Below are positions 1 to 64,000 of a stretch of DNA of 64,000 nucleotides, piece after piece. The stretch lies in IMG/VR virus record IMGVR_UViG_3300028864_000017; one strand, given 5' to 3'. Under the pieces are notes generated by a model. That model saw only the letters and a list, made by a program, of their open reading frames with translations. It did not search any database and was not told the origin of the DNA. Origin of the DNA: a virus. Taxonomy: Duplodnaviria; Caudoviricetes. The position numbers and the translations under genes were made by a program. Numbering within the stretch: the first letter of the stretch is position 1; each line of letters begins with the position of its first letter.

Positions 1-737
1 GTATCAGCGTTAACCATAGTTTTTATAGCATGATTTTCAAATGTGAATTCAACTGGCTGTTCATCATATAGATATGTTTGATTTTCATCTATATCAGTTA
101 ATAATTCAAATTCATCCAATCGTAATCCTTTTTCAAATGCCTTCAATTTTGAACTATCAACATAATCTTTACTATTTATTATTTCTTTTATTTTTGAATT
201 ATAATTTTCGTCATTTTTTCTTTCAAAAAATGAAATAATACTAGGTTTTCCTCCTAATCCTTTTTTTTCTAATTTAACTGGGTATTCATTATAGAAAAAC
301 AAGTCTCCTACTTCAGAATCATCCAATCGTTTTTGACAATCTGCTGTCTTATCATTAATAACTTCATTGATTCTTTCTTTATATTTAGTGTATTTTGAAT
401 TTTTTTGTTTCACATAAAGAATCTTTAGTGTATTACCAGAAAAATTTAATTCATTTTCTGTTATTATTTTATTTGTCCAAAAATCATGAATTTCTTTTAT
501 TATTTCCTCACCTTTTATATTATCAAAACTTGAACTTACAGTATCTGGTGTATCATCATTTTTTTTTGTTTCATCAGGTGATTGTTCATCTGTTTTTTCT
601 TCACCTGACTCATCTGGTTTGATTGTATTAGTGGAAGTTGTATTATTAGATGTATCTTCTTTTTTTGTGACACTAGGAGCAATTACTGTTGATGTTTCTG
701 CTTCATTTAACATGAAATCTGAATACGTTTTTTTCAT
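1..737 (-). CDS. Hypothetical protein, partial (runs off the window start); low-complexity acidic N-terminus
   Basis: Manual translation from ATG at 737: MKKTYSDFMLNEAETSTVIAPSV..., open to position 1; absent from the ORF track. Confidence 0.8.
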   Translation of the reverse strand, partial: MKKTYSDFMLNEAETSTVIAPSVTKKEDTSNNTTSTNTIKPDESGEEKTDEQSPDETKKNDDTPDTVSSSFDNIKGEEIIKEIHDFWTNKIITENELNFSGNTLKILYVKQKNSKYTKYKERINEVINDKTADCQKRLDDSEVGDLFFYNEYPVKLEKKGLGGKPSIISFFERKNDENYNSKIKEIINSKDYVDSSKLKAFEKGLRLDEFELLTDIDENQTYLYDEQPVEFTFENHAIKTMVNAD

Positions 738-757
738 TTTATGTTTTATATTTTTAT

Positions 758-2707
758 TTAAAATTTAGATGCAATTTTTTTCAAATTATCTAATACTACT
801 TTATTATCCCAAAAATTAGGATTACTTTCCTCATCTTTAAATGCACTAAATTTTTTATCATTGGAATCTGATATTAAATTTAATGCTTTCCACCAAAACT
901 TAACTCTATCAATTTTACGACAGCTCTTAATATTTATTTTATCTTTTTGATAATTACTAGCTATTACACCATCAAATGAATTACTAGGATTACTTAGATC
1001 TAAATCAGCTATGAATTTTTCACCTGATGGCTCGCACAAAAATAATTTATTTGTCTTATTATCGGAGCTAATATAATTATTAAAAACTAAAAAACTATTA
1101 CTTTGTCCATTAGTATTTGCACTTGTACCTGATGGTAAGCTTGCACCTTTCTTTAGCATAAAATATACATTAACGACATCATCTTTTTTAAGAGTCACAT
1201 TTGCAAAATTAGTAGATGAAAATATATTTTGAAATTCTTTAAAATTTGATGTAACTATATTATTTTCAATTTTCTTTATTGTCTGAGTGATCATAAACAT
1301 ATAGAAGCCATTTGATGGCGCTGAACTAATTGGTGCAATTGTAGAATTATAATTTATTCCTTGATAATCAAATATACAATATTGCCAATTTCCTTCCAAA
1401 CCACCAATCTTAGTTTCATATTGATTTAATGAATCACCAAGTTGATCACCAATCTCTAATGATTCAGTGTCACTTCCAAGTTTTTTTACTTCTTTATTTG
1501 CTTTTAATGTAGATCCTGATAAATTTACAGTTGATCCATAGTTACCTTCTCTTATATCAACAATTGGTATGTCCATAAGCAAAGAAAAACTTGCATATAC
1601 TTTTGATAATTCTTTATCCCATCTCAATTTCAATTTTTGTTTTTCAACATCTTGACCTTGATTTTCTGGGACAAATAATTCTTTTGCAGTAAGTTGAATA
1701 ACTTTCAAGCTTTCTGAATTTACATTTGATGCAACTTCTTTCATAACATCAGTTTTTCTATTAATTGTTTTTTCTATTTCTGCTAAATTTATATCTGATA
1801 TTGGAAGAGAAAAATCTTCTTCTCGTTCTTTATATTTATCTTGATCTCTTTTAGTTATTATACTTTTAACACTAACCCAACTCTTGACTCCTGATTTTGG
1901 TCTGATAGTTGGTGAATTTGATCCTAATCCTATTTTACCTGCGCTTGAATCTGTCTTAAGTTGAGCTAATGCTTCATTTGTAGATGTTGCTTCTGATGCA
2001 CCTTTACTTTTAGATTCTTTTTCTTTTAATTTTCTAACTATCTCATAATTAACATATATAGCTTTTATCATATCAAGTTTCTTTTTAGCATCTTCGTCAC
2101 CTTCATCTGCGTTTTTCTTAATTTCATCAAAATATTGAATATTTTTTTTCAAAAATTCGTATGTCTCAGATTCCATTCTATCATATTCTTCTTTATCTAC
2201 AACTTCTTTTACATCATTAATATTTTTTATTATAGGTCTATCATTATCTGTTTTTATTCCTGATTTTTTAATCAATTCTTCAACATCTTCACCTTCTGTG
2301 CCATTCATCATCCTATTAAATAAATCTTCTCCAATATCTTTTTTAATTGCTTCAAAATTAACATCATTTTTATTTTCAGATGAATCAGAATTAGTATTTT
2401 CTTCTCCTCCTTCAATTTTACCTGATTGCAAATTAATTTTTTTAATAAAACAATATATTATAACTCCACGTACCAATTCATTTATTAATTTTGCAATCAA
2501 TCTATTAATTATGAAATTTTCTTTACCCTTTCTCCATAGCCAACTCAAACCTTTGAATAAACCATTCATCAATTTTCCTAAATATGTATCTTTCAAATCA
2601 GCATTATTAGCAAATCCATCTCTAGCTCCAACTCCACCTTGAGTACCGCCAAATATTTCATTCATTTTAATAAAATCTTTACGACTTTGAATATTTTTAA
2701 ATTCCAT
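758..2707 (-). CDS. Hypothetical protein, possibly virion-associated (649 aa)
   Basis: Long ORF; N-terminal ...KDFIKMNE resembles the N-terminal motif seen on other putative virion proteins here. Confidence 0.6.
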   Translation of the reverse strand: MEFKNIQSRKDFIKMNEIFGGTQGGVGARDGFANNADLKDTYLGKLMNGLFKGLSWLWRKGKENFIINRLIAKLINELVRGVIIYCFIKKINLQSGKIEGGEENTNSDSSENKNDVNFEAIKKDIGEDLFNRMMNGTEGEDVEELIKKSGIKTDNDRPIIKNINDVKEVVDKEEYDRMESETYEFLKKNIQYFDEIKKNADEGDEDAKKKLDMIKAIYVNYEIVRKLKEKESKSKGASEATSTNEALAQLKTDSSAGKIGLGSNSPTIRPKSGVKSWVSVKSIITKRDQDKYKEREEDFSLPISDINLAEIEKTINRKTDVMKEVASNVNSESLKVIQLTAKELFVPENQGQDVEKQKLKLRWDKELSKVYASFSLLMDIPIVDIREGNYGSTVNLSGSTLKANKEVKKLGSDTESLEIGDQLGDSLNQYETKIGGLEGNWQYCIFDYQGINYNSTIAPISSAPSNGFYMFMITQTIKKIENNIVTSNFKEFQNIFSSTNFANVTLKKDDVVNVYFMLKKGASLPSGTSANTNGQSNSFLVFNNYISSDNKTNKLFLCEPSGEKFIADLDLSNPSNSFDGVIASNYQKDKINIKSCRKIDRVKFWWKALNLISDSNDKKFSAFKDEESNPNFWDNKVVLDNLKKIASKF

Positions 2708-2712
2708 TTATT

Positions 2713-3201
2713 TTATATTAATTTTTTAATTTTTAGACCATTATATGAATATTTTTTACCAAATAATACAAAATAATCATTTTCAAATTTAACAGGGCAA
2801 TCTTTAGATTTATCTATACTTGAATCATAAATAATAACATCATTGATGCTTAATGAATAATTTTTTAATTCATTTATAAAAGATCCATATAATTCTTTAT
2901 TAGATTTCATAATAGTATATTTTTTTTCAGGTTTTACTACTGATGATTCAATATTTTCTATTTTTTTCACTTCTGAGATTTTTTCGTTTTTTTTATTTTC
3001 ACTTTTTTTATTAAGTGATTTAGATGGAATATCTTGAATTAATTCATCATTAATATGCTTCTTAATTGATGATTCTGAAGGAGAATCAGTTATTAGCTCA
3101 GCAGAATCATCTTTAAATTGATATTTTTCAACAATATCAAATTTTTTATTATTATTGATATTTTTATTATTTTCTTGATTATTATCTAATTCTTCTGACA
3201 T
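2713..3201 (-). CDS. Hypothetical protein
   Basis: ORF packed in operon with neighbours. Confidence 0.7.
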   Translation of the reverse strand: MSEELDNNQENNKNINNNKKFDIVEKYQFKDDSAELITDSPSESSIKKHINDELIQDIPSKSLNKKSENKKNEKISEVKKIENIESSVVKPEKKYTIMKSNKELYGSFINELKNYSLSINDVIIYDSSIDKSKDCPVKFENDYFVLFGKKYSYNGLKIKKLI

Positions 3202-3290
3202 AAATATTCTTTTTATCTTTATATATTAATATTAATTATTCCTTTAAATATATATTAAAATAATAAATCTAAAAATTTATATATAACATT

Positions 3291-4058
3291 ATGAAAGTAT
3301 TAAAATATAGTAGATATTCATTTTTAAAGGAAGCAAATCTTATAACAGAAGATTCTGAATTTCAACAATTTCAATTCGGAATCGAACCAATGGGTACAGC
3401 TGGAGGGGGAGGAGACTTTGCATTTGCTATGGATCCAGGTGCTTCATATTATAATTATCAAGACAGTCCTTACACTGATTTTTATGCAAGACAATCTGGA
3501 TTAGTATCGAATTTAGATAGAGTAATAAAAAGCTTACGTGGTCAAAATAATTTAATTTATAAAGATAGTAATCCTTTTTTAGAAGATATCGAATTATACG
3601 ATAATATCAAAATTTTAAGAATATATGAAAATAATAGTTTAAAATTAGATGTGTTTATATCATTTGAATTTGATAAAGAAGAATACTTTGGAGTGTTCAG
3701 AAACTATAATGGATTAATAAGGCCAACACTTGAATCTGAAGTATATTTTGATCCAGAATACTTATATAGATTTGATAGTGAGTATAAACTAAAATTAAGT
3801 AATTATTTTTATAAGAAATTGGAAAAATGGTTCATTCCAGATCAAGGTTTTTATAAAAATATGAAAAATGAAACTAAAGTAAAAAATAATATTGGTAAAT
3901 TATACGAAATAAATGAAAATAAAGTAGTTGAGATTTTAGGATATAATATCAATAGTAATAACAAGCCATATATTATAATGAAAGTAAATGAAGATACTTA
4001 TCATATAGAAAACAATGACTATTATTACTTTAAATGGAGATTTGAGAAATTGAAATAA
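3291..4058 (+). CDS. Hypothetical protein
   Basis: 255-aa ORF followed by a terminator. Confidence 0.75.
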   Translation: MKVLKYSRYSFLKEANLITEDSEFQQFQFGIEPMGTAGGGGDFAFAMDPGASYYNYQDSPYTDFYARQSGLVSNLDRVIKSLRGQNNLIYKDSNPFLEDIELYDNIKILRIYENNSLKLDVFISFEFDKEEYFGVFRNYNGLIRPTLESEVYFDPEYLYRFDSEYKLKLSNYFYKKLEKWFIPDQGFYKNMKNETKVKNNIGKLYEINENKVVEILGYNINSNNKPYIIMKVNEDTYHIENNDYYYFKWRFEKLK

Positions 4059-4092
4059 ATAAAAAGAGATTCAAATGAATCTCTTTTTATTT
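4058..4092. terminator. Bidirectional intrinsic terminator
   Basis: AAAAAGAGATTC-AAAT-GAATCTCTTTTT between convergent genes. Confidence 0.85.
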
Positions 4093-4768
4093 ATTCTATA
4101 ATAGTGTCTTTATAAATCACATAAATATCTACTAACAAATTTCTCAAATTATCTGATGAATTATCCATATCAAATTTCATTTTCTTTAATTTAATTATTA
4201 TTTCACATATTTCACGTTTTGTATATTTAAAATACTCTTTTGTATGATAATTATGATTCATATTAAATAATTCCTTTACATCTTCTGCAGTTTCTTTAAT
4301 TATAGACACTATACAATTATCAGATTTAGTTTCAGAATTAATCGAATTAAACAAACTTTTTCTATAAAGTTCATTAGTAGGAACACAATTAATATCTCCT
4401 ACTTCATCTGGATTTAATGTTTTAACTTTACTAAATACTTCTTCTAATACTTTATTACTACGACCAAAAAATTCATCTGGATCAACACCATCAACTGGCA
4501 TAAACAAATCATAAAATAGTCCTCTTTGAATTTTATCTCCATTACTCAAATTACACATTTTATCATTTTGAGATAGAATTGTTACAATATATGCATCATT
4601 TGTTTTTAATCTATAATCTTCTCCGACTATTTCTAAATTATTTTCTTTTAAATATTTTTTAATAGCATCTTCAAAAAAAGAACTTTTATTAATATTTTTC
4701 TCTGTCGCTAATGTATCAAAAGCATTATACAACGTTTCATCAATTGAATAAGTTTTTATTGTTTTCAT
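4091..4768 (-). CDS. Ribbon-helix-helix (CopG/Arc-like) DNA-binding protein with unknown C-terminal domain
   Basis: MKTIKTYSIDETLYNAFDTLATEKNINKSSFFEDAIKKYL fits the RHH beta-strand/helix/helix pattern; likely start 4768. Confidence 0.7.
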   Translation of the reverse strand: MKTIKTYSIDETLYNAFDTLATEKNINKSSFFEDAIKKYLKENNLEIVGEDYRLKTNDAYIVTILSQNDKMCNLSNGDKIQRGLFYDLFMPVDGVDPDEFFGRSNKVLEEVFSKVKTLNPDEVGDINCVPTNELYRKSLFNSINSETKSDNCIVSIIKETAEDVKELFNMNHNYHTKEYFKYTKREICEIIIKLKKMKFDMDNSSDNLRNLLVDIYVIYKDTIIE

Positions 4769-4814
4769 GTTTTTAGTTGTTTTTAGTTTATATATAAATA
4801 TTTTATTGTTCAAA

Positions 4815-4848
4815 TTAATATTATTAATAATATTATTAATAATATTAA
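4815..4848. promoter_or_regulatory. Perfect 34-bp palindrome, candidate operator
   Basis: TTAATATTATTAATAATATTATTAATAATATTAA equals its reverse complement; lies between divergent RHH and gp46 genes. Confidence 0.5.
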
Positions 4849-4894
4849 CATTTTTTATAGAAAACTTTTTTATTATAGTATTATATAATTATAT

Positions 4895-6637
4895 ATGATA
4901 ATTAAATCCATATCTCTTAGAAATTTCAAATCATTTGGAAACAACACACAATCAGTAAAATTTGAAGATAATTCATCTGATTTAATATTATTAACAGCAG
5001 ATAACGGTGGTGGTAAGTCATCTTTTCAACAATCATTTGATTTTTCGCTATTTGGTATTGTAAGAGGAAAAAGCGGAAAAAGAGTTCCACAAGCAATATT
5101 ATCCAATAGAATTAATAAGAATTTAGAAACTGAAATACATTTTGTCAATAATATGTCTGATAACATCAGAATTCAGAGATGTTTGGAGCCAAATCATGCA
5201 AAAGTTTTTATTAATGACGTAGATGAAACAAGGAAATTTAAAAATTTAAAAAAAGAAGATAGAGATAAATTAATAGGATTTGATTATGATACATACAAGA
5301 GTTTTATATCTATGTCAGTATCTGATTTTGCAAATTTCATAGACTTAAATCCTGAGGAAAAAAGAAGTATAATAAATAGATTATTCAATTTACAAGACTT
5401 AGATGAATATCTATCGTTAAGTAACGGATTAATTAGGCAAAACAAAGAAGAAGAATTAAAATTATCATCTATAATAGAAACTAATAATCAAACGATTATA
5501 ACACTGAGTAAAAATATTGAAAATATAAAAAAAAGTGGAATATTAGATAAGGAGAAAGAAAAAGAAAAATTAGAGATAGAAAAAAATTCTAAAAGAGAAC
5601 CATATATAAATTCTAAAAAAGAAATGCTATCATATGCAGAAAAATTTAAAAAATTAGAGATAGAAAGGCAGGATTTTGAGAATCAAAGAAATATAATATC
5701 TAATAATATCATTGAAATAAAATTTGAAATAAAAAATATAGAGGAGAAACTTGAGATATATGAATCTGGAACTTGTCCATTATGTAGTACTAATTTGAGT
5801 GATGAAAATCATAAGCATGACTTGAGTAAAATTAATTCTAAATTTATAATTGAAAAAGAAAAATTCAAAAAACTAAATTTAGAAAAAAATGAATTGACAT
5901 TAAAATTGACTCAGATTTCAAACAATAGAGATTCATTATACAAAAAGAAAAATATAACAAGTTTAGTATATAACAATTTGATTTCTGACTTAAAAATAAT
6001 AACTAAAAAAATATCAGATTTAATAGAAATAACTGAACATGTATCAATTTCAGAATTAGAAAAAAACATTATAGAACTTAAAAATAATAATATCAAAAAT
6101 AACGAAAAAATATTAGAAATAAAAGGAAAAAATCAGGTGTATGAAGAATTAAAAATAGTTTTTTCTACTAATGGAGTTAGAAAAAGTATTGTTAAAAATA
6201 TAGTAAAACCTATAAATGTTTATTTAAAAGAAATTTTAGATGACATGAAATCTACATATAGTGTAAAAATAGATGAAAATTTTAATGTCAAAATATATGA
6301 AAGATTAACTACTGAGATACATTCAGAAAGTTTATCAATGGGTGAATCAAAGAAAATAAATATTGGTATAGCTCTATCTTATTTAAAATTAATATTAAAA
6401 TTTAGAAAACTTAATATTTTATTTTTAGATGAAGTATTTTCAAGTATGGGTCCAGTAAATGTTGAATTTGCTTTGAAAGTTCTTAAAGATTTCACTAAGG
6501 AATTTAATCTTAATATAATTATATTGGATCCAAAAGTATATTTCACTGAAAGTTCTCCAATGAGTAGTTATTTTGATAGAATATTAAAAATAAACAAAAA
6601 AATGTCATTCTCAGTAATAAATGAAGAAAATTTATAA
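4895..6637 (+). CDS. SMC-like recombination ATPase (T4 gp46 / SbcC / Rad50 family)
   Basis: Walker A DNGGGKSS, coiled coils, zinc hook CPLC, signature LSMGE, Walker B LFLDE. Confidence 0.93.
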   Translation: MIIKSISLRNFKSFGNNTQSVKFEDNSSDLILLTADNGGGKSSFQQSFDFSLFGIVRGKSGKRVPQAILSNRINKNLETEIHFVNNMSDNIRIQRCLEPNHAKVFINDVDETRKFKNLKKEDRDKLIGFDYDTYKSFISMSVSDFANFIDLNPEEKRSIINRLFNLQDLDEYLSLSNGLIRQNKEEELKLSSIIETNNQTIITLSKNIENIKKSGILDKEKEKEKLEIEKNSKREPYINSKKEMLSYAEKFKKLEIERQDFENQRNIISNNIIEIKFEIKNIEEKLEIYESGTCPLCSTNLSDENHKHDLSKINSKFIIEKEKFKKLNLEKNELTLKLTQISNNRDSLYKKKNITSLVYNNLISDLKIITKKISDLIEITEHVSISELEKNIIELKNNNIKNNEKILEIKGKNQVYEELKIVFSTNGVRKSIVKNIVKPINVYLKEILDDMKSTYSVKIDENFNVKIYERLTTEIHSESLSMGESKKINIGIALSYLKLILKFRKLNILFLDEVFSSMGPVNVEFALKVLKDFTKEFNLNIIILDPKVYFTESSPMSSYFDRILKINKKMSFSVINEENL

Positions 6638-6995
6638 AATAGTAGAAAACCGAATAAATTATTTAGTAATAGAAGAAGATGGTTGTTCTAATTGGGAAAA
6701 TATCATTGAACACAATTTTTGGTATAAAATTCCTAAAAAATACAAAAAATATAAAGATATTAAATTTATAATAAATAATAAACACAATAATCTTGATATA
6801 ATAATTGCATATTATCGCAATAGAAAAGAGCATAATATTTACGGTTCATCATGTATATCTAGAAAACCTTCTACTGGTTGGTATTATAATAACTGGTGTA
6901 TTTATGGTAAAGAATATTTTGATATGAATGAATGGAGCAAAAAAAGCAATTCAATAATCAGGAATAAAAAAATACAAGTATTAAATAGAATTTAA
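6621..6995 (+). CDS. Hypothetical protein with C-terminal RxxK[LI] tag
   Basis: Ends IIRNKKIQVLNRI. Confidence 0.7.
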   Translation: MKKIYKIVENRINYLVIEEDGCSNWENIIEHNFWYKIPKKYKKYKDIKFIINNKHNNLDIIIAYYRNRKEHNIYGSSCISRKPSTGWYYNNWCIYGKEYFDMNEWSKKSNSIIRNKKIQVLNRI

Positions 6996-7643
6996 ACTAT
7001 TTAATGCTTGTATTTTCTGTTTTCTAATATATGATTCATCATAATAATCCAATAAATAACAAGATTTATAACTCAAGTCTTTTAATACATCAGAATTTAG
7101 ATTGGAGTCGATTGAATCAAATATAGATTTAGTATTTTTATCATATGGAAATATATTTATATAAAAATCATTATTACAATCTGCAGTCTTGATTAAATCT
7201 ATATTATAAAAAAAAGTAAAAACTAATTTACACTTTATAATACTATAATATGAATTAAATTCTAAAAATTTATTAACATCCTTATACACACCCATATAAC
7301 CATCATATACTATCAATTCTGGTTTATATTTTAATAATATTGTTGGTATATCATCTTTTATTGATAAAAATATTAATTTGTTATTATTTATAAAATTAAT
7401 ATCATTTTTTTTATATCTAACAACAACATTATCTATATCTGTTTGTATTCTTGATATCGAATTACTAAAATAACTTTTCAAATCAGTAATAAATAACATT
7501 ATCTTATTATTATTATTTAAAACAAAATTTTCTATAATTTTATTTATTAATAAACTCTTTCCTGTTTGTCTTGGCCATATTATTATAGATTTATCATATT
7601 CAATAATTTTATTGAATGCGCATTTTTGATAATCTCTTAGCAT
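6981..7643 (-). CDS. Truncated terminase-ATPase-like P-loop protein
   Basis: MLRDYQK...WPRQTGKS matches the TerL N-terminal motifs in this window; no clear Walker B DE and no nuclease domain. Confidence 0.6.
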   Translation of the reverse strand: MLRDYQKCAFNKIIEYDKSIIIWPRQTGKSLLINKIIENFVLNNNNKIMLFITDLKSYFSNSISRIQTDIDNVVVRYKKNDINFINNNKLIFLSIKDDIPTILLKYKPELIVYDGYMGVYKDVNKFLEFNSYYSIIKCKLVFTFFYNIDLIKTADCNNDFYINIFPYDKNTKSIFDSIDSNLNSDVLKDLSYKSCYLLDYYDESYIRKQKIQALNSLNSI

Positions 7644-7852
7644 TAACGTCTAACTTGTTTTTTATTAGCAGAATAAAATTGTTGGGGTGGTCTTTGAATT
7701 ATTTTTTTCTTTTTATTTAAAATTGTTGGATTAATAAGGCTTGAACATATAATAGCTAACGCAAATATAATTGTCACTTCAAATCCAAATGTTTTATAAG
7801 TAGAAAATAATATTACGTTGAAAAAAAGTGATATAATAAGGAATTTCCACAT
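7643..7852 (-). CDS. Small membrane protein
   Basis: Two hydrophobic stretches and a basic tail. Confidence 0.6.
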   Translation of the reverse strand: MWKFLIISLFFNVILFSTYKTFGFEVTIIFALAIICSSLINPTILNKKKKIIQRPPQQFYSANKKQVRR

Positions 7853-7984
7853 AAAAAATAGTCTTTTTCTTATAATATAAGAAAAAAGACTATTAGTTTA
7901 TTTTTAATTAATAACATTTTAGTCCAATGCCATATTTTTATTTTTTGCGATAAAAACAAAAAATTTAAAGGTTACTATATCAAA

Positions 7985-8488
7985 TCATGCATACTTGATA
8001 ATCTTTCTATTTAATTTTTTATTACCAACTTCATAAACTTTATTAGTCAAAGAGTAACACTCTGGTCCTAAACCTCTTAATAAACTATCTGGTGTGGTGA
8101 GCGTCCGACCGCACCTTCCACAAATTCCTTTGTGATATATTACCATATCTTTATGAGTTTTATTCATCATCAGTAAGTTAAAGAAAAATGTGAATGCTTT
8201 GTAAGATAATGCATCTGTACCAATTTTAGATTTTTGAGTTAATTTAAACCTCAATGTAATATAATTAAAAATAGCACCCATATAAGTATATGCGCCTTCA
8301 TTATCGCTTCCTGTAAGTACATATACAAATAATGGTGATTTTTCATCATCATCTTTCATTTTTCTGACTTTATAAGTAAACCAATTACCAGTCACTTTGC
8401 TTTCTAATGTTAAAATTGCATTACCTCCAACTATGAAATTTTTAATGTCTTCGACATTTTCAAACTGATAAAGAGTTTCTTTTTTCAT
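7985..8488 (-). CDS. DUF6011-like zinc-finger protein
   Basis: C-terminal CGRCGRTLTTPDSLLRGLGPEC; likely start MKKETL at 8488. Confidence 0.7.
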   Translation of the reverse strand: MKKETLYQFENVEDIKNFIVGGNAILTLESKVTGNWFTYKVRKMKDDDEKSPLFVYVLTGSDNEGAYTYMGAIFNYITLRFKLTQKSKIGTDALSYKAFTFFFNLLMMNKTHKDMVIYHKGICGRCGRTLTTPDSLLRGLGPECYSLTNKVYEVGNKKLNRKIIKYA

Positions 8489-8510
8489 ATCTTTGTTTTT
8501 AATTATAGTA

Positions 8511-8518
8511 CAAAGATA
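8511..8518 (-). promoter_or_regulatory. Bacteroidota sigma-A -7 element
   Basis: TATCTTTG on the minus strand upstream of 8488. Confidence 0.65.
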
Positions 8519-8593
8519 CAACATTTTAGACTAATAAAAAATCCTTGATACATATATTATCAAGGATTATAAATATTTAATATATTTTAATAT

Positions 8594-9241
8594 TTAAATC
8601 AATTCTACTACTTGTGAAACAACATCTGATAGCACTTCTTCCTCATTATCTGATATGATATAATCATCTGAATATGTAGCATAAAAAAAGCCTAAGCAAT
8701 CTGATTCAGCATATTCTAAATCTTCATAATTCTTTTTTAAGTATATTTTATATATATCTCTTTCTTTTATAATACTATATATAGATTTGTTATATTTAAT
8801 TGATTTAATATCATCAATAAATATATAATTTAAATTGTCATCACTTTTTAAAATAGATGATGATATTATATTGGCAGTAACGGTTAAATCATCTAATAAA
8901 AAATTATCAATAACTACACCAGAATTATTAATTGTAAACAATAAATCTAATGATATATAATCGTTTTTATAATTATATTTAAAAAAACTCATATAATTAA
9001 ATTGTGAATTGTATGATGACTCATTACCGTTATAATCTTTGCCATTAGAAAACATATCACTAGTTTCTTTTAATATTTTCATATAATTCAAATCTTCATG
9101 ATTTGATAATTTTTCAATATTTTTTGATAAAATTTCGATTATTGAACTATATTTTTTTTTGTTAGCATTATGATTTTTTCTAATAATAATAAATACAACA
9201 ATAACTAAAGTAATAAATACACAGATAACTATTTCATTCAT
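8594..9241 (-). CDS. Membrane-anchored hypothetical protein
   Basis: N-terminal transmembrane helix followed by basic residues. Confidence 0.65.
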   Translation of the reverse strand: MNEIVICVFITLVIVVFIIIRKNHNANKKKYSSIIEILSKNIEKLSNHEDLNYMKILKETSDMFSNGKDYNGNESSYNSQFNYMSFFKYNYKNDYISLDLLFTINNSGVVIDNFLLDDLTVTANIISSSILKSDDNLNYIFIDDIKSIKYNKSIYSIIKERDIYKIYLKKNYEDLEYAESDCLGFFYATYSDDYIISDNEEEVLSDVVSQVVELI

Positions 9242-9252
9242 ACTCTTATGAA

Positions 9253-9957
9253 TTATTTTTTATTTATTAACACCGCTATTTTTATGGCTGTTTCAGCAAA
9301 TTCAGAAAATTGTTCAGTTGTCAATTCTTTTGTGTGATTATAATATTCCATTGTTATTAATCCAATTGGAGTATTATCATAATCTTCTAAAATTGTTGAA
9401 TAGTAAGTTTTTATTCCTAATGATGTTAAATAATCTTTTAAAAATTGGTCTTTCAAATTAGATACTAATGGAATAAAAATTTCTTCTCTTGTTGCTAATA
9501 TTCGATTCCAAAGAGGATTTATACTCAATGGCATATTTTGCATCTCTTTTATCATTGGTTTAGTTTCTAATGATACTGCTTCGTATGTATTACTACATTT
9601 TTTAAATTCTATTCCTGCTAAATTTTTACCTCCATTATGAAATTCAAAAATTGATATTCTCTCACTATCAAATATTTGCAACAAATGGTACATTTGTATT
9701 TGTATTTTATTCGCATTTTCAGCAAAATTCATGAATTTTGCTGGTAAATCTGAATGGTCATCATTTGGCATTTTTTTCATCATATTATCCAATCTATTAT
9801 ATAATGAATCAATCTTATCTTCTTGTTCTTTTATTCTTTTTGCTGAACTATTTATCAACATATATGCAATTAGTATTATTATTAAAAAAACTGTAATTAT
9901 AAAACCATAATCTTGAAATATATTGACGATATTTACTGCTAGTATTGAATTTAACAT
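9253..9957 (-). CDS. TM plus GAF-like domain protein (T4 gp t holin-like candidate)
   Basis: Single TM, coiled coil, then ERISIFEFHNG...IGLITMEY in a GAF-like pattern. Confidence 0.4.
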   Translation of the reverse strand: MLNSILAVNIVNIFQDYGFIITVFLIIILIAYMLINSSAKRIKEQEDKIDSLYNRLDNMMKKMPNDDHSDLPAKFMNFAENANKIQIQMYHLLQIFDSERISIFEFHNGGKNLAGIEFKKCSNTYEAVSLETKPMIKEMQNMPLSINPLWNRILATREEIFIPLVSNLKDQFLKDYLTSLGIKTYYSTILEDYDNTPIGLITMEYYNHTKELTTEQFSEFAETAIKIAVLINKK

Positions 9958-9974
9958 TTTAATTTATTTGTTTT

Positions 9975-10616
9975 TTATTTCTTCAAATAGTTACCTGTTT
10001 CAGCACTATAGATATATTGATGATTTTTAATTACATTAACATTAAACGACTTTAATGCTATATATACATCGTCTAAGCATTCATCTTCTGCTCCTCCACA
10101 TATTATAACCTTTTTATTTCTTAATTTTTTAAATAGTTCTACCAATTCATCATTGACATAAAACCATTGATGATTATTTCCTATATATATTAAGAATTCA
10201 TTTTGTTCCTTTAATCTAAATGCATCTCCTTTCTTAAATACATTATTTCTTGATTTGAATTCTTCAAGTGTTTTTTTATCAAAAATATGTGTTATCCATT
10301 CTTTAAACCCTCCTTTATATTTAGAATAAAATTTTTTAACTCCATATTTTTTTTCTATCAAATCTATCTCATTTTTAAATTTATAAGTAGGCTTAGAACC
10401 TTGATTTGAATCCCATATTTGATACACTCCTTTTCCTGTTTCATCTGATGGAAAATCCAAACAATATTTGTCAATTTTTTTAATGAAACCATTAGGATCA
10501 GTAGGAAAATATTTCTTAAAATTAGACTGAACATCAACGATTAATAATATTCCGTCATGATTAATTAGTGATATATTTTCATTTATAGCAAAATTTTCAA
10601 ATTTAAATATCTTCAT
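9975..10616 (-). CDS. Isochorismatase-like cysteine hydrolase fold protein
   Basis: LLIVDVQSNF and VIICGGAEDECL motifs; likely start MKIFKFEN at 10616. Confidence 0.6.
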   Translation of the reverse strand: MKIFKFENFAINENISLINHDGILLIVDVQSNFKKYFPTDPNGFIKKIDKYCLDFPSDETGKGVYQIWDSNQGSKPTYKFKNEIDLIEKKYGVKKFYSKYKGGFKEWITHIFDKKTLEEFKSRNNVFKKGDAFRLKEQNEFLIYIGNNHQWFYVNDELVELFKKLRNKKVIICGGAEDECLDDVYIALKSFNVNVIKNHQYIYSAETGNYLKK

Positions 10617-10850
10617 AGATTTATATATATAATTTATTAACTTATTTTTTATATATAAATTTGTGAATATCAAAAAACTCAGGGAATTAGCACATGTAGC
10701 AATCATTATTGAAATATATATAATGATAAATATCTACACATAAATACTATATGTTATCAAAAAATATAATAATGAAATAAGAATATGAATTTACTTTTAA
10801 TTTATTAAAGTTTAAAATTTATATATAATAAAAAATAATAATATATAATT

Positions 10851-11603
10851 ATGGCAATGACAATTGATCAATTAGTCGATATAGTTCAAGGTGATTTGAC
10901 AATATCAGGACTTTTTGATAAAATTTTACCTGACATGGAAATAATTCGTTTAGTTAGAGAAGAAGCATTAGATTGGTTCTATAAAAACTATCAATTCTCT
11001 AAAATAAAAATGTTTTATTATCTAAAAAAAGATTTCATATACACGGATGAATATCATAGAAATAAAACGATTGTTTTACCTCCAGAAGTTGAAGATTTGG
11101 TTAGAATTGTAAAGATAGATAATCCTAATATGTTTAGACTTGGTATACAAGCTCCGCAATTATCAATAAATCTTGGTGTAACTAATCAACCATTTTTAAC
11201 AAGTTTTGTAACAACAGCAGGTGAATTAGGAGTATATAGATCAGTTATTAGTGCATTTGCAGATCAAATAAATAAAATGACCACTAATACATTAAGATTT
11301 AATTTTAATCACATAAATAAGCATCTAAATTTATTAACTATGATTGATACTGATATGATGTTAGAGATATATGCAAGAATTGAAGAAGAAGAACTTTTTG
11401 ATAATGTATATTTCAAGCAATATCTTATTGGATTATGTCAAATGAGAATGGGTCAAGCAGTTGGAAGATTCAATTTCAATATGCCTGGAAGTTTTCAATA
11501 TAACGCTGCTGATATGATTACTCAAGGTAAAGAAAAAATGGATGCTATAGTAGAAAAAGTTAGATCAGAAACAAACACAGGCTGGTTCATTATGGATAGA
11601 TAA
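10851..11603 (+). CDS. Neck / head-completion protein (T4 gp13-like)
   Basis: EALDWFYKNY and C-terminal YLIGLCQMRMGQAVGRFNFNMPGSFQYNAADMITQG resemble gp13. Confidence 0.7.
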   Translation: MAMTIDQLVDIVQGDLTISGLFDKILPDMEIIRLVREEALDWFYKNYQFSKIKMFYYLKKDFIYTDEYHRNKTIVLPPEVEDLVRIVKIDNPNMFRLGIQAPQLSINLGVTNQPFLTSFVTTAGELGVYRSVISAFADQINKMTTNTLRFNFNHINKHLNLLTMIDTDMMLEIYARIEEEELFDNVYFKQYLIGLCQMRMGQAVGRFNFNMPGSFQYNAADMITQGKEKMDAIVEKVRSETNTGWFIMDR

Positions 11604-11608
11604 AAAAA

Positions 11609-11640
11609 TAAACCACTCAATTGAGTGGTTTTTTCTTTTT
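11609..11640. terminator. Bidirectional intrinsic terminator
   Basis: AACCACTC-AATT-GAGTGGTT flanked by A and T tracts. Confidence 0.8.
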
Positions 11641-12924
11641 ATTATTTTCGTAGTAATACTCAGTTATAGAATCATCTCTTTTTATTACTGTTATAAGATC
11701 ATCATCGTTGTTATTATTATTATCAAACAAAGTCATAAATTCTTCTAATTCCTCTACCAATGGTTCTTCATCCAATTCAGTATTATTCAATTTATCAAAA
11801 TGATATTCTAATTCTTCATTATACCATTCCTCACGTATTTCATTGTATATTTCATCCATATAATCAATAGGTTCTACAATAGGTTCTACAATAGGTTCTA
11901 CAATAGGTTCTACAATAGGTTCTACAATAGGTTCTACAATAGGTTCTACAATAGGTTCTACAATAGGTTCTACAATAGGTTCTACAATAGGTTCTACAAT
12001 ATTGGTATTTATATCAAAAGATTTAGGATTATTAATAATATAGTTTATAACATCTATAACTATTTTATTATATTTTTCTTTTTCAACTTCTTCAACTTCT
12101 TCATCTTCTTCAACTTCATCGTCCTCCTTTTTTTCTGTTAATTGATTAATACCTATTAATAAAGTAATCGCCAATGGATCAAACACGCATATAATAAGTA
12201 ATGCTACTATATTAACTAAATTATCAATAGGTATTCCTGTTAATTTTGCGACAAATTTATAAGGACCTATTTCATTTGTTGCATCAGATGACTTAAGATT
12301 AATAATCTTCTGCTCGTAATATGAAATAGAGTCATTATATACACTTGCTTGCTTCATTTTTAAGGTGATATCAGAATTAATCATATTTATCTGATTATCT
12401 GATCCTGTTATATGACTTTCTGCACTTTTTGCGATACTATTATTTTTTTTAGTATATAAATCATCTAAACGTTTTTCTTGCTGTGTTCTCAATCCAGATA
12501 ATGTATTAATTCTATTATTTGAACTCTCAATAGATTTATTTATCATATCTAACTGAACTTTAAATAGTGATTTTTTACTTTCAACTATTTTTATTTGAGA
12601 ATCTCTACTTTCTAATTTATTGGCAGATTGCTGATAAGCACCAGTCAAAAATCCATATATACCTACTGATGTCAAAAACATAATAAACACAACAGCAAAA
12701 ACATAGAATGCTCTTAGTATTGGCTTTATATTTTTCCAATAACGATAAACGTAAGATACTGTGACTAACTTAGAAAATTCTAAAGCTGCTGCTAATATAG
12801 TTATACCTAATCCTGCAGATGCAAATAATTTTGTCAATCCAAATATCGAAAAATATGCTGCAGTACCTGCTAGTGATAATGCAGCAATTGATAATAATAT
12901 CACAAAAGTTAAATTTTTATTCAT
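11617..12924 (-). CDS. Multi-TM coiled-coil membrane protein with (IVEP)11 repeat and acidic tail
   Basis: Three N-terminal TMs, coiled coil, a further TM, then the repeat. Confidence 0.7.
   Translation of the reverse strand: MNKNLTFVILLSIAALSLAGTAAYFSIFGLTKLFASAGLGITILAAALEFSKLVTVSYVYRYWKNIKPILRAFYVFAVVFIMFLTSVGIYGFLTGAYQQSANKLESRDSQIKIVESKKSLFKVQLDMINKSIESSNNRINTLSGLRTQQEKRLDDLYTKKNNSIAKSAESHITGSDNQINMINSDITLKMKQASVYNDSISYYEQKIINLKSSDATNEIGPYKFVAKLTGIPIDNLVNIVALLIICVFDPLAITLLIGINQLTEKKEDDEVEEDEEVEEVEKEKYNKIVIDVINYIINNPKSFDINTNIVEPIVEPIVEPIVEPIVEPIVEPIVEPIVEPIVEPIVEPIVEPIDYMDEIYNEIREEWYNEELEYHFDKLNNTELDEEPLVEELEEFMTLFDNNNNNDDDLITVIKRDDSITEYYYENNKKKKPLN
11869..12000 (+). repeat. 11 perfect copies of the 12-bp unit AGGTTCTACAAT
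   Basis: Counted directly; encodes IVEP on the minus strand. Confidence 0.97.
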
Positions 12925-12941
12925 AAATATTTATTAAAAAG

Positions 12942-13412
12942 TTATACATTAAATTTTTTTGATTGTTTAAAAATTTCATATCTTTCAGGGTTAATATTAG
13001 TTATTATTTCGTCCAAATCATTAACATCATCTGATTTACCTTGAAATGAAAAATATGATTTACTACCACCAGAAATTATATGAAATGAATATATTAAGAA
13101 TTGAATGAAAATCATAAAAACTTTCAAATATTTATATTCTAAATCTACCCAAGAATCACGAATCCATATTATATAATAATTATCAGAATCTAAACAAAAA
13201 CTAATATCTAAATTATATATTAACTGTTTTTCATCTTTAGTAAAGAATTCTATATTACAAGAATAATCTTTTTTTGATATTGTTGGTATATCCTTATATA
13301 TTAAACAATCAAAATCTTTAAAATTAGTATCAGATGTAAATGTATCACATATAGATTTTGCTAAATTATTAGTTTTTAATTTTTGAGAATAGTCACTATA
13401 ATTTTTTATCAT
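12942..13412 (-). CDS. Hypothetical protein, K[FY]N[ILV]-COOH family
   Basis: Ends SKKFNV. Confidence 0.7.
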   Translation of the reverse strand: MIKNYSDYSQKLKTNNLAKSICDTFTSDTNFKDFDCLIYKDIPTISKKDYSCNIEFFTKDEKQLIYNLDISFCLDSDNYYIIWIRDSWVDLEYKYLKVFMIFIQFLIYSFHIISGGSKSYFSFQGKSDDVNDLDEIITNINPERYEIFKQSKKFNV

Positions 13413-13417
13413 ATGAT

Positions 13418-13843
13418 TTAATCTTTTCTACCTGATACATATCTACCTTTTCTAGTTTTGTTTATATTAGAAAATGTTATGAATTTATCATCTATCTTAA
13501 TATCAAAGCTATAAAGGTTTGTATCATTACTTAATAATTGTTTAATTTTTTCTACTTTAATATGTGATCTTGATTCAAAGTCATAAATTAAAAATTTTAG
13601 TCCATCGTTCTCACTAAGACGATCTTTAAATTCTGGTAATCTTAAAAATTCCATTATTCTTTCAACTAATTTGCCAAATTTATCAGATCCTTTTCGATAT
13701 TCTCCAAAATATTGCTTGAAGTTCTTTATCCTTGGTTCCTCCCCATAATTAGTTCCAGCAAAAGGAATTTTACCTTCTGGCCCTGCAACAGATGGAAAAT
13801 AAAAATTATGATCTGTTGATTTAGTATCAAAGCTTGTAATCAT
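13418..13843 (-). CDS. Hypothetical protein
   Basis: ORF in operon. Confidence 0.7.
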   Translation of the reverse strand: MITSFDTKSTDHNFYFPSVAGPEGKIPFAGTNYGEEPRIKNFKQYFGEYRKGSDKFGKLVERIMEFLRLPEFKDRLSENDGLKFLIYDFESRSHIKVEKIKQLLSNDTNLYSFDIKIDDKFITFSNINKTRKGRYVSGRKD

Positions 13844-14181
13844 TATAAATTATATTTTTTTGAGTTTTTTAATATTTTCATTTCCTTTATAAAAGGTTTA
13901 ATATCATCAAAATTTACCAGTAATGTATCCTTTTCATATTTAAAATTTTCTCCGCATCTTAGAATAAGATCAAACATATCTTTATAATCAATATAAGATT
14001 CTTTTGTAATGGCTACACGAGTTTTAGTGTTTATTTCATAAAAAATATTATCAGATGTATCTATATAAGAATAGCATGTCATTTGATACAATTTTAACGA
14101 ATCATCCCATAAATCTAAAAATAATTCTTTAGCTTCATCAGCTAAATTTTTACCTTCACTTTGAAATCTATCTATTTCCAT
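13843..14181 (-). CDS. Hypothetical protein, K[FY]N[ILV]-COOH family
   Basis: Starts MEIDRFQSE, ends SKKYNL; paralog of 14615 (LFL[DE]LWDD). Confidence 0.75.
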   Translation of the reverse strand: MEIDRFQSEGKNLADEAKELFLDLWDDSLKLYQMTCYSYIDTSDNIFYEINTKTRVAITKESYIDYKDMFDLILRCGENFKYEKDTLLVNFDDIKPFIKEMKILKNSKKYNL

Positions 14182-14612
14182 TATATGTTGAATTTTTTTG
14201 AATCTATTTTTGTGTATAAATCATCTAAACATATTTCAACATTGTTATGAAATGTCAAAGAAATTTTTGTTGATGAATTACTCCCAGGATATATCACGAA
14301 ATCACAACGGTCTTCTATGTAAGTCAAAAATAGTTTAAAATTATTATAATTATTAGATAACCTTAATTTATCACTGGAAAAATTACTTATCTTATCTGAA
14401 ACATTAATTATTAATAATAAATTGTCATATTCTTCAAAATATTCGTATTTAATGAAGCATTTTAAATCACTAAAAAATGTTTTTTTTAATAAAGATATAT
14501 ATTCTTCACATTTCTTTATCCTATCATCTATAACTTTAGAATCTCCTATTTTTTTCAATGAAATTTTATCTTTTTTACTAAAAAAACCTTCATTGAATTT
14601 ATCTATTTTCAT
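14181..14612 (-). CDS. Hypothetical protein, K[FY]N[ILV]-COOH family
   Basis: Starts MKIDKFNE, ends SKKFNI. Confidence 0.75.
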   Translation of the reverse strand: MKIDKFNEGFFSKKDKISLKKIGDSKVIDDRIKKCEEYISLLKKTFFSDLKCFIKYEYFEEYDNLLLIINVSDKISNFSSDKLRLSNNYNNFKLFLTYIEDRCDFVIYPGSNSSTKISLTFHNNVEICLDDLYTKIDSKKFNI

Positions 14613-14614
14613 TA

Positions 14615-14947
14615 TTATACATTAAATTTTCTTGAATTTAGCAATAGTTTAATATTATCAATAAGTTTATTAAAATCTGTTATGCTTGCATACATAACGC
14701 CAGAAATTAATTGAAATCTTGAATCAGAATCGTTTAAAACATTACACAGTTCATTATATTCTACAAAATTATCACTCGTAATAGACATACTAATATTAAA
14801 AGATAGATTAAATCTGACATTAGTATCTATTTTAAAACTTGAAATTCCTAATTTATCGTCCCATAATTCTAAAAACAAAGATTTAACTTTATTTACAAAA
14901 TTGTCATAATCTTCTCTATTATTTTCATTAAATTTTTCTATTTTCAT
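14615..14947 (-). CDS. Hypothetical protein, K[FY]N[ILV]-COOH family
   Basis: Starts MKIEKFNE, ends SRKFNV. Confidence 0.75.
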   Translation of the reverse strand: MKIEKFNENNREDYDNFVNKVKSLFLELWDDKLGISSFKIDTNVRFNLSFNISMSITSDNFVEYNELCNVLNDSDSRFQLISGVMYASITDFNKLIDNIKLLLNSRKFNV

Positions 14948-14948
14948 A

Positions 14949-16364
14949 TTACCATTTTTTTCCTTTTGTGAATGGTATTTTCATATCTTTCAAATCTTCT
15001 GGTCCTTTTTTAATATCTTCTCCAGTTGGTGTAGTGTGAAAATAATTGTTAGTATCAGTTGCAATCTTAACAGAATCATCTATAATTGCATTTGGTCCAA
15101 GCTTACACATTCTTATAACAGAATTTCCTTTTACTCTACAGTTAATCATACATTGATATAAATAACAATCACTAACTTCTGAATCTAAATCAATCGTAGC
15201 ACTTTCAATTTTAGAATTCAATATATCAGTATCAGAAATTTCTCCGCCATGAATAGTACCATTAACTAATTCTGATGAGATAAAATTACAGCTTGTATAT
15301 CTACCATTATTCATAGAGCATTCAATAAAATCTAAATCATATAAATCAAATATTGTTTTAAAAGTTGCATCAACCAATTCAATTCTATTAACTTCAGTAT
15401 CTAAATTTATAATACAATCTTTAAGATTATAAATATTTCTAACCATGTCAAATATCTTAGTATAAATAGTATCATAATAAGCTTTCACTATACTATAATC
15501 ATTCAATTTATCTACTTGAATATCAATTGTTGGAAATTCTGCAATAAAATCATTATAATTTGAAAATGTTTTGAATATATTAATATTTTCAAATAAATAT
15601 TTTTGTAATTTTTTTAAATCATTATCATCCAATTTAGCATCACAACAATTCCAAGTAATTGCCATAAAATAATCCATTAATGATAATATCTCAGATGATT
15701 TCTGATTATAATTATCTCCTCCAATATATCTCCACTCTAATCTTTGTCCAGATGCTTCAATATTTTCTGCTGGTATAAAATTTATTCCATAATATTTAGT
15801 ATTTCCTATTTGTACATTATTCTGTAATATATCTACTGCATTAGTAGAAAAATCAAAACCTTTGAATGGAATTAATGTTTTAACACTTTTTGCATAGATA
15901 TTATTTTTTCTTTCAGGAAAAAAGTTGTATATTCGTTCTTCATCTACAGATAAAATTAATTTTAACTTATTTAAATTATCTAATACTTTACCATTACCTA
16001 TATCATCAAAAGATATATTGATGTGAATAGAGCATTTTTCATCAGTTCTAGCATATTTATCAAGAACTTTTAAAATTTTCAATAAAATTATTTTAGAATT
16101 TACATAAGGTATTGGTCCAGTAATTAATTCTACAAGATCAGCACCACCTGATAAATCTGGTTCAATTTTAAAATTATTTTCATCTGGAGTAAAAGTTGAG
16201 TGATATTTTCTATAACCATGTACCTGAATAGGAGCAAGAGTATTATTTAATAATTCAATTAATTTAAAATATGATTTATCGGTATAAAATTCAAATTCAA
16301 ACCCTATAACAGAATTTTTTAATTTGTTAAAATCTGTAATATATTCATTAGAGTAGATTTTCAT
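14949..16364 (-). CDS. Putative amidoligase (COOH-NH2 ligase family) with C-terminal beta-helix-like repeats
   Basis: GFEFEF, EPDLS..VELIT, CSIHINIS, KYYGINF and RLEWR motifs. Confidence 0.7.
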   Translation of the reverse strand: MKIYSNEYITDFNKLKNSVIGFEFEFYTDKSYFKLIELLNNTLAPIQVHGYRKYHSTFTPDENNFKIEPDLSGGADLVELITGPIPYVNSKIILLKILKVLDKYARTDEKCSIHINISFDDIGNGKVLDNLNKLKLILSVDEERIYNFFPERKNNIYAKSVKTLIPFKGFDFSTNAVDILQNNVQIGNTKYYGINFIPAENIEASGQRLEWRYIGGDNYNQKSSEILSLMDYFMAITWNCCDAKLDDNDLKKLQKYLFENINIFKTFSNYNDFIAEFPTIDIQVDKLNDYSIVKAYYDTIYTKIFDMVRNIYNLKDCIINLDTEVNRIELVDATFKTIFDLYDLDFIECSMNNGRYTSCNFISSELVNGTIHGGEISDTDILNSKIESATIDLDSEVSDCYLYQCMINCRVKGNSVIRMCKLGPNAIIDDSVKIATDTNNYFHTTPTGEDIKKGPEDLKDMKIPFTKGKKW

Positions 16365-16448
16365 TAATATTATATTATATTTTCAAGTATATATAAAAAA
16401 AAATTCATCAAAAAATTAATATATACTTTCACAAAAAACAAGGAAATT

Positions 16449-17171
16449 ATGGAAATAAAAAGATTTAACGAAGAAATAAAAACAGTACCATTCTCAAAAA
16501 TTGATAAATGGAGTGTTAATAATATACTACAGCCAAAAATTAAAATAGGCAATAAAGAATTAGATTTAAAATTAGGTTCTAAAGTTTTAGAGTTGTTTAA
16601 TAATTACGGATTTGATATTAATGTAAATGTATTTGATTGGATGAAAAAACAGCATCTGTTACTGTCAGATGAAACAAATTTTATTGAAAATAGAGTTGAA
16701 GTTGGAAAAAAACAGTCATGGGAAGATTTTCTAGATGATAATGGATACGAATATGATGATTTACCTGAAAATGAACAAAAGAAGATAGACGAGGAATTTG
16801 AAAATAGAGGATTCGTTAATGATGAAGCAGAAATAGAATTCTCTGTATTTTTACCAGAAAATTTAGAAAATATTGAATATGCAGCATTGGCAGATGCTTC
16901 TGTATATTTGAAAATTCTATCTGATAGTGAATTAAATGGAGTTTTAAATGGTAATACAGATTATCGTATATTATCAGATGAACCATTTGGATTTAAAAAA
17001 TTTTTAAACTTTAAAAAAATAAAAATAACTAATAATAATATTGAAGAAGTTCCAAGTATTGAACATAGACTATACAAAGATAGTAAAGTGTTTGAGATAT
17101 TTAAAAGAGAGCTTGGAGGAGATCAAAATTTTAGAAATTTTTTCAATGAATGGTTATCATTAATAAAATAA
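16449..17171 (+). CDS. Hypothetical protein
   Basis: Starts MEIKRFNEE. Confidence 0.7.
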   Translation: MEIKRFNEEIKTVPFSKIDKWSVNNILQPKIKIGNKELDLKLGSKVLELFNNYGFDINVNVFDWMKKQHLLLSDETNFIENRVEVGKKQSWEDFLDDNGYEYDDLPENEQKKIDEEFENRGFVNDEAEIEFSVFLPENLENIEYAALADASVYLKILSDSELNGVLNGNTDYRILSDEPFGFKKFLNFKKIKITNNNIEEVPSIEHRLYKDSKVFEIFKRELGGDQNFRNFFNEWLSLIK

Positions 17172-17662
17172 TAGAAATGATATTTGGATATAAAAAGAAA
17201 GAGTTATATGACTCATTTATAATAAATTTCATACCTAATGAAATTGATATGTATTGTGAGCCATTTGGTGGTAACTACTGTGTTTTTAATTATTTAAAAA
17301 TTAAACCTAATTTTTCAATTTATAATGACATAAATACTTATGATAAAAAAATTGATGCTAATATAATTCATCACTTAGATTATAAAGAAATTTTCAGTAT
17401 GTATAATACTGAAAATATTTTTTGGTATTTAGACCCTCCATATTATAAAAAAGAATTTTTATATGAAAATTGTGAGAATTATAATGAAAATTTTCATATA
17501 GAACTAAAAAATGAAATTGATAAGCTCAAAGGAAAAGTTATTATATCATATGAGGATAACCAATTCATAAGAAAATTATATAAAGATTATAATATTAATA
17601 AATATAGTGGAGATAATTTTATTTTTAGAAATGAAATAATAATAACAAATGAGAGAAACTGA
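17150..17662 (+). CDS. Compact Dam-like (D12 class) DNA adenine methyltransferase
   Basis: YCEPFGG and YLDPPY motifs; start may be 17177. Confidence 0.75.
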   Translation: MVIINKIIEMIFGYKKKELYDSFIINFIPNEIDMYCEPFGGNYCVFNYLKIKPNFSIYNDINTYDKKIDANIIHHLDYKEIFSMYNTENIFWYLDPPYYKKEFLYENCENYNENFHIELKNEIDKLKGKVIISYEDNQFIRKLYKDYNINKYSGDNFIFRNEIIITNERN

Positions 17663-18077
17663 TATCATTAAAATTATAGATGAAATGTTAAAAACAAAAT
17701 TTCATAACTTGAGCTATAGAGATTATTATGGATTAAACGAAAAATATTTAATTTCTGTTCATCCGTATGCAATACACATATATAAAATCATAAAACCTAT
17801 TAATAATTGGATAAATATTTTAAATGATATAAATTTTGGAACAGGAAATTATATAAAATTAATAATAGATTATCATAAATCAGATTATATAAATGATATA
17901 TGTCTTTATAATCCATGTGAAATATATGAAAAAGTGTCTGGATATAACTCTTTAATGGAAAATGATAATATTGGAGAGACAAGTGATTATTGGGATAATA
18001 AAAAAGACATATTCAACAAATACCTAATTACACATAAAAGAAAAGAAAAATTAATTAATATAAATAAGTCAATATGA
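17649..18077 (+). CDS. Hypothetical protein with C-terminal RxxK[LI] tag
   Basis: Ends HKRKEKLININKSI. Confidence 0.65.
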   Translation: MRETDIIKIIDEMLKTKFHNLSYRDYYGLNEKYLISVHPYAIHIYKIIKPINNWINILNDINFGTGNYIKLIIDYHKSDYINDICLYNPCEIYEKVSGYNSLMENDNIGETSDYWDNKKDIFNKYLITHKRKEKLININKSI

Positions 18078-18607
18078 AAACATGCTATAGCGGAGGTGCA
18101 TCTGGATCAGATTATATATTTGAGCAAGAATCAATTAAAAAAGGAATAAAAGTCATATCTTTTTCTTTTGAAGGACATAACACAAAATCAGATAATAAAT
18201 ATATTCTATCAACAAATCAGATAAAAGAAGGTTATGAACATATAAAAATTGCTAATGAAAGACTAAATAGAAACATAAAGAATATTTCTTCATATGTAAA
18301 ATATCTAATATCAAGAGATTGGTTTCAAGTAAAATGTTCTGATACAATATTTGCAATTGGTACTCTTGAAAATGAAACTAATGTCAGAGGTGGAACAGGT
18401 TATGCTTGTTCTTGTGCGATTGACAATCACAAACCAGTATATTTATTTGAGCAAAATGTGAACCAGTGGCATTATTTTGATTATGAGTCAAACGCATTTG
18501 AAATATATGAAGGTATTCCAAAATTAACTGAAAAATTTGCAGGAATTGGAACAAGAAATATAAATGAAAATGGAATGAATGCAATAATAAGTTTATTTAA
18601 ATATTAA
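18074..18607 (+). CDS. SLOG-superfamily (YspA/DprA-like) protein
   Basis: CYSGGASGSD and RGGTGYA..AIDNHKPVYLF motifs. Confidence 0.65.
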   Translation: MKTCYSGGASGSDYIFEQESIKKGIKVISFSFEGHNTKSDNKYILSTNQIKEGYEHIKIANERLNRNIKNISSYVKYLISRDWFQVKCSDTIFAIGTLENETNVRGGTGYACSCAIDNHKPVYLFEQNVNQWHYFDYESNAFEIYEGIPKLTEKFAGIGTRNINENGMNAIISLFKY

Positions 18608-18935
18608 ATTTATCAGATAAATTTTTAATTTTCTGTTCTTTAATTTCATCAGGTGTAGCTAATATTAAATCTGCATCAGAAAACGGCATAGTATAATCAA
18701 AGTTACTAGTATAATATTTTTTTATATAATCTAATATTTCAATAGGAATATTTTCAAATTTGACATTATAATATTTAAAATTGTCATGTTTATCATAATC
18801 TATGGATTCAATTTTTCCGATATTATTCTCAAAAAAGTTTTTCAAATCTTTTGAATATGTCAATTCATGACATCTTACATAATCACCTACGTTAAATCCA
18901 GAATTTAAATCTTCATAATGTTTTAAAAATTTCAT
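18597..18935 (-). CDS. SH3/KOW-like hypothetical protein, K[FY]N[ILV]-COOH family
   Basis: Likely start MKFLKHYE at 18935; FNVGDYV; ends SDKFNI; paralog of 23837. Confidence 0.7.
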   Translation of the reverse strand: MKFLKHYEDLNSGFNVGDYVRCHELTYSKDLKNFFENNIGKIESIDYDKHDNFKYYNVKFENIPIEILDYIKKYYTSNFDYTMPFSDADLILATPDEIKEQKIKNLSDKFNI

Positions 18936-18997
18936 ATTAAAAATTATTTTATAATAATTATATATAAAAAAATCCACAATAAATTGTGGATTTTTTA

Positions 18998-19246
18998 TTA
19001 CCAAGCATCATTACTTTCTGGTAAATAATAAATATCATCCAAATAAGGACTAGAACAATTTTTATTTTTGTTTTCTATCATTTCAGATTCACTAACAATG
19101 ATAAAATTATAAAAACCATTATGAATACTTTCTTCTAATAAATTTGAAAGATCTTCATCAGATAAATTATAAAGATCTGATTGTTTTTTAATAATTGCAT
19201 TAATTGCGAATTCTCTTGTTACTATATGTGTTGTTTTTATGCTCAT
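18998..19246 (-). CDS. Hypothetical protein
   Basis: ORF in operon. Confidence 0.6.
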   Translation of the reverse strand: MSIKTTHIVTREFAINAIIKKQSDLYNLSDEDLSNLLEESIHNGFYNFIIVSESEMIENKNKNCSSPYLDDIYYLPESNDAW

Positions 19247-19248
19247 TT

Positions 19249-19473
19249 TTAAATTATTTCTCTATAATTAATATTTTTTGTTGAATTTTCATTGATTCCT
19301 ATTCTACGAAGTTTTCTAACGACTGATCCTTTTTTATAAATAGTTAATATACAATCTTCAGTATCTATTTCAGATGTTTTAATTTTTCCTGTATATTTAT
19401 TAAAATCTTCTGAATTTTCAAAAACAAATTCAACATTTTTCTTTTCTTTTTCTACAGTGACTTTTTCTTTCAT
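19249..19473 (-). CDS. Hypothetical protein
   Basis: ORF in operon. Confidence 0.6.
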   Translation of the reverse strand: MKEKVTVEKEKKNVEFVFENSEDFNKYTGKIKTSEIDTEDCILTIYKKGSVVRKLRRIGINENSTKNINYREII

Positions 19474-20219
19474 TACATTTCATTTTTTTTTCTAATTTTG
19501 CCTTCCTCTACATTTTTTTCAGCAATATTAATATATTCTCCTGATATATCAAAACCGATATACTTTCTACCTAATCTTTTTGCAACAAGAGCAGTTGTGC
19601 CTACTCCCATAAAAGGATCTAATACTACATCTCCTTCTTTAGTAGTTGCATTTATACAATGTTCAACTAATTCTTCTGGAAAAGGAGCTGGATGAGGAAT
19701 ATTCATTTTTGGTGATATTCTCCAAATACTTTTTTGTTCAATCAAATCTCTTTTATTGAAAATTGGTGCTTTTTTATTATCTTTTGTTAACCAATATACT
19801 AATTCATATACTGGTTGAAAAAAATATAAAGAATTATTAACATCAGCTTTTCTATCCCAAATAATTGTTTGATAAATATTTATATTTGATTTACTAACCC
19901 ATTCATATGGAGAATACTCTGTTTTATCATATCTTCTATTTTTATGATTATAAAAAAATGAGCCACCAGGTTTTAATACTCTCTGAATTTCATTTAATAT
20001 TTCTATTTGCCATTTCTGATACTCATCTTCAGGCATATTATCTTCAAAATTATCATATGTGATATATCCATCCCAATCTCCACCTTTTTGCTTTTTTCCT
20101 TTCATGAGTCCAAGTTTATTATATGGTGGTGAAGATACTCCAGCATCAATACTATTATCATCTAGTTTTCTTAATCCTTCTAATACATCCATCTGATATA
20201 TTTTATTAAATTCTAGCAT
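19473..20219 (-). CDS. DNA methyltransferase (N6/N4, beta class)
   Basis: SSPPYN, HPAPFP and VLDPFMGVGTT motifs. Confidence 0.92.
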   Translation of the reverse strand: MLEFNKIYQMDVLEGLRKLDDNSIDAGVSSPPYNKLGLMKGKKQKGGDWDGYITYDNFEDNMPEDEYQKWQIEILNEIQRVLKPGGSFFYNHKNRRYDKTEYSPYEWVSKSNINIYQTIIWDRKADVNNSLYFFQPVYELVYWLTKDNKKAPIFNKRDLIEQKSIWRISPKMNIPHPAPFPEELVEHCINATTKEGDVVLDPFMGVGTTALVAKRLGRKYIGFDISGEYINIAEKNVEEGKIRKKNEM

Positions 20220-20265
20220 TTATTATTTGTTTTTTTTGTTTTTAATTATAATATAAATTATTTAA

Positions 20266-21111
20266 TCATGCATAAGATGACAAATCAACGACAATTTCTG
20301 GTACAATATTTCTGCATAAAAAAGAACAATTTCCAACAAATCCGTGTTTTTTGTTATATTTTCTTTGTGATAATACATAAATACATTCATCTTTATCATC
20401 ACAAAAATAAATATAAGTATAACCATTATCATCTATTCTCATCTTAACTGTTATGTAATCACAATTAACAAAATTATTTATATCTAATTTTTTTAAAAAT
20501 AAAATATCATCACTACTATCAGATTTTGATAAAAAATATTTAATATTCTCAAGTTGTTTTTCTTTATATGCATAACCAATTTCCGAAAATGATATTATAT
20601 CAATACATTTTTCTCTAGTTATTTTTCCAATTTTTGTCAATAAACTAAAATTGTTTTTTATTTTATTGAAGTCAGATTCACTTTTAAATAAATTATTTAA
20701 TATAGGTATATTCAATAATTCACAAAAAATTAATGGTTTAATATTAGAATCCACTCCTTTAAAAAAATTTTTTTTATTTAAATCTTTAGGAAATTTCATA
20801 ATATTATTAATATCATAATAATTTTTAACATCAGCAATTATAAAGTTATTAAAATTAGTTATTAATAAATCACCTCGATATGCACTACAGCAATTAAGTC
20901 CTGGTATCTTTATTTTTTTTAATTTAATATATTCACATTTAATTATTTTTCTATCAATATTATTTATCTTATTTTTAGAATCTATATCTTTAACTTCTTT
21001 ATGTGATACACCAAACAAATCAAAGCTAAGCTCATGATTTGTATTTTTATTAACTTTACTTAAATCATTTTTAAATGATTCTTGAAATTTATCTCCTGTT
21101 ATTTTTTTCAT
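20266..21111 (-). CDS. Hypothetical protein, possible PD-(D/E)xK nuclease
   Basis: RGDLLIT...IIADVKN spacing; adjacent to the methyltransferase. Confidence 0.35.
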   Translation of the reverse strand: MKKITGDKFQESFKNDLSKVNKNTNHELSFDLFGVSHKEVKDIDSKNKINNIDRKIIKCEYIKLKKIKIPGLNCCSAYRGDLLITNFNNFIIADVKNYYDINNIMKFPKDLNKKNFFKGVDSNIKPLIFCELLNIPILNNLFKSESDFNKIKNNFSLLTKIGKITREKCIDIISFSEIGYAYKEKQLENIKYFLSKSDSSDDILFLKKLDINNFVNCDYITVKMRIDDNGYTYIYFCDDKDECIYVLSQRKYNKKHGFVGNCSFLCRNIVPEIVVDLSSYA

Positions 21112-21185
21112 ATTTATTTTACGTTATTAAATATATATTATAAATATGATAATTTGTTTGATAATTAATCAACAACAATATTTGT

Positions 21186-22547
21186 TTAAAATTGAAAGAT
21201 TGAATTCAAAACTGACAATCTTTTATTTATTGTAGGTAATCCAATTGGTTCAAGAAACCTATTTACGATGTGAAGCATTGTCACATCAAATTGTTCATCA
21301 TAATCTATTTTAACACCTTCTTTTTCACATATTTCATATGGATATAATCCTCTTTGATATGCAAATACGCTATTTTTAACATGATTACAATAAAAATATT
21401 TTATACGTCCTCCTCTAATATTATCATACTTTGTTTTATATTCAGAGTTTTTATTTAATAAGTAATTGTGTAAAGCTGCAGCTTTAACTGCAAAGTGAGC
21501 ACCCTTAACACATAAAACATCAGTAACATCATCAATAACTTTAATTGGATAATTAGTGCAACTTGAAGTCATACTAATATCTTCAATATTAGCCATCATG
21601 AATTGTTTTTTCAAATCTTTCACAATTAGTAATATTTTTCTAATATTCAAATTATTAGGATTAGAAAATATATATCTCAAAAACTCATAAATATTTTCTC
21701 TAACAAATGGAGGGGTAGATGATTTAACAATTTCAACACCTTTTGGATAAAAATAACTCATACTTTCATAAAATAAGCCATCTTCCCAAGCTACATTATT
21801 TATATAATGCTTTTTTTGTATGTGTAATGCTGATCTATTAATTGTTTCTAATTCAAAGTTGTGTATATTCTTAACTCCATATCTTGCAGCATATTCATCT
21901 AGCCAACCATTATATTTTTTTTCTATAAAAACTCTATCCATATGAAGAATGAAGTCTAATTCATCTCCATTAAATCCACATGACTTTATCATAGGAGCGA
22001 ATGAAATATATAATGAATCAGTATCGCCGTAAATTGTAATTGGAACATCTTTTGGTAACTGAGTTACATTAGAGAAATCATGAATAAATCTACTAAATAA
22101 TACATTATAACCATTTAATTCTTTTTTATCTTCAACTAAATCATTACGATAGTAATTCAATTTTTCTAATAAATTATCAACTGATTCATATTTATAATGA
22201 ATATTATCTCCATTTCTATCTAATAAATAAAAACTACCATCTTTTTCAGCAATATATTCTAATCCAAGTAGTTGATGAGTCTTTACATCTAAGTGCCATT
22301 CTTTATAGAAATATGTTTCTATTTTTTTAAGCATATAATTTATAACATCACGTCCTTGAGCAGTAATAGCATTTGCAATATGAGAATTTGACAATACAAA
22401 TTTAGGATGAGCGAATGCTCCATATGTACCGTTAATAACCAATTTCAAAGCTAATTGCATTGCTTTTGCTCTATCATAATCAGCCTTAGTTACATCAATT
22501 TTTGTTTTTAATTCTGCTATTTTATCTCTCTTTTCTTGTGCTGTCAT
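21186..22547 (-). CDS. Family B DNA polymerase, C-terminal subunit (split gp43B-like)
   Basis: KLVINGTYG and YGDTDSLY present; no exonuclease domain or DxxSLYP motif. Confidence 0.88.
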   Translation of the reverse strand: MTAQEKRDKIAELKTKIDVTKADYDRAKAMQLALKLVINGTYGAFAHPKFVLSNSHIANAITAQGRDVINYMLKKIETYFYKEWHLDVKTHQLLGLEYIAEKDGSFYLLDRNGDNIHYKYESVDNLLEKLNYYRNDLVEDKKELNGYNVLFSRFIHDFSNVTQLPKDVPITIYGDTDSLYISFAPMIKSCGFNGDELDFILHMDRVFIEKKYNGWLDEYAARYGVKNIHNFELETINRSALHIQKKHYINNVAWEDGLFYESMSYFYPKGVEIVKSSTPPFVRENIYEFLRYIFSNPNNLNIRKILLIVKDLKKQFMMANIEDISMTSSCTNYPIKVIDDVTDVLCVKGAHFAVKAAALHNYLLNKNSEYKTKYDNIRGGRIKYFYCNHVKNSVFAYQRGLYPYEICEKEGVKIDYDEQFDVTMLHIVNRFLEPIGLPTINKRLSVLNSIFQF

Positions 22548-22618
22548 TATATTTATTGTTTCTTATTATATCAATTATTTTATAATTGGTTTAAATAAAA
22601 AATATTAAACTGACATAT

Positions 22619-22650
22619 AAAAAAAGAGATGATATTAATCATCTCTTTTT
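22619..22650. terminator. Intrinsic terminator
   Basis: AAAAGAGATGAT-ATTA-ATCATCTCTTTT. Confidence 0.8.
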
Positions 22651-23326
22651 ATATATTGTATTTATTTATTTTGTTTGATAACTCTATTAATTTTGATATT
22701 GAATCTCCTTCTAAATTTAATGATTTTAGATAATTATTAAATTCATCAATAAAATCTTCATTTATATCATACCATCTTTGATCTAATTTATCTAAATCTT
22801 CATTTTTATCATTATCATACTCACTATATTCTCCGTTATCTCCATTGTAACAATTAAAATTAACACTATCAAAATTAAAATCTTTCATTATTGAATATGC
22901 ATCATATACTAATTTTTTAGAAATATGTTCTGATATTTTTAATTTTTCAAACAAAATAATCATTTTTTCATGAATATCAACGTTATTATAAGGATTACCA
23001 CCACGGTTATAATAACCTTTTGATTTAGAACTGGCATATCCATTATCATAATATTGTAGATGCCCGCCATTAAAAACTTGTCCATTATAGTTACCAAGAA
23101 GAACACAAAAACACGGTAATGTTCCATATTTTTCTTTTACCAAATTTAAAAAATCATCATAATTAATATCAGATGAATAATCTTTATATAAAACATCAAT
23201 TATACCGTGAAATACATCACCTTTTGAAAAATCTTCATTTTTTAATAATAATGTTTTCAATTCTTTTTCATTTTTGAATAATATTATAGAATAACTATTT
23301 TCTTCATACATTTTAACATGTTTCAT
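22649..23326 (-). CDS. Hypothetical protein, K[FY]N[ILV]-COOH family
   Basis: Starts MKHVKMYEE, ends INKYNI. Confidence 0.72.
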   Translation of the reverse strand: MKHVKMYEENSYSIILFKNEKELKTLLLKNEDFSKGDVFHGIIDVLYKDYSSDINYDDFLNLVKEKYGTLPCFCVLLGNYNGQVFNGGHLQYYDNGYASSKSKGYYNRGGNPYNNVDIHEKMIILFEKLKISEHISKKLVYDAYSIMKDFNFDSVNFNCYNGDNGEYSEYDNDKNEDLDKLDQRWYDINEDFIDEFNNYLKSLNLEGDSISKLIELSNKINKYNI

Positions 23327-23327
23327 A

Positions 23328-23840
23328 TTATAAATTAAATTTTTTTACTGAATTATCAAACTCATCTTTCTTTAAATAATCTTTATATTTTTCTGGAAAT
23401 TTAATAGCTATTTTATTAATATCATAATCAGTTAAAAAATCAAATGGTTTATGTCCTTGATTATTTTTGCAATATAATGAAGATCCAGCAGATAATAACA
23501 CAAACATTGATGCAACATCACTATTTATAGCTGATCTCATCAAAGGAGTATCATTATTATCATTTTTAGCTTCTATTTCAGCACCAACTTCTATTAGTTT
23601 ATAAATTAAGTCATGATAACATAACGTAGCAGCATAAGTCAAAGGAGTCTGTCCATTTTTAGATTTTATGTTTGGATATGCTCCATCATCTAATAAATTT
23701 ATCATTTTTATTGAAGGCTCCATGCTTCTACTATCTAAAGATTTCGCATCTAAAATTTTCATCAATTCTAATGTTGATTCAATTTTTCTAATCTCAGAAT
23801 AATCAGAATAATTTTCAAATATATTAAATTTTATTATCAT
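23328..23840 (-). CDS. Ankyrin-repeat protein, K[FY]N[ILV]-COOH family
   Basis: GQTPLTYAA, NDTPLMRSA and GHKPFD repeats; ends VKKFNL. Confidence 0.85.
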   Translation of the reverse strand: MIIKFNIFENYSDYSEIRKIESTLELMKILDAKSLDSRSMEPSIKMINLLDDGAYPNIKSKNGQTPLTYAATLCYHDLIYKLIEVGAEIEAKNDNNDTPLMRSAINSDVASMFVLLSAGSSLYCKNNQGHKPFDFLTDYDINKIAIKFPEKYKDYLKKDEFDNSVKKFNL

Positions 23841-24154
23841 AAATTAAATTTGTTTGTTTGTATTATATATTCTAATTCTTCTTTATTTTTTGATATATAT
23901 TTTATTTCATCTAATGACATATTTCTTTCATTGTGCGAGAAATATTTTTCTAAATTTTTTGGTATTTCTTCATAATATATCACATATGGTCCCATGAAAT
24001 CTGTATCATATCTAATATATTTACCTATATTATTTGATGTGAAATTAATAACGTCATAATAAGAATATAACTCTGATTCATTACATACTACCCAATCTCC
24101 AATTTCTGGCTCATCTTTACTAATTGTTTCAAACAATTTAAATTTAGTTATCAT
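23837..24154 (-). CDS. SH3/KOW-like hypothetical protein, K[FY]N[ILV]-COOH family
   Basis: Starts MITKFKLFE; PEIGDWV; ends TNKFNL. Confidence 0.72.
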   Translation of the reverse strand: MITKFKLFETISKDEPEIGDWVVCNESELYSYYDVINFTSNNIGKYIRYDTDFMGPYVIYYEEIPKNLEKYFSHNERNMSLDEIKYISKNKEELEYIIQTNKFNL

Positions 24155-24516
24155 ATATTGAATTTAGTGGTATTTTTTTTAAATTCAATATCGTCATAGT
24201 ATTCTTGAATTTCTTCTGGAGTACATTCTAATTTACCCATAAATATATTATATTCATTACTTTCTGATGTTGGATACCAATACCATGTATATGAGTCTTC
24301 ATGTTCTGGATGTTTTACTAATGAAATAGTTTCAAAATTAGTATTAGTATCTTTAGTTGAAAAAACTTTATTCTTACGAAGCCTTATCCAATCGATAATT
24401 TGTTTATCTGGCATTCCAATTTTTTTAAGAGAGATATAAAAATCTGGCATTTTTACTGGAATATTCCAAACTAATTTTTTATCAGAATCTTCAAATAGTT
24501 TAAATTTAGTTATCAT
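24151..24516 (-). CDS. Hypothetical protein, K[FY]N[ILV]-COOH family
   Basis: Likely start MITKFKLFE at 24516; ends TTKFNI. Confidence 0.72.
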   Translation of the reverse strand: MITKFKLFEDSDKKLVWNIPVKMPDFYISLKKIGMPDKQIIDWIRLRKNKVFSTKDTNTNFETISLVKHPEHEDSYTWYWYPTSESNEYNIFMGKLECTPEEIQEYYDDIEFKKNTTKFNI

Positions 24517-24562
24517 GTCATTATATATAAAAAACATTTTTAGAAAATAAATATTAATATAT

Positions 24563-24889
24563 ATGAATATGGAAAATTCTAACTTAACTAAGCAAGCAAG
24601 ATCTGATATATTCTCTGAATTATATCCAATTATAATTTTTTATATCAATAAAGGAGCTACATCACAAGCATTGAAAAAATATTATAGAAACTCTAAAAGG
24701 TTTAATGATATTTTAGATGATATAAAAAACAAAGGTGCTAATATAATAACAGATGATATTGAGTATAAAAATTTAGTAAGAACTGTATTAAATGATATAT
24801 TAGATGATTTAATAGCAAAAGAAAAAGATGATGAATATAAAAAACTAACTCACATAAAAGAATTCAACTCATATGAATATAAAAAATAA
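24563..24889 (+). CDS. Hypothetical protein
   Basis: ORF in operon. Confidence 0.7.
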   Translation: MNMENSNLTKQARSDIFSELYPIIIFYINKGATSQALKKYYRNSKRFNDILDDIKNKGANIITDDIEYKNLVRTVLNDILDDLIAKEKDDEYKKLTHIKEFNSYEYKK

Positions 24890-24898
24890 TTATCAAAA

Positions 24899-25435
24899 AT
24901 GATAAATGAAATAAATAATATAAAAAAATTCACAGAATGGTCTCCATTATATGAATTTCAAATACCTAATGTAAAATTGGATGAATTTTTCTATAACATA
25001 AAATTAGCTACTGCTAAATATACTAAAACTCTTGTTGATTATTTTAAAACATATGAACAATATATTGATTTAATGGATAAAAAGAAACATCAATTCAAAA
25101 TTAATGATATGTCAGGAGATATTTTAGGTACAGAAAAAGTAGTATTTAAATGTAGTATTTTTGATAAAGAAGATATTGAAAATATTAGAGAAAATTTAGT
25201 AACTTTTGCATTATCAGAATTCTATTCTGATATACCTGATTCATTAAACGTTTTTGGTATTATGATGAAACCTTTATCGTTTATTGATAAAGAAAAAGTT
25301 AAATATTCATTTCAACAAACAATAACATTTGACACAACAATAAACGTCATATCAACATTAGGTAATATGGTATATGACAATGAATTCAATGGCTATTATA
25401 TTTGGACTGACAAAAAAGACAAATTAACTGAATGA
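24899..25435 (+). CDS. Hypothetical protein
   Basis: ORF in operon; N-terminal IKKFTEW..LYE. Confidence 0.7.
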   Translation: MINEINNIKKFTEWSPLYEFQIPNVKLDEFFYNIKLATAKYTKTLVDYFKTYEQYIDLMDKKKHQFKINDMSGDILGTEKVVFKCSIFDKEDIENIRENLVTFALSEFYSDIPDSLNVFGIMMKPLSFIDKEKVKYSFQQTITFDTTINVISTLGNMVYDNEFNGYYIWTDKKDKLTE

Positions 25436-25971
25436 TAATTAAAAGATTTTTTCAATTAAATGAAAGTGTAATTCGGGAAGATAAATTATCTAAAATAGTA
25501 GATAGGTATGATGAATTATTAGAATATACAATTGAATATTTAAAAATATATGAGGAAATAGAAGATATAGTTAAAATAACTGATTTTTGGGATGATAATA
25601 TGATAGCATATACTGACAGTAATGAAAATGAAGAAGAATTTGAAATATCAAAAAATAGAATGATAGAATATAAGAAATATTTAAAAGAAAATGGAATAAA
25701 TAATTATAAAAAAATAATATCAGATAGAAATGATACATTTGGATGGATTACTGAATATTTAAAATTTAATAATTTATGTAAAGATTCTGAATATGTTGAT
25801 TTTTATACTTATACTGAAACTGGAAATGATGCATTAGAAATAGGAATAACAGACAATGATGTATTCAATCTTAGCAGGGATTACACATTCGATAAAGATG
25901 AATATCAATCATTAATATATTTCATAAATAATATAGAATCTTATGACTCAACAAAAAAATTTAATATTTGA
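25432..25971 (+). CDS. Hypothetical protein, K[FY]N[ILV]-COOH family
   Basis: Starts MIIKRFFQLNE, ends TKKFNI. Confidence 0.72.
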   Translation: MIIKRFFQLNESVIREDKLSKIVDRYDELLEYTIEYLKIYEEIEDIVKITDFWDDNMIAYTDSNENEEEFEISKNRMIEYKKYLKENGINNYKKIISDRNDTFGWITEYLKFNNLCKDSEYVDFYTYTETGNDALEIGITDNDVFNLSRDYTFDKDEYQSLIYFINNIESYDSTKKFNI

Positions 25972-26228
25972 TTATGATAGAAAAAGATATGCAAATTAAA
26001 GAATTATATGATTTAAAACATATAAATGATAATATAATAACAGGATTTGATTATGAAGAAGGACTGATGACAAGATCATTATCTAATTTGATGTTTCAAA
26101 ATGAAACAACAAGCACATTTCTTGATAAAATTAAAAAATTATTGATTTATACAATAGAATCTAACTTAATAGTTAGAAATTTTTTCAATTATACAGTACA
26201 CAAATACTACAATAAACATAATAATTAA
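25968..26228 (+). CDS. Hypothetical protein
   Basis: ORF in operon. Confidence 0.6.
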   Translation: MIMIEKDMQIKELYDLKHINDNIITGFDYEEGLMTRSLSNLMFQNETTSTFLDKIKKLLIYTIESNLIVRNFFNYTVHKYYNKHNN

Positions 26229-26230
26229 AT

Positions 26231-26506
26231 ATGGAAATTAGAAAATTTGAAAAATACGAAAATAAAATTGAGCCTTTTATACAAGATCCTGAATACAGAC
26301 TAATGCAGATTCATTCAAATGGAGACTCAGAAGAAATTGAGAGTGATGTAAATCCATTTGATTTAAATGAAATTGTTCAATTATACTTAGATTATAAAGG
26401 TTATGATAATAATATGTGGATAAAAAAAGTAACAGAAGAGATTGTAGACTTGAATATGATTCCTGAAATAAAAATACACTTATCTTCAAAAAAATATAAC
26501 ATATAA
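26231..26506 (+). CDS. Hypothetical protein, K[FY]N[ILV]-COOH family
   Basis: Starts MEIRKFEKYE, ends SKKYNI. Confidence 0.72.
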   Translation: MEIRKFEKYENKIEPFIQDPEYRLMQIHSNGDSEEIESDVNPFDLNEIVQLYLDYKGYDNNMWIKKVTEEIVDLNMIPEIKIHLSSKKYNI

Positions 26507-26530
26507 TTTTTTTATTCAAATTATTATTTG

Positions 26531-26538
26531 TATATTTG
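26531..26538 (+). promoter_or_regulatory. Bacteroidota sigma-A -7 element
   Basis: TATATTTG upstream of 26577. Confidence 0.6.
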
Positions 26539-26576
26539 TATTCGGAATTATAATAACTCACTTAAAAAGGTATATA

Positions 26577-27434
26577 ATGAATACAAAAGTTGAAAATTTA
26601 AAAATCAAAAAGAACGCTAAAATTAACGAGAAAACATTCAAATATTATTCATTTGATATTGATGATAATTTGCTATACACAAACACTAAAATCATCATGG
26701 AACATTTAGTAAATAATGAATGGATTGATGAAGAAGTAGACACAGAAATGTTTGCTAAAGTCAGAAGTGCTGAAGGATGGCGGTATAAGTCAGGACAACT
26801 ATCATTTGCAAATTTTAGAGATTGGGGTAAACTAAAAGATGAGACATTCATCGTTGCATTCAAAGATGCTGTAATGAATAAGAAATTTGCACCTTCTTGG
26901 ACAACATTTATAGAATGTATCATAAATGGTAATATATTCTCTATTGTAACATCAAGAGGTCACTCGCCAAAAAACATAAAAAAAGCGTTATATTGGCTTA
27001 TATATGAGTATGGTTTAGAAAATTTCAAAGATTTACAAATTGAAAATGTGAATAAAGATGTTGATTTCAAAACTCAAATGATAAACAATCTTTTGAAATA
27101 TCACAAAATATTTGGAACTGAATCTCACCAAGTAATTGATTATTATATTGAATTATGTCCAATTTATACTGTATCATCTGATTATTTCATTGAAAAATAT
27201 GGAATAATGCCAATAGAAGAATCAAAAAAAGTTGCTCTTCAAGATTTTAATGTATTAGTTAATAAATATGCAAATAAATTAGGAATAAATGTTGAATATG
27301 GTTTTTCAGATGATGATCCTAATTTTGTTAAGGCTGCAATGGATCAATTTTTAGAATTAAGATTATCAACTAAGAATGTAACATATTCAGTATTTGATAC
27401 AGGTGGTGATAAAAGAGTAAAAAAGGTAATGTAA
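26577..27434 (+). CDS. HAD-superfamily phosphatase-like protein
   Basis: SFDIDDNL, IVTSRG and GFSDDD motifs. Confidence 0.7.
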   Translation: MNTKVENLKIKKNAKINEKTFKYYSFDIDDNLLYTNTKIIMEHLVNNEWIDEEVDTEMFAKVRSAEGWRYKSGQLSFANFRDWGKLKDETFIVAFKDAVMNKKFAPSWTTFIECIINGNIFSIVTSRGHSPKNIKKALYWLIYEYGLENFKDLQIENVNKDVDFKTQMINNLLKYHKIFGTESHQVIDYYIELCPIYTVSSDYFIEKYGIMPIEESKKVALQDFNVLVNKYANKLGINVEYGFSDDDPNFVKAAMDQFLELRLSTKNVTYSVFDTGGDKRVKKVM

Positions 27435-27438
27435 AATT

Positions 27439-27660
27439 ATGATACTCACAAATAAAAGTAGAAATATTTGGGTATCTGAGAATTTCAACAGATATAACAA
27501 ATTATCAAACATTTTTAATTTATCAAATGATGACATTAAATTTTTAGATAAATTTGAATCAATATATAATAAATTACACTCAAAAGAAATTAAAGAATTC
27601 TATAATGACACTCCATTAGCCCACATAGGACGAACTCACAAAGTTCTATATAAGAATTAA
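27439..27660 (+). CDS. Hypothetical protein
   Basis: Short ORF before a terminator. Confidence 0.55.
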   Translation: MILTNKSRNIWVSENFNRYNKLSNIFNLSNDDIKFLDKFESIYNKLHSKEIKEFYNDTPLAHIGRTHKVLYKN

Positions 27661-27663
27661 AAA

Positions 27664-27700
27664 CAAAAAAAACCAACATTATTAATGTTGGTTTTTTTAT
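27664..27700. terminator. Bidirectional intrinsic terminator
   Basis: AAAAAAACCAACATT-ATT-AATGTTGGTTTTTTT. Confidence 0.85.
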
Positions 27701-27717
27701 ATAAACTAATATTGAAA

Positions 27718-27858
27718 TTAGTTTTTGCTATAAAACTCACCCATTGTAACCAATTGAAAGCACTGAGTAGGTGTAATGCCATTTTTCTCTGCATATTCAG
27801 CAATGTTTGATCCAGTTGAAACATAACCATTGTAAAAAGAAATTAATTGTTCATTCAT
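27718..27858 (-). CDS. Small hypothetical protein (46 aa), not in the ORF track
   Basis: MNEQLISFYNGYVSTGSNIAEYAEKNGITPTQCFQLVTMGEFYSKN; TACCTTTG promoter at 27897-27904 (minus) and a terminator downstream. Confidence 0.65.
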   Translation of the reverse strand: MNEQLISFYNGYVSTGSNIAEYAEKNGITPTQCFQLVTMGEFYSKN

Positions 27859-27947
27859 TTTTTTAATTTTTAGATTGTTTTATAATTAATTGAATACAAA
27901 GGTATATAAAAAAATCTGAACTACAAAAGTAATTCAGATTTTTTATG

Positions 27948-28211
27948 TTAAATATTATGTTCTATTTCTAAAATTTTTATTTTTCTTTCATATGATATAT
28001 CTTTTAGATAAAACCAATTTTTATATGACAATCCAAAGTTATCTTTATTTATTGTAAAAAATGAATTTTCATCATTATCATCTAAAATACATAATCTCAT
28101 ATAATCTGTATCAATATCAATACTTATGATTTCATATAATGAACCACAAGTTAAAATTGATGAACCACATTCAGATTTATAACAACATAATTTATCTCCA
28201 ACTTTTATCAT
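27948..28211 (-). CDS. Hypothetical protein with C-terminal RxxK[LI] tag
   Basis: IKVGDKL start; ends YERKIKILEIEHNI. Confidence 0.65.
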   Translation of the reverse strand: MIKVGDKLCCYKSECGSSILTCGSLYEIISIDIDTDYMRLCILDDNDENSFFTINKDNFGLSYKNWFYLKDISYERKIKILEIEHNI

Positions 28212-30007
28212 TTAAGCAAAGATTTCAATTCTTCTAAATAATCAGAGAATTGTTTGAATGCATCTTTATAACATTCTCCATCAGTCAAATCAATACCAGC
28301 TTTTTTAAGCAAATCTACAGGATAATCACTACCACCAGATTTCAATAATTCCATATATTTTTCTAATTGTTCTTTATCTCCATTCAAAATTCTAGTCGAA
28401 AGAATAACTGCAGAAATAAAGCTAGTTGAATATTGAAATACATAAAAATCATAATAGAAATGTGGAATACGTGACCATTCATTTGCATATAGTTTATCAA
28501 TTTTTATGATGTTTTTATCTTCACCATGATACTTTTTAAGTAATTCATAATACTTATCATTCATCATTGATGATGTTAGAACCTCTTCATTTTCTACTGA
28601 TTCATACATAAATTTTTCAAATTCAGCGAACATGGTTTGTCTGAATACAGTAGTCCTAAAATGTTCAATATAATTATTCAACAAGAAAATTTTCAATTGC
28701 TTATCATCTGTTGTAGTTAGCATATGATTAAGAAGCAATAACTCATTTGTTGTTGATGCAATTTCAGCAATGAATGTTGAGTAACTTGCTTTATTGTATG
28801 GTTGATTTTCATTACTTAGAACAGAATGTCCAGCGTGTCCAGCTTCATGAAGCATAGTTGAAACATCATCATATTTACCTTTATAGTTCAATAGAATATA
28901 AGGATGAACATCATACACAGAACCATTCATATAAGCACCAGTATCTTTAAATTGATTTGGATAAATATCTATCCAACTTTCACTTATTGCTCTATTCATA
29001 ATATCTGTATATTCTTCACCAAGAATTGCAGTAGATTCAATAAGTAATTTCTTAGCGTTATCATACGAATATTCATAATCAACATCATCAACAATAGGAT
29101 TATACAAATCATAATAATTCAAATCTTCATATCCTAAAATATCTTTTCTAAGATTAAGATAATCAAACATTTTATCAAGATTATTAGAAACGTTTTCAAT
29201 CAATCCGTCATAAATAGATGTTGGAATATTTTCTGATGATAAAGATTGATCTAAAGATGATTTATAATTTCTAATTTTACTTCCTGTTGTTGAACTCTTA
29301 ATAAATTTGAACATCAATTTAGATAGTGTGTTCTTATATTCATCAAATGTCTTATAGAAAGTATCATAAACTAATTTACGGTCATCTCTATTACTTGACT
29401 CAATTAATACTCTATAATTCCTATCATCAACCAAAACATCTTCTCCATTAGATAATTTTACAGTTGAATATTTCAGTTCAGTATTTTTGAATATAGTATA
29501 AACATCACTTGACGTAGAAAAAACATCCGAGATTTTAGTAAGAAGTTCTTCTTCTATTTTAGATAAAATATGACTCTTATTTTTTAAGGTATCTTTAATA
29601 TCAAAATGATAAAGCTTCAAATCATCATTTGATAATATTATAGAAATTGTTTCATCATCAAAATGAATAATTTCATCAGTGATGAATGCGCATTTTGAAC
29701 TTATTTTAACAGACGCATCTTTCACTTTCTGAACCAACTTATCTGCATCTTCATTATTTTGCTCTTGATCTAAATACATGTTAGCATAACAAAAAAGTTT
29801 TGTGATCATTTTTCTTACATCTCCCATTAAATCTAAGCAATCTTTCAGTTCTTTTGGATTTGATAATTTTCCATTAAATAATTCAATTTTTTCAGTGAAT
29901 CCAACAATTTTATTACAATCACTATCAAAATCTGATCTATTTTCGTAAATATGAGTCAAATTCCATTTAAACTCTTCGGGAATGTCTTTTCTTAATTTTG
30001 TTTCCAT
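28208..30007 (-). CDS. pepF: Oligoendopeptidase F (M3B metallopeptidase)
   Basis: LHEAGHAGH zinc motif, FIAEIAS, WSRIPHFY, 599 aa. Confidence 0.92.
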   Translation of the reverse strand: METKLRKDIPEEFKWNLTHIYENRSDFDSDCNKIVGFTEKIELFNGKLSNPKELKDCLDLMGDVRKMITKLFCYANMYLDQEQNNEDADKLVQKVKDASVKISSKCAFITDEIIHFDDETISIILSNDDLKLYHFDIKDTLKNKSHILSKIEEELLTKISDVFSTSSDVYTIFKNTELKYSTVKLSNGEDVLVDDRNYRVLIESSNRDDRKLVYDTFYKTFDEYKNTLSKLMFKFIKSSTTGSKIRNYKSSLDQSLSSENIPTSIYDGLIENVSNNLDKMFDYLNLRKDILGYEDLNYYDLYNPIVDDVDYEYSYDNAKKLLIESTAILGEEYTDIMNRAISESWIDIYPNQFKDTGAYMNGSVYDVHPYILLNYKGKYDDVSTMLHEAGHAGHSVLSNENQPYNKASYSTFIAEIASTTNELLLLNHMLTTTDDKQLKIFLLNNYIEHFRTTVFRQTMFAEFEKFMYESVENEEVLTSSMMNDKYYELLKKYHGEDKNIIKIDKLYANEWSRIPHFYYDFYVFQYSTSFISAVILSTRILNGDKEQLEKYMELLKSGGSDYPVDLLKKAGIDLTDGECYKDAFKQFSDYLEELKSLLK

Positions 30008-30009
30008 TT

Positions 30010-30735
30010 TTATTTTATAATTGTTTGAATTTTATCCGTTTGTGTTTGATTTTGCAACCATTTATTTGTAATTTTTCTATATTTTATGCTATCTTTAATC
30101 TCTTTAATCTTTTTTTTGGAATCTTCAATTTCTTTATGAAATCTTTCTTTATCAGAATTATATAAAGGCATAAGCTCATTATATAAATCTAATTGACTTT
30201 TATCATTACCATCATTCAGCATCTTAGTTGATTGAATCAAGCATGTTTTTACATCATCATTATTTATATACCAAGTTTTTTGTGTTATCCATTTTTTTGT
30301 ATCATCATCTATTTGAAATTGCTCTGATGTTAATTCAACTTCTTTCATATTAGTCAAATCAATTAATTTATTTTCATTATCTTTTAGCCATTTAGTATAT
30401 CGTTCCATATTACCAACGTTTTTCAACATATCAGATATTTTAACTCCTATTCCTAAATCTTCCTTTCCAAGATACATTCTAATAAAAATTAAAGCGCCTG
30501 GATGGGTTGTATCATCATCTTTAATAGCAAAATAACAACCAGCAGGAACAACCCATTCATCAGATGGTAAGAATGAAAATGATTTAACATAAATATCAGC
30601 TTTACCTTCTTCAATAAGTTCATCTACTAATTTAGCATATTCACTTGATTTTGCTCTAATGATTGATAGTGCCAAGCCTTGACCAGTTTCTTTTGTAAGA
30701 TGAATAATCTTATTTAGCATTTCTGTTTTTTCCAT
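30010..30735 (-). CDS. Hypothetical protein
   Basis: ORF in operon. Confidence 0.7.
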   Translation of the reverse strand: MEKTEMLNKIIHLTKETGQGLALSIIRAKSSEYAKLVDELIEEGKADIYVKSFSFLPSDEWVVPAGCYFAIKDDDTTHPGALIFIRMYLGKEDLGIGVKISDMLKNVGNMERYTKWLKDNENKLIDLTNMKEVELTSEQFQIDDDTKKWITQKTWYINNDDVKTCLIQSTKMLNDGNDKSQLDLYNELMPLYNSDKERFHKEIEDSKKKIKEIKDSIKYRKITNKWLQNQTQTDKIQTIIK

Positions 30736-31263
30736 TTATTTTGTTTTTTTTGGTTTTATTGTCATTTGCATTCTTTTACCTTCTAATTTTGGCATAGACT
30801 CTGCTATTCCAATTCCATCTAATTCTTCAACAAACTTCAATAATTTAACTTTACCTTGATCTTGATATACTATCTCTCTTCCTTTGAAAAATACTGATAA
30901 TAATACTTTATTTCCTTCAGATAAAAAGTTTTTTGCGTGTGTCAATTTAAAATTGAAATCATGTTCATCAATATTAGGAGTCATTCTAATCTCTTTGACT
31001 TCAATCTGATTTTGTTTTTGAGTTTTCTTTTGTTCTTTATCTTTTTTCTTTTTATCATAAAGAAATTTTTCATAATCAACTATTCTACATATAGAAATAT
31101 TATTATTAGATGATATTTCTACTAAATCTAATTCCATTTCATCTGCAAGTCTAATAGCCTTTCTAGTATCTAAAACACAATTTTCGACGTTATCTCCTAC
31201 TAATCTAACACTTTGATTGGTAATAAATCTATTAATCTTGTTTTGATTTTCTGGTTTACTCAT
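30736..31263 (-). CDS. infC: Translation initiation factor IF-3
   Basis: LDLVEIS, DYEKFLY, EVKEIRMTPNIDEHDFNFK, FKGREI, LEGKRM. Confidence 0.95.
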   Translation of the reverse strand: MSKPENQNKINRFITNQSVRLVGDNVENCVLDTRKAIRLADEMELDLVEISSNNNISICRIVDYEKFLYDKKKKDKEQKKTQKQNQIEVKEIRMTPNIDEHDFNFKLTHAKNFLSEGNKVLLSVFFKGREIVYQDQGKVKLLKFVEELDGIGIAESMPKLEGKRMQMTIKPKKTK

Positions 31264-31284
31264 ATTTATTATTAATTATTTGTG

Positions 31285-31292
31285 CAAATATA
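31285..31292 (-). promoter_or_regulatory. Bacteroidota sigma-A -7 element
   Basis: TATATTTG on the minus strand upstream of infC. Confidence 0.65.
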
Positions 31293-31331
31293 ATAAAATT
31301 ATTTCTATATACCAAATATATTGATACTTCA

Positions 31332-32081
31332 TTAAAAATATTTATGAAATATATTAAAATTTAATTTATTTTTATTTATAATATTAATCATAGAATAAAG
31401 TTGATTATTTTCATTAGTATTAAATAATACATCATTATATTCAGTATATTCTATTAATTTCCAAGCATCTAAAATCAATTCTTCCCTTATTTCTTCATAT
31501 AATTGATAATTGGAAAAATTATCTTTTTGCCCTAAAAAACGAAGTTCACTTCTTCTAAAATTATCAAGTTCACCATGTCCACAGCAAGGTCTCATAATAT
31601 CCAAAACATCAGAATCATAAACTATATTATGATTTATGTCATTTGTTAAGTTCTTACTAATTAGTGATGAAATATATTTACATTTATCTTCATCATAAAA
31701 AGAATTTTCTAATAAGTATTTTAAACAATTATTTGCACTATCATCTTCCCATAAATCTATTCCACTTCCTTTTCTACCGCTATCATGAAAAGATACTGCA
31801 TATCTTATTGCATTGAAATCTATATCTTTACCTAATTCCTTTGTATAAAATCTTGACATAAATTCAGAAAAAATAATAGATCTTGATATGTGACGTCTTC
31901 CATGAATTCCATATTCATCAAAACTATTTTCATGTTTTTTATAAATATTTAGAATTGATTTATCCAACTCATTTAAAAAATCATTCCATTCTTCAATGTC
32001 TTTATTCATTTTATTTTTTGTATTTATTTTTATCGTATTGTTTTTTACCAAAATACTCTGGTTTAGGATATAAAGTTTCAT
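31332..32081 (-). CDS. HD-domain metal-dependent phosphohydrolase
   Basis: HGRRH...FHDSGR...YDSDVLD. Confidence 0.75.
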   Translation of the reverse strand: MKLYILNQSILVKNNTIKINTKNKMNKDIEEWNDFLNELDKSILNIYKKHENSFDEYGIHGRRHISRSIIFSEFMSRFYTKELGKDIDFNAIRYAVSFHDSGRKGSGIDLWEDDSANNCLKYLLENSFYDEDKCKYISSLISKNLTNDINHNIVYDSDVLDIMRPCCGHGELDNFRRSELRFLGQKDNFSNYQLYEEIREELILDAWKLIEYTEYNDVLFNTNENNQLYSMINIINKNKLNFNIFHKYF

Positions 32082-33228
32082 CTAAATATAATTTATCAAA
32101 AACATCATTTGAAAAATATTTTTGAAGATTTATTTTTTTGAATTTTTCCATATCTTTTATTTCCTGAACTAATTTATTCAAATCTTTAATTTTAATTAAA
32201 TATTTCTTAGCAACGTATTTATCTTTCTTATTTTTTAATAAATCTTCTACCAATTTTTGCCACAAAAAAACCTTATATCCTTGATCTAAGAGAGTTTGAG
32301 ATTTTCTTATACCAACATTATCTTGATCTAAAAAGAATTGAATATCTAAGTCAGAATCAAATAAAAATGATAAGTCAGTGTCAATACTATTTAATCCTAT
32401 TGCTCCAATAGAATTACTATGAGATTTTTCATAATTCATAAATAATGAATCTAACATTCCTTCAAATATTGTCACTGGTTCATTCCAATCAACATTCAAT
32501 ATATTAAAAAAGTTAGAAAGCTTATTATAAGATAACATTTCTAATTCATCTAATATTTCATCAGGATGTAAAATTGAATATACTTTTTCAAAATTAAAAA
32601 TCTTAAAAAATCTCTTATCACCAGGCTTCATATTTCGAATTTGCATTCCCAACATTTTTTTACCTGACTTATTCAACATCACAATACATTTCTCAGTCCA
32701 TCTATCAGTCAAATGATAATCGCATTCATAAATATTTTCAAAATCTTCAATTAATCTTTCATATTTCAAATATTGATATGCAGCGGAATTAAATTGTATA
32801 GGTTTAAATTTTGATATTTGATGTTCTGAATGCTCATTAACATAATTAGAAAATTCATCAATATCAATTAATTTGTTCAAATTTTCAGGAATATAAACAT
32901 CTTTCTTCCTATCAAATTTCATATGAGAATCCGCAAAATCATATAATGCTTGTTTCTCTTCTAACCCAATATCAACTTTAAAATCACTACATAGATGAGT
33001 AACACTAGCTCTGCAACCTTCATTAAAGCAAACCATAAATGTAGGATTATCCTTGTAAATGTTTGCTCTTTTTGCATTAGGATCTTTCTGTGAATCACCA
33101 CATACTGGGCAAGCAAAATTTATTCTATCATTATAATCTTTAATTAGAAATTTACGGGGATCAGAATGAGCATTTTTTAATACTTCTGAAATCTTACTTT
33201 TTATATATTCAATATCTATTTTTGACAT
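32011..33228 (-). CDS. DNA primase (T4 gp61-like)
   Basis: CPVCGD..CFNEGC zinc finger; TOPRIM motifs IFEGMLD and FLDQD. Confidence 0.85.
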   Translation of the reverse strand: MSKIDIEYIKSKISEVLKNAHSDPRKFLIKDYNDRINFACPVCGDSQKDPNAKRANIYKDNPTFMVCFNEGCRASVTHLCSDFKVDIGLEEKQALYDFADSHMKFDRKKDVYIPENLNKLIDIDEFSNYVNEHSEHQISKFKPIQFNSAAYQYLKYERLIEDFENIYECDYHLTDRWTEKCIVMLNKSGKKMLGMQIRNMKPGDKRFFKIFNFEKVYSILHPDEILDELEMLSYNKLSNFFNILNVDWNEPVTIFEGMLDSLFMNYEKSHSNSIGAIGLNSIDTDLSFLFDSDLDIQFFLDQDNVGIRKSQTLLDQGYKVFLWQKLVEDLLKNKKDKYVAKKYLIKIKDLNKLVQEIKDMEKFKKINLQKYFSNDVFDKLYLDETLYPKPEYFGKKQYDKNKYKK

Positions 33229-33276
33229 AACTCATGATATAAAAAATGATTAATAAAGTTTAATCAAATAAAAAAC

Positions 33277-33309
33277 GAAAATCAGGAAGGATAACAACCT
33301 GATTTTCAT
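33277..33309 (-). terminator. Intrinsic terminator
   Basis: GAAAATCAGG...CCTGATTTTC stem with a T tract on the minus strand. Confidence 0.65.
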
Positions 33310-33405
33310 GTATAAAAATAAAAAGATGCAAGATCATGATATATATATTATATATATTTATATATTAATCTTAATTAACTATATATCAGATACTTAATTT
33401 ATATA

Positions 33406-33822
33406 TTATAATGTTATATCCAGGTTATCTTGTATATTTCCTATAATTTCCATATCTTTTCTTGAATAATAACCATTACCCAATTTGCTATTACATGTTG
33501 TAAGTAATATGAAAAGATCATCATTCTTTGATTTGATTTCTTTTATTGATTTTATTGGATTAATCCACCAACAAGTATTTTGTTGATTCCATTCCACAAT
33601 GTACATGATATCATCATCAGATAGTATATCATTTTCAAAAATTCTAACATTATTCTTATCAGTGATCCCTGTGAATTGTCCTTCTGTTTCAGATAAAATA
33701 CTGAATTCTGGTATGTATTTACAGGTACGTTCTTCTGTAATAATATCTGAAAATACTATTCCAAATTGGTTATAGTATATCCAATCATTGTTTTCTAATT
33801 TTACTCTAAAAATTTTTTCCAT
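33406..33822 (-). CDS. YopX-family protein
   Basis: QFTGITDKNNVRIFENDIL...EIIGNI. Confidence 0.8.
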   Translation of the reverse strand: MEKIFRVKLENNDWIYYNQFGIVFSDIITEERTCKYIPEFSILSETEGQFTGITDKNNVRIFENDILSDDDIMYIVEWNQQNTCWWINPIKSIKEIKSKNDDLFILLTTCNSKLGNGYYSRKDMEIIGNIQDNLDITL

Positions 33823-33842
33823 TTTAATAGTTTATTGTGTTA

Positions 33843-34316
33843 TTATTCAAATATCTCTATTATATCTACAAGGTTATTATAGATTTCATTGTAGCCACCA
33901 GAATGTCCATTGGAATATGAAAGGCTATATACTTTTTTTTGATATTTTTCTGGTACATTATCATAAAGACCACTTTCAGTTTTAATGAAATTTTCAATTA
34001 CAGAATTTCTATCATTAAAATATTTATGATATTCATCATTAATTTTTTTATATTCAGGAAGAGATTCTTCATATCTTTGAAGTTTTTCTGTATATAATTT
34101 AACATCATCTAATGAGTGTTTCTTAGTAAGATATGGCTTTATTGGTCTTTCTGGATATTCATCAGAATTTTTCTGAATAGCATCAATAGTTTCAGAAACA
34201 CTAAGATTATTTTCTTCCATATAACTAAGTACAATTTCTAATGTAATTTTACCTTTTAAATTTGTTTTCATAACATTAAATTTTAAATGATTATTTGTGT
34301 TTAATTGACAATGCAA
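33843..34316 (-). CDS. Hypothetical protein
   Basis: ORF; true start probably MKTNLK; TATCTTTG promoter near 34316-34323 (minus). Confidence 0.65.
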   Translation of the reverse strand: MHCQLNTNNHLKFNVMKTNLKGKITLEIVLSYMEENNLSVSETIDAIQKNSDEYPERPIKPYLTKKHSLDDVKLYTEKLQRYEESLPEYKKINDEYHKYFNDRNSVIENFIKTESGLYDNVPEKYQKKVYSLSYSNGHSGGYNEIYNNLVDIIEIFE

Positions 34317-34405
34317 AGATAACCATTTATATAAATAAAATCTAATTATATTTTGTTAAATAAATAAAAAAAGAGAGCACTTAGGCTCTCTTTTTATTAA
34401 ATATA

Positions 34406-34834
34406 TTAAAAAGATTCTAATAAATCTATCAAATCCTTTAATTTTATGTATTCTATACCATAATCATCATAATTACCGTAGTATTCCCAATCATGTTTAG
34501 TTGTTGATTCTAATGATTCTTCTATTTTTTTAAATTGAAGATAAGTTATTCCTGGCGCTAATTGCTCTAAAACCATATCAAGAGCTTTAAATTTTGGCTT
34601 GTCCTCTCCATAATATTCTTCTGACTCATCATCATTCCAACAATTACCACCTTGTGAACCTCCTTCAGACCAACGCATATACACAATCAATTCTTTAATA
34701 CCATCACATCCATATGGTTCAATAAATATACCTTGATCTGATATTGTACATTCATTGTTTATTTTATCTATTTGTTTCTTTGTTAATTCCATTTTTTTAA
34801 TTTTCTTATTACAAATATAATAATTTATTTTCAT
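34406..34834 (-). CDS. Hypothetical protein
   Basis: ORF; true start probably MELTKK; terminator hairpin near 34366-34396. Confidence 0.65.
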   Translation of the reverse strand: MKINYYICNKKIKKMELTKKQIDKINNECTISDQGIFIEPYGCDGIKELIVYMRWSEGGSQGGNCWNDDESEEYYGEDKPKFKALDMVLEQLAPGITYLQFKKIEESLESTTKHDWEYYGNYDDYGIEYIKLKDLIDLLESF

Positions 34835-34859
34835 ATAAAAAAATTATATTTCAAAATAT

Positions 34860-34890
34860 TTTGATATTATAAAAAATAATTGTATCTTTG
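34860..34890 (+). promoter_or_regulatory. Bacteroidota sigma-A promoter
   Basis: TTTG-N19-TATCTTTG. Confidence 0.75.
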
Positions 34891-34907
34891 CACAAAATAA
34901 ATATAAA

Positions 34908-35243
34908 ATGGAAAATAAAATAGGTAAAGTATCAAATGCTTTCATAGTATCATCAGGTAGAAGAGTAAAAAATGGTACATATATAACATTTGAAACCAAT
35001 GTCAATGTGATAATTGGTAATTATGTGGATATTAAAGTTGATAATAAAATTCATTGTTTTGAAGTAATGGATATTTCAATTAAAAGTAAAGACTTATCAG
35101 TAGATGCTTGTGAAGTAGGATATTATTCAAAATTTGATAGTATGAAAGATTTTGATTTGAGAAATTTGATTGATATTGATGTTTATAAAATAACTGACAC
35201 AGAAAGAATTAATAAAATACAAAAAGAATCATGTTACTGTTAA
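34908..35243 (+). CDS. Hypothetical protein
   Basis: First ORF after the promoter. Confidence 0.7.
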   Translation: MENKIGKVSNAFIVSSGRRVKNGTYITFETNVNVIIGNYVDIKVDNKIHCFEVMDISIKSKDLSVDACEVGYYSKFDSMKDFDLRNLIDIDVYKITDTERINKIQKESCYC

Positions 35244-35255
35244 AATATTAAAAAT

Positions 35256-35429
35256 ATGGCTAAAAATATAATGTTAAATGAAGAAGATTTTCAGAAATTA
35301 ACCAAAGGTGAAGTTATTGAAAAAGATGGTGTTAAAATAGCACTTCAAGATATTGGATTTGGTACTATGATTGATATATTAGATGAAAATTATAATGATT
35401 ATTTAGAATATAGAAAAACACATTTTTAA
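35256..35429 (+). CDS. Small hypothetical protein (57 aa), not in the ORF track
   Basis: MAKNIMLNEEDFQKLTKGEVIEKDGVKIALQDIG...; fills the operon gap. Confidence 0.65.
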   Translation: MAKNIMLNEEDFQKLTKGEVIEKDGVKIALQDIGFGTMIDILDENYNDYLEYRKTHF

Positions 35430-36083
35430 ATGGAAAATTTTGGAAATAAAAATTATCATGTTACAGTAAGCGAAAAAACTTTAACTATATTAGTTTCTTA
35501 TTGTATTAAAAGTGATTCAGATGAAGTTTGGATTTCATTTAAAGATATAGTAGAGTTAAAAACTGTTTATGATGATTTGAAAAATTTCTTTGATAAAAAT
35601 GATAGATTTTTTTGGTTTTATGATAATTATGAATTTTCACACTCAAGTGGAGATTTGAAAAATGAAAAAATAGAAAAAATAAAGTCATTATCAACAGAAG
35701 AAATGATAAATTATATAATGAGTGGTGAAACTCATCTAAATACCAATGATGATAATAATTATATAAATGCTGAAGAATGTGGATTCGGTAAAATAATGAC
35801 TTCACCTAAAATGAGAACAATTGATAATGAAGTTGTTGAAAAAAATTCATATATATTAAACTGTTTACCATTCTCAACATTTAATTGTATTCCATTTTCA
35901 TTTTCAGAAAACTCAATAAAATTCTTTAATTTTTATAAGAATGATATAAAAAAATATTTTGTTGATAATCTCGGAATAAATATGTTTTATAAACTTACAA
36001 TTATTAAAATTACATTAACATCATATTTAAGTTTTTATAGAGTTAGATATGAAGGTGGAAAAATAAAAAATGAAAAGAATTAG
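35430..36083 (+). CDS. Hypothetical protein
   Basis: ORF in operon. Confidence 0.65.
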   Translation: MENFGNKNYHVTVSEKTLTILVSYCIKSDSDEVWISFKDIVELKTVYDDLKNFFDKNDRFFWFYDNYEFSHSSGDLKNEKIEKIKSLSTEEMINYIMSGETHLNTNDDNNYINAEECGFGKIMTSPKMRTIDNEVVEKNSYILNCLPFSTFNCIPFSFSENSIKFFNFYKNDIKKYFVDNLGINMFYKLTIIKITLTSYLSFYRVRYEGGKIKNEKN

Positions 36084-36606
36084 AGTAGAAGAAATAATTA
36101 AATGGAATATAGCTAAAAAGACAAAAACAATAAAAGCTAAACCACTAATTTCAATAATGGTGGATAGAAATGTTTTATCAAAATTTTTAGTTGATACATT
36201 AGAAGGTAAAGAACCTCTTGGTGATGGATCTATTATTTGTCTTGGTGATAGTAATGATGTTTGGCAACAAATGCCTAAAAAACTTCTTCAAAAATATAGT
36301 GTTATTAGTATTGATAATGATGGTTGGATGATTTGTGAACCAAGACCTGATAACTCAGTAGAATGTATAGAAATTACCACAGATTTATCAGAATTTGTTG
36401 ATGATTCAGATTTTTGGGTAACGGAAAAGGAACATTTTTTTATTAAAGGATTATGGGGTGAAGAAGTTTCTATTCTTGATAAAAAAATAAACATTCAGAG
36501 ATCAGATATAGGTGACTTCATTTGTAGAAATAGAGAAGATAAAAATGATATTTGGATTGTAAAAAGAAAAATATTTATAAATACTTATAATATCATATCT
36601 CAATAA
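36070..36606 (+). CDS. Hypothetical protein (possibly PGDYG-like duplicated domain)
   Basis: GDGSIICLG..DVW and IGDFICRN..DIWIV internal similarity. Confidence 0.5.
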   Translation: MKRIRVEEIIKWNIAKKTKTIKAKPLISIMVDRNVLSKFLVDTLEGKEPLGDGSIICLGDSNDVWQQMPKKLLQKYSVISIDNDGWMICEPRPDNSVECIEITTDLSEFVDDSDFWVTEKEHFFIKGLWGEEVSILDKKINIQRSDIGDFICRNREDKNDIWIVKRKIFINTYNIISQ

Positions 36607-36945
36607 ATGAAAAAAGAAAAATATCTTGAATATCGTAAAATATTTGAAAATAATTATAAAGAACAACTAAATATTGGTAAACATGACTTAGGATTTGTTA
36701 ATTTGCATGACACAAAAAACAATATTTCAAGATTTCAAGAGTTTATTTTTATTTATAGTTGTGATATAAATTCAATATTCACTAATACTGTAAATTCAAT
36801 AGATAGAAGGAAAAGATTTATAGTTAAAAATAATAAACCAGTAATTAAAATAAGAATAGATTTATCAAATGTTCATTTAGTTGATAATTGGTCAGAGCAT
36901 TTTGGAAAAGTCGAAGAGTATTATAAAAAAAATATTAAAAAATGA
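36607..36945 (+). CDS. Hypothetical protein
   Basis: ORF in operon. Confidence 0.65.
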   Translation: MKKEKYLEYRKIFENNYKEQLNIGKHDLGFVNLHDTKNNISRFQEFIFIYSCDINSIFTNTVNSIDRRKRFIVKNNKPVIKIRIDLSNVHLVDNWSEHFGKVEEYYKKNIKK

Positions 36946-37606
36946 AATGATGGATAAAAAAATAACAGTATTTGAAAATTTAACAGCAAGTCATAATGTA
37001 GATCCTCAAAATGGATTTACTCCATTGTGTCCAACTGAGTTACCTGTAACAGATGGTGATAAAATTGTAGATGAATTAAATAAACAGAATAATCTTGTTA
37101 AATATAAAACAGTATCAAAAGATATGCATCCTGTTAATTCAATTTGGATAGCAAGTGATGAACATCCTCAATTTTCAACAATAGAAGGAGAAAATGTTGA
37201 TATTGCTTGGAAATCTCATTGTATATCAGGTACATTTGGATCTGAACTTATATCAGGACTTCCTAAAATGTGTGATTATGACTTTTTTGTAGCAAAGGGA
37301 TTTGAACCAGATTTACATCCTTACTCAAGTTGCTATCATGACTTAAATAAAAAAATATCTACAGGACTAATTGAATGGTATATTTCTAAACATATTGATA
37401 CTGTTATAGTTGGTGGATTAGCTACAAATTATTGTGTTGGATCAACTGTTATTGATTTGGTAAATGCAGGATTTGATGTTATTCTTAACCTTGGAGGATG
37501 TAAAGGAATTGGCTCAGATGAAGATATTAATAATTATGTAGATATGTTAGTCAATGATTATAATATTGTAGTTGTAAATTCTGCTGATGAAATTGAAGTA
37601 ATTTAA
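36881..37606 (+). CDS. pncA: Nicotinamidase / pyrazinamidase
   Basis: VDPQNGF, KDMHP, WKSHCISGT.G, KG..YSS, GLATNYCV; start probably MMDKK near 36947. Confidence 0.88.
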   Translation: MIIGQSILEKSKSIIKKILKNEMMDKKITVFENLTASHNVDPQNGFTPLCPTELPVTDGDKIVDELNKQNNLVKYKTVSKDMHPVNSIWIASDEHPQFSTIEGENVDIAWKSHCISGTFGSELISGLPKMCDYDFFVAKGFEPDLHPYSSCYHDLNKKISTGLIEWYISKHIDTVIVGGLATNYCVGSTVIDLVNAGFDVILNLGGCKGIGSDEDINNYVDMLVNDYNIVVVNSADEIEVI

Positions 37607-37608
37607 AA

Positions 37609-37845
37609 ATGATAGGTAAAGCAGGTGATAGAGTCATATATATTGGTTATGCTCCTGATAAAATAGTTTATGATGAATTAATTCTTGATTCAAATTATAC
37701 AATAAAATATGTAAACCATCATTCTGGTTATGATTTATATGTATTGGTTGGATTTGAAACATGCGTACCATTTATGTCAGATGAATTTGAAACATTGTCT
37801 GAATATAGAAAAAGAAAACTTGAAAAAATAAATAATTTAAAATGA
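37609..37845 (+). CDS. Hypothetical protein with C-terminal RxxK[LI] tag
   Basis: Ends YRKRKLEKINNLK. Confidence 0.65.
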   Translation: MIGKAGDRVIYIGYAPDKIVYDELILDSNYTIKYVNHHSGYDLYVLVGFETCVPFMSDEFETLSEYRKRKLEKINNLK

Positions 37846-38171
37846 TAGCATATAAATTAATGAAACAAAGAAAGAATGGTACTCTTGGTAGTTTATTTAT
37901 AAATGCTAAAGAAGTATATTCTTTTAATGTTTGGATGAATGCTGAGCTTATACCAACAAATGGTTTTTCTGAAAGATTTGGTTGGCATTGCTGTTTCACT
38001 CCAAATGCTCCACACTTGAAAGAAAATCTATCAAGTGGAGAAATAAGAGTATGGGTAGAAGTTGAAGTTGAAGGTATAAAAACTTACGATAGACCTGAAT
38101 CTCAAGGTGGATCATGGATTCTTGCAGATAAAATGAAAATTAATCGTATTGTTGATAAAAATGAATATTGA
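37842..38171 (+). CDS. Hypothetical protein
   Basis: AYKL...GWHC..RVWVEVEV, a pattern common in phage proteins. Confidence 0.7.
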   Translation: MIAYKLMKQRKNGTLGSLFINAKEVYSFNVWMNAELIPTNGFSERFGWHCCFTPNAPHLKENLSSGEIRVWVEVEVEGIKTYDRPESQGGSWILADKMKINRIVDKNEY

Positions 38172-38418
38172 TAAATCGTTAGGATGTTGGAATTTAGGAA
38201 ATTGTAGTTATTTAGATGAACTTGCATATCATCTTTATCTTAAAGATTATGATAATTGGTTTCATTCTGTAGGTTTTGAAGAACCAATAACACAATACAT
38301 ATTCTGTATGCAACATTCATATGAAAAAAACACAGGACATGTAGCACAATATTACAATAAATCAGTATTAGTAATAAGAAAAGAAAAACTTGAAGAAATA
38401 AATGGAATCAAAAAATAA
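38149..38418 (+). CDS. Hypothetical protein with C-terminal RxxK[LI] tag
   Basis: Ends IRKEKLEEINGIKK. Confidence 0.65.
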   Translation: MLIKMNIDKSLGCWNLGNCSYLDELAYHLYLKDYDNWFHSVGFEEPITQYIFCMQHSYEKNTGHVAQYYNKSVLVIRKEKLEEINGIKK

Positions 38419-38725
38419 ATATTATAAGAATTCTTTAACTGGACATATTATTTGCGAACAAACATTTGTATCAGATATTATTACTAATATTCCAACTAAG
38501 TATTATGATTTACATATGCGTGAAATTGTAGATTTTTTTGACTTGAAAGGATATTTGGAAATAAAAAAGAAAAAATTTGATTTATATAGAAGTAGCAGAT
38601 GGAATGCAGGTGAAATAAATAGTTGGTTTATAAAACCTAAAATAGAAAAAACTTTAATTGAAATAAGAAAAGAAAAACTAGAAGAACTAAATAAAATAAA
38701 AAAAAAGTATGATTGGAATGTATAA
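38402..38725 (+). CDS. Hypothetical protein with C-terminal RxxK[LI] tag
   Basis: Ends IRKEKLEELNKIKKKYDWNV. Confidence 0.65.
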   Translation: MESKNKYYKNSLTGHIICEQTFVSDIITNIPTKYYDLHMREIVDFFDLKGYLEIKKKKFDLYRSSRWNAGEINSWFIKPKIEKTLIEIRKEKLEELNKIKKKYDWNV

Positions 38726-39332
38726 GGAAATTTATGATGAAATGAATGAAAGGTTGAAATATCTTGAAAGTCAAGAACAAACTGAAGAAATAAAAAATAG
38801 AATAGATGAAATTTGCTTATCTATTGTTCATATTCAGCAAAAAATTTTATTTCAAATGGGTAGAAAACCAATGCCTCAAGAAATTGAAAGAAAATTTCTT
38901 GTTAAAGGTGAATATAAATCATTATCAGTTAATGAATATAAAATTATTCAAGGATATATTTCATCTAATCCTGCAGTTAGAATTCGCATTAAAAATGATA
39001 AAGCATATATAACTATCAAAGGAAAAACTAATGAAACTGGTGTGTCTCGCTATGAATTTGAAAAAGAAATATTAGTTGATGAAGCAAAAGAATTGATGTT
39101 ATTATGTGGAGATGGTAAAATAGATAAAACTCGTTATAATATTCAAGTTGGAAATCACATATTTGAAGTTGATGAATTTCATGGTGAGAATGAAGGATTA
39201 ACTATTGCTGAAGTTGAACTTAGTAGTGAAGATGAATCATATGATATTCCAGAATGGTTAGGTGAAGAAGTTACTGGAAATAAAGAATATTATAATTCAT
39301 ATTTGAGTAAAAATCCATATTCTAAAAAATAA
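38709..39332 (+). CDS. CYTH-domain triphosphate tunnel metalloenzyme
   Basis: EIERKFLV, IIQGY, VRIR, RYEFE, KTRY, EVDEF, AEVEL. Confidence 0.9.
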   Translation: MIGMYKEIYDEMNERLKYLESQEQTEEIKNRIDEICLSIVHIQQKILFQMGRKPMPQEIERKFLVKGEYKSLSVNEYKIIQGYISSNPAVRIRIKNDKAYITIKGKTNETGVSRYEFEKEILVDEAKELMLLCGDGKIDKTRYNIQVGNHIFEVDEFHGENEGLTIAEVELSSEDESYDIPEWLGEEVTGNKEYYNSYLSKNPYSKK

Positions 39333-39367
39333 ACTAAATATTTTATTGTATTTAAAAATAAAAGTAT

Positions 39368-39375
39368 TATCTTTG
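39368..39375 (+). promoter_or_regulatory. Bacteroidota sigma-A -7 element
   Basis: TATCTTTG upstream of pncB. Confidence 0.65.
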
Positions 39376-39404
39376 TGAAATAATTCAAATTAAAACAAAT
39401 TAAA

Positions 39405-40604
39405 ATGAAACAAATTATCAACAGTATTTTAGATACTGACCTTTACAAGTTAAGTATGATGCAGTTTGTCATAGAACATTATCCTGATGCGAAAGGAGAA
39501 TATACGTTTAATAATCGTGATAAATCTATGATTTTCAATCGTAAATCTATCAAAATTATCAAAAAACAAATCAAATTGATGGAAAATTTGAAATTGACTG
39601 ATGATGAGTATGATTATTTGAAAGAAAAAGTAGGTTATATTTCTGTCTCTGCTCGTCAATATTTAGCTGCATATAAATTTAATTCTTCACAAGTTAATAT
39701 CACTCACGAAGAAAATGGTGAACTTAACATAAAAATTGAAGGTTTTTGGAGGGATGCAATACTTTGGGAGGTTCCTTTGATGGCTATCATATCAGAAGTT
39801 TATTTCAAAGTGATGGATAAAGATTGGAACATGGATGGACAAGTAGAATTAATCAACGAAAAAGGAAAACTATTAAGTGATGCTGGAGCGACATTTGCTG
39901 ATTTTGGTACTCGCAGAAGACGTAATTTTATGACACAAGATATTGTGGTTCGTGAATTATGTAAATATACAGGATTTGTTGGTACAAGTAATCCATTTCT
40001 TGCAATGAAGCATGGTGTTAAAGCTACAGGAACATGTGCTCATGAGGCTATATCTGGTGTAGCAGCATTAGAAAGTCTTAATCATCCTAATAAGATTTTC
40101 ATGAAAAGATGGCAAGAAACATTTCAAGGTGACTTAGGTACAATGTTACCTGATACTTTTGGACTTGAATCTTTCTTATCTGATTTTTCTTTACAAGATG
40201 CAAAATTGTGGGATAGTGTTAGACATGATAGTGGAGATGCTCACCTTTTCACTGATAAAATTGTTGAAAATTATAAAAAATTAAATATTAATCCAATGAC
40301 AAAATCTATTATTTTTAGTAATGCATTGGATGTTTATTCTGCTATTGAATTGATAGAATATTGTAAAAATAAAATTCTTTGCTCTTTTGGTATTGGAACT
40401 CATTTTACAAATGATTTCAAAAAAGAGAGTGTTACGAATTTAAAAAGTAAACCAATGAATATGGTAATTAAACTTACTCGTATGAATGGAGTTCCTTGTG
40501 TTAAATTATCAGATGATCCTGGTAAAGCAATTGGAGATTCTAAAATGGTTGAAATAATGAAATATATTCATTTTGATATTATAAAAAATAATTATGAAAA
40601 ATGA
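39405..40604 (+). CDS. pncB: Nicotinate phosphoribosyltransferase
   Basis: LDTDLYKLSM, DFGTRRR, GTCAHE, RHDSGD, FGIGT, KLSD.PGK. Confidence 0.93.
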   Translation: MKQIINSILDTDLYKLSMMQFVIEHYPDAKGEYTFNNRDKSMIFNRKSIKIIKKQIKLMENLKLTDDEYDYLKEKVGYISVSARQYLAAYKFNSSQVNITHEENGELNIKIEGFWRDAILWEVPLMAIISEVYFKVMDKDWNMDGQVELINEKGKLLSDAGATFADFGTRRRRNFMTQDIVVRELCKYTGFVGTSNPFLAMKHGVKATGTCAHEAISGVAALESLNHPNKIFMKRWQETFQGDLGTMLPDTFGLESFLSDFSLQDAKLWDSVRHDSGDAHLFTDKIVENYKKLNINPMTKSIIFSNALDVYSAIELIEYCKNKILCSFGIGTHFTNDFKKESVTNLKSKPMNMVIKLTRMNGVPCVKLSDDPGKAIGDSKMVEIMKYIHFDIIKNNYEK

Positions 40605-40636
40605 TATTTAGAGTAATTATATCACATTAAATTTAA

Positions 40637-40674
40637 TAAAAAGAGAATACATTAACTTGTATTCTCTTTTTTTT
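40637..40674 (+). terminator. Intrinsic terminator
   Basis: AAAAAGAGAATACA-TTAACT-TGTATTCTCTTTTT. Confidence 0.8.
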
Positions 40675-40725
40675 GTTAAACATAATCAATTTTTATTTAT
40701 ATAATAGATAAATAAAAACATTATT

Positions 40726-41625
40726 ATGAATAAATTTTTAAATAAAATAATATGTGGAGATGCAGTTGATGTGATGAAAAATATACCTGATAATTCTATA
40801 GATTTGACCGTTACATCTCCACCATATGGTTCATTAAGAACATACAAAGGAATTATAAAAGATAAAGATCATTTTGATGGTTATAGTTTTCCATTTATAC
40901 CAATGGTAGAGGAATTATATAGAATAACTAAAGATGGAGGAGTTGTTGTTTGGGTTATTGGTGATCAGATAGTTGATGGCTCTGAGAGTGGTGATTCTTT
41001 TAGACAAGCATTAAAATTCAAAGAAATAGGCTTCAATATTCATGATACAATGATATATCACAAGAATGGACCTGCATTTCCTGAATCAGGTAGATACTCA
41101 CAAGTATTTGAATATATGTTTGTATTTTCAAAGGGTAAGCCTAAAACTGTTAACTTATTTCGTGATAAAGAGAATCGTTGGGCAGGAAGTAAAAATTTTG
41201 GAACTCCAAGTGCTAGAACTAAAGATGGTGAATTAAAAAAAAGCAAAAGTTTCACTGTTAGTAAATTAGGGTATAGATATAATGTTTGGCATATAAATAA
41301 TGGAGCAGGTTTTACCACAAAAGATAAATTTGCATATGCTCATCCTGCTGCATTTCCAGAAAGTTTGGCAGAGGATCATATCTTATCATGGAGTAATGAA
41401 GGAGATATAGTATTAGATCCTATGTGTGGTTCAGCTACTACTTGTAAAATGTCTAAGATGAATAATAGAAATTTTATAGGAATTGATATTAATGAAGAAT
41501 ATGTTGAAATATCAAACAAAAGAGTTGATATTAAGCCTTATACTAATGATTCACCTAATGAAAAATTAAAATTTATTATTAGTAGAGAACAAATATTAGC
41601 AAATAGAAAGAAAAAAGAAAAATGA
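40726..41625 (+). CDS. DNA methyltransferase (N6/N4, beta class)
   Basis: TSPPYG, HPAAFP and VLDPMCGSATT motifs. Confidence 0.92.
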   Translation: MNKFLNKIICGDAVDVMKNIPDNSIDLTVTSPPYGSLRTYKGIIKDKDHFDGYSFPFIPMVEELYRITKDGGVVVWVIGDQIVDGSESGDSFRQALKFKEIGFNIHDTMIYHKNGPAFPESGRYSQVFEYMFVFSKGKPKTVNLFRDKENRWAGSKNFGTPSARTKDGELKKSKSFTVSKLGYRYNVWHINNGAGFTTKDKFAYAHPAAFPESLAEDHILSWSNEGDIVLDPMCGSATTCKMSKMNNRNFIGIDINEEYVEISNKRVDIKPYTNDSPNEKLKFIISREQILANRKKKEK

Positions 41626-41984
41626 TAGAAGAGCCTACTTTATTAGATTATAAAGCATATAATTTGTGTTGGAATTATTGTACTATTAATTTTAAAAAAC
41701 AGATAGATTTAACAACTTTCATTAAGTATAAGGATGTTCATATTAAATATTATAATGAAGCAAGAAAAATATTTAGAAAAGAAAAATTGATAAATTTATA
41801 TGATGTAGGTTTGAATATAAAACAAAAATCATCATGTAATTTAACAACTGAACAGAAAGATGAACTCATCTCAGATTTATATAATATTCGTTCATTTGAT
41901 GATATAGTAAATGATGAATCTAAATTAATAAATAATATTATAAGATCAGAAAAAATAGAGAAATTAAATAAACTATTCAAATAA
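41622..41984 (+). CDS. Hypothetical protein with two RxxK[LI] motifs
   Basis: FRKEKLINL internally and IRSEKIEKLN at the C-terminus. Confidence 0.65.
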   Translation: MIEEPTLLDYKAYNLCWNYCTINFKKQIDLTTFIKYKDVHIKYYNEARKIFRKEKLINLYDVGLNIKQKSSCNLTTEQKDELISDLYNIRSFDDIVNDESKLINNIIRSEKIEKLNKLFK

Positions 41985-42001
41985 TATTTTATAAATATTA
42001 A

Positions 42002-42691
42002 ATGGATTATAAAGATTTAGTATATATTGACATTGAAACTGCAGGATTTTATCCAAATTTATCATCTCTAAAAGAAGATGATATTAGAGGATATGATCTT
42101 TTTATGCGTAAATTAGATAGAAAAAGTTTACAATTTTTGGATTGGAAAGAAGATCCAAATGATGTTTATCTCAATAAATCATCATTGATACCAGAATTTG
42201 GTAGAGTTGTTTGTGTTTCTATGTCTAGAATAACTAAAAATGATGAAATTAAAATGATGTCAATATGTGATGAGGATGAAGAATATATAATTAAAAAAAC
42301 TCAGCAATCACTAATGAATGTATCTAATAATTCTTTATTAGGTTTGAGTGGATTTTATATAAAAGGATTTGATATACCATGGCTAAACAGAAAAATGCTG
42401 AAGTATGGATATATAATTCCTAAAATTCTTAAAACTCATAGTGTTAAGCCATGGGATATGAATGTTGTTGATCTAGCTGAGGTTTGGAAAAGTCTTGGCA
42501 CATTAGAACCTGTATCATTTGATGAAATGTTATATTCTTTAAATGTTGATAGTCCAAAAGATTTAATGGCTGGTAAAGATGTTCATAAATATTTTTGGGA
42601 AACTAAAGAATTAGATAAAATTCAAAATTATTGTGAAAAAGATGTTATGGGTTGTGTTAAAGCCGCAAAAAAAATCGTACATCTAATATAA
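42002..42691 (+). CDS. Stand-alone PolB-type 3'-5' exonuclease (DEDDy)
   Basis: YIDIET, GFYIKGFDIPWL and YCEKDV motifs. Confidence 0.85.
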   Translation: MDYKDLVYIDIETAGFYPNLSSLKEDDIRGYDLFMRKLDRKSLQFLDWKEDPNDVYLNKSSLIPEFGRVVCVSMSRITKNDEIKMMSICDEDEEYIIKKTQQSLMNVSNNSLLGLSGFYIKGFDIPWLNRKMLKYGYIIPKILKTHSVKPWDMNVVDLAEVWKSLGTLEPVSFDEMLYSLNVDSPKDLMAGKDVHKYFWETKELDKIQNYCEKDVMGCVKAAKKIVHLI

Positions 42692-42704
42692 AAAAAATTA
42701 AAAT

Positions 42705-42896
42705 ATGAAAACAAGAACAGATTTGTTGATAGATACTCTTACTAATGATAGTGGTAGGCGTGTTTTTACTATAAATGAAACTAAACAATTGATTAAAATT
42801 TCTCAATTAGAAGCTATTAATGATGAAGATGAATTGAATAAAGAAATTTTAAAATTTAAACAATCCTATGTAGATAGTGTCAGTTGGAAATTCTAA
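42705..42896 (+). CDS. Hypothetical protein
   Basis: Short ORF in operon. Confidence 0.55.
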   Translation: MKTRTDLLIDTLTNDSGRRVFTINETKQLIKISQLEAINDEDELNKEILKFKQSYVDSVSWKF

Positions 42897-42954
42897 AATA
42901 GAAACAAATATAAATAATATGAGTATATCATATTATAAAAATTAAAAGTAATAA

Positions 42955-44031
42955 ATGACAAAAATTATAACAAGTCCAGAAAGATTTGATGAAGAAAAAG
43001 GAAATAATGTGTGTGTTTTTTTAGGTGGTCCTATTCAAGGTGCTCCTAATTGGCAAAATGATATATGTAATGATTTATCAGGATATAAAAATTTAGTAAT
43101 TACTAATCCAAGAAGAAAATCATTAGACAAATCAAAATTTAATTTTGATGAACAAGTAAAATGGGAGACAGAATATTTAAATGAATCTGATATTTTAGTT
43201 TTTTGGATTCCAAATGAAGAAGAAAAAATAGAAGGTAGAATGTATGGTCAAACTACTAGATTTGAAGTCGGTGAATGGATATCAAAATGTAGTGAGAAAA
43301 TAATAATTGGAATTGATGATGAATTTCCAATGAAAAGATATATTAAAAATAGACTTGAAAACGATTATAATGTTAAAGTTCTTAATAATTATAAAGATGT
43401 TTTAAGCGAAGTTAAAAATAAAATAGATTTTTTATCTAATTCTAAACCAGATACTTTTTTTACATCTGATGATCACTTTGGAAGTAAAAGAACACTAGAA
43501 TTATCTAAACGTCCTTTCACTTCAGTTGAAGAAATGAATCAATGTATGATTAATTTCTGGAATTCAGTAGTTAAACCTAATGATAATGTTTATAATTTGG
43601 GTGATTTTGGTGATTATTCATTCATTAATAAATTGAATGGTAATATATTTTTAATATTAGGAAATTATGAAATTGATGAAATGAATAAAGATTACAAAGG
43701 TGATTTTAATTTATTTAAGAAAATGTTGTTGAAAAAAGGGTTTAAAAACGTGTATAATGATTTGATAATTTCTACTAATATTGATGATGAAAAGGTTTTA
43801 CCATTTAAAGAATTTGATAAAAAAGATAATTTATTTATGACTCATGAACCATTAAATGCTGATAAAAAGTATTTTACTCTATTTGGACATATACACGGTA
43901 GACAAATGGTAAAAAGATATGGACTAGATGTTGGTGTAGATGGACATCATTTTAAACCAATTAATATGAAAGAAGTGCTGTTTTATAAAGAAGCAATTGA
44001 AAAATTTTATGATAATAACGTATTTGAATAA
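42955..44031 (+). CDS. Fusion: nucleoside 2-deoxyribosyltransferase-like domain plus calcineurin-like metallophosphoesterase
   Basis: VFLGGPIQ..NWQ..NPRR..QVKWE; then SDDHFG, LGDFG, GNYE, HEP, GHIH. Confidence 0.8.
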   Translation: MTKIITSPERFDEEKGNNVCVFLGGPIQGAPNWQNDICNDLSGYKNLVITNPRRKSLDKSKFNFDEQVKWETEYLNESDILVFWIPNEEEKIEGRMYGQTTRFEVGEWISKCSEKIIIGIDDEFPMKRYIKNRLENDYNVKVLNNYKDVLSEVKNKIDFLSNSKPDTFFTSDDHFGSKRTLELSKRPFTSVEEMNQCMINFWNSVVKPNDNVYNLGDFGDYSFINKLNGNIFLILGNYEIDEMNKDYKGDFNLFKKMLLKKGFKNVYNDLIISTNIDDEKVLPFKEFDKKDNLFMTHEPLNADKKYFTLFGHIHGRQMVKRYGLDVGVDGHHFKPINMKEVLFYKEAIEKFYDNNVFE

Positions 44032-44033
44032 TA

Positions 44034-44405
44034 ATGAAAACAATTTCAGTGAAACAACCATGGTCATATCTAATATGTTCAGGAATAAAAGATGTTGAAA
44101 ATCGTAGTTGGAAAACTAATTTTAGAGGAAGAGTATTGATTCATTCTTCTAAAAAAATATCAGATGCTATTATGAGTATAGAACAACAAAATAATATTTT
44201 ATTTGATATAAATAAAAAAATGAAATTTGGTTCAATTATAGGAAGTGTTGAAATTGTTGATTGTATAATAAATTCTAACTCAATTTGGGCTGAAAAAGGT
44301 ACATATCATTGGATATTAAAAAATCCAATATTATTTGATGCTCCAATTGAAAATATAAAAGGAAAATTGAATTTCTGGAATTATGATATTGATAATTTAT
44401 ATTAA
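44034..44405 (+). CDS. ASCH-domain protein
   Basis: ISVKQPWS.LI..GIKDVENRSW.T.FRG.VLIH. Confidence 0.88.
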   Translation: MKTISVKQPWSYLICSGIKDVENRSWKTNFRGRVLIHSSKKISDAIMSIEQQNNILFDINKKMKFGSIIGSVEIVDCIINSNSIWAEKGTYHWILKNPILFDAPIENIKGKLNFWNYDIDNLY

Positions 44406-44473
44406 ATAATATAATTATATTATTGTATATAAATAAAAATGTGTATCTTTACACTCAAATTAATAATTAAAAA

Positions 44474-44917
44474 ATGATAATTAAAAATAAAAAAGCTTCT
44501 TATGAATATGAACTACTTGATAATTTTGTATCAGGTATTATATTAGTTGGAACAGAAATAAAATCAATTAGATTAGGTAAAGCTTCTATTGTTGATAGTT
44601 ATTGTGCTTTTCAAGGTGATGAATTATTTTTATTGAATTCTCATATTGATGAATATGAATTTGGTAATAGATATAATCATGAACCAAGACGACAAAGAAA
44701 ACTTTTACTTAAAAAGAAAGAATTGTCTAAAATTCGTAAGAAAGTAAAAGAAAAAGGATTTACTATTATAGCTAAAAATATGTTTATAAATGAAAAAGGA
44801 CTTTGTAAGGTTACTATTTGTATAGCAAAAGGTAAAAATACATATAGTAAAAAAGAACACATAAAAGAAAGAGATATTAAAAGAGACACTGATAAAATCT
44901 TAAAATCTTATAAATAA
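44474..44917 (+). CDS. smpB: SsrA-binding protein
   Basis: NKKASYEY, GIILVGTEIKSIR, HEPRRQRKLLL, KGKNTYSKK. Confidence 0.95.
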   Translation: MIIKNKKASYEYELLDNFVSGIILVGTEIKSIRLGKASIVDSYCAFQGDELFLLNSHIDEYEFGNRYNHEPRRQRKLLLKKKELSKIRKKVKEKGFTIIAKNMFINEKGLCKVTICIAKGKNTYSKKEHIKERDIKRDTDKILKSYK

Positions 44918-44924
44918 TATAAAC

Positions 44925-45371
44925 ATGATTAAATCAAGTAATTTAGATTATTGTTTTACCACACCTAAAAATTATTCAAGAAAGGGAGTTATATGTACTT
45001 GTTTATGCTCAATTGAACTTGATAATATTAGAACTGAATTGAATTCTATTAAAGTTGTTTATAGTGTGAATCCTACTGGAGGCTATTCAATTCCAAAATT
45101 GTCAAAAAATGGTAGATTAAAAAAATATTGGAAAACTAATTATTGTAATTGGGGTACATTTAATGAAATAATAGAAATTCCTTATATTTTTTCAAAATTG
45201 AAAAATGAGGATTATACTATAATAACATCTTTTTTTAAAAGAGATCATGTTATGATGCCATTTGTAGAAAAAATAATAATAAATAATTTAAGTGAGTATA
45301 ATTTACTTAAATTAAAAATTGATAGAAAAAATAAATTAGGAAATATTATAAAAGATTCATCATATGAATAA
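44925..45371 (+). CDS. Hypothetical protein with C-terminal RxxK[LI] tag
   Basis: Ends DRKNKLGNIIKDSSYE. Confidence 0.6.
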   Translation: MIKSSNLDYCFTTPKNYSRKGVICTCLCSIELDNIRTELNSIKVVYSVNPTGGYSIPKLSKNGRLKKYWKTNYCNWGTFNEIIEIPYIFSKLKNEDYTIITSFFKRDHVMMPFVEKIIINNLSEYNLLKLKIDRKNKLGNIIKDSSYE

Positions 45372-45455
45372 ATTGAAAGATTTAATTGATATTAGTAGAA
45401 GAAGAAAATTATGCGAAATATAATTAAAAAATTATTTTATTTGATATAATTTTAT

Positions 45456-45463
45456 TATCTTTG
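45456..45463 (+). promoter_or_regulatory. Bacteroidota sigma-A -7 element
   Basis: TATCTTTG upstream of 45485. Confidence 0.6.
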
Positions 45464-45484
45464 TGGTAAATAATAAATAATAAT

Positions 45485-46540
45485 ATGAAAATTGAAACCT
45501 CAGATTGTGTAGCAGCAATTGTTGATTATTTCATTGAAAAAGATCTTCCAAACTACTCATTAGTACGTGCATCATCATGGAAAAGAGTGTCAAAATCTGG
45601 TAAAGGTGATTCTATCATTAGAGTTTTTAGAAATTCTGACACGAAAGATTTAATTAATGTGACATCATCAGAACATGAAATTTTAAGTGTGAGTGAAACT
45701 GGTGCACAACCAAATGTTTCAAATTTCAAGACATTTGTTGCTCCACAAAAAAGGACCATGAAGTGTAAATGTAAAAATTGTGGCTCAAGTGAAGTTATGT
45801 TATGTATATCACCTTCTGATGGTGAAGATGGTTATGATTTTTATCCTAATAAACTAACACAGAAAAAAGCAAAAAAATTAGTTAAAAATTCTGATGAATC
45901 TATTTGGATATGTCTTGGTAAATGTGAAGATGAAACTTCTGCAGTAGTTGAAATAGATGGTAAAAAAATAACAGATTCAGATGATTTCATAGAATATATT
46001 GCTGATTATGGTAACCCAAAATTAGATAAAATTGATACAAATTCAATTCCTGTAAAAAAGAAAAATGATATTATAAAAGCAGTTAAGATTGGAGATTTAG
46101 AAGAAGTACGAGAATATATTAAAAATGGAGGTGATTTAGATTCTTATATAGGAGATTTACCCGAAAATAAAGATACTAGTGATAGAGGTAATGTTCTACA
46201 AACTTTGTTATTATATGCAATAGATCAACAACAATGGGAAGTTGCTGTCAATCTTATAAATGGCGGATGTGATGTTAATAAACCTTATAAACATATCATT
46301 TCAACCCCATTGATGGAAATATTATCAAATAAGTATAAATCTTCAAAAATTTTGGATGTTATAGATGCATTGATGTCTCATGGTGCTGATTTGAGTATTA
46401 AAACTAATGGATATAATGATATAGATCTTGATGGAAAAGATGCTTTTGATTGTGCTGATATGTGGAGTAAAAAACAACACAAACAACATATTATTGATAA
46501 TTATCCAAAACAATATCAAGAATATTTAAAAAATAAATAA
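45485..46540 (+). CDS. Multi-domain protein: unknown N-domain, Cys-rich Zn-ribbon, C-terminal ankyrin repeats
   Basis: CKNCGS..C; AVKIGDLEEVREYIKNGGD, TLLLYAI..GCDVN, TPLM..HGADL. Confidence 0.78.
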   Translation: MKIETSDCVAAIVDYFIEKDLPNYSLVRASSWKRVSKSGKGDSIIRVFRNSDTKDLINVTSSEHEILSVSETGAQPNVSNFKTFVAPQKRTMKCKCKNCGSSEVMLCISPSDGEDGYDFYPNKLTQKKAKKLVKNSDESIWICLGKCEDETSAVVEIDGKKITDSDDFIEYIADYGNPKLDKIDTNSIPVKKKNDIIKAVKIGDLEEVREYIKNGGDLDSYIGDLPENKDTSDRGNVLQTLLLYAIDQQQWEVAVNLINGGCDVNKPYKHIISTPLMEILSNKYKSSKILDVIDALMSHGADLSIKTNGYNDIDLDGKDAFDCADMWSKKQHKQHIIDNYPKQYQEYLKNK

Positions 46541-46542
46541 TT

Positions 46543-46911
46543 ATGAATCTAACTGCAGAAAATGTACACGACATTTTTAAAAAATGTTTATCTAATGATA
46601 GTGTAGAAACAAAAATAGTAGATGGTGTATTAACCAAAGCTAATTTTTGTGTTAAAAAATTGGAAGAAAATAAATCCAACATATCAGATATGCTAAATGA
46701 TTTACCTGATAATTTTAAAAAAGGAACTGGTGATGGATGGTCATTTCTCAATATGTGTGAGGATAAGAATGGGGTTCAATGGACAGATTTTCATGTTACT
46801 GTTGATGAATTGGTTTGTTTAGGTATAGCAGTTGATAAAATGACGTATTTGATGCCTAGAGAGTTGTGGAATGTTCTACCTGGAGGTATGCCTTATTTGG
46901 TAATAAATTAG
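46543..46911 (+). CDS. Hypothetical protein
   Basis: Ends PRELWNVLPGGMPY. Confidence 0.7.
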   Translation: MNLTAENVHDIFKKCLSNDSVETKIVDGVLTKANFCVKKLEENKSNISDMLNDLPDNFKKGTGDGWSFLNMCEDKNGVQWTDFHVTVDELVCLGIAVDKMTYLMPRELWNVLPGGMPYLVIN

Positions 46912-47405
46912 AAAATATGAAGGAATTTAAGATTAATAAAGATAAAAAGCAATTAAATAAAAAAGATTGTTATGAAATTGTAGTCACTTTTATGGAAGGT
47001 GATGCAGATGGTTTTGAAAAATTAAATTTTGTTTTTGATAAATCTAAATTAGAAAATTTGGTTTTTAAAAAATATGTATCAGATTTTATTGATTCTATTG
47101 ATGCCTGTGTGGAACTTGATAATAAAGGTAGATTAGGATTTAATAGTGTGGAAGAAACCGCTAAATGGTATGGATATGGAAAAGATAGATGCAAACACAA
47201 TTATGGTGGTGCTGTTGAATGGGGTAGATTTTGTGAATGTAGAAATGAATTAAGTAATAAATTTGATGATTTAGCACCTTATCAAGAAGAAGATAATTTC
47301 TTTTCTTATACTATTCCAAATGATGAATGGTATACTTCATATGATAGAATTGATATGTATTATTATGATTCAAATGGTATTAGATTTGATGTTGATATAG
47401 AATAA
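46866..47405 (+). CDS. Hypothetical protein
   Basis: ORF; true start probably MKEFK near 46917. Confidence 0.65.
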   Translation: MECSTWRYALFGNKLENMKEFKINKDKKQLNKKDCYEIVVTFMEGDADGFEKLNFVFDKSKLENLVFKKYVSDFIDSIDACVELDNKGRLGFNSVEETAKWYGYGKDRCKHNYGGAVEWGRFCECRNELSNKFDDLAPYQEEDNFFSYTIPNDEWYTSYDRIDMYYYDSNGIRFDVDIE

Positions 47406-47482
47406 TATCTTAAAATAATTGTATAAAATATAAATAATATTAATATTTTATATAATTATTTTTAAGAGATAAAAAAATACTT

Positions 47483-47490
47483 TATCTTTG
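47483..47490 (+). promoter_or_regulatory. Bacteroidota sigma-A -7 element
   Basis: TATCTTTG upstream of 47521. Confidence 0.6.
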
Positions 47491-47520
47491 TGACACAATT
47501 AAAAATAACACAAAGAAATT

Positions 47521-47913
47521 ATGAGAAGAAGAATTTTAGAAACATCAGATGAAATTATACAAGATAAAATATGTAGATTTTTAGAAATAAATTTTCATAA
47601 AACTGCGATTTTTGAGGACACAAGAGCTAAGAAAGTTTGGCATATTACAAATTCAAAAACTCCTAAAAATTATAATTTTTTTAGTGAATTTTCAAAAGAA
47701 ATACAGGCTATTGAACATAGCAAAGAAGAATATGATAGAGTTCGAAATGAACATGAAAAAATAAAACCAAATATTTTCATTGGTGGAAATTTTATTGCTG
47801 CTGGTGTAGATATTGATGAAGCTATTCAAAGCTTAAAAATGTTAGGTAGACGTAGAGATGAATCATTATTTGAAGTTGAAGAATTTGACGGTATTTGGAT
47901 TGCATATGATTAA
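47521..47913 (+). CDS. Hypothetical protein
   Basis: ORF after the promoter. Confidence 0.7.
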   Translation: MRRRILETSDEIIQDKICRFLEINFHKTAIFEDTRAKKVWHITNSKTPKNYNFFSEFSKEIQAIEHSKEEYDRVRNEHEKIKPNIFIGGNFIAAGVDIDEAIQSLKMLGRRRDESLFEVEEFDGIWIAYD

Positions 47914-47939
47914 AAATTTAATAATTTTAAAAAATAATT

Positions 47940-48140
47940 ATGAAAAAATTTAATAAAATATTTAATAATATTTTCGTGATATTAGTTATGATATCGAATA
48001 TTATAATTATGTATAATATTATTATTTTAGATGAACAAATAAGCAACAATTATTTGTTTATCGGATTGTCTGGATTAATTTTATTTTGTACAGAAATTAT
48101 AACAAGAGAAATAAAAAACAATAGGAATGAGAACATTTGA
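47940..48140 (+). CDS. Small two-TM membrane protein
   Basis: Two hydrophobic helices. Confidence 0.6.
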   Translation: MKKFNKIFNNIFVILVMISNIIIMYNIIILDEQISNNYLFIGLSGLILFCTEIITREIKNNRNENI

Positions 48141-48429
48141 AGATTTCACTAAGCAAGAACCAATGTATGTAATTAAAGTTAAAGATAAGGAATTATATTT
48201 AAATAATACATCATTTGGATTTAAAGGTAGTGAGACAACATATAAAATAATTTGTAAATATCCTGAGATTTTTGCAAGTAGAAGTGATTGTAATGAAACA
48301 CTATCTTTTTATAAATTAGGAAAAGATAAGATAATCAATGACATATCATTTTTTAATAAAAATGGTGAATTAGAAAAAGATAATTCGACTGTTGATGACT
48401 TAGAAATAAAAAAAATAAAAATAATATAG
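48127..48429 (+). CDS. Hypothetical protein
   Basis: ORF in operon. Confidence 0.6.
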   Translation: MRTFEDFTKQEPMYVIKVKDKELYLNNTSFGFKGSETTYKIICKYPEIFASRSDCNETLSFYKLGKDKIINDISFFNKNGELEKDNSTVDDLEIKKIKII

Positions 48430-48495
48430 TAATATTAGGTATATTGAATAAATTGTATTACTTTTGTACTATAAATAATAATTAAAAAATAAATT

Positions 48496-48675
48496 ATGAA
48501 ATCAAAAAGTGTATTATTAGTTTTCGTTGTTTCTGTGATGTTGTGTAGTTGTTCACAAAATGGACTTTATAATAGTAAAAATACTCACAAAAACAGCACA
48601 AAGAATCATGAAGTCAATTCAAATGGTTTATATGCATATGAATATTTCAAAAATAATACAATATATATTTGGTAG
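48496..48675 (+). CDS. Small lipoprotein (59 aa), not in the ORF track
   Basis: MKSKSVLLVFVVSVMLCSCSQN... signal peptide II with lipobox; own TACTTTTG promoter at 48459-48466. Confidence 0.7.
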   Translation: MKSKSVLLVFVVSVMLCSCSQNGLYNSKNTHKNSTKNHEVNSNGLYAYEYFKNNTIYIW

Positions 48676-48699
48676 ATTAAAAACTTTATTGTAATTTTG
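48668..48699 (+). promoter_or_regulatory. Bacteroidota sigma-A promoter for the interrupted tRNA
   Basis: TTTG-N20-TAATTTTG; near-identical to 49436-49467. Confidence 0.8.
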
Positions 48700-48717
48700 T
48701 TTTAAAATATAAGAGAT

Positions 48718-48903
48718 CGGTTGGTAGCTCAATAGGTAGAGCAGTTGGATTAGTTAATTCTAATCGTATTAATAAGAAAAAATTTTAAAGAAGTAAGTGA
48801 TTCAATATAATTAGCTAATGTGGAGAATGACTGAAAATGAGAGATTAATATTGTTAATATCATAACAGGCAAAAGATAGGGGGTTCGAATCCTTCCCAAC
48901 TGA
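48718..48903 (+). tRNA. Interrupted tRNA-like gene (about 110-nt insert in the anticodon region; identity undetermined)
   Basis: Acceptor CGGTTGG/CCAACTG-A, D-arm GCTC-AATAGGTA-GAGC and T-arm GGGGG-TTCGAAT-CCTTC flank an AT-rich insert. Confidence 0.6.
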
Positions 48904-48919
48904 CAATAAATTATGAAAA

Positions 48920-49390
48920 ATGGAAAAAATTTTAATATTTAAAAATTTTAAGGATATTCCATTTGGAAAAATATTTCAAATAAGGTTTAAAGAACCTATG
49001 GGAATAAAAGAATGTCCATATTTATATAGATGGACATTAATTATTTTTGGATATTCATTTAGATTACACCACTGGCTTAGATCAGATGATAGACGTTTTT
49101 TTCATGATCACTCATGTGATTTAATATCAATAATAATAAAAGGCAAATACTTTAATGTAATACCAGATGAAAATGGAAATCCTGTTAAGTATTTAGCTGA
49201 AGCATGGAAGCCACGTTTTATGAAAGCAGAACAAAGACATTACTTAGATATACCAAAAGAAGGAGCTTGGACAATTTTATTGTGTTCAAAATCATATCAT
49301 AAATGGGGATTCTATGTGAATAATCACAAATGGAGACCATTAAGATATTTTCATAAGTTTGGAATTATTCAAACAGCAGATTATCAATAA
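48920..49390 (+). CDS. Cupin-like hypothetical protein
   Basis: RLHHW.RSDD..FHDH...IIKGKY..H pattern. Confidence 0.6.
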   Translation: MEKILIFKNFKDIPFGKIFQIRFKEPMGIKECPYLYRWTLIIFGYSFRLHHWLRSDDRRFFHDHSCDLISIIIKGKYFNVIPDENGNPVKYLAEAWKPRFMKAEQRHYLDIPKEGAWTILLCSKSYHKWGFYVNNHKWRPLRYFHKFGIIQTADYQ

Positions 49391-49435
49391 AATATAGTGA
49401 TTAAATAAAATAAATCGAAAATAATTCAATAAATG

Positions 49436-49467
49436 TTTGGTAGATTGAAAACTTTATTGTACTTTTG
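49436..49467 (+). promoter_or_regulatory. Bacteroidota sigma-A promoter of the leader/tRNA operon
   Basis: TTTG-N20-TACTTTTG. Confidence 0.8.
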
Positions 49468-49568
49468 TACTATCATATTAAAAGAAATCAAAAATAGAAA
49501 AAAATGATATTTTTTCTATTATATATAACAAAGAATAAAAAACATAACAAGATAAAATTTTAGAAATC

Positions 49569-49676
49569 ATGAGAGCAATAAGTAAACATAGTAGTTCATC
49601 AAAATCCTTTAAATTCTGGTTTAGAAAAACCAAGTTTGGAACAGATACTTCTTGTCTTATTGTTAATATAAGCTAA
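49569..49676 (+). CDS. Putative attenuator leader peptide (35 aa) MRAISKHSSSSKSFKFWFRKTKFGTDTSCLIVNIS
   Basis: Manual translation; codons 5-18 are all Ser/Lys/His/Phe/Trp, matching the downstream tRNAs. Confidence 0.75.
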   Translation: MRAISKHSSSSKSFKFWFRKTKFGTDTSCLIVNIS

Positions 49677-49734
49677 CATTAATAAATGTAAAAAAGAAAT
49701 ATAAATCCAAACTCAAAAAGTTTGGATTTTTTTT
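49605..49734 (+). promoter_or_regulatory. Transcription attenuator: 1:2 protector, 2:3 antiterminator, 3:4 terminator
   Basis: Hairpin 49605-49640; AGTTTGGA (49633-40) is complementary to TCCAAACT (49706-13). Confidence 0.65.
49703..49734 (+). terminator. Intrinsic terminator between leader and tRNA array
   Basis: AAATCCAAACT-CAAAA-AGTTTGGATTT plus T tract. Confidence 0.88.
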
Positions 49735-49742
49735 GTTTAAAT

Positions 49743-49759
49743 AAGTTCTTTGAAATATT
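49743..49759 (+). promoter_or_regulatory. boxA-like antitermination element
   Basis: AAGTTCTTTGAAATATT resembles rRNA-operon boxA and sits just before the first tRNA. Confidence 0.5.
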
Positions 49760-49777
49760 AGATATGAAATAAATTAT

Positions 49778-49862
49778 GTACCTGGAGCTCGGTTGGAGAC
49801 GTAAGTCGTTGAGCCAATGTCTTTTAAACATTAGGTCGTGGGTTCAAGTCCCATCAGGTACA
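49778..49862 (+). tRNA. tRNA-Lys(UUU) with expanded D-loop
   Basis: GTACCTG/CAGGTAC-A; anticodon arm AATGT-CTTTTAA-ACATT; 20-nt D-loop containing GAC-GTAA-GTC. Confidence 0.85.
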
Positions 49863-49866
49863 CAAT

Positions 49867-49939
49867 GGACCGTTAGCTCAGTTGGTAGAGCTTAAAACTT
49901 TTAATTTTAAGGTCGTGAGTTCAAATCTCACACGGTTCA
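49867..49939 (+). tRNA. tRNA-Lys(UUU)
   Basis: GGACCGT/ACGGTTC-A; TAAAA-CTTTTAA-TTTTA; canonical D and T arms. Confidence 0.93.
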
Positions 49940-50068
49940 CATTTGTCATAGTGGATGACAGTTATTCAGTTAGGCTGGGCATAAAAATTATCCATCGGAA
50001 TGGTGAGAAGCTATTATAAAAAATAAATATAAAATCATGGGGTAAAGTTAGATTTCGACAAAAAATTT

Positions 50069-50380
50069 ATGACACAAAGAGATGAAACAGGACGATTCAT
50101 TGTTAAGTCATTAAAAACAGGTAAAAGTTATTATGTGGAACCAATTGGTTCAAAAAGATCATCAAGTTGGGGATCATATAATCCAAGTACAGGTGATATT
50201 GAACATAAAAAAGGATATGATAAATATTCAGGTGCAATATCAGAAGATGAAAGCCTAATTACAAAAGAAAATGGATTTGAAGATATTACATATTCAGGAA
50301 TAGGTGTTTCACCATTCTCAGTGATTGAGAAATTAGATTTAGAATATGAAAGAAAAATAATACTTGATAAAAACAAGTAA
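50069..50380 (+). CDS. Hypothetical protein embedded in the tRNA array
   Basis: 103-aa ORF DETGRFIV...YYVEPIG...KYSGAISEDES. Confidence 0.75.
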   Translation: MTQRDETGRFIVKSLKTGKSYYVEPIGSKRSSSWGSYNPSTGDIEHKKGYDKYSGAISEDESLITKENGFEDITYSGIGVSPFSVIEKLDLEYERKIILDKNK

Positions 50381-50388
50381 TGGTATAA

Positions 50389-50463
50389 GGGAAGGTAGCT
50401 CCAAATGAGTAGAGCATCACGTTGAAGCCGTGAGTGTTATGGGTTCGAGTCCCATTCTTCCCA
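50389..50463 (+). tRNA. tRNA-Phe(GAA)
   Basis: GGGAAGG/TCTTCCC-A; TCACG-TTGAAGC-CGTGA; D-loop lacks GG. Confidence 0.88.
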
Positions 50464-50472
50464 CAAAAATAT

Positions 50473-50553
50473 GCGTCAGTATGCAAGTGGCTAAAGCTGT
50501 TGGTCTCCAAAACCAATCCGTAAGGTTCGTGGGTTCAAATCCTGCCTGGCGTG
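50473..50553 (+). tRNA. tRNA-Trp(CCA) with 12-nt variable region
   Basis: GCGTCAG/CTGGCGT-G; TTGGT-CTCCAAA-ACCAA; variable region TCCGTAAGGTTC. Confidence 0.85.
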
Positions 50554-50586
50554 CAATGATATTCTAAGAGTAGAATATTATAACTT

Positions 50587-50677
50587 GGAAGTATAAGCCC
50601 AGTTGGTCTAAGGGTAGCTGTCCTGAAAACAGTAGGTCGCTAAAAACGGCGTGTGGGTTCAAGTCCTACTACTTCCG
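50587..50677 (+). tRNA. tRNA-Ser(UGA)
   Basis: GGAAGTA/TACTTCC-G; GCTGT-CCTGAAA-ACAGT (C33); long variable arm. Confidence 0.88.
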
Positions 50678-50685
50678 CAAAAAAT

Positions 50686-50773
50686 GGTAAGTTAAGCAGT
50701 CAATTGGAGTGGCGACTAGCCTTGAAAACTAGGTTTCGTTTAATCGGATGGGGGTCGGGTCCTCAACTTACCG
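50686..50773 (+). tRNA. tRNA-Ser(UGA), divergent T-loop
   Basis: GGTAAGT/ACTTACC-G; loop CTTGAAA; long variable arm; T-loop GTCGGGT. Confidence 0.7.
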
Positions 50774-50787
50774 CAAATTATTAAAAA

Positions 50788-50860
50788 GGAGATTAAGCTA
50801 ATCTGGTGAAAGCGTATGCCTGAAGAGCATGAGAGATTGGATCAAAACCAATAATCTCCA
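50788..50860 (+). tRNA. tRNA-Phe(GAA), second copy
   Basis: GGAGATT/AATCTCC-A; TATGC-CTGAAGA-GCATG; T-loop ATCAAAA. Confidence 0.82.
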
Positions 50861-50865
50861 CATAA

Positions 50866-50956
50866 GGAAAATTAAGTCCATAATTGGTATTGGCGCAGTT
50901 TGCTAAACTGTTCATCGAGTTAAATCGGTGTGAGGGTCCAAGTCCCCCATTTTCCG
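50866..50956 (+). tRNA. tRNA-Ser(GCU)
   Basis: GGAAAAT/ATTTTCC-G; GCAGT-TTGCTAA-ACTGT; long variable arm. Confidence 0.88.
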
Positions 50957-50985
50957 CAAATATTCAGAATGTGAATATTATATAT

Positions 50986-51072
50986 GTCACTTGTAGTCGG
51001 TAAGGGATGCCGCCCTGATTGTGGTTCAGGAATACTTAATAGTTAATGTGGGTTCGAATCCCATCTGGTGAC
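50986..51072 (+). tRNA. tRNA-His(GUG) with G-1:C73 and 17-nt variable region
   Basis: CCTGA-TTGTGGT-TCAGG; T-arm GTGGG-TTCGAAT-CCCAT. Confidence 0.8.
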
Positions 51073-51081
51073 CAAATATAT

Positions 51082-51158
51082 GGTGGATATAGTGTTAGCG
51101 GTTAGCACGTTAGGTTGTGGTCCTAAAAGGTTCGGTTCGAATCCGAATATTCACCCCA
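51082..51158 (+). tRNA. tRNA-His(GUG), canonical, CCA encoded
   Basis: G-1 GTGGATA/TATTCAC-C-CCA; TTAGG-TTGTGGT-CCTAA. Confidence 0.93.
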
Positions 51159-51159
51159 A

Positions 51160-51256
51160 AAAAAAGATTATTGATGAAGTGCTGGAAGCCTTAGTTCGAT
51201 TCTGATAGTCACTGATTAGTCATCAGTAAAGGTTGACAACCTTTGTAATCTTTTTT
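51160..51256 (+). ncRNA. Unassigned structured RNA inside the tRNA array
   Basis: 11-bp closing stem, T-loop-like GTTCGATTC and two perfect internal hairpins. Confidence 0.5.
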
Positions 51257-51267
51257 GACATTAAAAT

Positions 51268-51339
51268 GCTCTTGTAGCTTAATGGTAGAGCTGTTCCCTC
51301 TTAAGGAAAGGGTTGTGGGTTCGATTCCCACCAAGAGCA
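51268..51339 (+). tRNA. tRNA-Lys(CUU)
   Basis: GCTCTTG/CAAGAGC-A; anticodon loop CTCTTAA; canonical T-arm. Confidence 0.92.
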
Positions 51340-51343
51340 CAAA

Positions 51344-52087
51344 TCATAAAAATTTACTGTGTATATCTGCTTCCCATTCATTTGAAGGATATGTTAGTTC
51401 TCTTACATCAAATATTTCAGAAATATAATAATCTCCGTTTCTTCTTCTACTATATCCTAAAACTGAATCATATCCAGCATCTCTAACAGAATTTGCTATT
51501 ATATTTTCTTGGATTGCATATCTTATTAGATTTGATTGTTTACTATTTATTATCATATCATATCCTAAATCACAATTTTCACTATAATCAGATTTTTTAT
51601 TGTATTTAGTTAATAATTCTCCTATATTCTCTGGTTGTATATTACGTTTTCTTAATATGAACTCGTAAATATCATTTAATAATTTTTTATTTGAACCTTT
51701 TCCATTAATTTTATCATATGCATTTTCAGGTACTTTACCGCCAGTAGCTCCTTTTATAAAAAGTGGATTTTTTAATAAAATTTCACCTTCGTATTTATCT
51801 GTTCCTCCATATCCACTTTTTCCTCCTCTATATTCTTTGATGTTTTTATCTTCAATTGGTAGATAGAATACACCAGTTCTTATTGATGTTTCTCCGTCTT
51901 GTTCTGGCTTTTGGTAACGAACAACATTTAGTAATAGTCCATCATCTAATATTTTTGTTCCTGTTGTATTTTCTACAGCTGACATAAAAATTTCGTCATT
52001 TAATGGTAATTCTGTTTTATATTTTAGTGATCTTGTTCTATCAGGTGATATATGTTCATTGATAAATATTTCAAATTTTGTTTTCAT
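51344..52087 (-). CDS. Hypothetical protein
   Basis: Starts MKTKFEIFINE. Confidence 0.7.
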   Translation of the reverse strand: MKTKFEIFINEHISPDRTRSLKYKTELPLNDEIFMSAVENTTGTKILDDGLLLNVVRYQKPEQDGETSIRTGVFYLPIEDKNIKEYRGGKSGYGGTDKYEGEILLKNPLFIKGATGGKVPENAYDKINGKGSNKKLLNDIYEFILRKRNIQPENIGELLTKYNKKSDYSENCDLGYDMIINSKQSNLIRYAIQENIIANSVRDAGYDSVLGYSRRRNGDYYISEIFDVRELTYPSNEWEADIHSKFL

Positions 52088-52150
52088 ATTTGTATATATT
52101 AATAAACAAATTTAGATTTTTTAAATAGATAATAAATATAAAAAATAAAA

Positions 52151-52924
52151 ATGTACTACGTAATACAAGAAAATACTTTCAAAGAAGAAAATTATGATAA
52201 TTTAGTTGAAACATTAGATAGAATGAAATTACCTTATGAAGTAGTTAAGGTTTTGCCATTTGTAGAAGATTTTGAGTTTAAAACTAATAGAAAAGATGTA
52301 TTTTGCTTTGGTTCTGTTAAAATGGCAAGATTAGCAAAAAAATACAAATGGTTTCCTGGTTCTCAATTGAATGATAATCATGATTATAGAGTTTATAGTA
52401 AATATTACAAGGAAAATTTGTTGAATTATGATTCAATAGTTCAAAAATTTGGAGATGATATTAATGAAAGGACTTTATTTTTTGCTAGACCGTGTGAAGA
52501 TACAAAAACATTTACTGGAAAGGTATTTGATATGTATGAATGGATAGAATTTAGAGATAATCATTTGAATAGTGAATATGAAACTTCATTAACAAAAGAT
52601 ACTGATATTCAAGTTAGTTCTGTTAAAAAAATAACAAAAGAATTTAGGTTTTGGATAGTTGGAGGAAAAGTTGTGACTGGAAGTCTATATAGAATGGGAT
52701 ATTTTATTAATAGAAGTGAATTAGTTGATGATGGAGCATTAGAATTTTGCAAAGAAATGGTTAGTATTTATAATATATCAAATTCTTTTGTGATGGATAT
52801 TTGTGAAGTGATTATTGATGGTAATCCTGAATATAAAATAATTGAATTGGGATGTATTAATTCGGCAGGTTTTTATTCTGCAAATATGCCTAAGTTAATT
52901 AATGCTCTTGAAGAAGAATTTTAA
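52151..52924 (+). CDS. ATP-grasp protein (R2K / DUF4343-like)
   Basis: FFARPCEDTKTFTG, EFRFWIV.GKVV, MDI..IIELGCINSAGFY. Confidence 0.8.
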   Translation: MYYVIQENTFKEENYDNLVETLDRMKLPYEVVKVLPFVEDFEFKTNRKDVFCFGSVKMARLAKKYKWFPGSQLNDNHDYRVYSKYYKENLLNYDSIVQKFGDDINERTLFFARPCEDTKTFTGKVFDMYEWIEFRDNHLNSEYETSLTKDTDIQVSSVKKITKEFRFWIVGGKVVTGSLYRMGYFINRSELVDDGALEFCKEMVSIYNISNSFVMDICEVIIDGNPEYKIIELGCINSAGFYSANMPKLINALEEEF

Positions 52925-52939
52925 AAAATTATATATTAT

Positions 52940-53332
52940 ATGAGAGATGGTAAGAATGCTAAAGTTGAATTTTTGAGTACAATATCAAGCTACAAATTGA
53001 TAGCATCAGAAATAAATTATAGAGATATAGATGGAATTGAGCATGATATTAAATTAAAACCATTATTCAATAAAAATGAATATGATATTTTTTTAGAATC
53101 ATTGAATCATGAATATGATGATGGATTTGGTGGTCAAAATTTATATGGTGTAATATTTTGTGAAGATGCAGTATGGATGCAAAGAGGCGAATATGATGGT
53201 AGTGAATGGTGGGATACCTATCAATATCCTGATATGAGGAAATCATTTACTGAGTCAGATGTTCTAAAATATGAAAGAAATAAAAAATTGAAAGTTATTG
53301 GTGAATTATCTCAAAACAGGACCATCATCTAA
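52940..53332 (+). CDS. Hypothetical protein with RxxK[LI] tag
   Basis: YDDGFGGQ..WMQRGEYDGSEWW; ends ERNKKLKVI... Confidence 0.7.
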   Translation: MRDGKNAKVEFLSTISSYKLIASEINYRDIDGIEHDIKLKPLFNKNEYDIFLESLNHEYDDGFGGQNLYGVIFCEDAVWMQRGEYDGSEWWDTYQYPDMRKSFTESDVLKYERNKKLKVIGELSQNRTII

Positions 53333-53453
53333 TAATATATAATCATATTAGATTAATATAATTTATTAATAAAAATAAAACTTTATTAACAAATTAAGAT
53401 ATATTCTAAAAAATCAATCAATGAGTTGATTATAAAAACAAACAAAATATATT

Positions 53454-53633
53454 ATGGAAGAAATTTATGCACAAATTCTTGAACAATTCGAAATTGTAAA
53501 AGAAAAACATGAAAAATTTGTCACAAAAGGAAATAAAACAGCAGAAGCTGAAGTTAGAAAAGCTTTTGGTGAAATTAAGAAATTGGTGACTCCTTATAGA
53601 CAAGCATCTGTTGAAGCTACTACAAAAAAGTAA
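53454..53633 (+). CDS. Bacteroidota-type histone-H1-like small protein (59 aa), not in the ORF track
   Basis: MEEIYAQILEQFE...KGNKTAEAEVRKAFGEIKKLVTPYRQASVEATTKK matches the KGNKAA..RARK..L.K..R..S pattern. Confidence 0.75.
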   Translation: MEEIYAQILEQFEIVKEKHEKFVTKGNKTAEAEVRKAFGEIKKLVTPYRQASVEATTKK

Positions 53634-53651
53634 TCATACGATTAAAAGGTT

Positions 53652-53686
53652 AAAAAGAGGATTATTTTATAATCCTCTTTTTTTTA
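53652..53686 (+). terminator. Intrinsic terminator
   Basis: AAAAAGAGGATTAT-TTT-ATAATCCTCTTTTT. Confidence 0.85.
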
Positions 53687-53705
53687 TGAAAATTTTTTTG
53701 TATAT

Positions 53706-54131
53706 TTGTATATGAAAACGTATAAAGGAAATATTTTAAAATTAAAGTCAAATCAAATATTTGTGTTTGGTTCTAATACACAAGGAAGACACGGAAAAGG
53801 TGCAGCACTTAAAGCTAAAGAAAGATTTGGTGCTATATATGGACAATCATGTGGATTACAAGGACAATCCTATGCAATAGTAACAAAAAATTTGACTAAA
53901 TATAATCATCCATCAGTGAGTTCTGAATACATTATTGATCAAATAAAAAAATTATATTTATTTGCTAAAGAAAATAATAATTTAGAATTCATAATTGCGT
54001 ATTCAGGAACAAAAATTAATCTTAATGGTTATTCTAATCAAGAGATGGCTAATATGTTTTTTATTGAAGAGCCGCCAAGAAATATAGTATTTGAAGAAAA
54101 TTTCTCAAAATTAAAATTAGAAGACATTTAA
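53706..54131 (+). CDS. A1S_2505-like (macro-fold-related) phage protein
   Basis: IFVFGSN.QGRHGKGAA..A..FGAIYG..GLQGQSYAI. Confidence 0.7.
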   Translation: MYMKTYKGNILKLKSNQIFVFGSNTQGRHGKGAALKAKERFGAIYGQSCGLQGQSYAIVTKNLTKYNHPSVSSEYIIDQIKKLYLFAKENNNLEFIIAYSGTKINLNGYSNQEMANMFFIEEPPRNIVFEENFSKLKLEDI

Positions 54132-54132
54132 A

Positions 54133-54441
54133 ATGACAAAGAAAGTATTTTTAGAAAAACTAAAATTGATAGATACGCCTACAATACAGGAACTTACTAA
54201 TTGTGATACATTAAATACATTTGAATATTGTATTAAGATATATGGATTAAACTATAAAGGCGAATATGCTAAGGATAACTATTTTTATACTGAGTTTTGT
54301 TCATGTAATAAATGGTCAGGTGATGAAAAATATGAAAAATATCTAATAAGAACAACAAAAATGAAGGAAAAATATTTTAGGTGGTTCAGAGAATGTTCCA
54401 ATGGTAAATATTATTTCATTAGAAATATAGTAAAAATTTAA
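54133..54441 (+). CDS. Hypothetical protein
   Basis: ORF in operon. Confidence 0.6.
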   Translation: MTKKVFLEKLKLIDTPTIQELTNCDTLNTFEYCIKIYGLNYKGEYAKDNYFYTEFCSCNKWSGDEKYEKYLIRTTKMKEKYFRWFRECSNGKYYFIRNIVKI

Positions 54442-54452
54442 TAGATAAAAAT

Positions 54453-54911
54453 ATGATAATAGATAAAATGATTGCATTGATTGCTCATGATTACAGAAAA
54501 TCTGATATGATTGAATGGGTTAAATATAACGCAGAAACGTTACAGAAAAATAAATTGGTTTGTACTGGAACAACAGGTAAATTAATTAAAGAATGTTTAG
54601 ATGAATATTGTGAATCTAAAAATATTGATAAAGTTTCAATGATGATTATGAATTCTGGACCACTTGGAGGTGACGCAGAAATAGCATCCATGGTAGTTAA
54701 AGATGAAATTGATATGTGTATATTTTTGATTGATGATCTTAATGCAAATCCACATCAAGCAGATATTCAGATGTTACTACGTCAATGTAGACTACATGAT
54801 ATTCCAGTTGCATGTAATCGTCATTCTGCTGATTTGATGATAACCTCAGACTTATGGGGTACTGATTATAAACCATCTTTACCAACATATAAAAAATATA
54901 ATAGAGAATAA
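54453..54911 (+). CDS. mgsA: Methylglyoxal synthase
   Basis: IALIAHD.RK, TGTTG, SGPLGGD, PHQADI..LLR. Confidence 0.92.
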   Translation: MIIDKMIALIAHDYRKSDMIEWVKYNAETLQKNKLVCTGTTGKLIKECLDEYCESKNIDKVSMMIMNSGPLGGDAEIASMVVKDEIDMCIFLIDDLNANPHQADIQMLLRQCRLHDIPVACNRHSADLMITSDLWGTDYKPSLPTYKKYNRE

Positions 54912-54913
54912 AT

Positions 54914-55432
54914 ATGTCGTATATTGTAGTAGATGTTGAATCTGATGGAAAATTGTTAGGTGAAAACTCAATGGTTTGCTTCGGTGCCGTAATAGTTGAA
55001 CCAAGTTTAACTAAAACTTTTTATGGTAAAACAAAACCAATTTCTGAGGTTTATGATAAAGAATCACTATCAATTAGTGGATTCTCAAGAGAGGAGCATG
55101 AGTCTTTTGATGATCCAGAAAAAGTGATGTTGAATTTCACAAAATGGATATTAGAAAACTCAAATGGTAGGCCAATTTTAATATCAGATAATAATGGATA
55201 TGACTTTTCTTGGATAAATTGGTATATGATTAAATATACAGGTGAGAATCCTTTTGGATGGTCAAGTCGTAGAATAGGAGATTTATATTGTGGTATGATG
55301 AAAGATTCTTATGCAAAATGGAAGCATTTAAGAAAAACAAATCACTCACATCATCCAATTGATGATGCAATAGGAAATGCTGAAGCAATATTAGAAATGC
55401 AAAAAATGGGATTAAAAATAAAATTAAAATAA
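54914..55432 (+). CDS. DEDDh 3'-5' exonuclease
   Basis: VVDVESDG, NNGYDF and HHPIDDA motifs. Confidence 0.85.
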   Translation: MSYIVVDVESDGKLLGENSMVCFGAVIVEPSLTKTFYGKTKPISEVYDKESLSISGFSREEHESFDDPEKVMLNFTKWILENSNGRPILISDNNGYDFSWINWYMIKYTGENPFGWSSRRIGDLYCGMMKDSYAKWKHLRKTNHSHHPIDDAIGNAEAILEMQKMGLKIKLK

Positions 55433-55437
55433 ATTGT

Positions 55438-55875
55438 ATGTATTCAGTGTATGAGGAATTAATAGGTAAGATTATAATTAAGATAGATAAATGTGTAAAT
55501 GATGATAATAATGAAGATAATATAACATTTTATTTATCAAATGGAGAAATTTATGAGTTATGTCATTATGATGATTGTTGTGAAAGTGTATCAATAGAAG
55601 ATATAAATGGAGATTTGGATGATTTGATAGGATATAAATTAATTCAAGCAGAAGAATCATATGAAGATGATAAAAATGCATCAGAATCTGGTACTTGGTC
55701 ATTTTATAAATTTGGTACATCAAAAGGTTATGTAACTATACGTTGGTATGGAACATCTAATGGTTATTATAGTGAAACTGCAAGTATGAATAAAATTGAT
55801 AAAACATTATCAATTAAAGAACTTAGAAATTATAAATTATGTAAGATAGAAAATATAAAAAAAGAGTCAATTTAA
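55438..55875 (+). CDS. Hypothetical protein
   Basis: HYDDCCESV..GTWSFYK..RWYGTSNGYYSE. Confidence 0.72.
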   Translation: MYSVYEELIGKIIIKIDKCVNDDNNEDNITFYLSNGEIYELCHYDDCCESVSIEDINGDLDDLIGYKLIQAEESYEDDKNASESGTWSFYKFGTSKGYVTIRWYGTSNGYYSETASMNKIDKTLSIKELRNYKLCKIENIKKESI

Positions 55876-55890
55876 ATTGACTCTTTTTTT
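55858..55890. terminator. Bidirectional intrinsic terminator
   Basis: AAAAAGAGTCAAT-TTAA-ATTGACTCTTTTT. Confidence 0.85.
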
Positions 55891-56662
55891 ATACTATTAG
55901 TTCTAATGAAATTAGTAATGTGGTATTTGCATTGTCAATTAATATAAAAGTATCAAAAACATATACTGTTATTTCATTTTCTGTAAAAGTTATAGATTTG
56001 AAATATTTCTTAGGAAAAGTTATAGATAATTCATCATGCTCAATTTTACATATTTCTAAATCCCAATTATTCTCACCAATTGTAAGTGCATTATCAATTA
56101 CATTTAATGTTAAAATATCATTTTCACTGTCTATACTGCCTATTTTTTTTATTTTCAAAAAGGAATTTTTATCAAGTGAAAATTGAAAATCTATTAAATC
56201 TTTATTTAGAACTGATGCAATCATATTCATGTCAATATTAGTATTTACTGCTCTACAATCTCCTCCAGTTATACTTAATTTTAGTTTTGAATTCTTTAAT
56301 TTAAAATTATCTACATAAGTGTCATCATTCATAAAAAATTCACATTTTATGGTTTCTTGATAATCTAAATAATTTCTAAGAGTAATTTCAAACTTTTTTG
56401 CATCGGTTATAATAAATCTTATTTCTTTTTCTATATCTGATACAAATGAAAAAATTTCATCTGTTTTAAAAATATATGATTTGAATGCGTTTATATTATT
56501 TTTTTCACCAACAGCAGCGTATAGTAATATTTTTTCTTTGTCTATTTTTAATAGAATTTCATTATCTATCGCTGTTAAATCATGAACTTTTTCTAAGAAA
56601 AATGCTAATTGTATTAAATCCATTGAGAATTTATAAGAAATTGATGTAGGTATTGTTGCCAT
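55889..56662 (-). CDS. Possible DNA sliding clamp (gp45/PCNA-like)
   Basis: 257 aa with two alpha/beta repeats typical of clamp folds; no diagnostic motif. Confidence 0.4.
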   Translation of the reverse strand: MATIPTSISYKFSMDLIQLAFFLEKVHDLTAIDNEILLKIDKEKILLYAAVGEKNNINAFKSYIFKTDEIFSFVSDIEKEIRFIITDAKKFEITLRNYLDYQETIKCEFFMNDDTYVDNFKLKNSKLKLSITGGDCRAVNTNIDMNMIASVLNKDLIDFQFSLDKNSFLKIKKIGSIDSENDILTLNVIDNALTIGENNWDLEICKIEHDELSITFPKKYFKSITFTENEITVYVFDTFILIDNANTTLLISLELIV

Positions 56663-56786
56663 TTGTGTTTGATTTTAATTTATCTAATATATAATTTTTT
56701 TAAAATATTGTTTGTTAAAAATATAAAATTATTTATATATATAGACAAAAATATGTATATTTGCACTTTAAAAATAATTGATAATA

Positions 56787-57173
56787 ATGATAACAAATTT
56801 TAAAACATTTGAATCATATAATAAAATGATAAAAGAATATATACTACAGTATCCAATTTCTAGAAGTGGTAAAGTTGGCGGAGAAGGTACACACGTAATG
56901 TGCTTACCTAGTGATGAATATCCTAAAAAATATTGGAATAAAATTATATTTGTTTCTGTTGATACACAAGGTAAATATCAATTACGTGATATGACAGGAT
57001 CAAATAAAGAAAGATTGACAACTTTTGGTGGCTACTATAGTTTATTCTTTGGTTCTGCAATTCCAAATAAGCATTTTAGATGGATACCAAATTCTGTAAT
57101 ATATGATAGAGTTGGTAATAAAGTTGGTAATGTAGATGAAGTTCAGATAGATTCTGAAAAATATAACATATAA
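56787..57173 (+). CDS. Hypothetical protein, K[FY]N[ILV]-COOH family
   Basis: Likely start MITNFKTFE at 56787; ends SEKYNI. Confidence 0.7.
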   Translation: MITNFKTFESYNKMIKEYILQYPISRSGKVGGEGTHVMCLPSDEYPKKYWNKIIFVSVDTQGKYQLRDMTGSNKERLTTFGGYYSLFFGSAIPNKHFRWIPNSVIYDRVGNKVGNVDEVQIDSEKYNI

Positions 57174-57208
57174 AAATTAAGAGTTTATAATATAAACTCT
57201 TAATTTTT

Positions 57209-59293
57209 TTATCTTCCAGGATATCTTGGACCAGAAATTGCAGGAGTTCTCCTATATATTCTACTGTGTGCTCCAATTATTCCTGCTGTATTTTCAGACA
57301 TACTTGTAATATTTTCAACATATCTTAGCATATCTCCTTGTATATTATTATTTACATATAATTCTACTAAGTTTTTATATCCTATATTATCAAAGCATGT
57401 GGATAGTGTTATCGTTGTCATTACAACATCATCATTGCCACTCTCAGCTTTGTATGTAATCATACCAGAAGTTGTCTCATGCTTACTAAAAGTGGTTATT
57501 TCCTTTATGTTTATCTCACTGTGTAATATCATTTTTCTATTTCTAATAGATTGTTGAAATTCTTTATCGATAATTAGATGTTTATCTTTACTTAATTTCA
57601 TTCCTATCTTGCCTGCTATGTCTTCTCTATTGTGTTTATATCTTAAGAATACTGAGTTTGAGTAATTGTTTTTACCATCAAATACATTAGGTAAATGAGC
57701 CAATAATTCAGAACCATATGTATTATATTCAAGTACAATTTTTGTTTTTTCTGGATCAAATAACTCAAATGCTATTAGATATAGCATATGTGCAAGTTCT
57801 CTTATTGAATATAAATTATTTCTGAATAATCCTATCTGTTCAAGTTTAAATAAATCTTGTATGTTATCATATTGATATTTTTCTATTTCATTTTTGTCTC
57901 TTAATGCTAATCTAAATATATTTATAACAGAATAATCCTTTGCTAATCCTTCTGATAAGTCAATTGATAATACAGTATAATAATCTTTTGCTCTTGCAAC
58001 ATTAAACAGATTTAAATCTTTTACGAATTTCAAAGAATCATATGGAAATTTAAATTTATCAAATTGATTTATATTTATATTATCAAAAGGTATTTGATAA
58101 CTTTTCAATAAATCAATAGTGTCTTTATTAAATAGAATTTTATCTCCAGTGACAAAATGTAAGCCGTATTCTTGATCAAATTTATCAGATGATAATAATA
58201 ATTTTGTTTCTTCTTCTTGCCAATTGCTAACAATTGCCAATTCAGGTAAAGGAATTCCATTTATTCTTATTTTTCTTATATTTTCTATGTGTGTTTTTTC
58301 ATCTTTTATATTGTACGCTACACAGTCAAACATATCTTCTCCTATATATTTTTTATATAATGTTATATCATATTTGTCTCTTATTTCACGTAGTAATGCA
58401 GATTTTGCTATATTATATTTTTTTAATTTAGCTTCCATTATTTTAATTTTTGTGTCCTCTCTTCCTGGTACTTGATTCCACAAAACTCTCATTGCCTTAT
58501 ATGGATTTTTTAATGGGTCGTCCTCTGGTAATTCAGCGTTTGTGAATAATTCCCAAAACATATTATATCCATTTGGTGTAGATGTTATTACTATATGTGA
58601 ATTATTAACTGATGATACTACTGGAATTATAGCTCCATAATAATCTCGAATGAAATTTTCTGGAATGTGAGCAAACTCATCAAGATAAAGAAAGTCAATT
58701 GTAAATCCAATTGATGGATCTTTTGTTCTATTTTCTGTTTGAATTCTGGAATTATTTTCAAATGCAATTTGAGTTTCATTCCAGTTAGTCACTCCTTTTT
58801 TAAGAAAGAATGGTACCAACTTATAAATATCTTTTATTTTTCTTATAATTTCTTTAACTGTCTTTCCTTTATTTGCAACAACCATACAACCTTTATCATC
58901 ATTAAATAGAACAAAATGTAATAATACAATAGCAGCAGAAACTGTCTTACCTGTTTGTCTACTTGCCATTAATATACTTCTTGGATTTTTTGTGTATAAG
59001 TCAATAATATCTTTTTGATAATCACGTAATTTCATAGGACCAATTGATCCATCTTCTCTTTTAATTTGACAATAATGCTCAGCAAAATATTGTACATTTA
59101 TTTTACATTTTATATATTCTTCAAATTCTAACTCAGTCATAGCAAAAGTTAAATTTGTTCTACGAATACCTCTCATGTTAGAGAACCACAGTTTTTCAAA
59201 TCTTTTTAAAGGTTTGCCTAAATTTTCTTTTATTGTTATTTCATTGACAAGTTCTGTTGTTAATATAAAATCTTCAACTTTATTTTCAGCCAT
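57209..59293 (-). CDS. Terminase large subunit (T4 gp17-like)
   Basis: LRDYQ, ASRQTGKT, YLDEFAH, TSTPNG, IDLSEG..DYS, GNDDVVM. Confidence 0.95.
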   Translation of the reverse strand: MAENKVEDFILTTELVNEITIKENLGKPLKRFEKLWFSNMRGIRRTNLTFAMTELEFEEYIKCKINVQYFAEHYCQIKREDGSIGPMKLRDYQKDIIDLYTKNPRSILMASRQTGKTVSAAIVLLHFVLFNDDKGCMVVANKGKTVKEIIRKIKDIYKLVPFFLKKGVTNWNETQIAFENNSRIQTENRTKDPSIGFTIDFLYLDEFAHIPENFIRDYYGAIIPVVSSVNNSHIVITSTPNGYNMFWELFTNAELPEDDPLKNPYKAMRVLWNQVPGREDTKIKIMEAKLKKYNIAKSALLREIRDKYDITLYKKYIGEDMFDCVAYNIKDEKTHIENIRKIRINGIPLPELAIVSNWQEEETKLLLSSDKFDQEYGLHFVTGDKILFNKDTIDLLKSYQIPFDNININQFDKFKFPYDSLKFVKDLNLFNVARAKDYYTVLSIDLSEGLAKDYSVINIFRLALRDKNEIEKYQYDNIQDLFKLEQIGLFRNNLYSIRELAHMLYLIAFELFDPEKTKIVLEYNTYGSELLAHLPNVFDGKNNYSNSVFLRYKHNREDIAGKIGMKLSKDKHLIIDKEFQQSIRNRKMILHSEINIKEITTFSKHETTSGMITYKAESGNDDVVMTTITLSTCFDNIGYKNLVELYVNNNIQGDMLRYVENITSMSENTAGIIGAHSRIYRRTPAISGPRYPGR

Positions 59294-59696
59294 AATTCAT
59301 AATTTTTTTTATTTCTTCATAATTTTCTTCTGTTAATCCAATCCAACCTTTGCAGTGTATTATATTATCAACATAAGGTGAAATTTCAGAAATTTTATCA
59401 TCAATAATCACATATTTATCATGATTATTATTTATTAACCATTTTTTTATTTCTAATCCTCTTAAAGAATTCAAAATAGGAGTATAATCATATATCTTTG
59501 ATTCAACACCTTGTAAATAAAATATTTTTTGTAATTCTTCAATTGTATATCTAACTCTCCATGTTGATATTATAATAGGAATCAAACTAAAATCTTCGCA
59601 AATTCTATTATATATATCAATGCATTTTTTACTCCATATTTTTTTATATTTAGGATTCAAAACGCCATCAATATCAGTAAATATATAATTATTCAT
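59286..59696 (-). CDS. HAD-family protein (Swiss-Army-Knife RNA-repair-like HAD)
   Basis: FTDIDGVLN, ISTWR and YVIIDD motifs. Confidence 0.8.
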   Translation of the reverse strand: MNNYIFTDIDGVLNPKYKKIWSKKCIDIYNRICEDFSLIPIIISTWRVRYTIEELQKIFYLQGVESKIYDYTPILNSLRGLEIKKWLINNNHDKYVIIDDKISEISPYVDNIIHCKGWIGLTEENYEEIKKIMNYG

Positions 59697-60060
59697 AAAT
59701 AAACTCTATATTATATCCTTTTATTAAAAAATCCAATCTTAGAATGTCTTGTAAAGTTCCTTCATATAAATACAAATCAAAATTATAGCCAATTGCCAAT
59801 AGTTCTGGTATGTATGTTTGAATTTGTTCATCTACTAATTTTTTTAGTGTATCAGTAGTGACATTGGTTTGCCAAAGATAATATTCCAAATTTGCTCCCA
59901 TATCTTCATCACCCAGAACATCTCCTTTATTTGTGTATAATATCATTTCTAATTTTTGAACTATAACTTCGACATCATCATCTTCGATAATTTTATCTGA
60001 AGTATATTTTGGATGTCCAGGATATCTTATTGTAAAATCTTTTACGTCATTTAGAGCCAT
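59689..60060 (-). CDS. Baseplate wedge protein (T4 gp25-like)
   Basis: ILYTNKGD...GANLEYYLW; size and context. Confidence 0.7.
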   Translation of the reverse strand: MALNDVKDFTIRYPGHPKYTSDKIIEDDDVEVIVQKLEMILYTNKGDVLGDEDMGANLEYYLWQTNVTTDTLKKLVDEQIQTYIPELLAIGYNFDLYLYEGTLQDILRLDFLIKGYNIEFIYE

Positions 60061-60105
60061 TTTAAACCTTGTTTTTTTATATATATAAAAAAAGATACAT
60101 TATAA

Positions 60106-60384
60106 ATGGATGAGTCAAATTTTATATCGGTTATAGATTACATAGGAAAAATAAATAATGGAGTGGCTGTGCTATTATCTATGAAAGTTATTGATAAAAT
60201 ATATGAATTTGTGTATTGGTTTGATCCAGAAGATGAATATTTATTGTCTTGTGATGATAATTTTTTAAATGATTATAATATAAAAATTATTTATGAATAT
60301 AAAAATTATAAAAAACTCGCTTATTATATACATAACTTTGTATTAGATAACAAAGAAGATATAATTAACGAGTTCTTGAAATAA
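60106..60384 (+). CDS. Hypothetical protein
   Basis: Short ORF. Confidence 0.65.
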   Translation: MDESNFISVIDYIGKINNGVAVLLSMKVIDKIYEFVYWFDPEDEYLLSCDDNFLNDYNIKIIYEYKNYKKLAYYIHNFVLDNKEDIINEFLK

Positions 60385-62334
60385 TTATGTTCTGTATGTC
60401 ACACCTTTCCAAATAATATTAACAGTACTAAATCCTGATGATGATGTAGGATCTTCTCCAAAGTAAATTCCGTTTCTATTTATCCAGCCTCCTCTTAATA
60501 CAACTAATTCATTGTTTCCTATTATGATGTCTCCTAAAACAGGATCTAATCCAATTTGCTTTGATGAATCATATTGTGATGTATTAGAATATGATACAAC
60601 TGTACTACTACCAATTGATGCAGACAATTTTGAATTTCCAATTATTGAACTTGAATAATTAGATGATGTTGCTGTATTACTACGATCAGAACTAATTGAA
60701 TTTGCATTATTTGTAGATGTGATTATACTTTTATACTCATTGGTAGATGCATTTACTGAGTTAGAATTTGATACATAAGTAGATTGTAATACATTTGACT
60801 TAGTAGATGATAATAATGCTCCATTTCTATTGTAATCTTCATTTTCTTTACCAACAAATTCCAAATTTATTGAATCTATTCCATCAATATCTTTCAGTTC
60901 AGTAATAAGATTTGCTTTAACTATTCTATCATATCTACTATATGATGAGAAATATGTTGATAATGTATCAAGAACTTGCTCTCTTATATTATCTTCTGAT
61001 GTATCATCATATCTTCTAATGAAAACATTTACTATATATTTTTTTACTATTGGATCTATAATACTTATAATTGATGATATGCTAACTATACCTTGAATTT
61101 TAAGATAACTTATTATTCTATTTTTTTCATCTTGATTAAGATAAAAATAATCAAAAGGAATATTAAAATAATTAACACTAGCTGAGAAATAATCTGTTAT
61201 TCTTGGTATTAAATATAAATACATTTCATTTAGATTAATGTCTATTGTATCTGTATTAGAATTTAAATCTATTTTAATTGTGTCTAATGTATTAAATGCA
61301 TTTACTTTTGAAAACATATTTAATTTCATTAGATGATATATAAATTGATCAGGTGTGGCAAGAACAAAATTTCTTGAAACATAAGGAATTACAGATCTAG
61401 TATATTCTATACTTTCTCCATCACTTGCAAAATTTATATCAGTTTCAATAAAAATATCAAATAATTTATCTGCTTGAACAACATTTCCTTCGCTATCATA
61501 TATATCTGTTATAAAATTAAATCCATTAACATTGTTGTTTAATATATTACCAGCTAATCCATTAGTTGTAAGATATTTAACTTCTATTACAGCACCAATA
61601 TCTGGAATACAACCATTTATTCCATTTCCAAAATAAACATCAAGTCCTCCATTAAATCCAGTTCTAGTATAACATGCATATTCATCTTGTAGCATATCAT
61701 ATAAATGATCTCTTATCTGTAATGTTACCCCATTTAATGATATTTGAAAATCAAAATTATCTATAGTTGAGCTATTACTAACTACCACTTGATAAGATTG
61801 AGATAATGTACCATCACCAGTAAATGTTTGTGTTTCATATTTACCTTGAACTATATTAATGAAAAATTGACATCCATTTTTTAATGTGTAATAGTTTCTA
61901 TATGTTCCTGTTTTTATTGAATAATATAGACTATTGGATGTATTTTTTAGTTGTGTTTCATTATAAATTACAATTTTTCCTCCTGAAATTTGACTAATAT
62001 CTGTTCCTTGCTTAAGTTTGAATTTCAATGTTCCTTGCGCTGATATTGCTCTGGAAGGATTATGTCCTGATATTCTTGCAATATTTCGAATCGTTCTAAT
62101 AGTAACAGCTTGATCTATATCTAATTGTCTAACTGCATTTTTGACATATAGTACATTTTGTATAAATACTTCTTTTACGAAAGTTAAAATTTGTCCGTAT
62201 GGAGAAGCAGAATTATAAAGAATATTAGATTTTTTATAAGTTGCACTTATCCAATTATTTAACTGATTTGTTAAATTTGCATAACTTAATTCTATGCTAT
62301 TGAAAATTCTATTGAGTTTTGAAATTCTTGCCAC
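60385..62334 (-). CDS. Baseplate wedge subunit (T4 gp6-like)
   Basis: DQA..IRNIARISGHNP, VYFGNG.NG, Y.TT.G..GN, GESIE..R, T.DQF. Confidence 0.8.
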   Translation of the reverse strand: MARISKLNRIFNSIELSYANLTNQLNNWISATYKKSNILYNSASPYGQILTFVKEVFIQNVLYVKNAVRQLDIDQAVTIRTIRNIARISGHNPSRAISAQGTLKFKLKQGTDISQISGGKIVIYNETQLKNTSNSLYYSIKTGTYRNYYTLKNGCQFFINIVQGKYETQTFTGDGTLSQSYQVVVSNSSTIDNFDFQISLNGVTLQIRDHLYDMLQDEYACYTRTGFNGGLDVYFGNGINGCIPDIGAVIEVKYLTTNGLAGNILNNNVNGFNFITDIYDSEGNVVQADKLFDIFIETDINFASDGESIEYTRSVIPYVSRNFVLATPDQFIYHLMKLNMFSKVNAFNTLDTIKIDLNSNTDTIDINLNEMYLYLIPRITDYFSASVNYFNIPFDYFYLNQDEKNRIISYLKIQGIVSISSIISIIDPIVKKYIVNVFIRRYDDTSEDNIREQVLDTLSTYFSSYSRYDRIVKANLITELKDIDGIDSINLEFVGKENEDYNRNGALLSSTKSNVLQSTYVSNSNSVNASTNEYKSIITSTNNANSISSDRSNTATSSNYSSSIIGNSKLSASIGSSTVVSYSNTSQYDSSKQIGLDPVLGDIIIGNNELVVLRGGWINRNGIYFGEDPTSSSGFSTVNIIWKGVTYRT

Positions 62335-62355
62335 TCTTTTTATATTTTTTTTTAA

Positions 62356-63006
62356 TTATTTTATGTGTTTTTTTAAATTTTCACCAATTGTTTCTACCAA
62401 TTTTTTGAGATTTATTTCGGTGTCTTCGTATATTTTTTTGAAAATTTCAAATTTGAAATTGTAATCATCAGAGCCATTTTTTGTAATTGTTAAATCTACA
62501 TTTTGATTGTTACTTAATGATAATTTAAAATTAAAAAAAATTGATTTACAAGGCATTATTGATATTTTTGTTTCATCCACATTAGTTATTGATATATTAG
62601 ATACATCATTATTTTCAAACCATTTATTAATTAATGTTGCTGGAGACTTAACGAATTCTGATAATATTTTAATATTTTCTCCAAATTTATTTTCTTTAAA
62701 AATATTTTTAATTTTATTTTCAAATTCATCTAAGTTTGAAAATTCAATTCTGACATATTCACAATTAATATCATGTAAATAAGTAAAATAATTTTTGGTT
62801 ATTTTTGATTTAGTATTATCAGTAGTAAAAATCAATTTTGTATAAATGATATTAATATCATCATATAAAATTTTATTTATTGATATAATTAATCTCAATT
62901 CATCTGAATTTAATATTTTTTCATAAATAGTATCTACTGATAGTACTTTAGTAGTGTCAAATACTGTTTTTATTTTATTGACTAAATCTTCTATTAAAAT
63001 GTCCAT
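62356..63006 (-). CDS. Hypothetical protein
   Basis: ORF in structural operon. Confidence 0.65.
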   Translation of the reverse strand: MDILIEDLVNKIKTVFDTTKVLSVDTIYEKILNSDELRLIISINKILYDDINIIYTKLIFTTDNTKSKITKNYFTYLHDINCEYVRIEFSNLDEFENKIKNIFKENKFGENIKILSEFVKSPATLINKWFENNDVSNISITNVDETKISIMPCKSIFFNFKLSLSNNQNVDLTITKNGSDDYNFKFEIFKKIYEDTEINLKKLVETIGENLKKHIK

Positions 63007-63009
63007 ATG

Positions 63010-63936
63010 TTAAATTATTTTATATGTTATGTTATATCTATCTGCAAATGTCGAAGTGTTACTTCCATCTACTCTAAGCATAGTAACTTGTAATCCTCTA
63101 TAATAACTTATTCTAGGTTGTCCAACTAATGTATATCCGCATAATAAAGATTGAAATATATTTATAGTAATATTTATACCTACTTTTTTTAATATTGTGT
63201 ATGCTCCGCTATAATCTATTATATTACCAAAGGTATCTTTAAAATATAGATTCTGTACATATATAGTATTACCAGATTTGAACATATCTTCAGTTAATAT
63301 TAATTCTACATATTCTCCTTCCACACATAATGTTTCTCCTGTGTATACATCTGTACAATTGACATATATATTTTCGTTCAAATAGAAATTATCATCAAAT
63401 GTTGATTTTTCTGGTGTTAAATTTATGTATTTTCCTTCAACTATATCTTTTGGCAAATCTGTATAAAAAATGGTTACTTGAGATGATACTCCATTATAAT
63501 TAAACATCATATTAAAATATAATTTTTGAGAATATTGAGCATATTTAGGTTCAATTATTATGTCTAATTTTTGTTTATTTTTTAAATCATGATCTAACAT
63601 AATTATAACATCTCCGCCATTTGTAGATATATTATCATTTATGATATTTAATAACATATTACTAGTGAATGCTGTTGATATTGGATATGAAGATCCAGTA
63701 TTCGCTAAATTATAATTATAAACTTGAGATATGCTAATATTTTCTATTTCATCGTATTCTACTGTAATAACGTTCATTTTTAGTTTAGGATATATTCCTG
63801 AATAATCAACAGATATTGCAGTTGAATCAGAATCAACAAATTGATTGGTTGAATATAATTTTAATAGATTTTCCATATTAGACATTTTGCTTTTTAACTC
63901 ATCAATGCTAGTCTGAGAATATATTAAGCTTTTCAT
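63010..63936 (-). CDS. Hypothetical protein, possibly baseplate/tail-associated
   Basis: Beta-rich ORF co-oriented with the gp6-like gene. Confidence 0.55.
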   Translation of the reverse strand: MKSLIYSQTSIDELKSKMSNMENLLKLYSTNQFVDSDSTAISVDYSGIYPKLKMNVITVEYDEIENISISQVYNYNLANTGSSYPISTAFTSNMLLNIINDNISTNGGDVIIMLDHDLKNKQKLDIIIEPKYAQYSQKLYFNMMFNYNGVSSQVTIFYTDLPKDIVEGKYINLTPEKSTFDDNFYLNENIYVNCTDVYTGETLCVEGEYVELILTEDMFKSGNTIYVQNLYFKDTFGNIIDYSGAYTILKKVGINITINIFQSLLCGYTLVGQPRISYYRGLQVTMLRVDGSNTSTFADRYNITYKII

Positions 63937-64000
63937 TTCCTGTAAATCTAAATTTATTCTAACAAATTCATTTATAATATTAACAAAATTTTCATTTACT

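Follow-up and report, generated by a model that had tools for sequence, protein, structure and literature searches.

What kind of gene lies at positions 48718-48903 (+ strand) of the window, i.e. the whole 64,000-nt stretch of viral DNA analyzed here, where a tRNA-like sequence is opened in its anticodon arm by a long insert? An initial annotation proposed a protein-spliced intron, a tRNA mimic, or the remnant of an integration event, and overlooked a gene that begins 16 nt downstream of the RNA and encodes a cupin. Relatives of the RNA occur in dozens of jumbo phages, and comparison among them makes it highly probable (roughly 85%) that the product is an unspliced, non-decoding tRNA mimic partnered with the adjacent cupin.

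The window RNA and its surroundings

The window has a GC content of 24% and, besides a tRNA cluster and genes for NAD salvage, encodes a terminase of the T4 type and a fragment of DNA polymerase B. Its sequence is contained in peat metagenomes and, given that related contigs measure 640-675 kb, it can be assigned to a jumbo phage. Three regions (36881-40604, 42955-44405, and 52151-52924) encode an isochorismatase-type hydrolase, a CYTH protein, and a nicotinate phosphoribosyltransferase (NAD salvage), together with, near the tRNA cluster, an ASCH protein, an R2K ATP-grasp protein, and a fusion of nucleoside deoxyribosyltransferase and phosphoesterase. The cluster itself contains a tRNA-Lys(UUU) with an enlarged D region that default ARAGORN misses (49778-49863), and several odd tRNAs (50473-50554, 50689-50774, 50788-50861, and 50987-51073), including Trp and His tRNAs with long variable arms, a Phe(GAA) tRNA with G37, and a second Ser(UGA)-like gene that neither ARAGORN nor Rfam detects. 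An unannotated element at 51163-51254, whose long terminal stem encloses parts resembling a D loop and a T arm, is reminiscent of Y RNA (z -2.2; no Rfam match).

For comparison, approximately 450 loci (labelled L###) were gathered by DNA pattern scans and by searches with the downstream cupin protein. tRNA-like RNAs were recognized by an automatic parser that is blind to loop bases 34-38, and gene-content searches (RtcB, EndA, aminoacyl-tRNA synthetases) were performed on five related phage records.

The window RNA comprises 186 nt from position 1 to the discriminator A73 (48903), CCA not being encoded. The intact arms recognized in the initial annotation were all located: a 7-bp acceptor stem (48718-48724 with 48896-48902) including C1:G72 and G2.U71, a 4-bp D stem (48727-48730 with 48739-48742), and a T arm (48879-48895). 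The stretch holding the acceptor 5' strand (C1, G2) and the D arm (48718-48743) is identical in L001 and L003. The anticodon loop spans 120 nt and holds a folded 113-nt expansion, consisting of a 6-bp hairpin, H1 (48748-48765), and an irregular rod, H2 (48766-48860), with purine-rich internal loops and an apical loop containing the palindrome TAGCTA (48812-48817). The 110 nt that ARAGORN treats as an intron have a GC content of 21%, in agreement with the insert described earlier as AT-rich, and fold better than shuffled sequences (z -2.4; 2 of 200 shuffles). The tRNA arms do not differ between the window, L001, and L003; in the rod two pairs show compensatory change, and H1 keeps its stem (extended in L003) while its loop changes. 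Positions 34-38 (A34, A35, C36, A37, G38; 48864-48868), on the 3' side of the anticodon loop, are single-stranded and are followed by the 3' strand of the anticodon stem, a 5-nt variable loop with G45, the T arm, and the acceptor 3' strand with A73 (48869-48903).

An anticodon stem, previously considered impossible to reconstruct, can be placed through relatives that have the full 5-bp stem: positions 27-31 (48744-48748) pair weakly with 48869-48873 through only three Watson-Crick pairs, which sets AAC (48864-48866) at 34-36. The G27.A43 mismatch is common to L310 and L420, and an alternative pairing of 48744-48746 with AAC is possible and could hide the latter. With its three Watson-Crick pairs and possible AAC masking, the window copy appears to be among the least regular members of the family. 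Default ARAGORN and Rfam both miss the RNA; with introns allowed, ARAGORN reports a tRNA-Met(CAT) with a 110-nt intron, a call that we reject because L001, L003, and a peat strain do not preserve CAT (48861-48863), whereas all of them keep A35-C36.

A promoter-like site at 48668-48699 (+ strand) consists of TTTG, a 20-nt spacer, and TAnnTTTG, and is also readable as -35/-10 elements. It matches a second copy upstream of the tRNA cluster (49436-49467, + strand) at 30 of 32 positions, and the pattern occurs twice in the window and in none of 100 shuffles. The Bacteroidetes promoter consensus is TTTG-N20-TAnnTTTG. The match reported initially holds, and the putative promoter fits the Bacteroidetes type at least as well as sigma-A, which in turn suggests a Bacteroidetes host. 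The predicted promoter probably drives the RNA and the cupin together. In the close relative L003 the RNA is not directly preceded by such a promoter, indicating that the promoter, although present in the window, is not a fixed part of the element.

Selection on the element, suspected from the outset, is supported by three peat runs, in which strains with differences at 18 of 140 bases (~13%) of the flanks share one contig across 48714-48906. The single well-supported substitution within that interval (48863, T to A) abolishes the ARAGORN CAT.

The cupin gene and its linkage to the RNA

The partner gene (48920-49390, + strand) encodes a 156-aa monocupin assigned to phrog_4786, 'cysteine dioxygenase'. 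It is basic (pI 9.6) and aromatic, has invariant His62, His64, and His107, and is 60-80% identical across very different phages. Its predicted structure is a single barrel (pLDDT 90) of the small RmlC type that aligns with many cupins at Z about 11, the top matches being cupins of small-molecule metabolism and seed storage proteins; fold searches returned generic cupins only, and a sequence search of the PDB returned no match. The protein resembles cysteine dioxygenase type I in its monocupin fold, its HDH...H triad, and a TM score of about 0.6 to a cysteine dioxygenase cluster. Its assignment to that activity, however, is a prediction: no Pfam family, PF05995 included, is matched at E 0.05, many unrelated cupins score equally, and extra basic N- and C-terminal parts are present.

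The cupin adjoins 27 of 34 RNA loci, 16 of which were found through the DNA pattern alone. Conversely, the RNA lies beside the cupin in at least 66 of 70 cupin clusters (95% identity), 42 by the strict parser test and the rest by eye, weak candidates being those of L185, L422, L435, and L444. As some of the 70 clusters had been found through the RNA, five loci were picked blind from other collections, and in each of them the RNA is present and has A35-C36 in register, as recognized by the parser in three and by eye in two. The strict test was positive in 14 of 313 control loci, namely five cupin loci in which the gene had been missed or lay at or past the edge, three contigs of at most 2.5 kb, and six ordinary tRNA-Val with 7-nt loops; no RNA was found in full-length control loci lacking the cupin. 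Remote cupin homologues in small temperate phages have no RNA alongside, indicating that the cupin fold does not need the RNA. Taken together, the conserved RNA and the linked cupin point to a two-part RNA-enzyme system in phages.

The RNA usually lies just upstream of the cupin on the same strand, as expected if it were a cis-acting leader through which ValRS or valine status controls the cupin gene. Against such a leader, which we regard as very unlikely, the RNA is downstream of the cupin in eight loci (L029, L031, L396, L415, L420, L432, L434, and L457), up to 3.2 kb away (L028), and doubled in L372 and L373. This variability in side, distance, and copy number argues for action in trans. 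An amino-methyltransferase-like gene lies between the RNA and the cupin in about eight loci (L017-L019, L027, L372-L374, and L431), including all loci with GAA-type RNAs.

Other features were observed at individual loci. In L415 the gene directly upstream of the cupin at 3980 looks Rid-like by eye (chorismatase FkbO/Hyg5 type), and L027 carries a tRNA-Asn(GUU) with an apparent group I intron (3747-4017) 250 nt upstream of the family RNA. Amber suppressor tRNAs (CUA) directly precede a minimal family RNA and the cupin in L023 (2342-2414) and L025 (2556-2709), which suggests that these phages may be recoded.

Conservation, decoding, and synthetase recognition

Family members share a tRNA body with an anticodon stem of 5 bp, and their loop, of 6 to more than 200 nt, keeps its last five bases in the 34-38 register, any extra sequence (from none to about 200 nt) being accommodated on its 5' side; L423 and L455 are minimal members. 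Near cupin genes the parser recovered 45 distinct valine-type RNAs, with A73, A35-C36, and C1:G72 (40) or A1:U72 (5); these are related by descent, such that statistics on them overstate the support. Their loops measure 6-160 nt, their acceptor and anticodon stems are paired in 40-45 of the 45 rows with several pair types, all four bases occur at positions 32, 33, 34, and 37, and 17 of them have T-stem insertions of 1-89 nt between positions 51 and 52. In the sister clade (L017-L019), 60 pairs are predicted, of which 12 show compensatory change; five of these 12 lie within the insert. A decaying tRNA or integration scar, to which one might ascribe the weak anticodon stem of the window lineage and the degenerate T loop of L017, can practically be discounted, given the RNA shared by flank-divergent strains, the compensatory changes in arms and insert, and the recurring gene link.

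Long and short forms of the RNA are intermingled across the cupin tree, as expected for an expansion site. Predicted hairpin loops of 33 long inserts contain a palindrome of at least 4 nt in 31 of 60 cases versus 9.3 +/- 2.2 in shuffles (maximum 14), and G/C-containing palindromes number 22 versus 3.5, counts that are inflated by kinship among the inserts. The palindromes differ in sequence (AGCU, GAUC, GGCC, UGCA, AAUU, GCGC), which suggests kissing loops within or between molecules, possibly including H1 with the rod.

Compared with a canonical tRNA, family members have the acceptor, D, and T arms and lack the 7-nt loop with Y32, U33, and a purine at 37. Judging from this pattern, the family RNAs are predicted not to serve in ribosomal decoding, spliced or unspliced; the mimic proposed initially is supported. 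ARAGORN anticodons within the family are arbitrary (Met, Stop, Ile, Val, Leu).

Splicing by proteins, in which the insert would be excised and the halves joined by RtcB into a working tRNA-Val or tRNA-Met, appears quite improbable. Ligation would be possible, since RtcB was found in all five related records; unexplained tRNA introns have been reported in Lak phages (PMC6784885), and short inserts of a different class, located in other tRNAs of phages, look removable. However, the endonuclease search proposed alongside that for RtcB gave no EndA-type enzyme in the five records, although a nuclease of another kind might act, and a single excision would restore a canonical loop in only 13 of the 40 valine-type members with loops longer than 7 nt, at three different cut points and with no sequence shared by the insert ends. 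In the comparison with uninterrupted relatives, also advocated at the outset, insert-free members have non-canonical loops of 6-12 nt without U33 or a purine at 37. The loss of CAT described above likewise argues against restoration of a tRNA-Met, and the insert, whose length had already made a group I intron doubtful, matches no group I or II model in Rfam. DNA contigs from the sequencing runs contain no joint removing just the insert, an observation on DNA that is silent on splicing.

Which synthetase might recognize such an RNA can be approached through identity elements. Those for valine are A35, C36, A73, G45, and, as a minor element, G20, and a G.U at the third or fourth pair of the acceptor is detrimental to charging (PMC9976931). 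With its register taken from relatives, the window RNA has A35, C36, A73, and G45 and no G.U at pairs 3-4, as does the family, and its D loop carries U in place of G20. Among RNAs of this kind, A35-C36 occurs in 45 of the 60 located near the cupin versus 14 of the 55 located elsewhere, the parser being blind to both bases. G45 is present in 41 of 43 family RNAs, a count biased by the parser's preference for the usual variable loop, and G.U is found at acceptor pair 2 in 19 of 45 members, at pair 3 in two, and at pair 4 in one. Phages of Caulobacter, Brevundimonas, and Rhizobium, and L431, carry the triplet GAA, and a few others GAU. Phe identity requires G34, and G34 is present in all six GAA-type copies; A35 is common to the NAC, GAA, and GAU types, and the C1:G72/A73 acceptor end is kept in most clades. 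A class Ia synthetase search of the five related records gave a single match, in one record.

The acceptor end itself is of proline type: C1:G72 with A73 occurs in 97 of 97 ordinary phage tRNA-Pro versus 2 of 29 tRNA-Val. A tRNA with a proline acceptor and a valine anticodon could be a proline-charged mistranslating or frameshifting tRNA, for which the Streptomyces tRNA-ProX type provides a model; C1:G72 with A73 in 40 of 45 members and the existence of short members with 8-nt loops would suit this role. We hold it to be highly unlikely, as G35 and G36, strong determinants of proline identity, are replaced by A35-C36, U33 and purine 37 are not kept, and long inserts and T-stem insertions block decoding. 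Since the proline anticodon determinants are missing, C1:G72/A73 is read instead as a mark for the partner cupin.

The reading that we favor, tentatively and at somewhat below even odds for the mechanism as a whole, is that of a valine-charged, non-ribosomal carrier for the cupin. It is favored by the enrichment of A35-C36 near the cupin, the confinement of most G.U pairs to pair 2, and the fixation of G34 in GAA types; the proline-type acceptor end, the 3-bp anticodon stem in the window, and the encoding of CCA in only 11 of 45 members speak against it. In addition, plant-virus valine mimics retain 7-nt loops, as opposed to the 120-nt loop of the window RNA. In such a mechanism (i) the promoter would transcribe RNA and cupin jointly, (ii) RNase P, 3' trimming, and CCA addition would mature the RNA like a tRNA, (iii) host ValRS would read A35, C36, A73, and G45 and charge it with valine (Phe for GAA or Ile for GAU in small clades), (iv) the broken anticodon loop and T-stem insertions would exclude it from EF-Tu and the ribosome, and (v) the cupin, recognizing the C1:G72/A73 end, would act on the RNA-bound amino acid, with a further step added by the methyltransferase in some phages. 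The long insert would serve as an optional scaffold, with palindromic loops that may form kissing contacts inside one molecule or between molecules.

The main competitor, possible if rather unlikely, is a decoy or sensor ribonucleoprotein, in which the cupin-bound tRNA-Val mimic would soak up or sense an anticodon nuclease, a tRNA-modifying toxin, or ValRS, of host or rival-phage origin, and amino acid chemistry would not be the point. It fits the same conservation pattern and linkage, as well as the basic, aromatic cupin surface and the RtcB carried by these phages. MazF-type toxins cut at ACA, which positions 35-37 resemble in 28 of 45 members, and modification of host ValRS by T4 offers a precedent. 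On the other hand, 17 of 45 members have U, G, or C rather than A at position 37, which breaks the ACA site, a conserved three-His site is needless for a decoy, and synthetase rules better explain the switching among NAC, GAA, and GAU types, G34 being fixed only in the type whose synthetase needs it. Improbable, in our estimate, is that the cupin, with the optional methyltransferase, modifies a base such as A35 of this RNA or of host tRNAs, the RNA being substrate or guide. A35 is indeed the sole loop base common to all clades, and the amino-methyltransferase-like gene noted above could assist; however, the cupin matches RmlC-type barrels rather than AlkB or JmjC enzymes, and the methyltransferase is absent from most loci, including the window.

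Known systems and biological meaning

The valine-accepting tRNA-like structures of plant viruses (TLS-Val; TYMV, PMC9976931) are likewise non-decoding mimics that present A35 and C36 to ValRS and tolerate inserted stem-loops. They differ in being located at the 3' termini of RNA genomes and in combining a 7-nt loop with an acceptor that forms a pseudoknot, whereas the phage RNA comes from its own gene in a DNA phage, has complete D and T arms together with an opened loop, and is accompanied by a partner enzyme. Similarity to tmRNA/SmpB (RF00023) lies in tRNA ends around a large structured insert that emerges from the anticodon arm and in a dedicated protein partner; in contrast, the phage RNA has G3-C70 rather than G3.U70, an intact 4-bp D stem, no conserved tag frame, an optional insert, and a cupin as partner. 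A tmRNA was rejected as an identity for the RNA, the short frame resembling a tag start after the central loop being found in the window and L001 and in no other members. YrlA/Ro60 (RF02553) also pairs a tRNA-mimicking RNA with a protein encoded alongside, in phages too, but the tRNA domain of YrlA is internal and its ends form the Ro60 stem, whereas the ends of the phage RNA form a normal acceptor; RF02553 has no match at 48718-48903. T4 species I RNA (rnaC), a stable RNA of unknown function from a phage tRNA cluster, shares the T arm; it lacks a D arm and an anticodon stem, is missed by the parser, has no cupin alongside, and is an analogue only.

Closest in setting are the tRNA 'introns' of Lak phages (Devoto 2019, PMC6784885), inserts in the anticodon region of tRNAs from Bacteroidetes megaphages that belong to no Rfam class and for which splicing has not been shown. 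They are read as introns of Tyr and Thr tRNAs, whereas excision from the RNA described here restores no tRNA and a cupin is linked (the Lak inserts being set apart by their description). A further class, found in many phage tRNAs (e.g. L130:6628-6745, L132:507-620, L137:119-237, L149:9329-9444, and L097:884-998), carries an insert of 40-60 nt in the anticodon stem, near position 28/29, consisting of a hairpin followed by CAGCAA, with no cupin nearby. In cases read by eye, removal of this insert gives a near-normal anticodon arm, and the class looks like true short introns of no known type; the theta ribozyme paper does not mention inserts in tRNAs. Six gut phage loci (L063, L095, L096, L109, L113, and L120) display yet another arrangement, a nested, permuted tRNA body whose anticodon loop holds a second T arm and then a D-like arm. 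A nested second T arm was rejected as a feature of the family inserts, being present in 1 of 37 and absent from the window.

No description of the RNA or of the RNA-cupin pair was found in the literature searched, which lay mostly outside subscription journals. The Rfam search suggested at the outset identified no family either in the window or in 12 loci that contain relatives, save one marginal tRNA match. A scan of GTDB with one pattern, covering part of the family, gave five matches, none of them a family member, and blastn of the window element against cultured phages returned fragments only. Of the closest known systems, plant-virus mimics, tmRNA, YrlA, T4 species I RNA, and Lak introns each fail a defining test. 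Five cultured phages carry the RNA, unannotated (Caulobacter phages CcrColossus and CcrPW, Brevundimonas phage Bajun, Rhizobium phage RHph_Y1_11, and Paraglaciecola GD virus 1), making it directly testable; CcrColossus has two copies (NC_019406, about 241460-242000), and the RNA of GD virus 1 is at about 114000-114125 of MW805361.

The broadest proposal, still more tentative than the carrier mechanism on its own, is that jumbo phages of several host phyla may encode an aminoacyl-carrier RNA for which the host synthetase is borrowed, the ribosome barred, and the amino acid modified by the cupin, with inserts that self-assemble via palindromic kissing loops. The findings caution that some megaphage 'tRNA introns' are not introns. 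If correct, the proposal would add a phage RNA-protein module beside tmRNA-SmpB and Y RNA-Ro60, would offer a lead for a large phage protein family mislabelled 'cysteine dioxygenase' (684 clusters at 90% identity), and would provide a scaffold of tRNA type with room for 200-nt inserts that is charged yet untranslated, a combination useful for RNA engineering.

Follow-up and report, generated by a model that had tools for sequence, protein, structure and literature searches.

How the transcription of phage-borne tRNA genes is governed is the question raised by the locus described here, in which a short open reading frame (ORF) and an intrinsic terminator precede an array of 11 tRNA genes. The locus lies in a stretch of 64,000 nucleotides (the window, i.e. 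the whole stretch analyzed) from a giant phage from peat soil. What purpose tRNA genes serve in phages is a matter of decades of debate, and the regulation of such genes is almost unexplored. The original prediction had proposed a codon-matched leader-peptide attenuator gating the tRNA genes, and this central claim was supported by the co-variation of leaders with arrays, by the retention of the pairing between regions 2 and 3 of the leader transcript (2:3), and by the synonymous nature of changes in the sensor codons. Based on these sequence comparisons and on folding models, a ribosome-mediated transcription attenuator likely sets the transcription of the Lys/Phe/Trp/Ser/His array according to the decoding speed of those codons, so that the phage would probably make these tRNAs only when ribosomes read the matching codons slowly.

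All 11 predicted tRNAs were found with relaxed thresholds, with the anticodons UUU, UUU, GAA, CCA, UGA, UGA, GAA, GCU, GUG, GUG and CUU, and, as had been claimed, served only Lys, Phe, Trp, Ser or His; with default settings ARAGORN called seven, and Rfam eight plus a weak ninth. The arrays of two close relatives served the identical five amino acids. Since very relaxed ARAGORN settings gave false positives outside the arrays, the leader-array statistics given below were based on the stricter '-ps' setting. The array region contained the following features:

49785..51340, + strand, whole tRNA array of 11 genes (ARAGORN, Rfam, relaxed thresholds)
49785-49863, + strand, tRNA-Lys(UUU), atypical
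49867-49940, + strand, tRNA-Lys(UUU)
50069-50380, ORF within the tRNA array
50389-50464, + strand, tRNA-Phe(GAA)
50473-50554, + strand, tRNA-Trp(CCA)
50587-50678, + strand, tRNA-Ser(UGA)
50686-50774, + strand, tRNA-Ser(UGA), degenerate
50788-50861, + strand, tRNA-Phe(GAA)
50867-50957, + strand, tRNA-Ser(GCU)
50987-51073, + strand, tRNA-His(GUG)
51083-51158, + strand, tRNA-His(GUG)
51164-51253, doubtful twelfth tRNA, Ser(CGA)-like (relaxed thresholds)
51268-51340, + strand, tRNA-Lys(CUU)

Upstream of the first tRNA gene, the following elements were recognized:

49436..49467, + strand, promoter-like element of Bacteroidota type, with -33 TTTG (49436-39), a 20-nt spacer and -7 TACTTTTG (49460-67); read directly
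49494..49528, + strand, 5'-UTR module made of an A/T hairpin (49494-49519) and a TATATATAA box (49520-28); conserved in relatives
49569..49676, + strand, leader ORF of 35 codons, ATG start, TAA end; kept in relatives
49581..49637, + strand, sensor codons 5-23, of which codons 5-18 are all Ser/Lys/His/Phe/Trp
49633..49713, + strand, antiterminator formed by the pairing of region 2 (49633-40) and region 3 (49706-13), with the stop codon (49674-76) enclosed; from folding
49703..49737, + strand, intrinsic terminator with an 11-bp stem, a 5-nt loop and a T run; from folding
49745..49757, + strand, box GTTCTTTGAAATA, after the terminator and before the first tRNA gene; partly conserved

The host-type promoter that had been proposed fits the -33/-7 pattern of Bacteroidota, a pattern without enrichment across the whole window (8 occurrences vs. 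4.4 expected). A near-identical copy of the 32-nt motif was located at 48668-48699, and the promoter module recurred approximately 100 nt 5' of the leader ATGs in relatives; 49436-67 is a putative promoter. The A/T hairpin and box module was likewise kept 5' of leaders from different families and phages (e.g. GGAAAAAA..TTTTT followed by TAATATATAA).

The predicted ATG ORF is present at 49569-49676, and the 14-residue run of Ser, Lys, His, Phe and Trp ascribed to its codons 5-18 was verified; in a six-frame translation of the window (128,000 codons) this run was the longest of its kind, the runner-up having 9 residues. Seventeen of the 34 leader codons were cognate to anticodons of the array, and residues belonging to the set served by the array were concentrated before region 2 (15 of 20, vs. 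4 of 14 after it). The accompanying claim, that each of the seven anticodon types has a cognate codon in the leader, stands with two corrections: AAG, the sole codon for CUU, is codon 22 and thus outside codons 5-18, and TCC is not decoded by Ser(UGA) under standard wobble.

The leader was conserved in two relatives, whose neighbouring protein was 91% and 89% identical. Compared with the leader of L001, five codons differed without any amino-acid change (four synonymous and one stop-to-stop, TAA>TGA), and compared with that of L004 there were three synonymous and two non-synonymous changes. Between L114 and L119, sensor codons 5-28 showed three synonymous and no non-synonymous changes. In the pair L113 and L121 the sensor was identical and the tail was frameshifted, indicating that the codons are conserved, not the tail of the peptide. 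Moreover, start codon, frame and stop codon were preserved in every cassette unit. The synonymous drift in the sensor codons and the frameshift-tolerant tail predict that the leader is translated. A degenerate DNA pattern of the leader peptide matched only five viral contigs; homologues of the exact window leader belonged to only three near-identical lineages, so that covariation at the level of single base pairs could not be followed for this leader.

The two mutually exclusive hairpins were in the proposed positions. The 11-bp stem of the terminator extends over 49703-49729 and is followed by a T run (hairpin, -10.8 kcal/mol; predicted termination at 49730-37), and AGTTTGGA (49633-40) is, as claimed, a perfect 8-bp complement of TCCAAACT (49706-13) in the 5' arm of the terminator (p = 0.004 vs. 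shuffles). The 2:3 duplex had an energy of -9.9 kcal/mol (p = 0.004), and the extended antiterminator hairpin one of -14.1 kcal/mol (z = -3.2 vs. shuffles); the 2:3 stem of the window is only 8 bp long, which counts against the attenuator reading. For the transcript ending at 49718, the minimum-energy structure contained the pairing unless the ribosomal A site was placed at codons 18-28. When the full-length transcript was folded, as had been suggested, with the sensor codons masked, the expected switch did not appear: the terminator formed whatever stretch was masked. As the full transcript at equilibrium always yields the terminator, the switch must be kinetic, like that of classical attenuators, and since equilibrium folding cannot show such a switch, folds of truncated transcripts ending before region 4 were used instead. 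In these, 2:3 formed without a ribosome or with the ribosomal A site at codons 5-16, and an A site at codons 18-28 abolished it. The secondary-structure model permitted 2:3 even for a ribosome at codons 31-36, which counts against the attenuator reading; a block of the pairing at these positions would follow from a purely steric argument.

The trp/his-type layout with three alternating pairings (1:2, 2:3 and 3:4), which the original prediction had assigned to the leader, was not upheld. The 1:2 hairpin did occur in the minimum-energy fold, but the pairing of region 1 with region 2 within it was weak in the window (-3.2 kcal/mol) and did not exceed that of shuffles; in none of the 8 units was a 1:2 anti-antiterminator above chance (p 0.07-0.99). 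An inner hairpin was also present at 49617-32. The chance level of 1:2 implies a layout of antiterminator against terminator, in which the translating ribosome itself would disrupt the antiterminator. Accordingly modelled, the leader is probably a two-state switch that is ON without translation.

A cassette of the same build (promoter, A/T hairpin, leader ORF and terminator) precedes other tRNA arrays in related phage records, with the terminator starting 23-35 nt after the leader stop codon in all units. Co-variation of leader content with array content, an expectation of the original prediction, was borne out, as the leader of each relative matched its own array. In L114 and L119, a leader rich in Thr, Ala, Gln, Gly, Pro and Arg preceded tRNA genes for Gly, Ala, Gln, Pro, Thr and Arg; 28 of 42 residues belonged to this set, for which the background is 0.16 (P = 1.6e-13). 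In L111, a leader rich in Asn, Ile, Tyr, Cys and Glu preceded tRNA genes for Glu, Asn, Asn, Cys, Ile, Ile and Tyr, and the array had cognates for 32 of the 42 leader codons. The shared set of leader and array was Leu/Asn/Met/Asp/Tyr/Glu in L115 and L116, and Thr/Glu/Asn/Leu/Asp/Met in L016. The arrays of L113, L121 and L120 are homologues of the window array with Ile and Val tRNAs in addition, and Ile and Val codons, absent from codons 5-18 of the window, were found in their leaders. Matches reached the isoacceptor level in L113 (CGC with Arg(ACG), ATA with Ile(UAU), AGY with Ser(GCU)). Among the 5040 permutations of seven leaders and seven arrays, the true pairing ranked first. Each of these arrays carried 5-12 tRNAs, and up to 6-8 amino acids would be sensed per leader. 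Co-variation across arrays was observed directly, as were the anatomy of the cassette and its statistics.

Residues in the set made up 142 of 204 (70%) upstream of region 2 and 20 of 70 (29%) from region 2 on (Fisher, 3e-9), and the matched triplets shared one frame and ended at region 2. In 9 of 10 units the leader was more complementary to the 5' arm of the terminator than were shuffles (p 0.001-0.026), the sequences being unrelated between families; hence the 2:3 pairing was conserved as had been anticipated, the antiterminator persisting despite complete sequence turnover between families. In 8 of 8 units, the stretch from region 2 to region 3 folded into a hairpin around the stop codon (z -2.8 to -7.4). 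One unit, L010a, counts against the attenuator reading, with a weak array match (z = 1.8) and a 2:3 complementarity of p = 0.13.

The direction of the switch and its feedback are what we infer from this arrangement. Transcription would begin near 49470, at the promoter-like element, and ribosomes would translate the 35-codon leader. Region 2, in the 3' part of the ORF, and the 5' arm of the terminator could pair with each other to give an antiterminator hairpin around the stop codon. A fast ribosome would occupy or unwind region 2 and the stop-codon region while the polymerase makes region 4; with fast decoding the terminator (49703-29) would then form, and the array would not be transcribed. 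Where charged cognate tRNA is scarce, the ribosome would stall at codons 5-16, the antiterminator would stay intact, and the polymerase would enter the tRNA genes. The newly made tRNAs would relieve the stall, closing a negative-feedback loop. A stall at any of the five codon kinds would suffice, so the sensor would follow OR logic.

The same attenuator could act specifically in counter-defence, the trigger for replacement tRNAs being a loss of host tRNAs to anticodon nucleases of the host (PrrC, PARIS or retron-type effectors) or to decay brought about by the phage. Such a role would refine the proposed sensing of decoding speed and does not exclude it. As the specific trigger we consider it unlikely: nothing in this analysis pointed to the anticodon nucleases invoked in the original prediction, no nuclease, repair gene or resistant feature of an anticodon loop came to light, and a sensor of this kind would be blind to the difference between cleavage and any other shortage. 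Phage tRNAs are reported to rescue infection from tRNA-cleaving defences (PMC10264068, PMC11555353, PMC11464382). Moreover, tRNA-Lys(UUU), a classic nuclease target, occurs twice in the array. Yet the sister cassettes of related records together span at least 18 of the 20 amino acids, beyond the known nuclease targets, so that general supply homeostasis fits better. An attenuator reporting amino-acid starvation or charging (synthetase or amino-acid supply), for example one coupling tRNA output to host nutrition, would have the same anatomy as the classical leader-peptide attenuators, all of which sense charged tRNA, dependent on amino-acid supply. However, extra tRNA cannot cure a shortage of amino acids, and the output would therefore leave the signal uncorrected; the closeness with which each leader matches its own array, including the isoacceptor level, points instead to tRNAs as the limiting species, and we regard starvation sensing as improbable.

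Two further readings dispense with the leader peptide as a sensor. If the ORF were untranslated, the leader RNA could act without ribosomes, through T-box-like pairing of triplets with anticodons or through protein binding, or its hairpins could be sites of pre-tRNA processing. Leader RNAs that sense tRNA do exist (T-box), and the A/T hairpin and TATATATAA box are conserved in the 5' UTR with no role assigned to them. This reading is nevertheless highly improbable given the preserved start, frame and stop, with the stop 23-35 nt before the terminator, the synonymous sensor changes, and the confinement of matched triplets to a single frame ending at region 2. Rfam cmscan (E<=1, 48500-52500) returned only tRNA and chance matches, with no T-box or known leader family (His, Trp, Thr, Leu and similar). 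Coincidence, i.e. a self-contained small gene, complete with terminator, lying by chance ahead of an array driven by another promoter, would draw on the abundance of Ser, Lys and Phe in AT-rich sequence (background of the five-residue set, 0.27-0.30) and on the lack of enrichment of the -33/-7 pattern in the window; against the uniqueness of the 14-residue run in the window, the match of independent cassettes of differing composition each to its own array, and the recurrence of 2:3 complementarity with different sequences, it is hardly credible.

Boxes identical or similar to GTTCTTTGAAATA (49745-57) followed the terminators of L111, L113, L114, L119 and L120, and none was present after those of L115, L116, L010 and L016. 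The box resembles the boxA of E. coli, the NusB/NusE antitermination site of rrn type. The predicted element is thus present and partly conserved, but its identity as boxA found no support in a scan of genome loci: the exact 14-mer variant TGCTCTTTGAAATA (from L111) occurred at 120 unrelated loci, 0 of them within 1.5 kb upstream of the 16S 5' motif. Transcription of the array may also start from an internal promoter in the interval separating the terminator from the first tRNA, which is a point against attenuator gating.

With regard to known systems, several enterobacterial attenuators are multivalent, such as those of ilvGMEDA (Ile/Leu/Val) and thr (Thr/Ile), in addition to the trp, his, leu and pheA leaders. 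The proposed attenuator shares with these leaders a short ORF rich in regulatory codons, an intrinsic terminator just before the regulated genes, an antiterminator that excludes the terminator and has its 5' strand in or near the ORF, and the sensing of several amino acids by one leader. It differs in that its output is tRNA genes instead of biosynthetic enzymes, so that the loop would regulate tRNA supply; in being phage-borne, as a family of cassettes that are tuned one by one to their arrays, with 6-8 amino acids as the maximum per leader; and in having no sequence or Rfam relationship to them. Unlike in the trp and his leaders, a 1:2 anti-antiterminator is not supported and no region 1 is required, so an untranslated phage leader should read through and not terminate. 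In E. coli, pheST has an attenuator with the pheM leader, and an attenuator-like, Phe-rich leader was reportedly described in 1985 upstream of the tRNA-Phe gene pheV. Both resemble the phage cassette as attenuation of a translation component serving the sensed codon; they are cellular and concern a single amino acid, whereas the phage cassettes precede whole arrays of tRNAs, systematically across a lineage. pheU and pheV are reported to be transcribed mainly as monocistronic RNAs with leaders of 3-4 nt (PMC7049720). As the phage cassette would, the T-box senses tRNA state through a terminator/antiterminator switch before translation-related genes, but it binds one uncharged tRNA directly (by specifier codon and T-box sequence) and needs no ORF, whereas the proposed phage sensor is an ORF with conserved frame and synonymous drift.

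Phage tRNA sets for codon compensation or counter-defence (PMC10264068, PMC11555353, PMC11464382) sustain translation when host tRNAs are unsuitable or cleaved, which the proposed circuit would do as well; its novelty relative to such sets would be the sensing and the feedback. None of the words attenuat, leader and terminator is used in PMC10264068, and no description of leader-peptide control of tRNA arrays was found in the literature searched. If the reading is correct, the phage measures the decoding speed of given codons and answers with the matching tRNAs, which would show directly that phage translation is limited by the supply of tRNA. Leader-peptide attenuation, textbook knowledge for amino-acid operons, would then also apply to viruses and to tRNA genes, and the cassettes would be a natural, modular and re-programmable sensor with one scaffold and varying codon content. 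Such leaders could read out which tRNAs a phage expects its host to lack, and could supply parts for synthetic codon-specific sensors. A wider proposal, possible but doubtful, is that these giant phages run a private, self-regulating tRNA economy with three or four arrays, each gated by a codon-matched leader sensor, in which any decoding shortfall (from mismatched codon usage, from host shut-off caused by the phage or from host immunity that cleaves tRNAs) would switch on the matching set; its strongest form would be an inducible counter-defence against anticodon nucleases.

For the 2-kb stretch around the array no RNA data set was listed. A second search of RNA runs retrieved two runs with a small share, and a permafrost metatranscriptome contained two low-depth contigs of an approximately 94% relative, over 49420-49672 and 50009-50222; these contigs speak neither for nor against expression, because their ends and strand are not visible and carry-over of DNA is possible. 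Among the neighbouring genes, none was linked to tRNA biology according to Pfam and PHROGs, the only assignments being a cupin-like protein and an R2K ATP-grasp protein. Finally, the distance from region 2 to the stop codon varied among units, being approximately 30 nt in the window, L113 and L114, and 1-17 nt in the others, a variation that counts against the attenuator reading.

The leader, terminator and tRNA array of the original prediction were confirmed at the window locus, together with a candidate promoter:

49436-49467: candidate promoter, TTTG (49436-49439), 20 nt, then TACTTTTG (49460-49467), as in the Bacteroidota -33/-7 pattern
49569-49676: leader ORF of 35 codons, ATG start
49703-49737: terminator, an 11-bp hairpin followed by a T run
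downstream, to 51340: array of 11 tRNAs with the anticodons first assigned, recovered at relaxed thresholds, all for Lys, Phe, Trp, Ser or His

With ARAGORN default settings seven tRNAs were found in the array, and with Rfam eight and a weak ninth. A doubtful, degenerate twelfth, Ser(CGA), appeared at relaxed threshold only in the spacer before the last tRNA (51164-51253); this sequence includes a short GC-containing hairpin and a T run, and might be the remnant of a tRNA or else act as an internal terminator. Long variable arms are in bacteria normally restricted to Leu, Ser and Tyr tRNAs; tRNA-Trp(CCA) (50473-50554, 82 nt) and one tRNA-His(GUG) (50987-51073, 87 nt) were long, with class II-like variable arms, and the first tRNA-Lys(UUU) measured 83-84 nt in two close relatives (L001:7443-7526, L004:6818-6900), a length that such an arm would fit. 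The array also encloses a 103-aa ORF (50069-50380), conserved at 98% and 87% in two close relatives, with no family match in Pfam or PHROG. The window is phage DNA, encoding a T4-type large terminase and pieces of a family B polymerase; its relatives were viral contigs reaching 675 kb, and many peat metagenomes contained window DNA.

Strong comparative evidence supported the core interpretation of these elements as a leader-peptide attenuator that would gate the tRNA array. Leader codons 5-18 (SKHSSSSKSFKFWF) encode exclusively residues served by the array, a five-residue set dictated by the array itself and not picked after inspecting the leader. Translated in all six frames, the 64-kb window gave these residues a frequency of 0.27, and runs of them fell geometrically (10 of length 7, five of 8, two of 9), followed by a single run of 14, which was that of the leader.

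Related loci were searched using as anchor the cupin-like gene upstream of the leader (48920-49390). In two close lineages, with protein identities of 91% and 89%, the same leader and terminator precede a Lys/Phe/Trp/Ser/His array; since array content does not differ among the three, they were of no use for testing co-variation. tRNAs were listed on larger related records and their arrays retrieved. These were screened mechanically: a terminator-like hairpin had to lie no more than 300 nt upstream of a tRNA, and an ATG ORF had to end no more than 120 nt upstream of the hairpin. Many arrays in these records were preceded by the same cassette, with leaders of different composition.

Leader composition and tRNA content of cassettes in related giant phages
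L114, L119: leader rich in T, A, Q, G, P, R; tRNAs Gly, Ala, Gln, Pro, Thr, Arg
L111 (genome of the 91% relative): leader rich in N, I, Y, C, E, M, D; tRNAs Glu, Asn, Asn, Cys, Ile, Ile, Tyr
L115, L116: leader rich in L, N, M, D, Y, E; tRNAs Leu, Asp, Asn, Met, Glu, Tyr
L016: leader rich in T, E, N, L, D, M; tRNAs for those same residues
L113, L121, L120: arrays homologous to that of the window, plus Ile and Val tRNAs

The co-variation check proposed initially thus gave a positive answer, leader content following array content. In-set residues (those whose tRNA is in the unit's own array) made up 28 of the 42 in the L114/L119 leader (background 0.16, P = 1.6e-13), and 32 of 42 codons in the L111 leader were cognate to its array. 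The leaders of L113, L121 and L120 included Ile and Val codons within a 21-residue in-set run, and in L113 a sub-array located farther downstream has genes for Ile(UAU), Arg(ACG) and Ser(GCU), matching the leader codons ATA, CGC and AGY. When seven leaders were permuted over seven arrays, the true combination ranked top of all 5040 (summed z of 27.3; mean over permutations 0.07, sd 7.0); arrays were set by a fixed rule, and the ORF was picked from two candidates in two of the seven units, a choice that could weaken the p-value at most about four-fold. Sister cassettes in related records together served at least 18 of the 20 amino acids, a breadth consistent with general supply homeostasis; none of the results points specifically to anticodon nucleases.

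Translation of the leader is indicated indirectly, by a kept frame, start and stop in all units and by sensor drift (codons 5-23 in the window) restricted to synonymous changes. Five codons differed between the window and L001 leaders (four synonymous and one stop-to-stop) with no amino-acid change, and L114 and L119 differed over codons 5-28 by three synonymous and no non-synonymous changes; the comparison with L004 gave three synonymous and two non-synonymous changes. L113 and L121 have identical sensors, while a 1-nt indel rewrites the peptide tail, arguing for selection on codons and RNA and not on a functional peptide. Leader stops varied by unit (TAA, TGA or TAG).

The predicted antiterminator, in which the 3' part of the ORF (region 2, 49633-49640) pairs with the terminator 5' arm (region 3, 49706-49713), was supported: such complementarity was present in every unit and exceeded that of shuffled leaders in nine of ten (p 0.001-0.026). 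Region-2 sequences differed from family to family (window, AGTTTGGA; L113, CTGGACT; L010b, CAAGGGGT; L115, GGCAGGG), and an A-U pair of the window helix was G-C in L113, with the U retained in the terminator 3' arm (region 4), as read from the folds. In 8/8 units the RNA spanning regions 2 and 3 folded into an extended hairpin around the leader stop codon (z -2.8 to -7.4), the terminator stem lay 23-35 nt after that codon in every unit, and in-set residues were concentrated upstream of region 2 (142/204, vs. 20/70 from region 2 onward; Fisher 3e-9).

The additional hairpin proposed as anti-antiterminator (49605-49622 with 49627-49640) was present in the minimum-energy fold, with its stability coming from an inner stem (49617-49632); pairing of region 1 with region 2 itself was unsupported, at -3.2 kcal/mol in the window and better than shuffles in 0/8 units, which leads to a two-state reading. 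In ribosome-mask folds of the window transcript truncated at 49718, before region 4 exists, the antiterminator formed without a ribosome or with the A site at codons 5-16, and was lost with the A site at codons 18-28. The full-length transcript at equilibrium always favoured the terminator, as in the trp attenuator, so that the decision must be kinetic. The device is modelled as a two-state switch, with switch details corrected from those first proposed, in which the translating ribosome itself would be the anti-antiterminator. An untranslated leader should then read through, the opposite of the outcome in trp-type superattenuation.

In 1985 an attenuator-like Phe-rich leader was reportedly noted ahead of pheV in E. 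coli. In its predicted mode of action the present device resembles the multivalent leader-peptide attenuators that control amino-acid operons in enterobacteria; it differs from them in having tRNA genes as output, in residing in a phage, in forming families each tuned to its own array, and in having no supported region 1. The Rfam search returned neither a relative nor a T-box at the window locus. Full-text literature searches found no published description of leader-peptide control of tRNA arrays, and in a word search "attenuat", "leader" and "terminator" were absent from a paper on phage tRNAs in counter-defence (PMC10264068).

Of the element described as boxA-like, the box itself (GTTCTTTGAAATA, 49745-49757) was present and its type recurred after several terminators, not all; no support was obtained for its being a boxA. 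The 5' UTR has a conserved A/T hairpin with a TAATATATAA-type box behind it (49494-49528), shared across cassette families and phages, with equivalents upstream of the leaders in L113, L114, L115, L116, L119 and L016; candidate functions are those of second promoter, operator and translation element. In L001, the 91% relative, where two extra small ORFs lie between cupin gene and leader (L001:6469-7260), the promoter and 5'-UTR module is present twice, near 6790 and near 7125, suggesting a portable promoter cassette. The promoter motif occurs a second time in the window (48668-48699, about 30/32 identical), where it is followed immediately, without an intervening leader ORF or terminator, by a tRNA-Met(CAU)-like gene (48718-48904) whose anticodon region is interrupted by 110 nt of inserted sequence (ARAGORN -i).

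The cupin-like gene, which belongs to phrog_4786 (annotation "cysteine dioxygenase"), has tRNA genes as its immediate neighbours in the window and in many distant phage contigs (more than 20 related loci). Suppressor-type tRNAs in related giant-phage contigs (L012:2342-2414, L014:2556-2709, L015:5750-5903, L118:955), with anticodon CUA adjoining the cupin gene and UUA in G003, hint at stop-codon reassignment in some relatives. Finally, the Asn/Ile/Tyr/Cys/Glu array has its leader separated from two tRNA-like genes by an inserted ORF (L111:2507-3195) with repeated Cys/His motifs, a putative HNH endonuclease.
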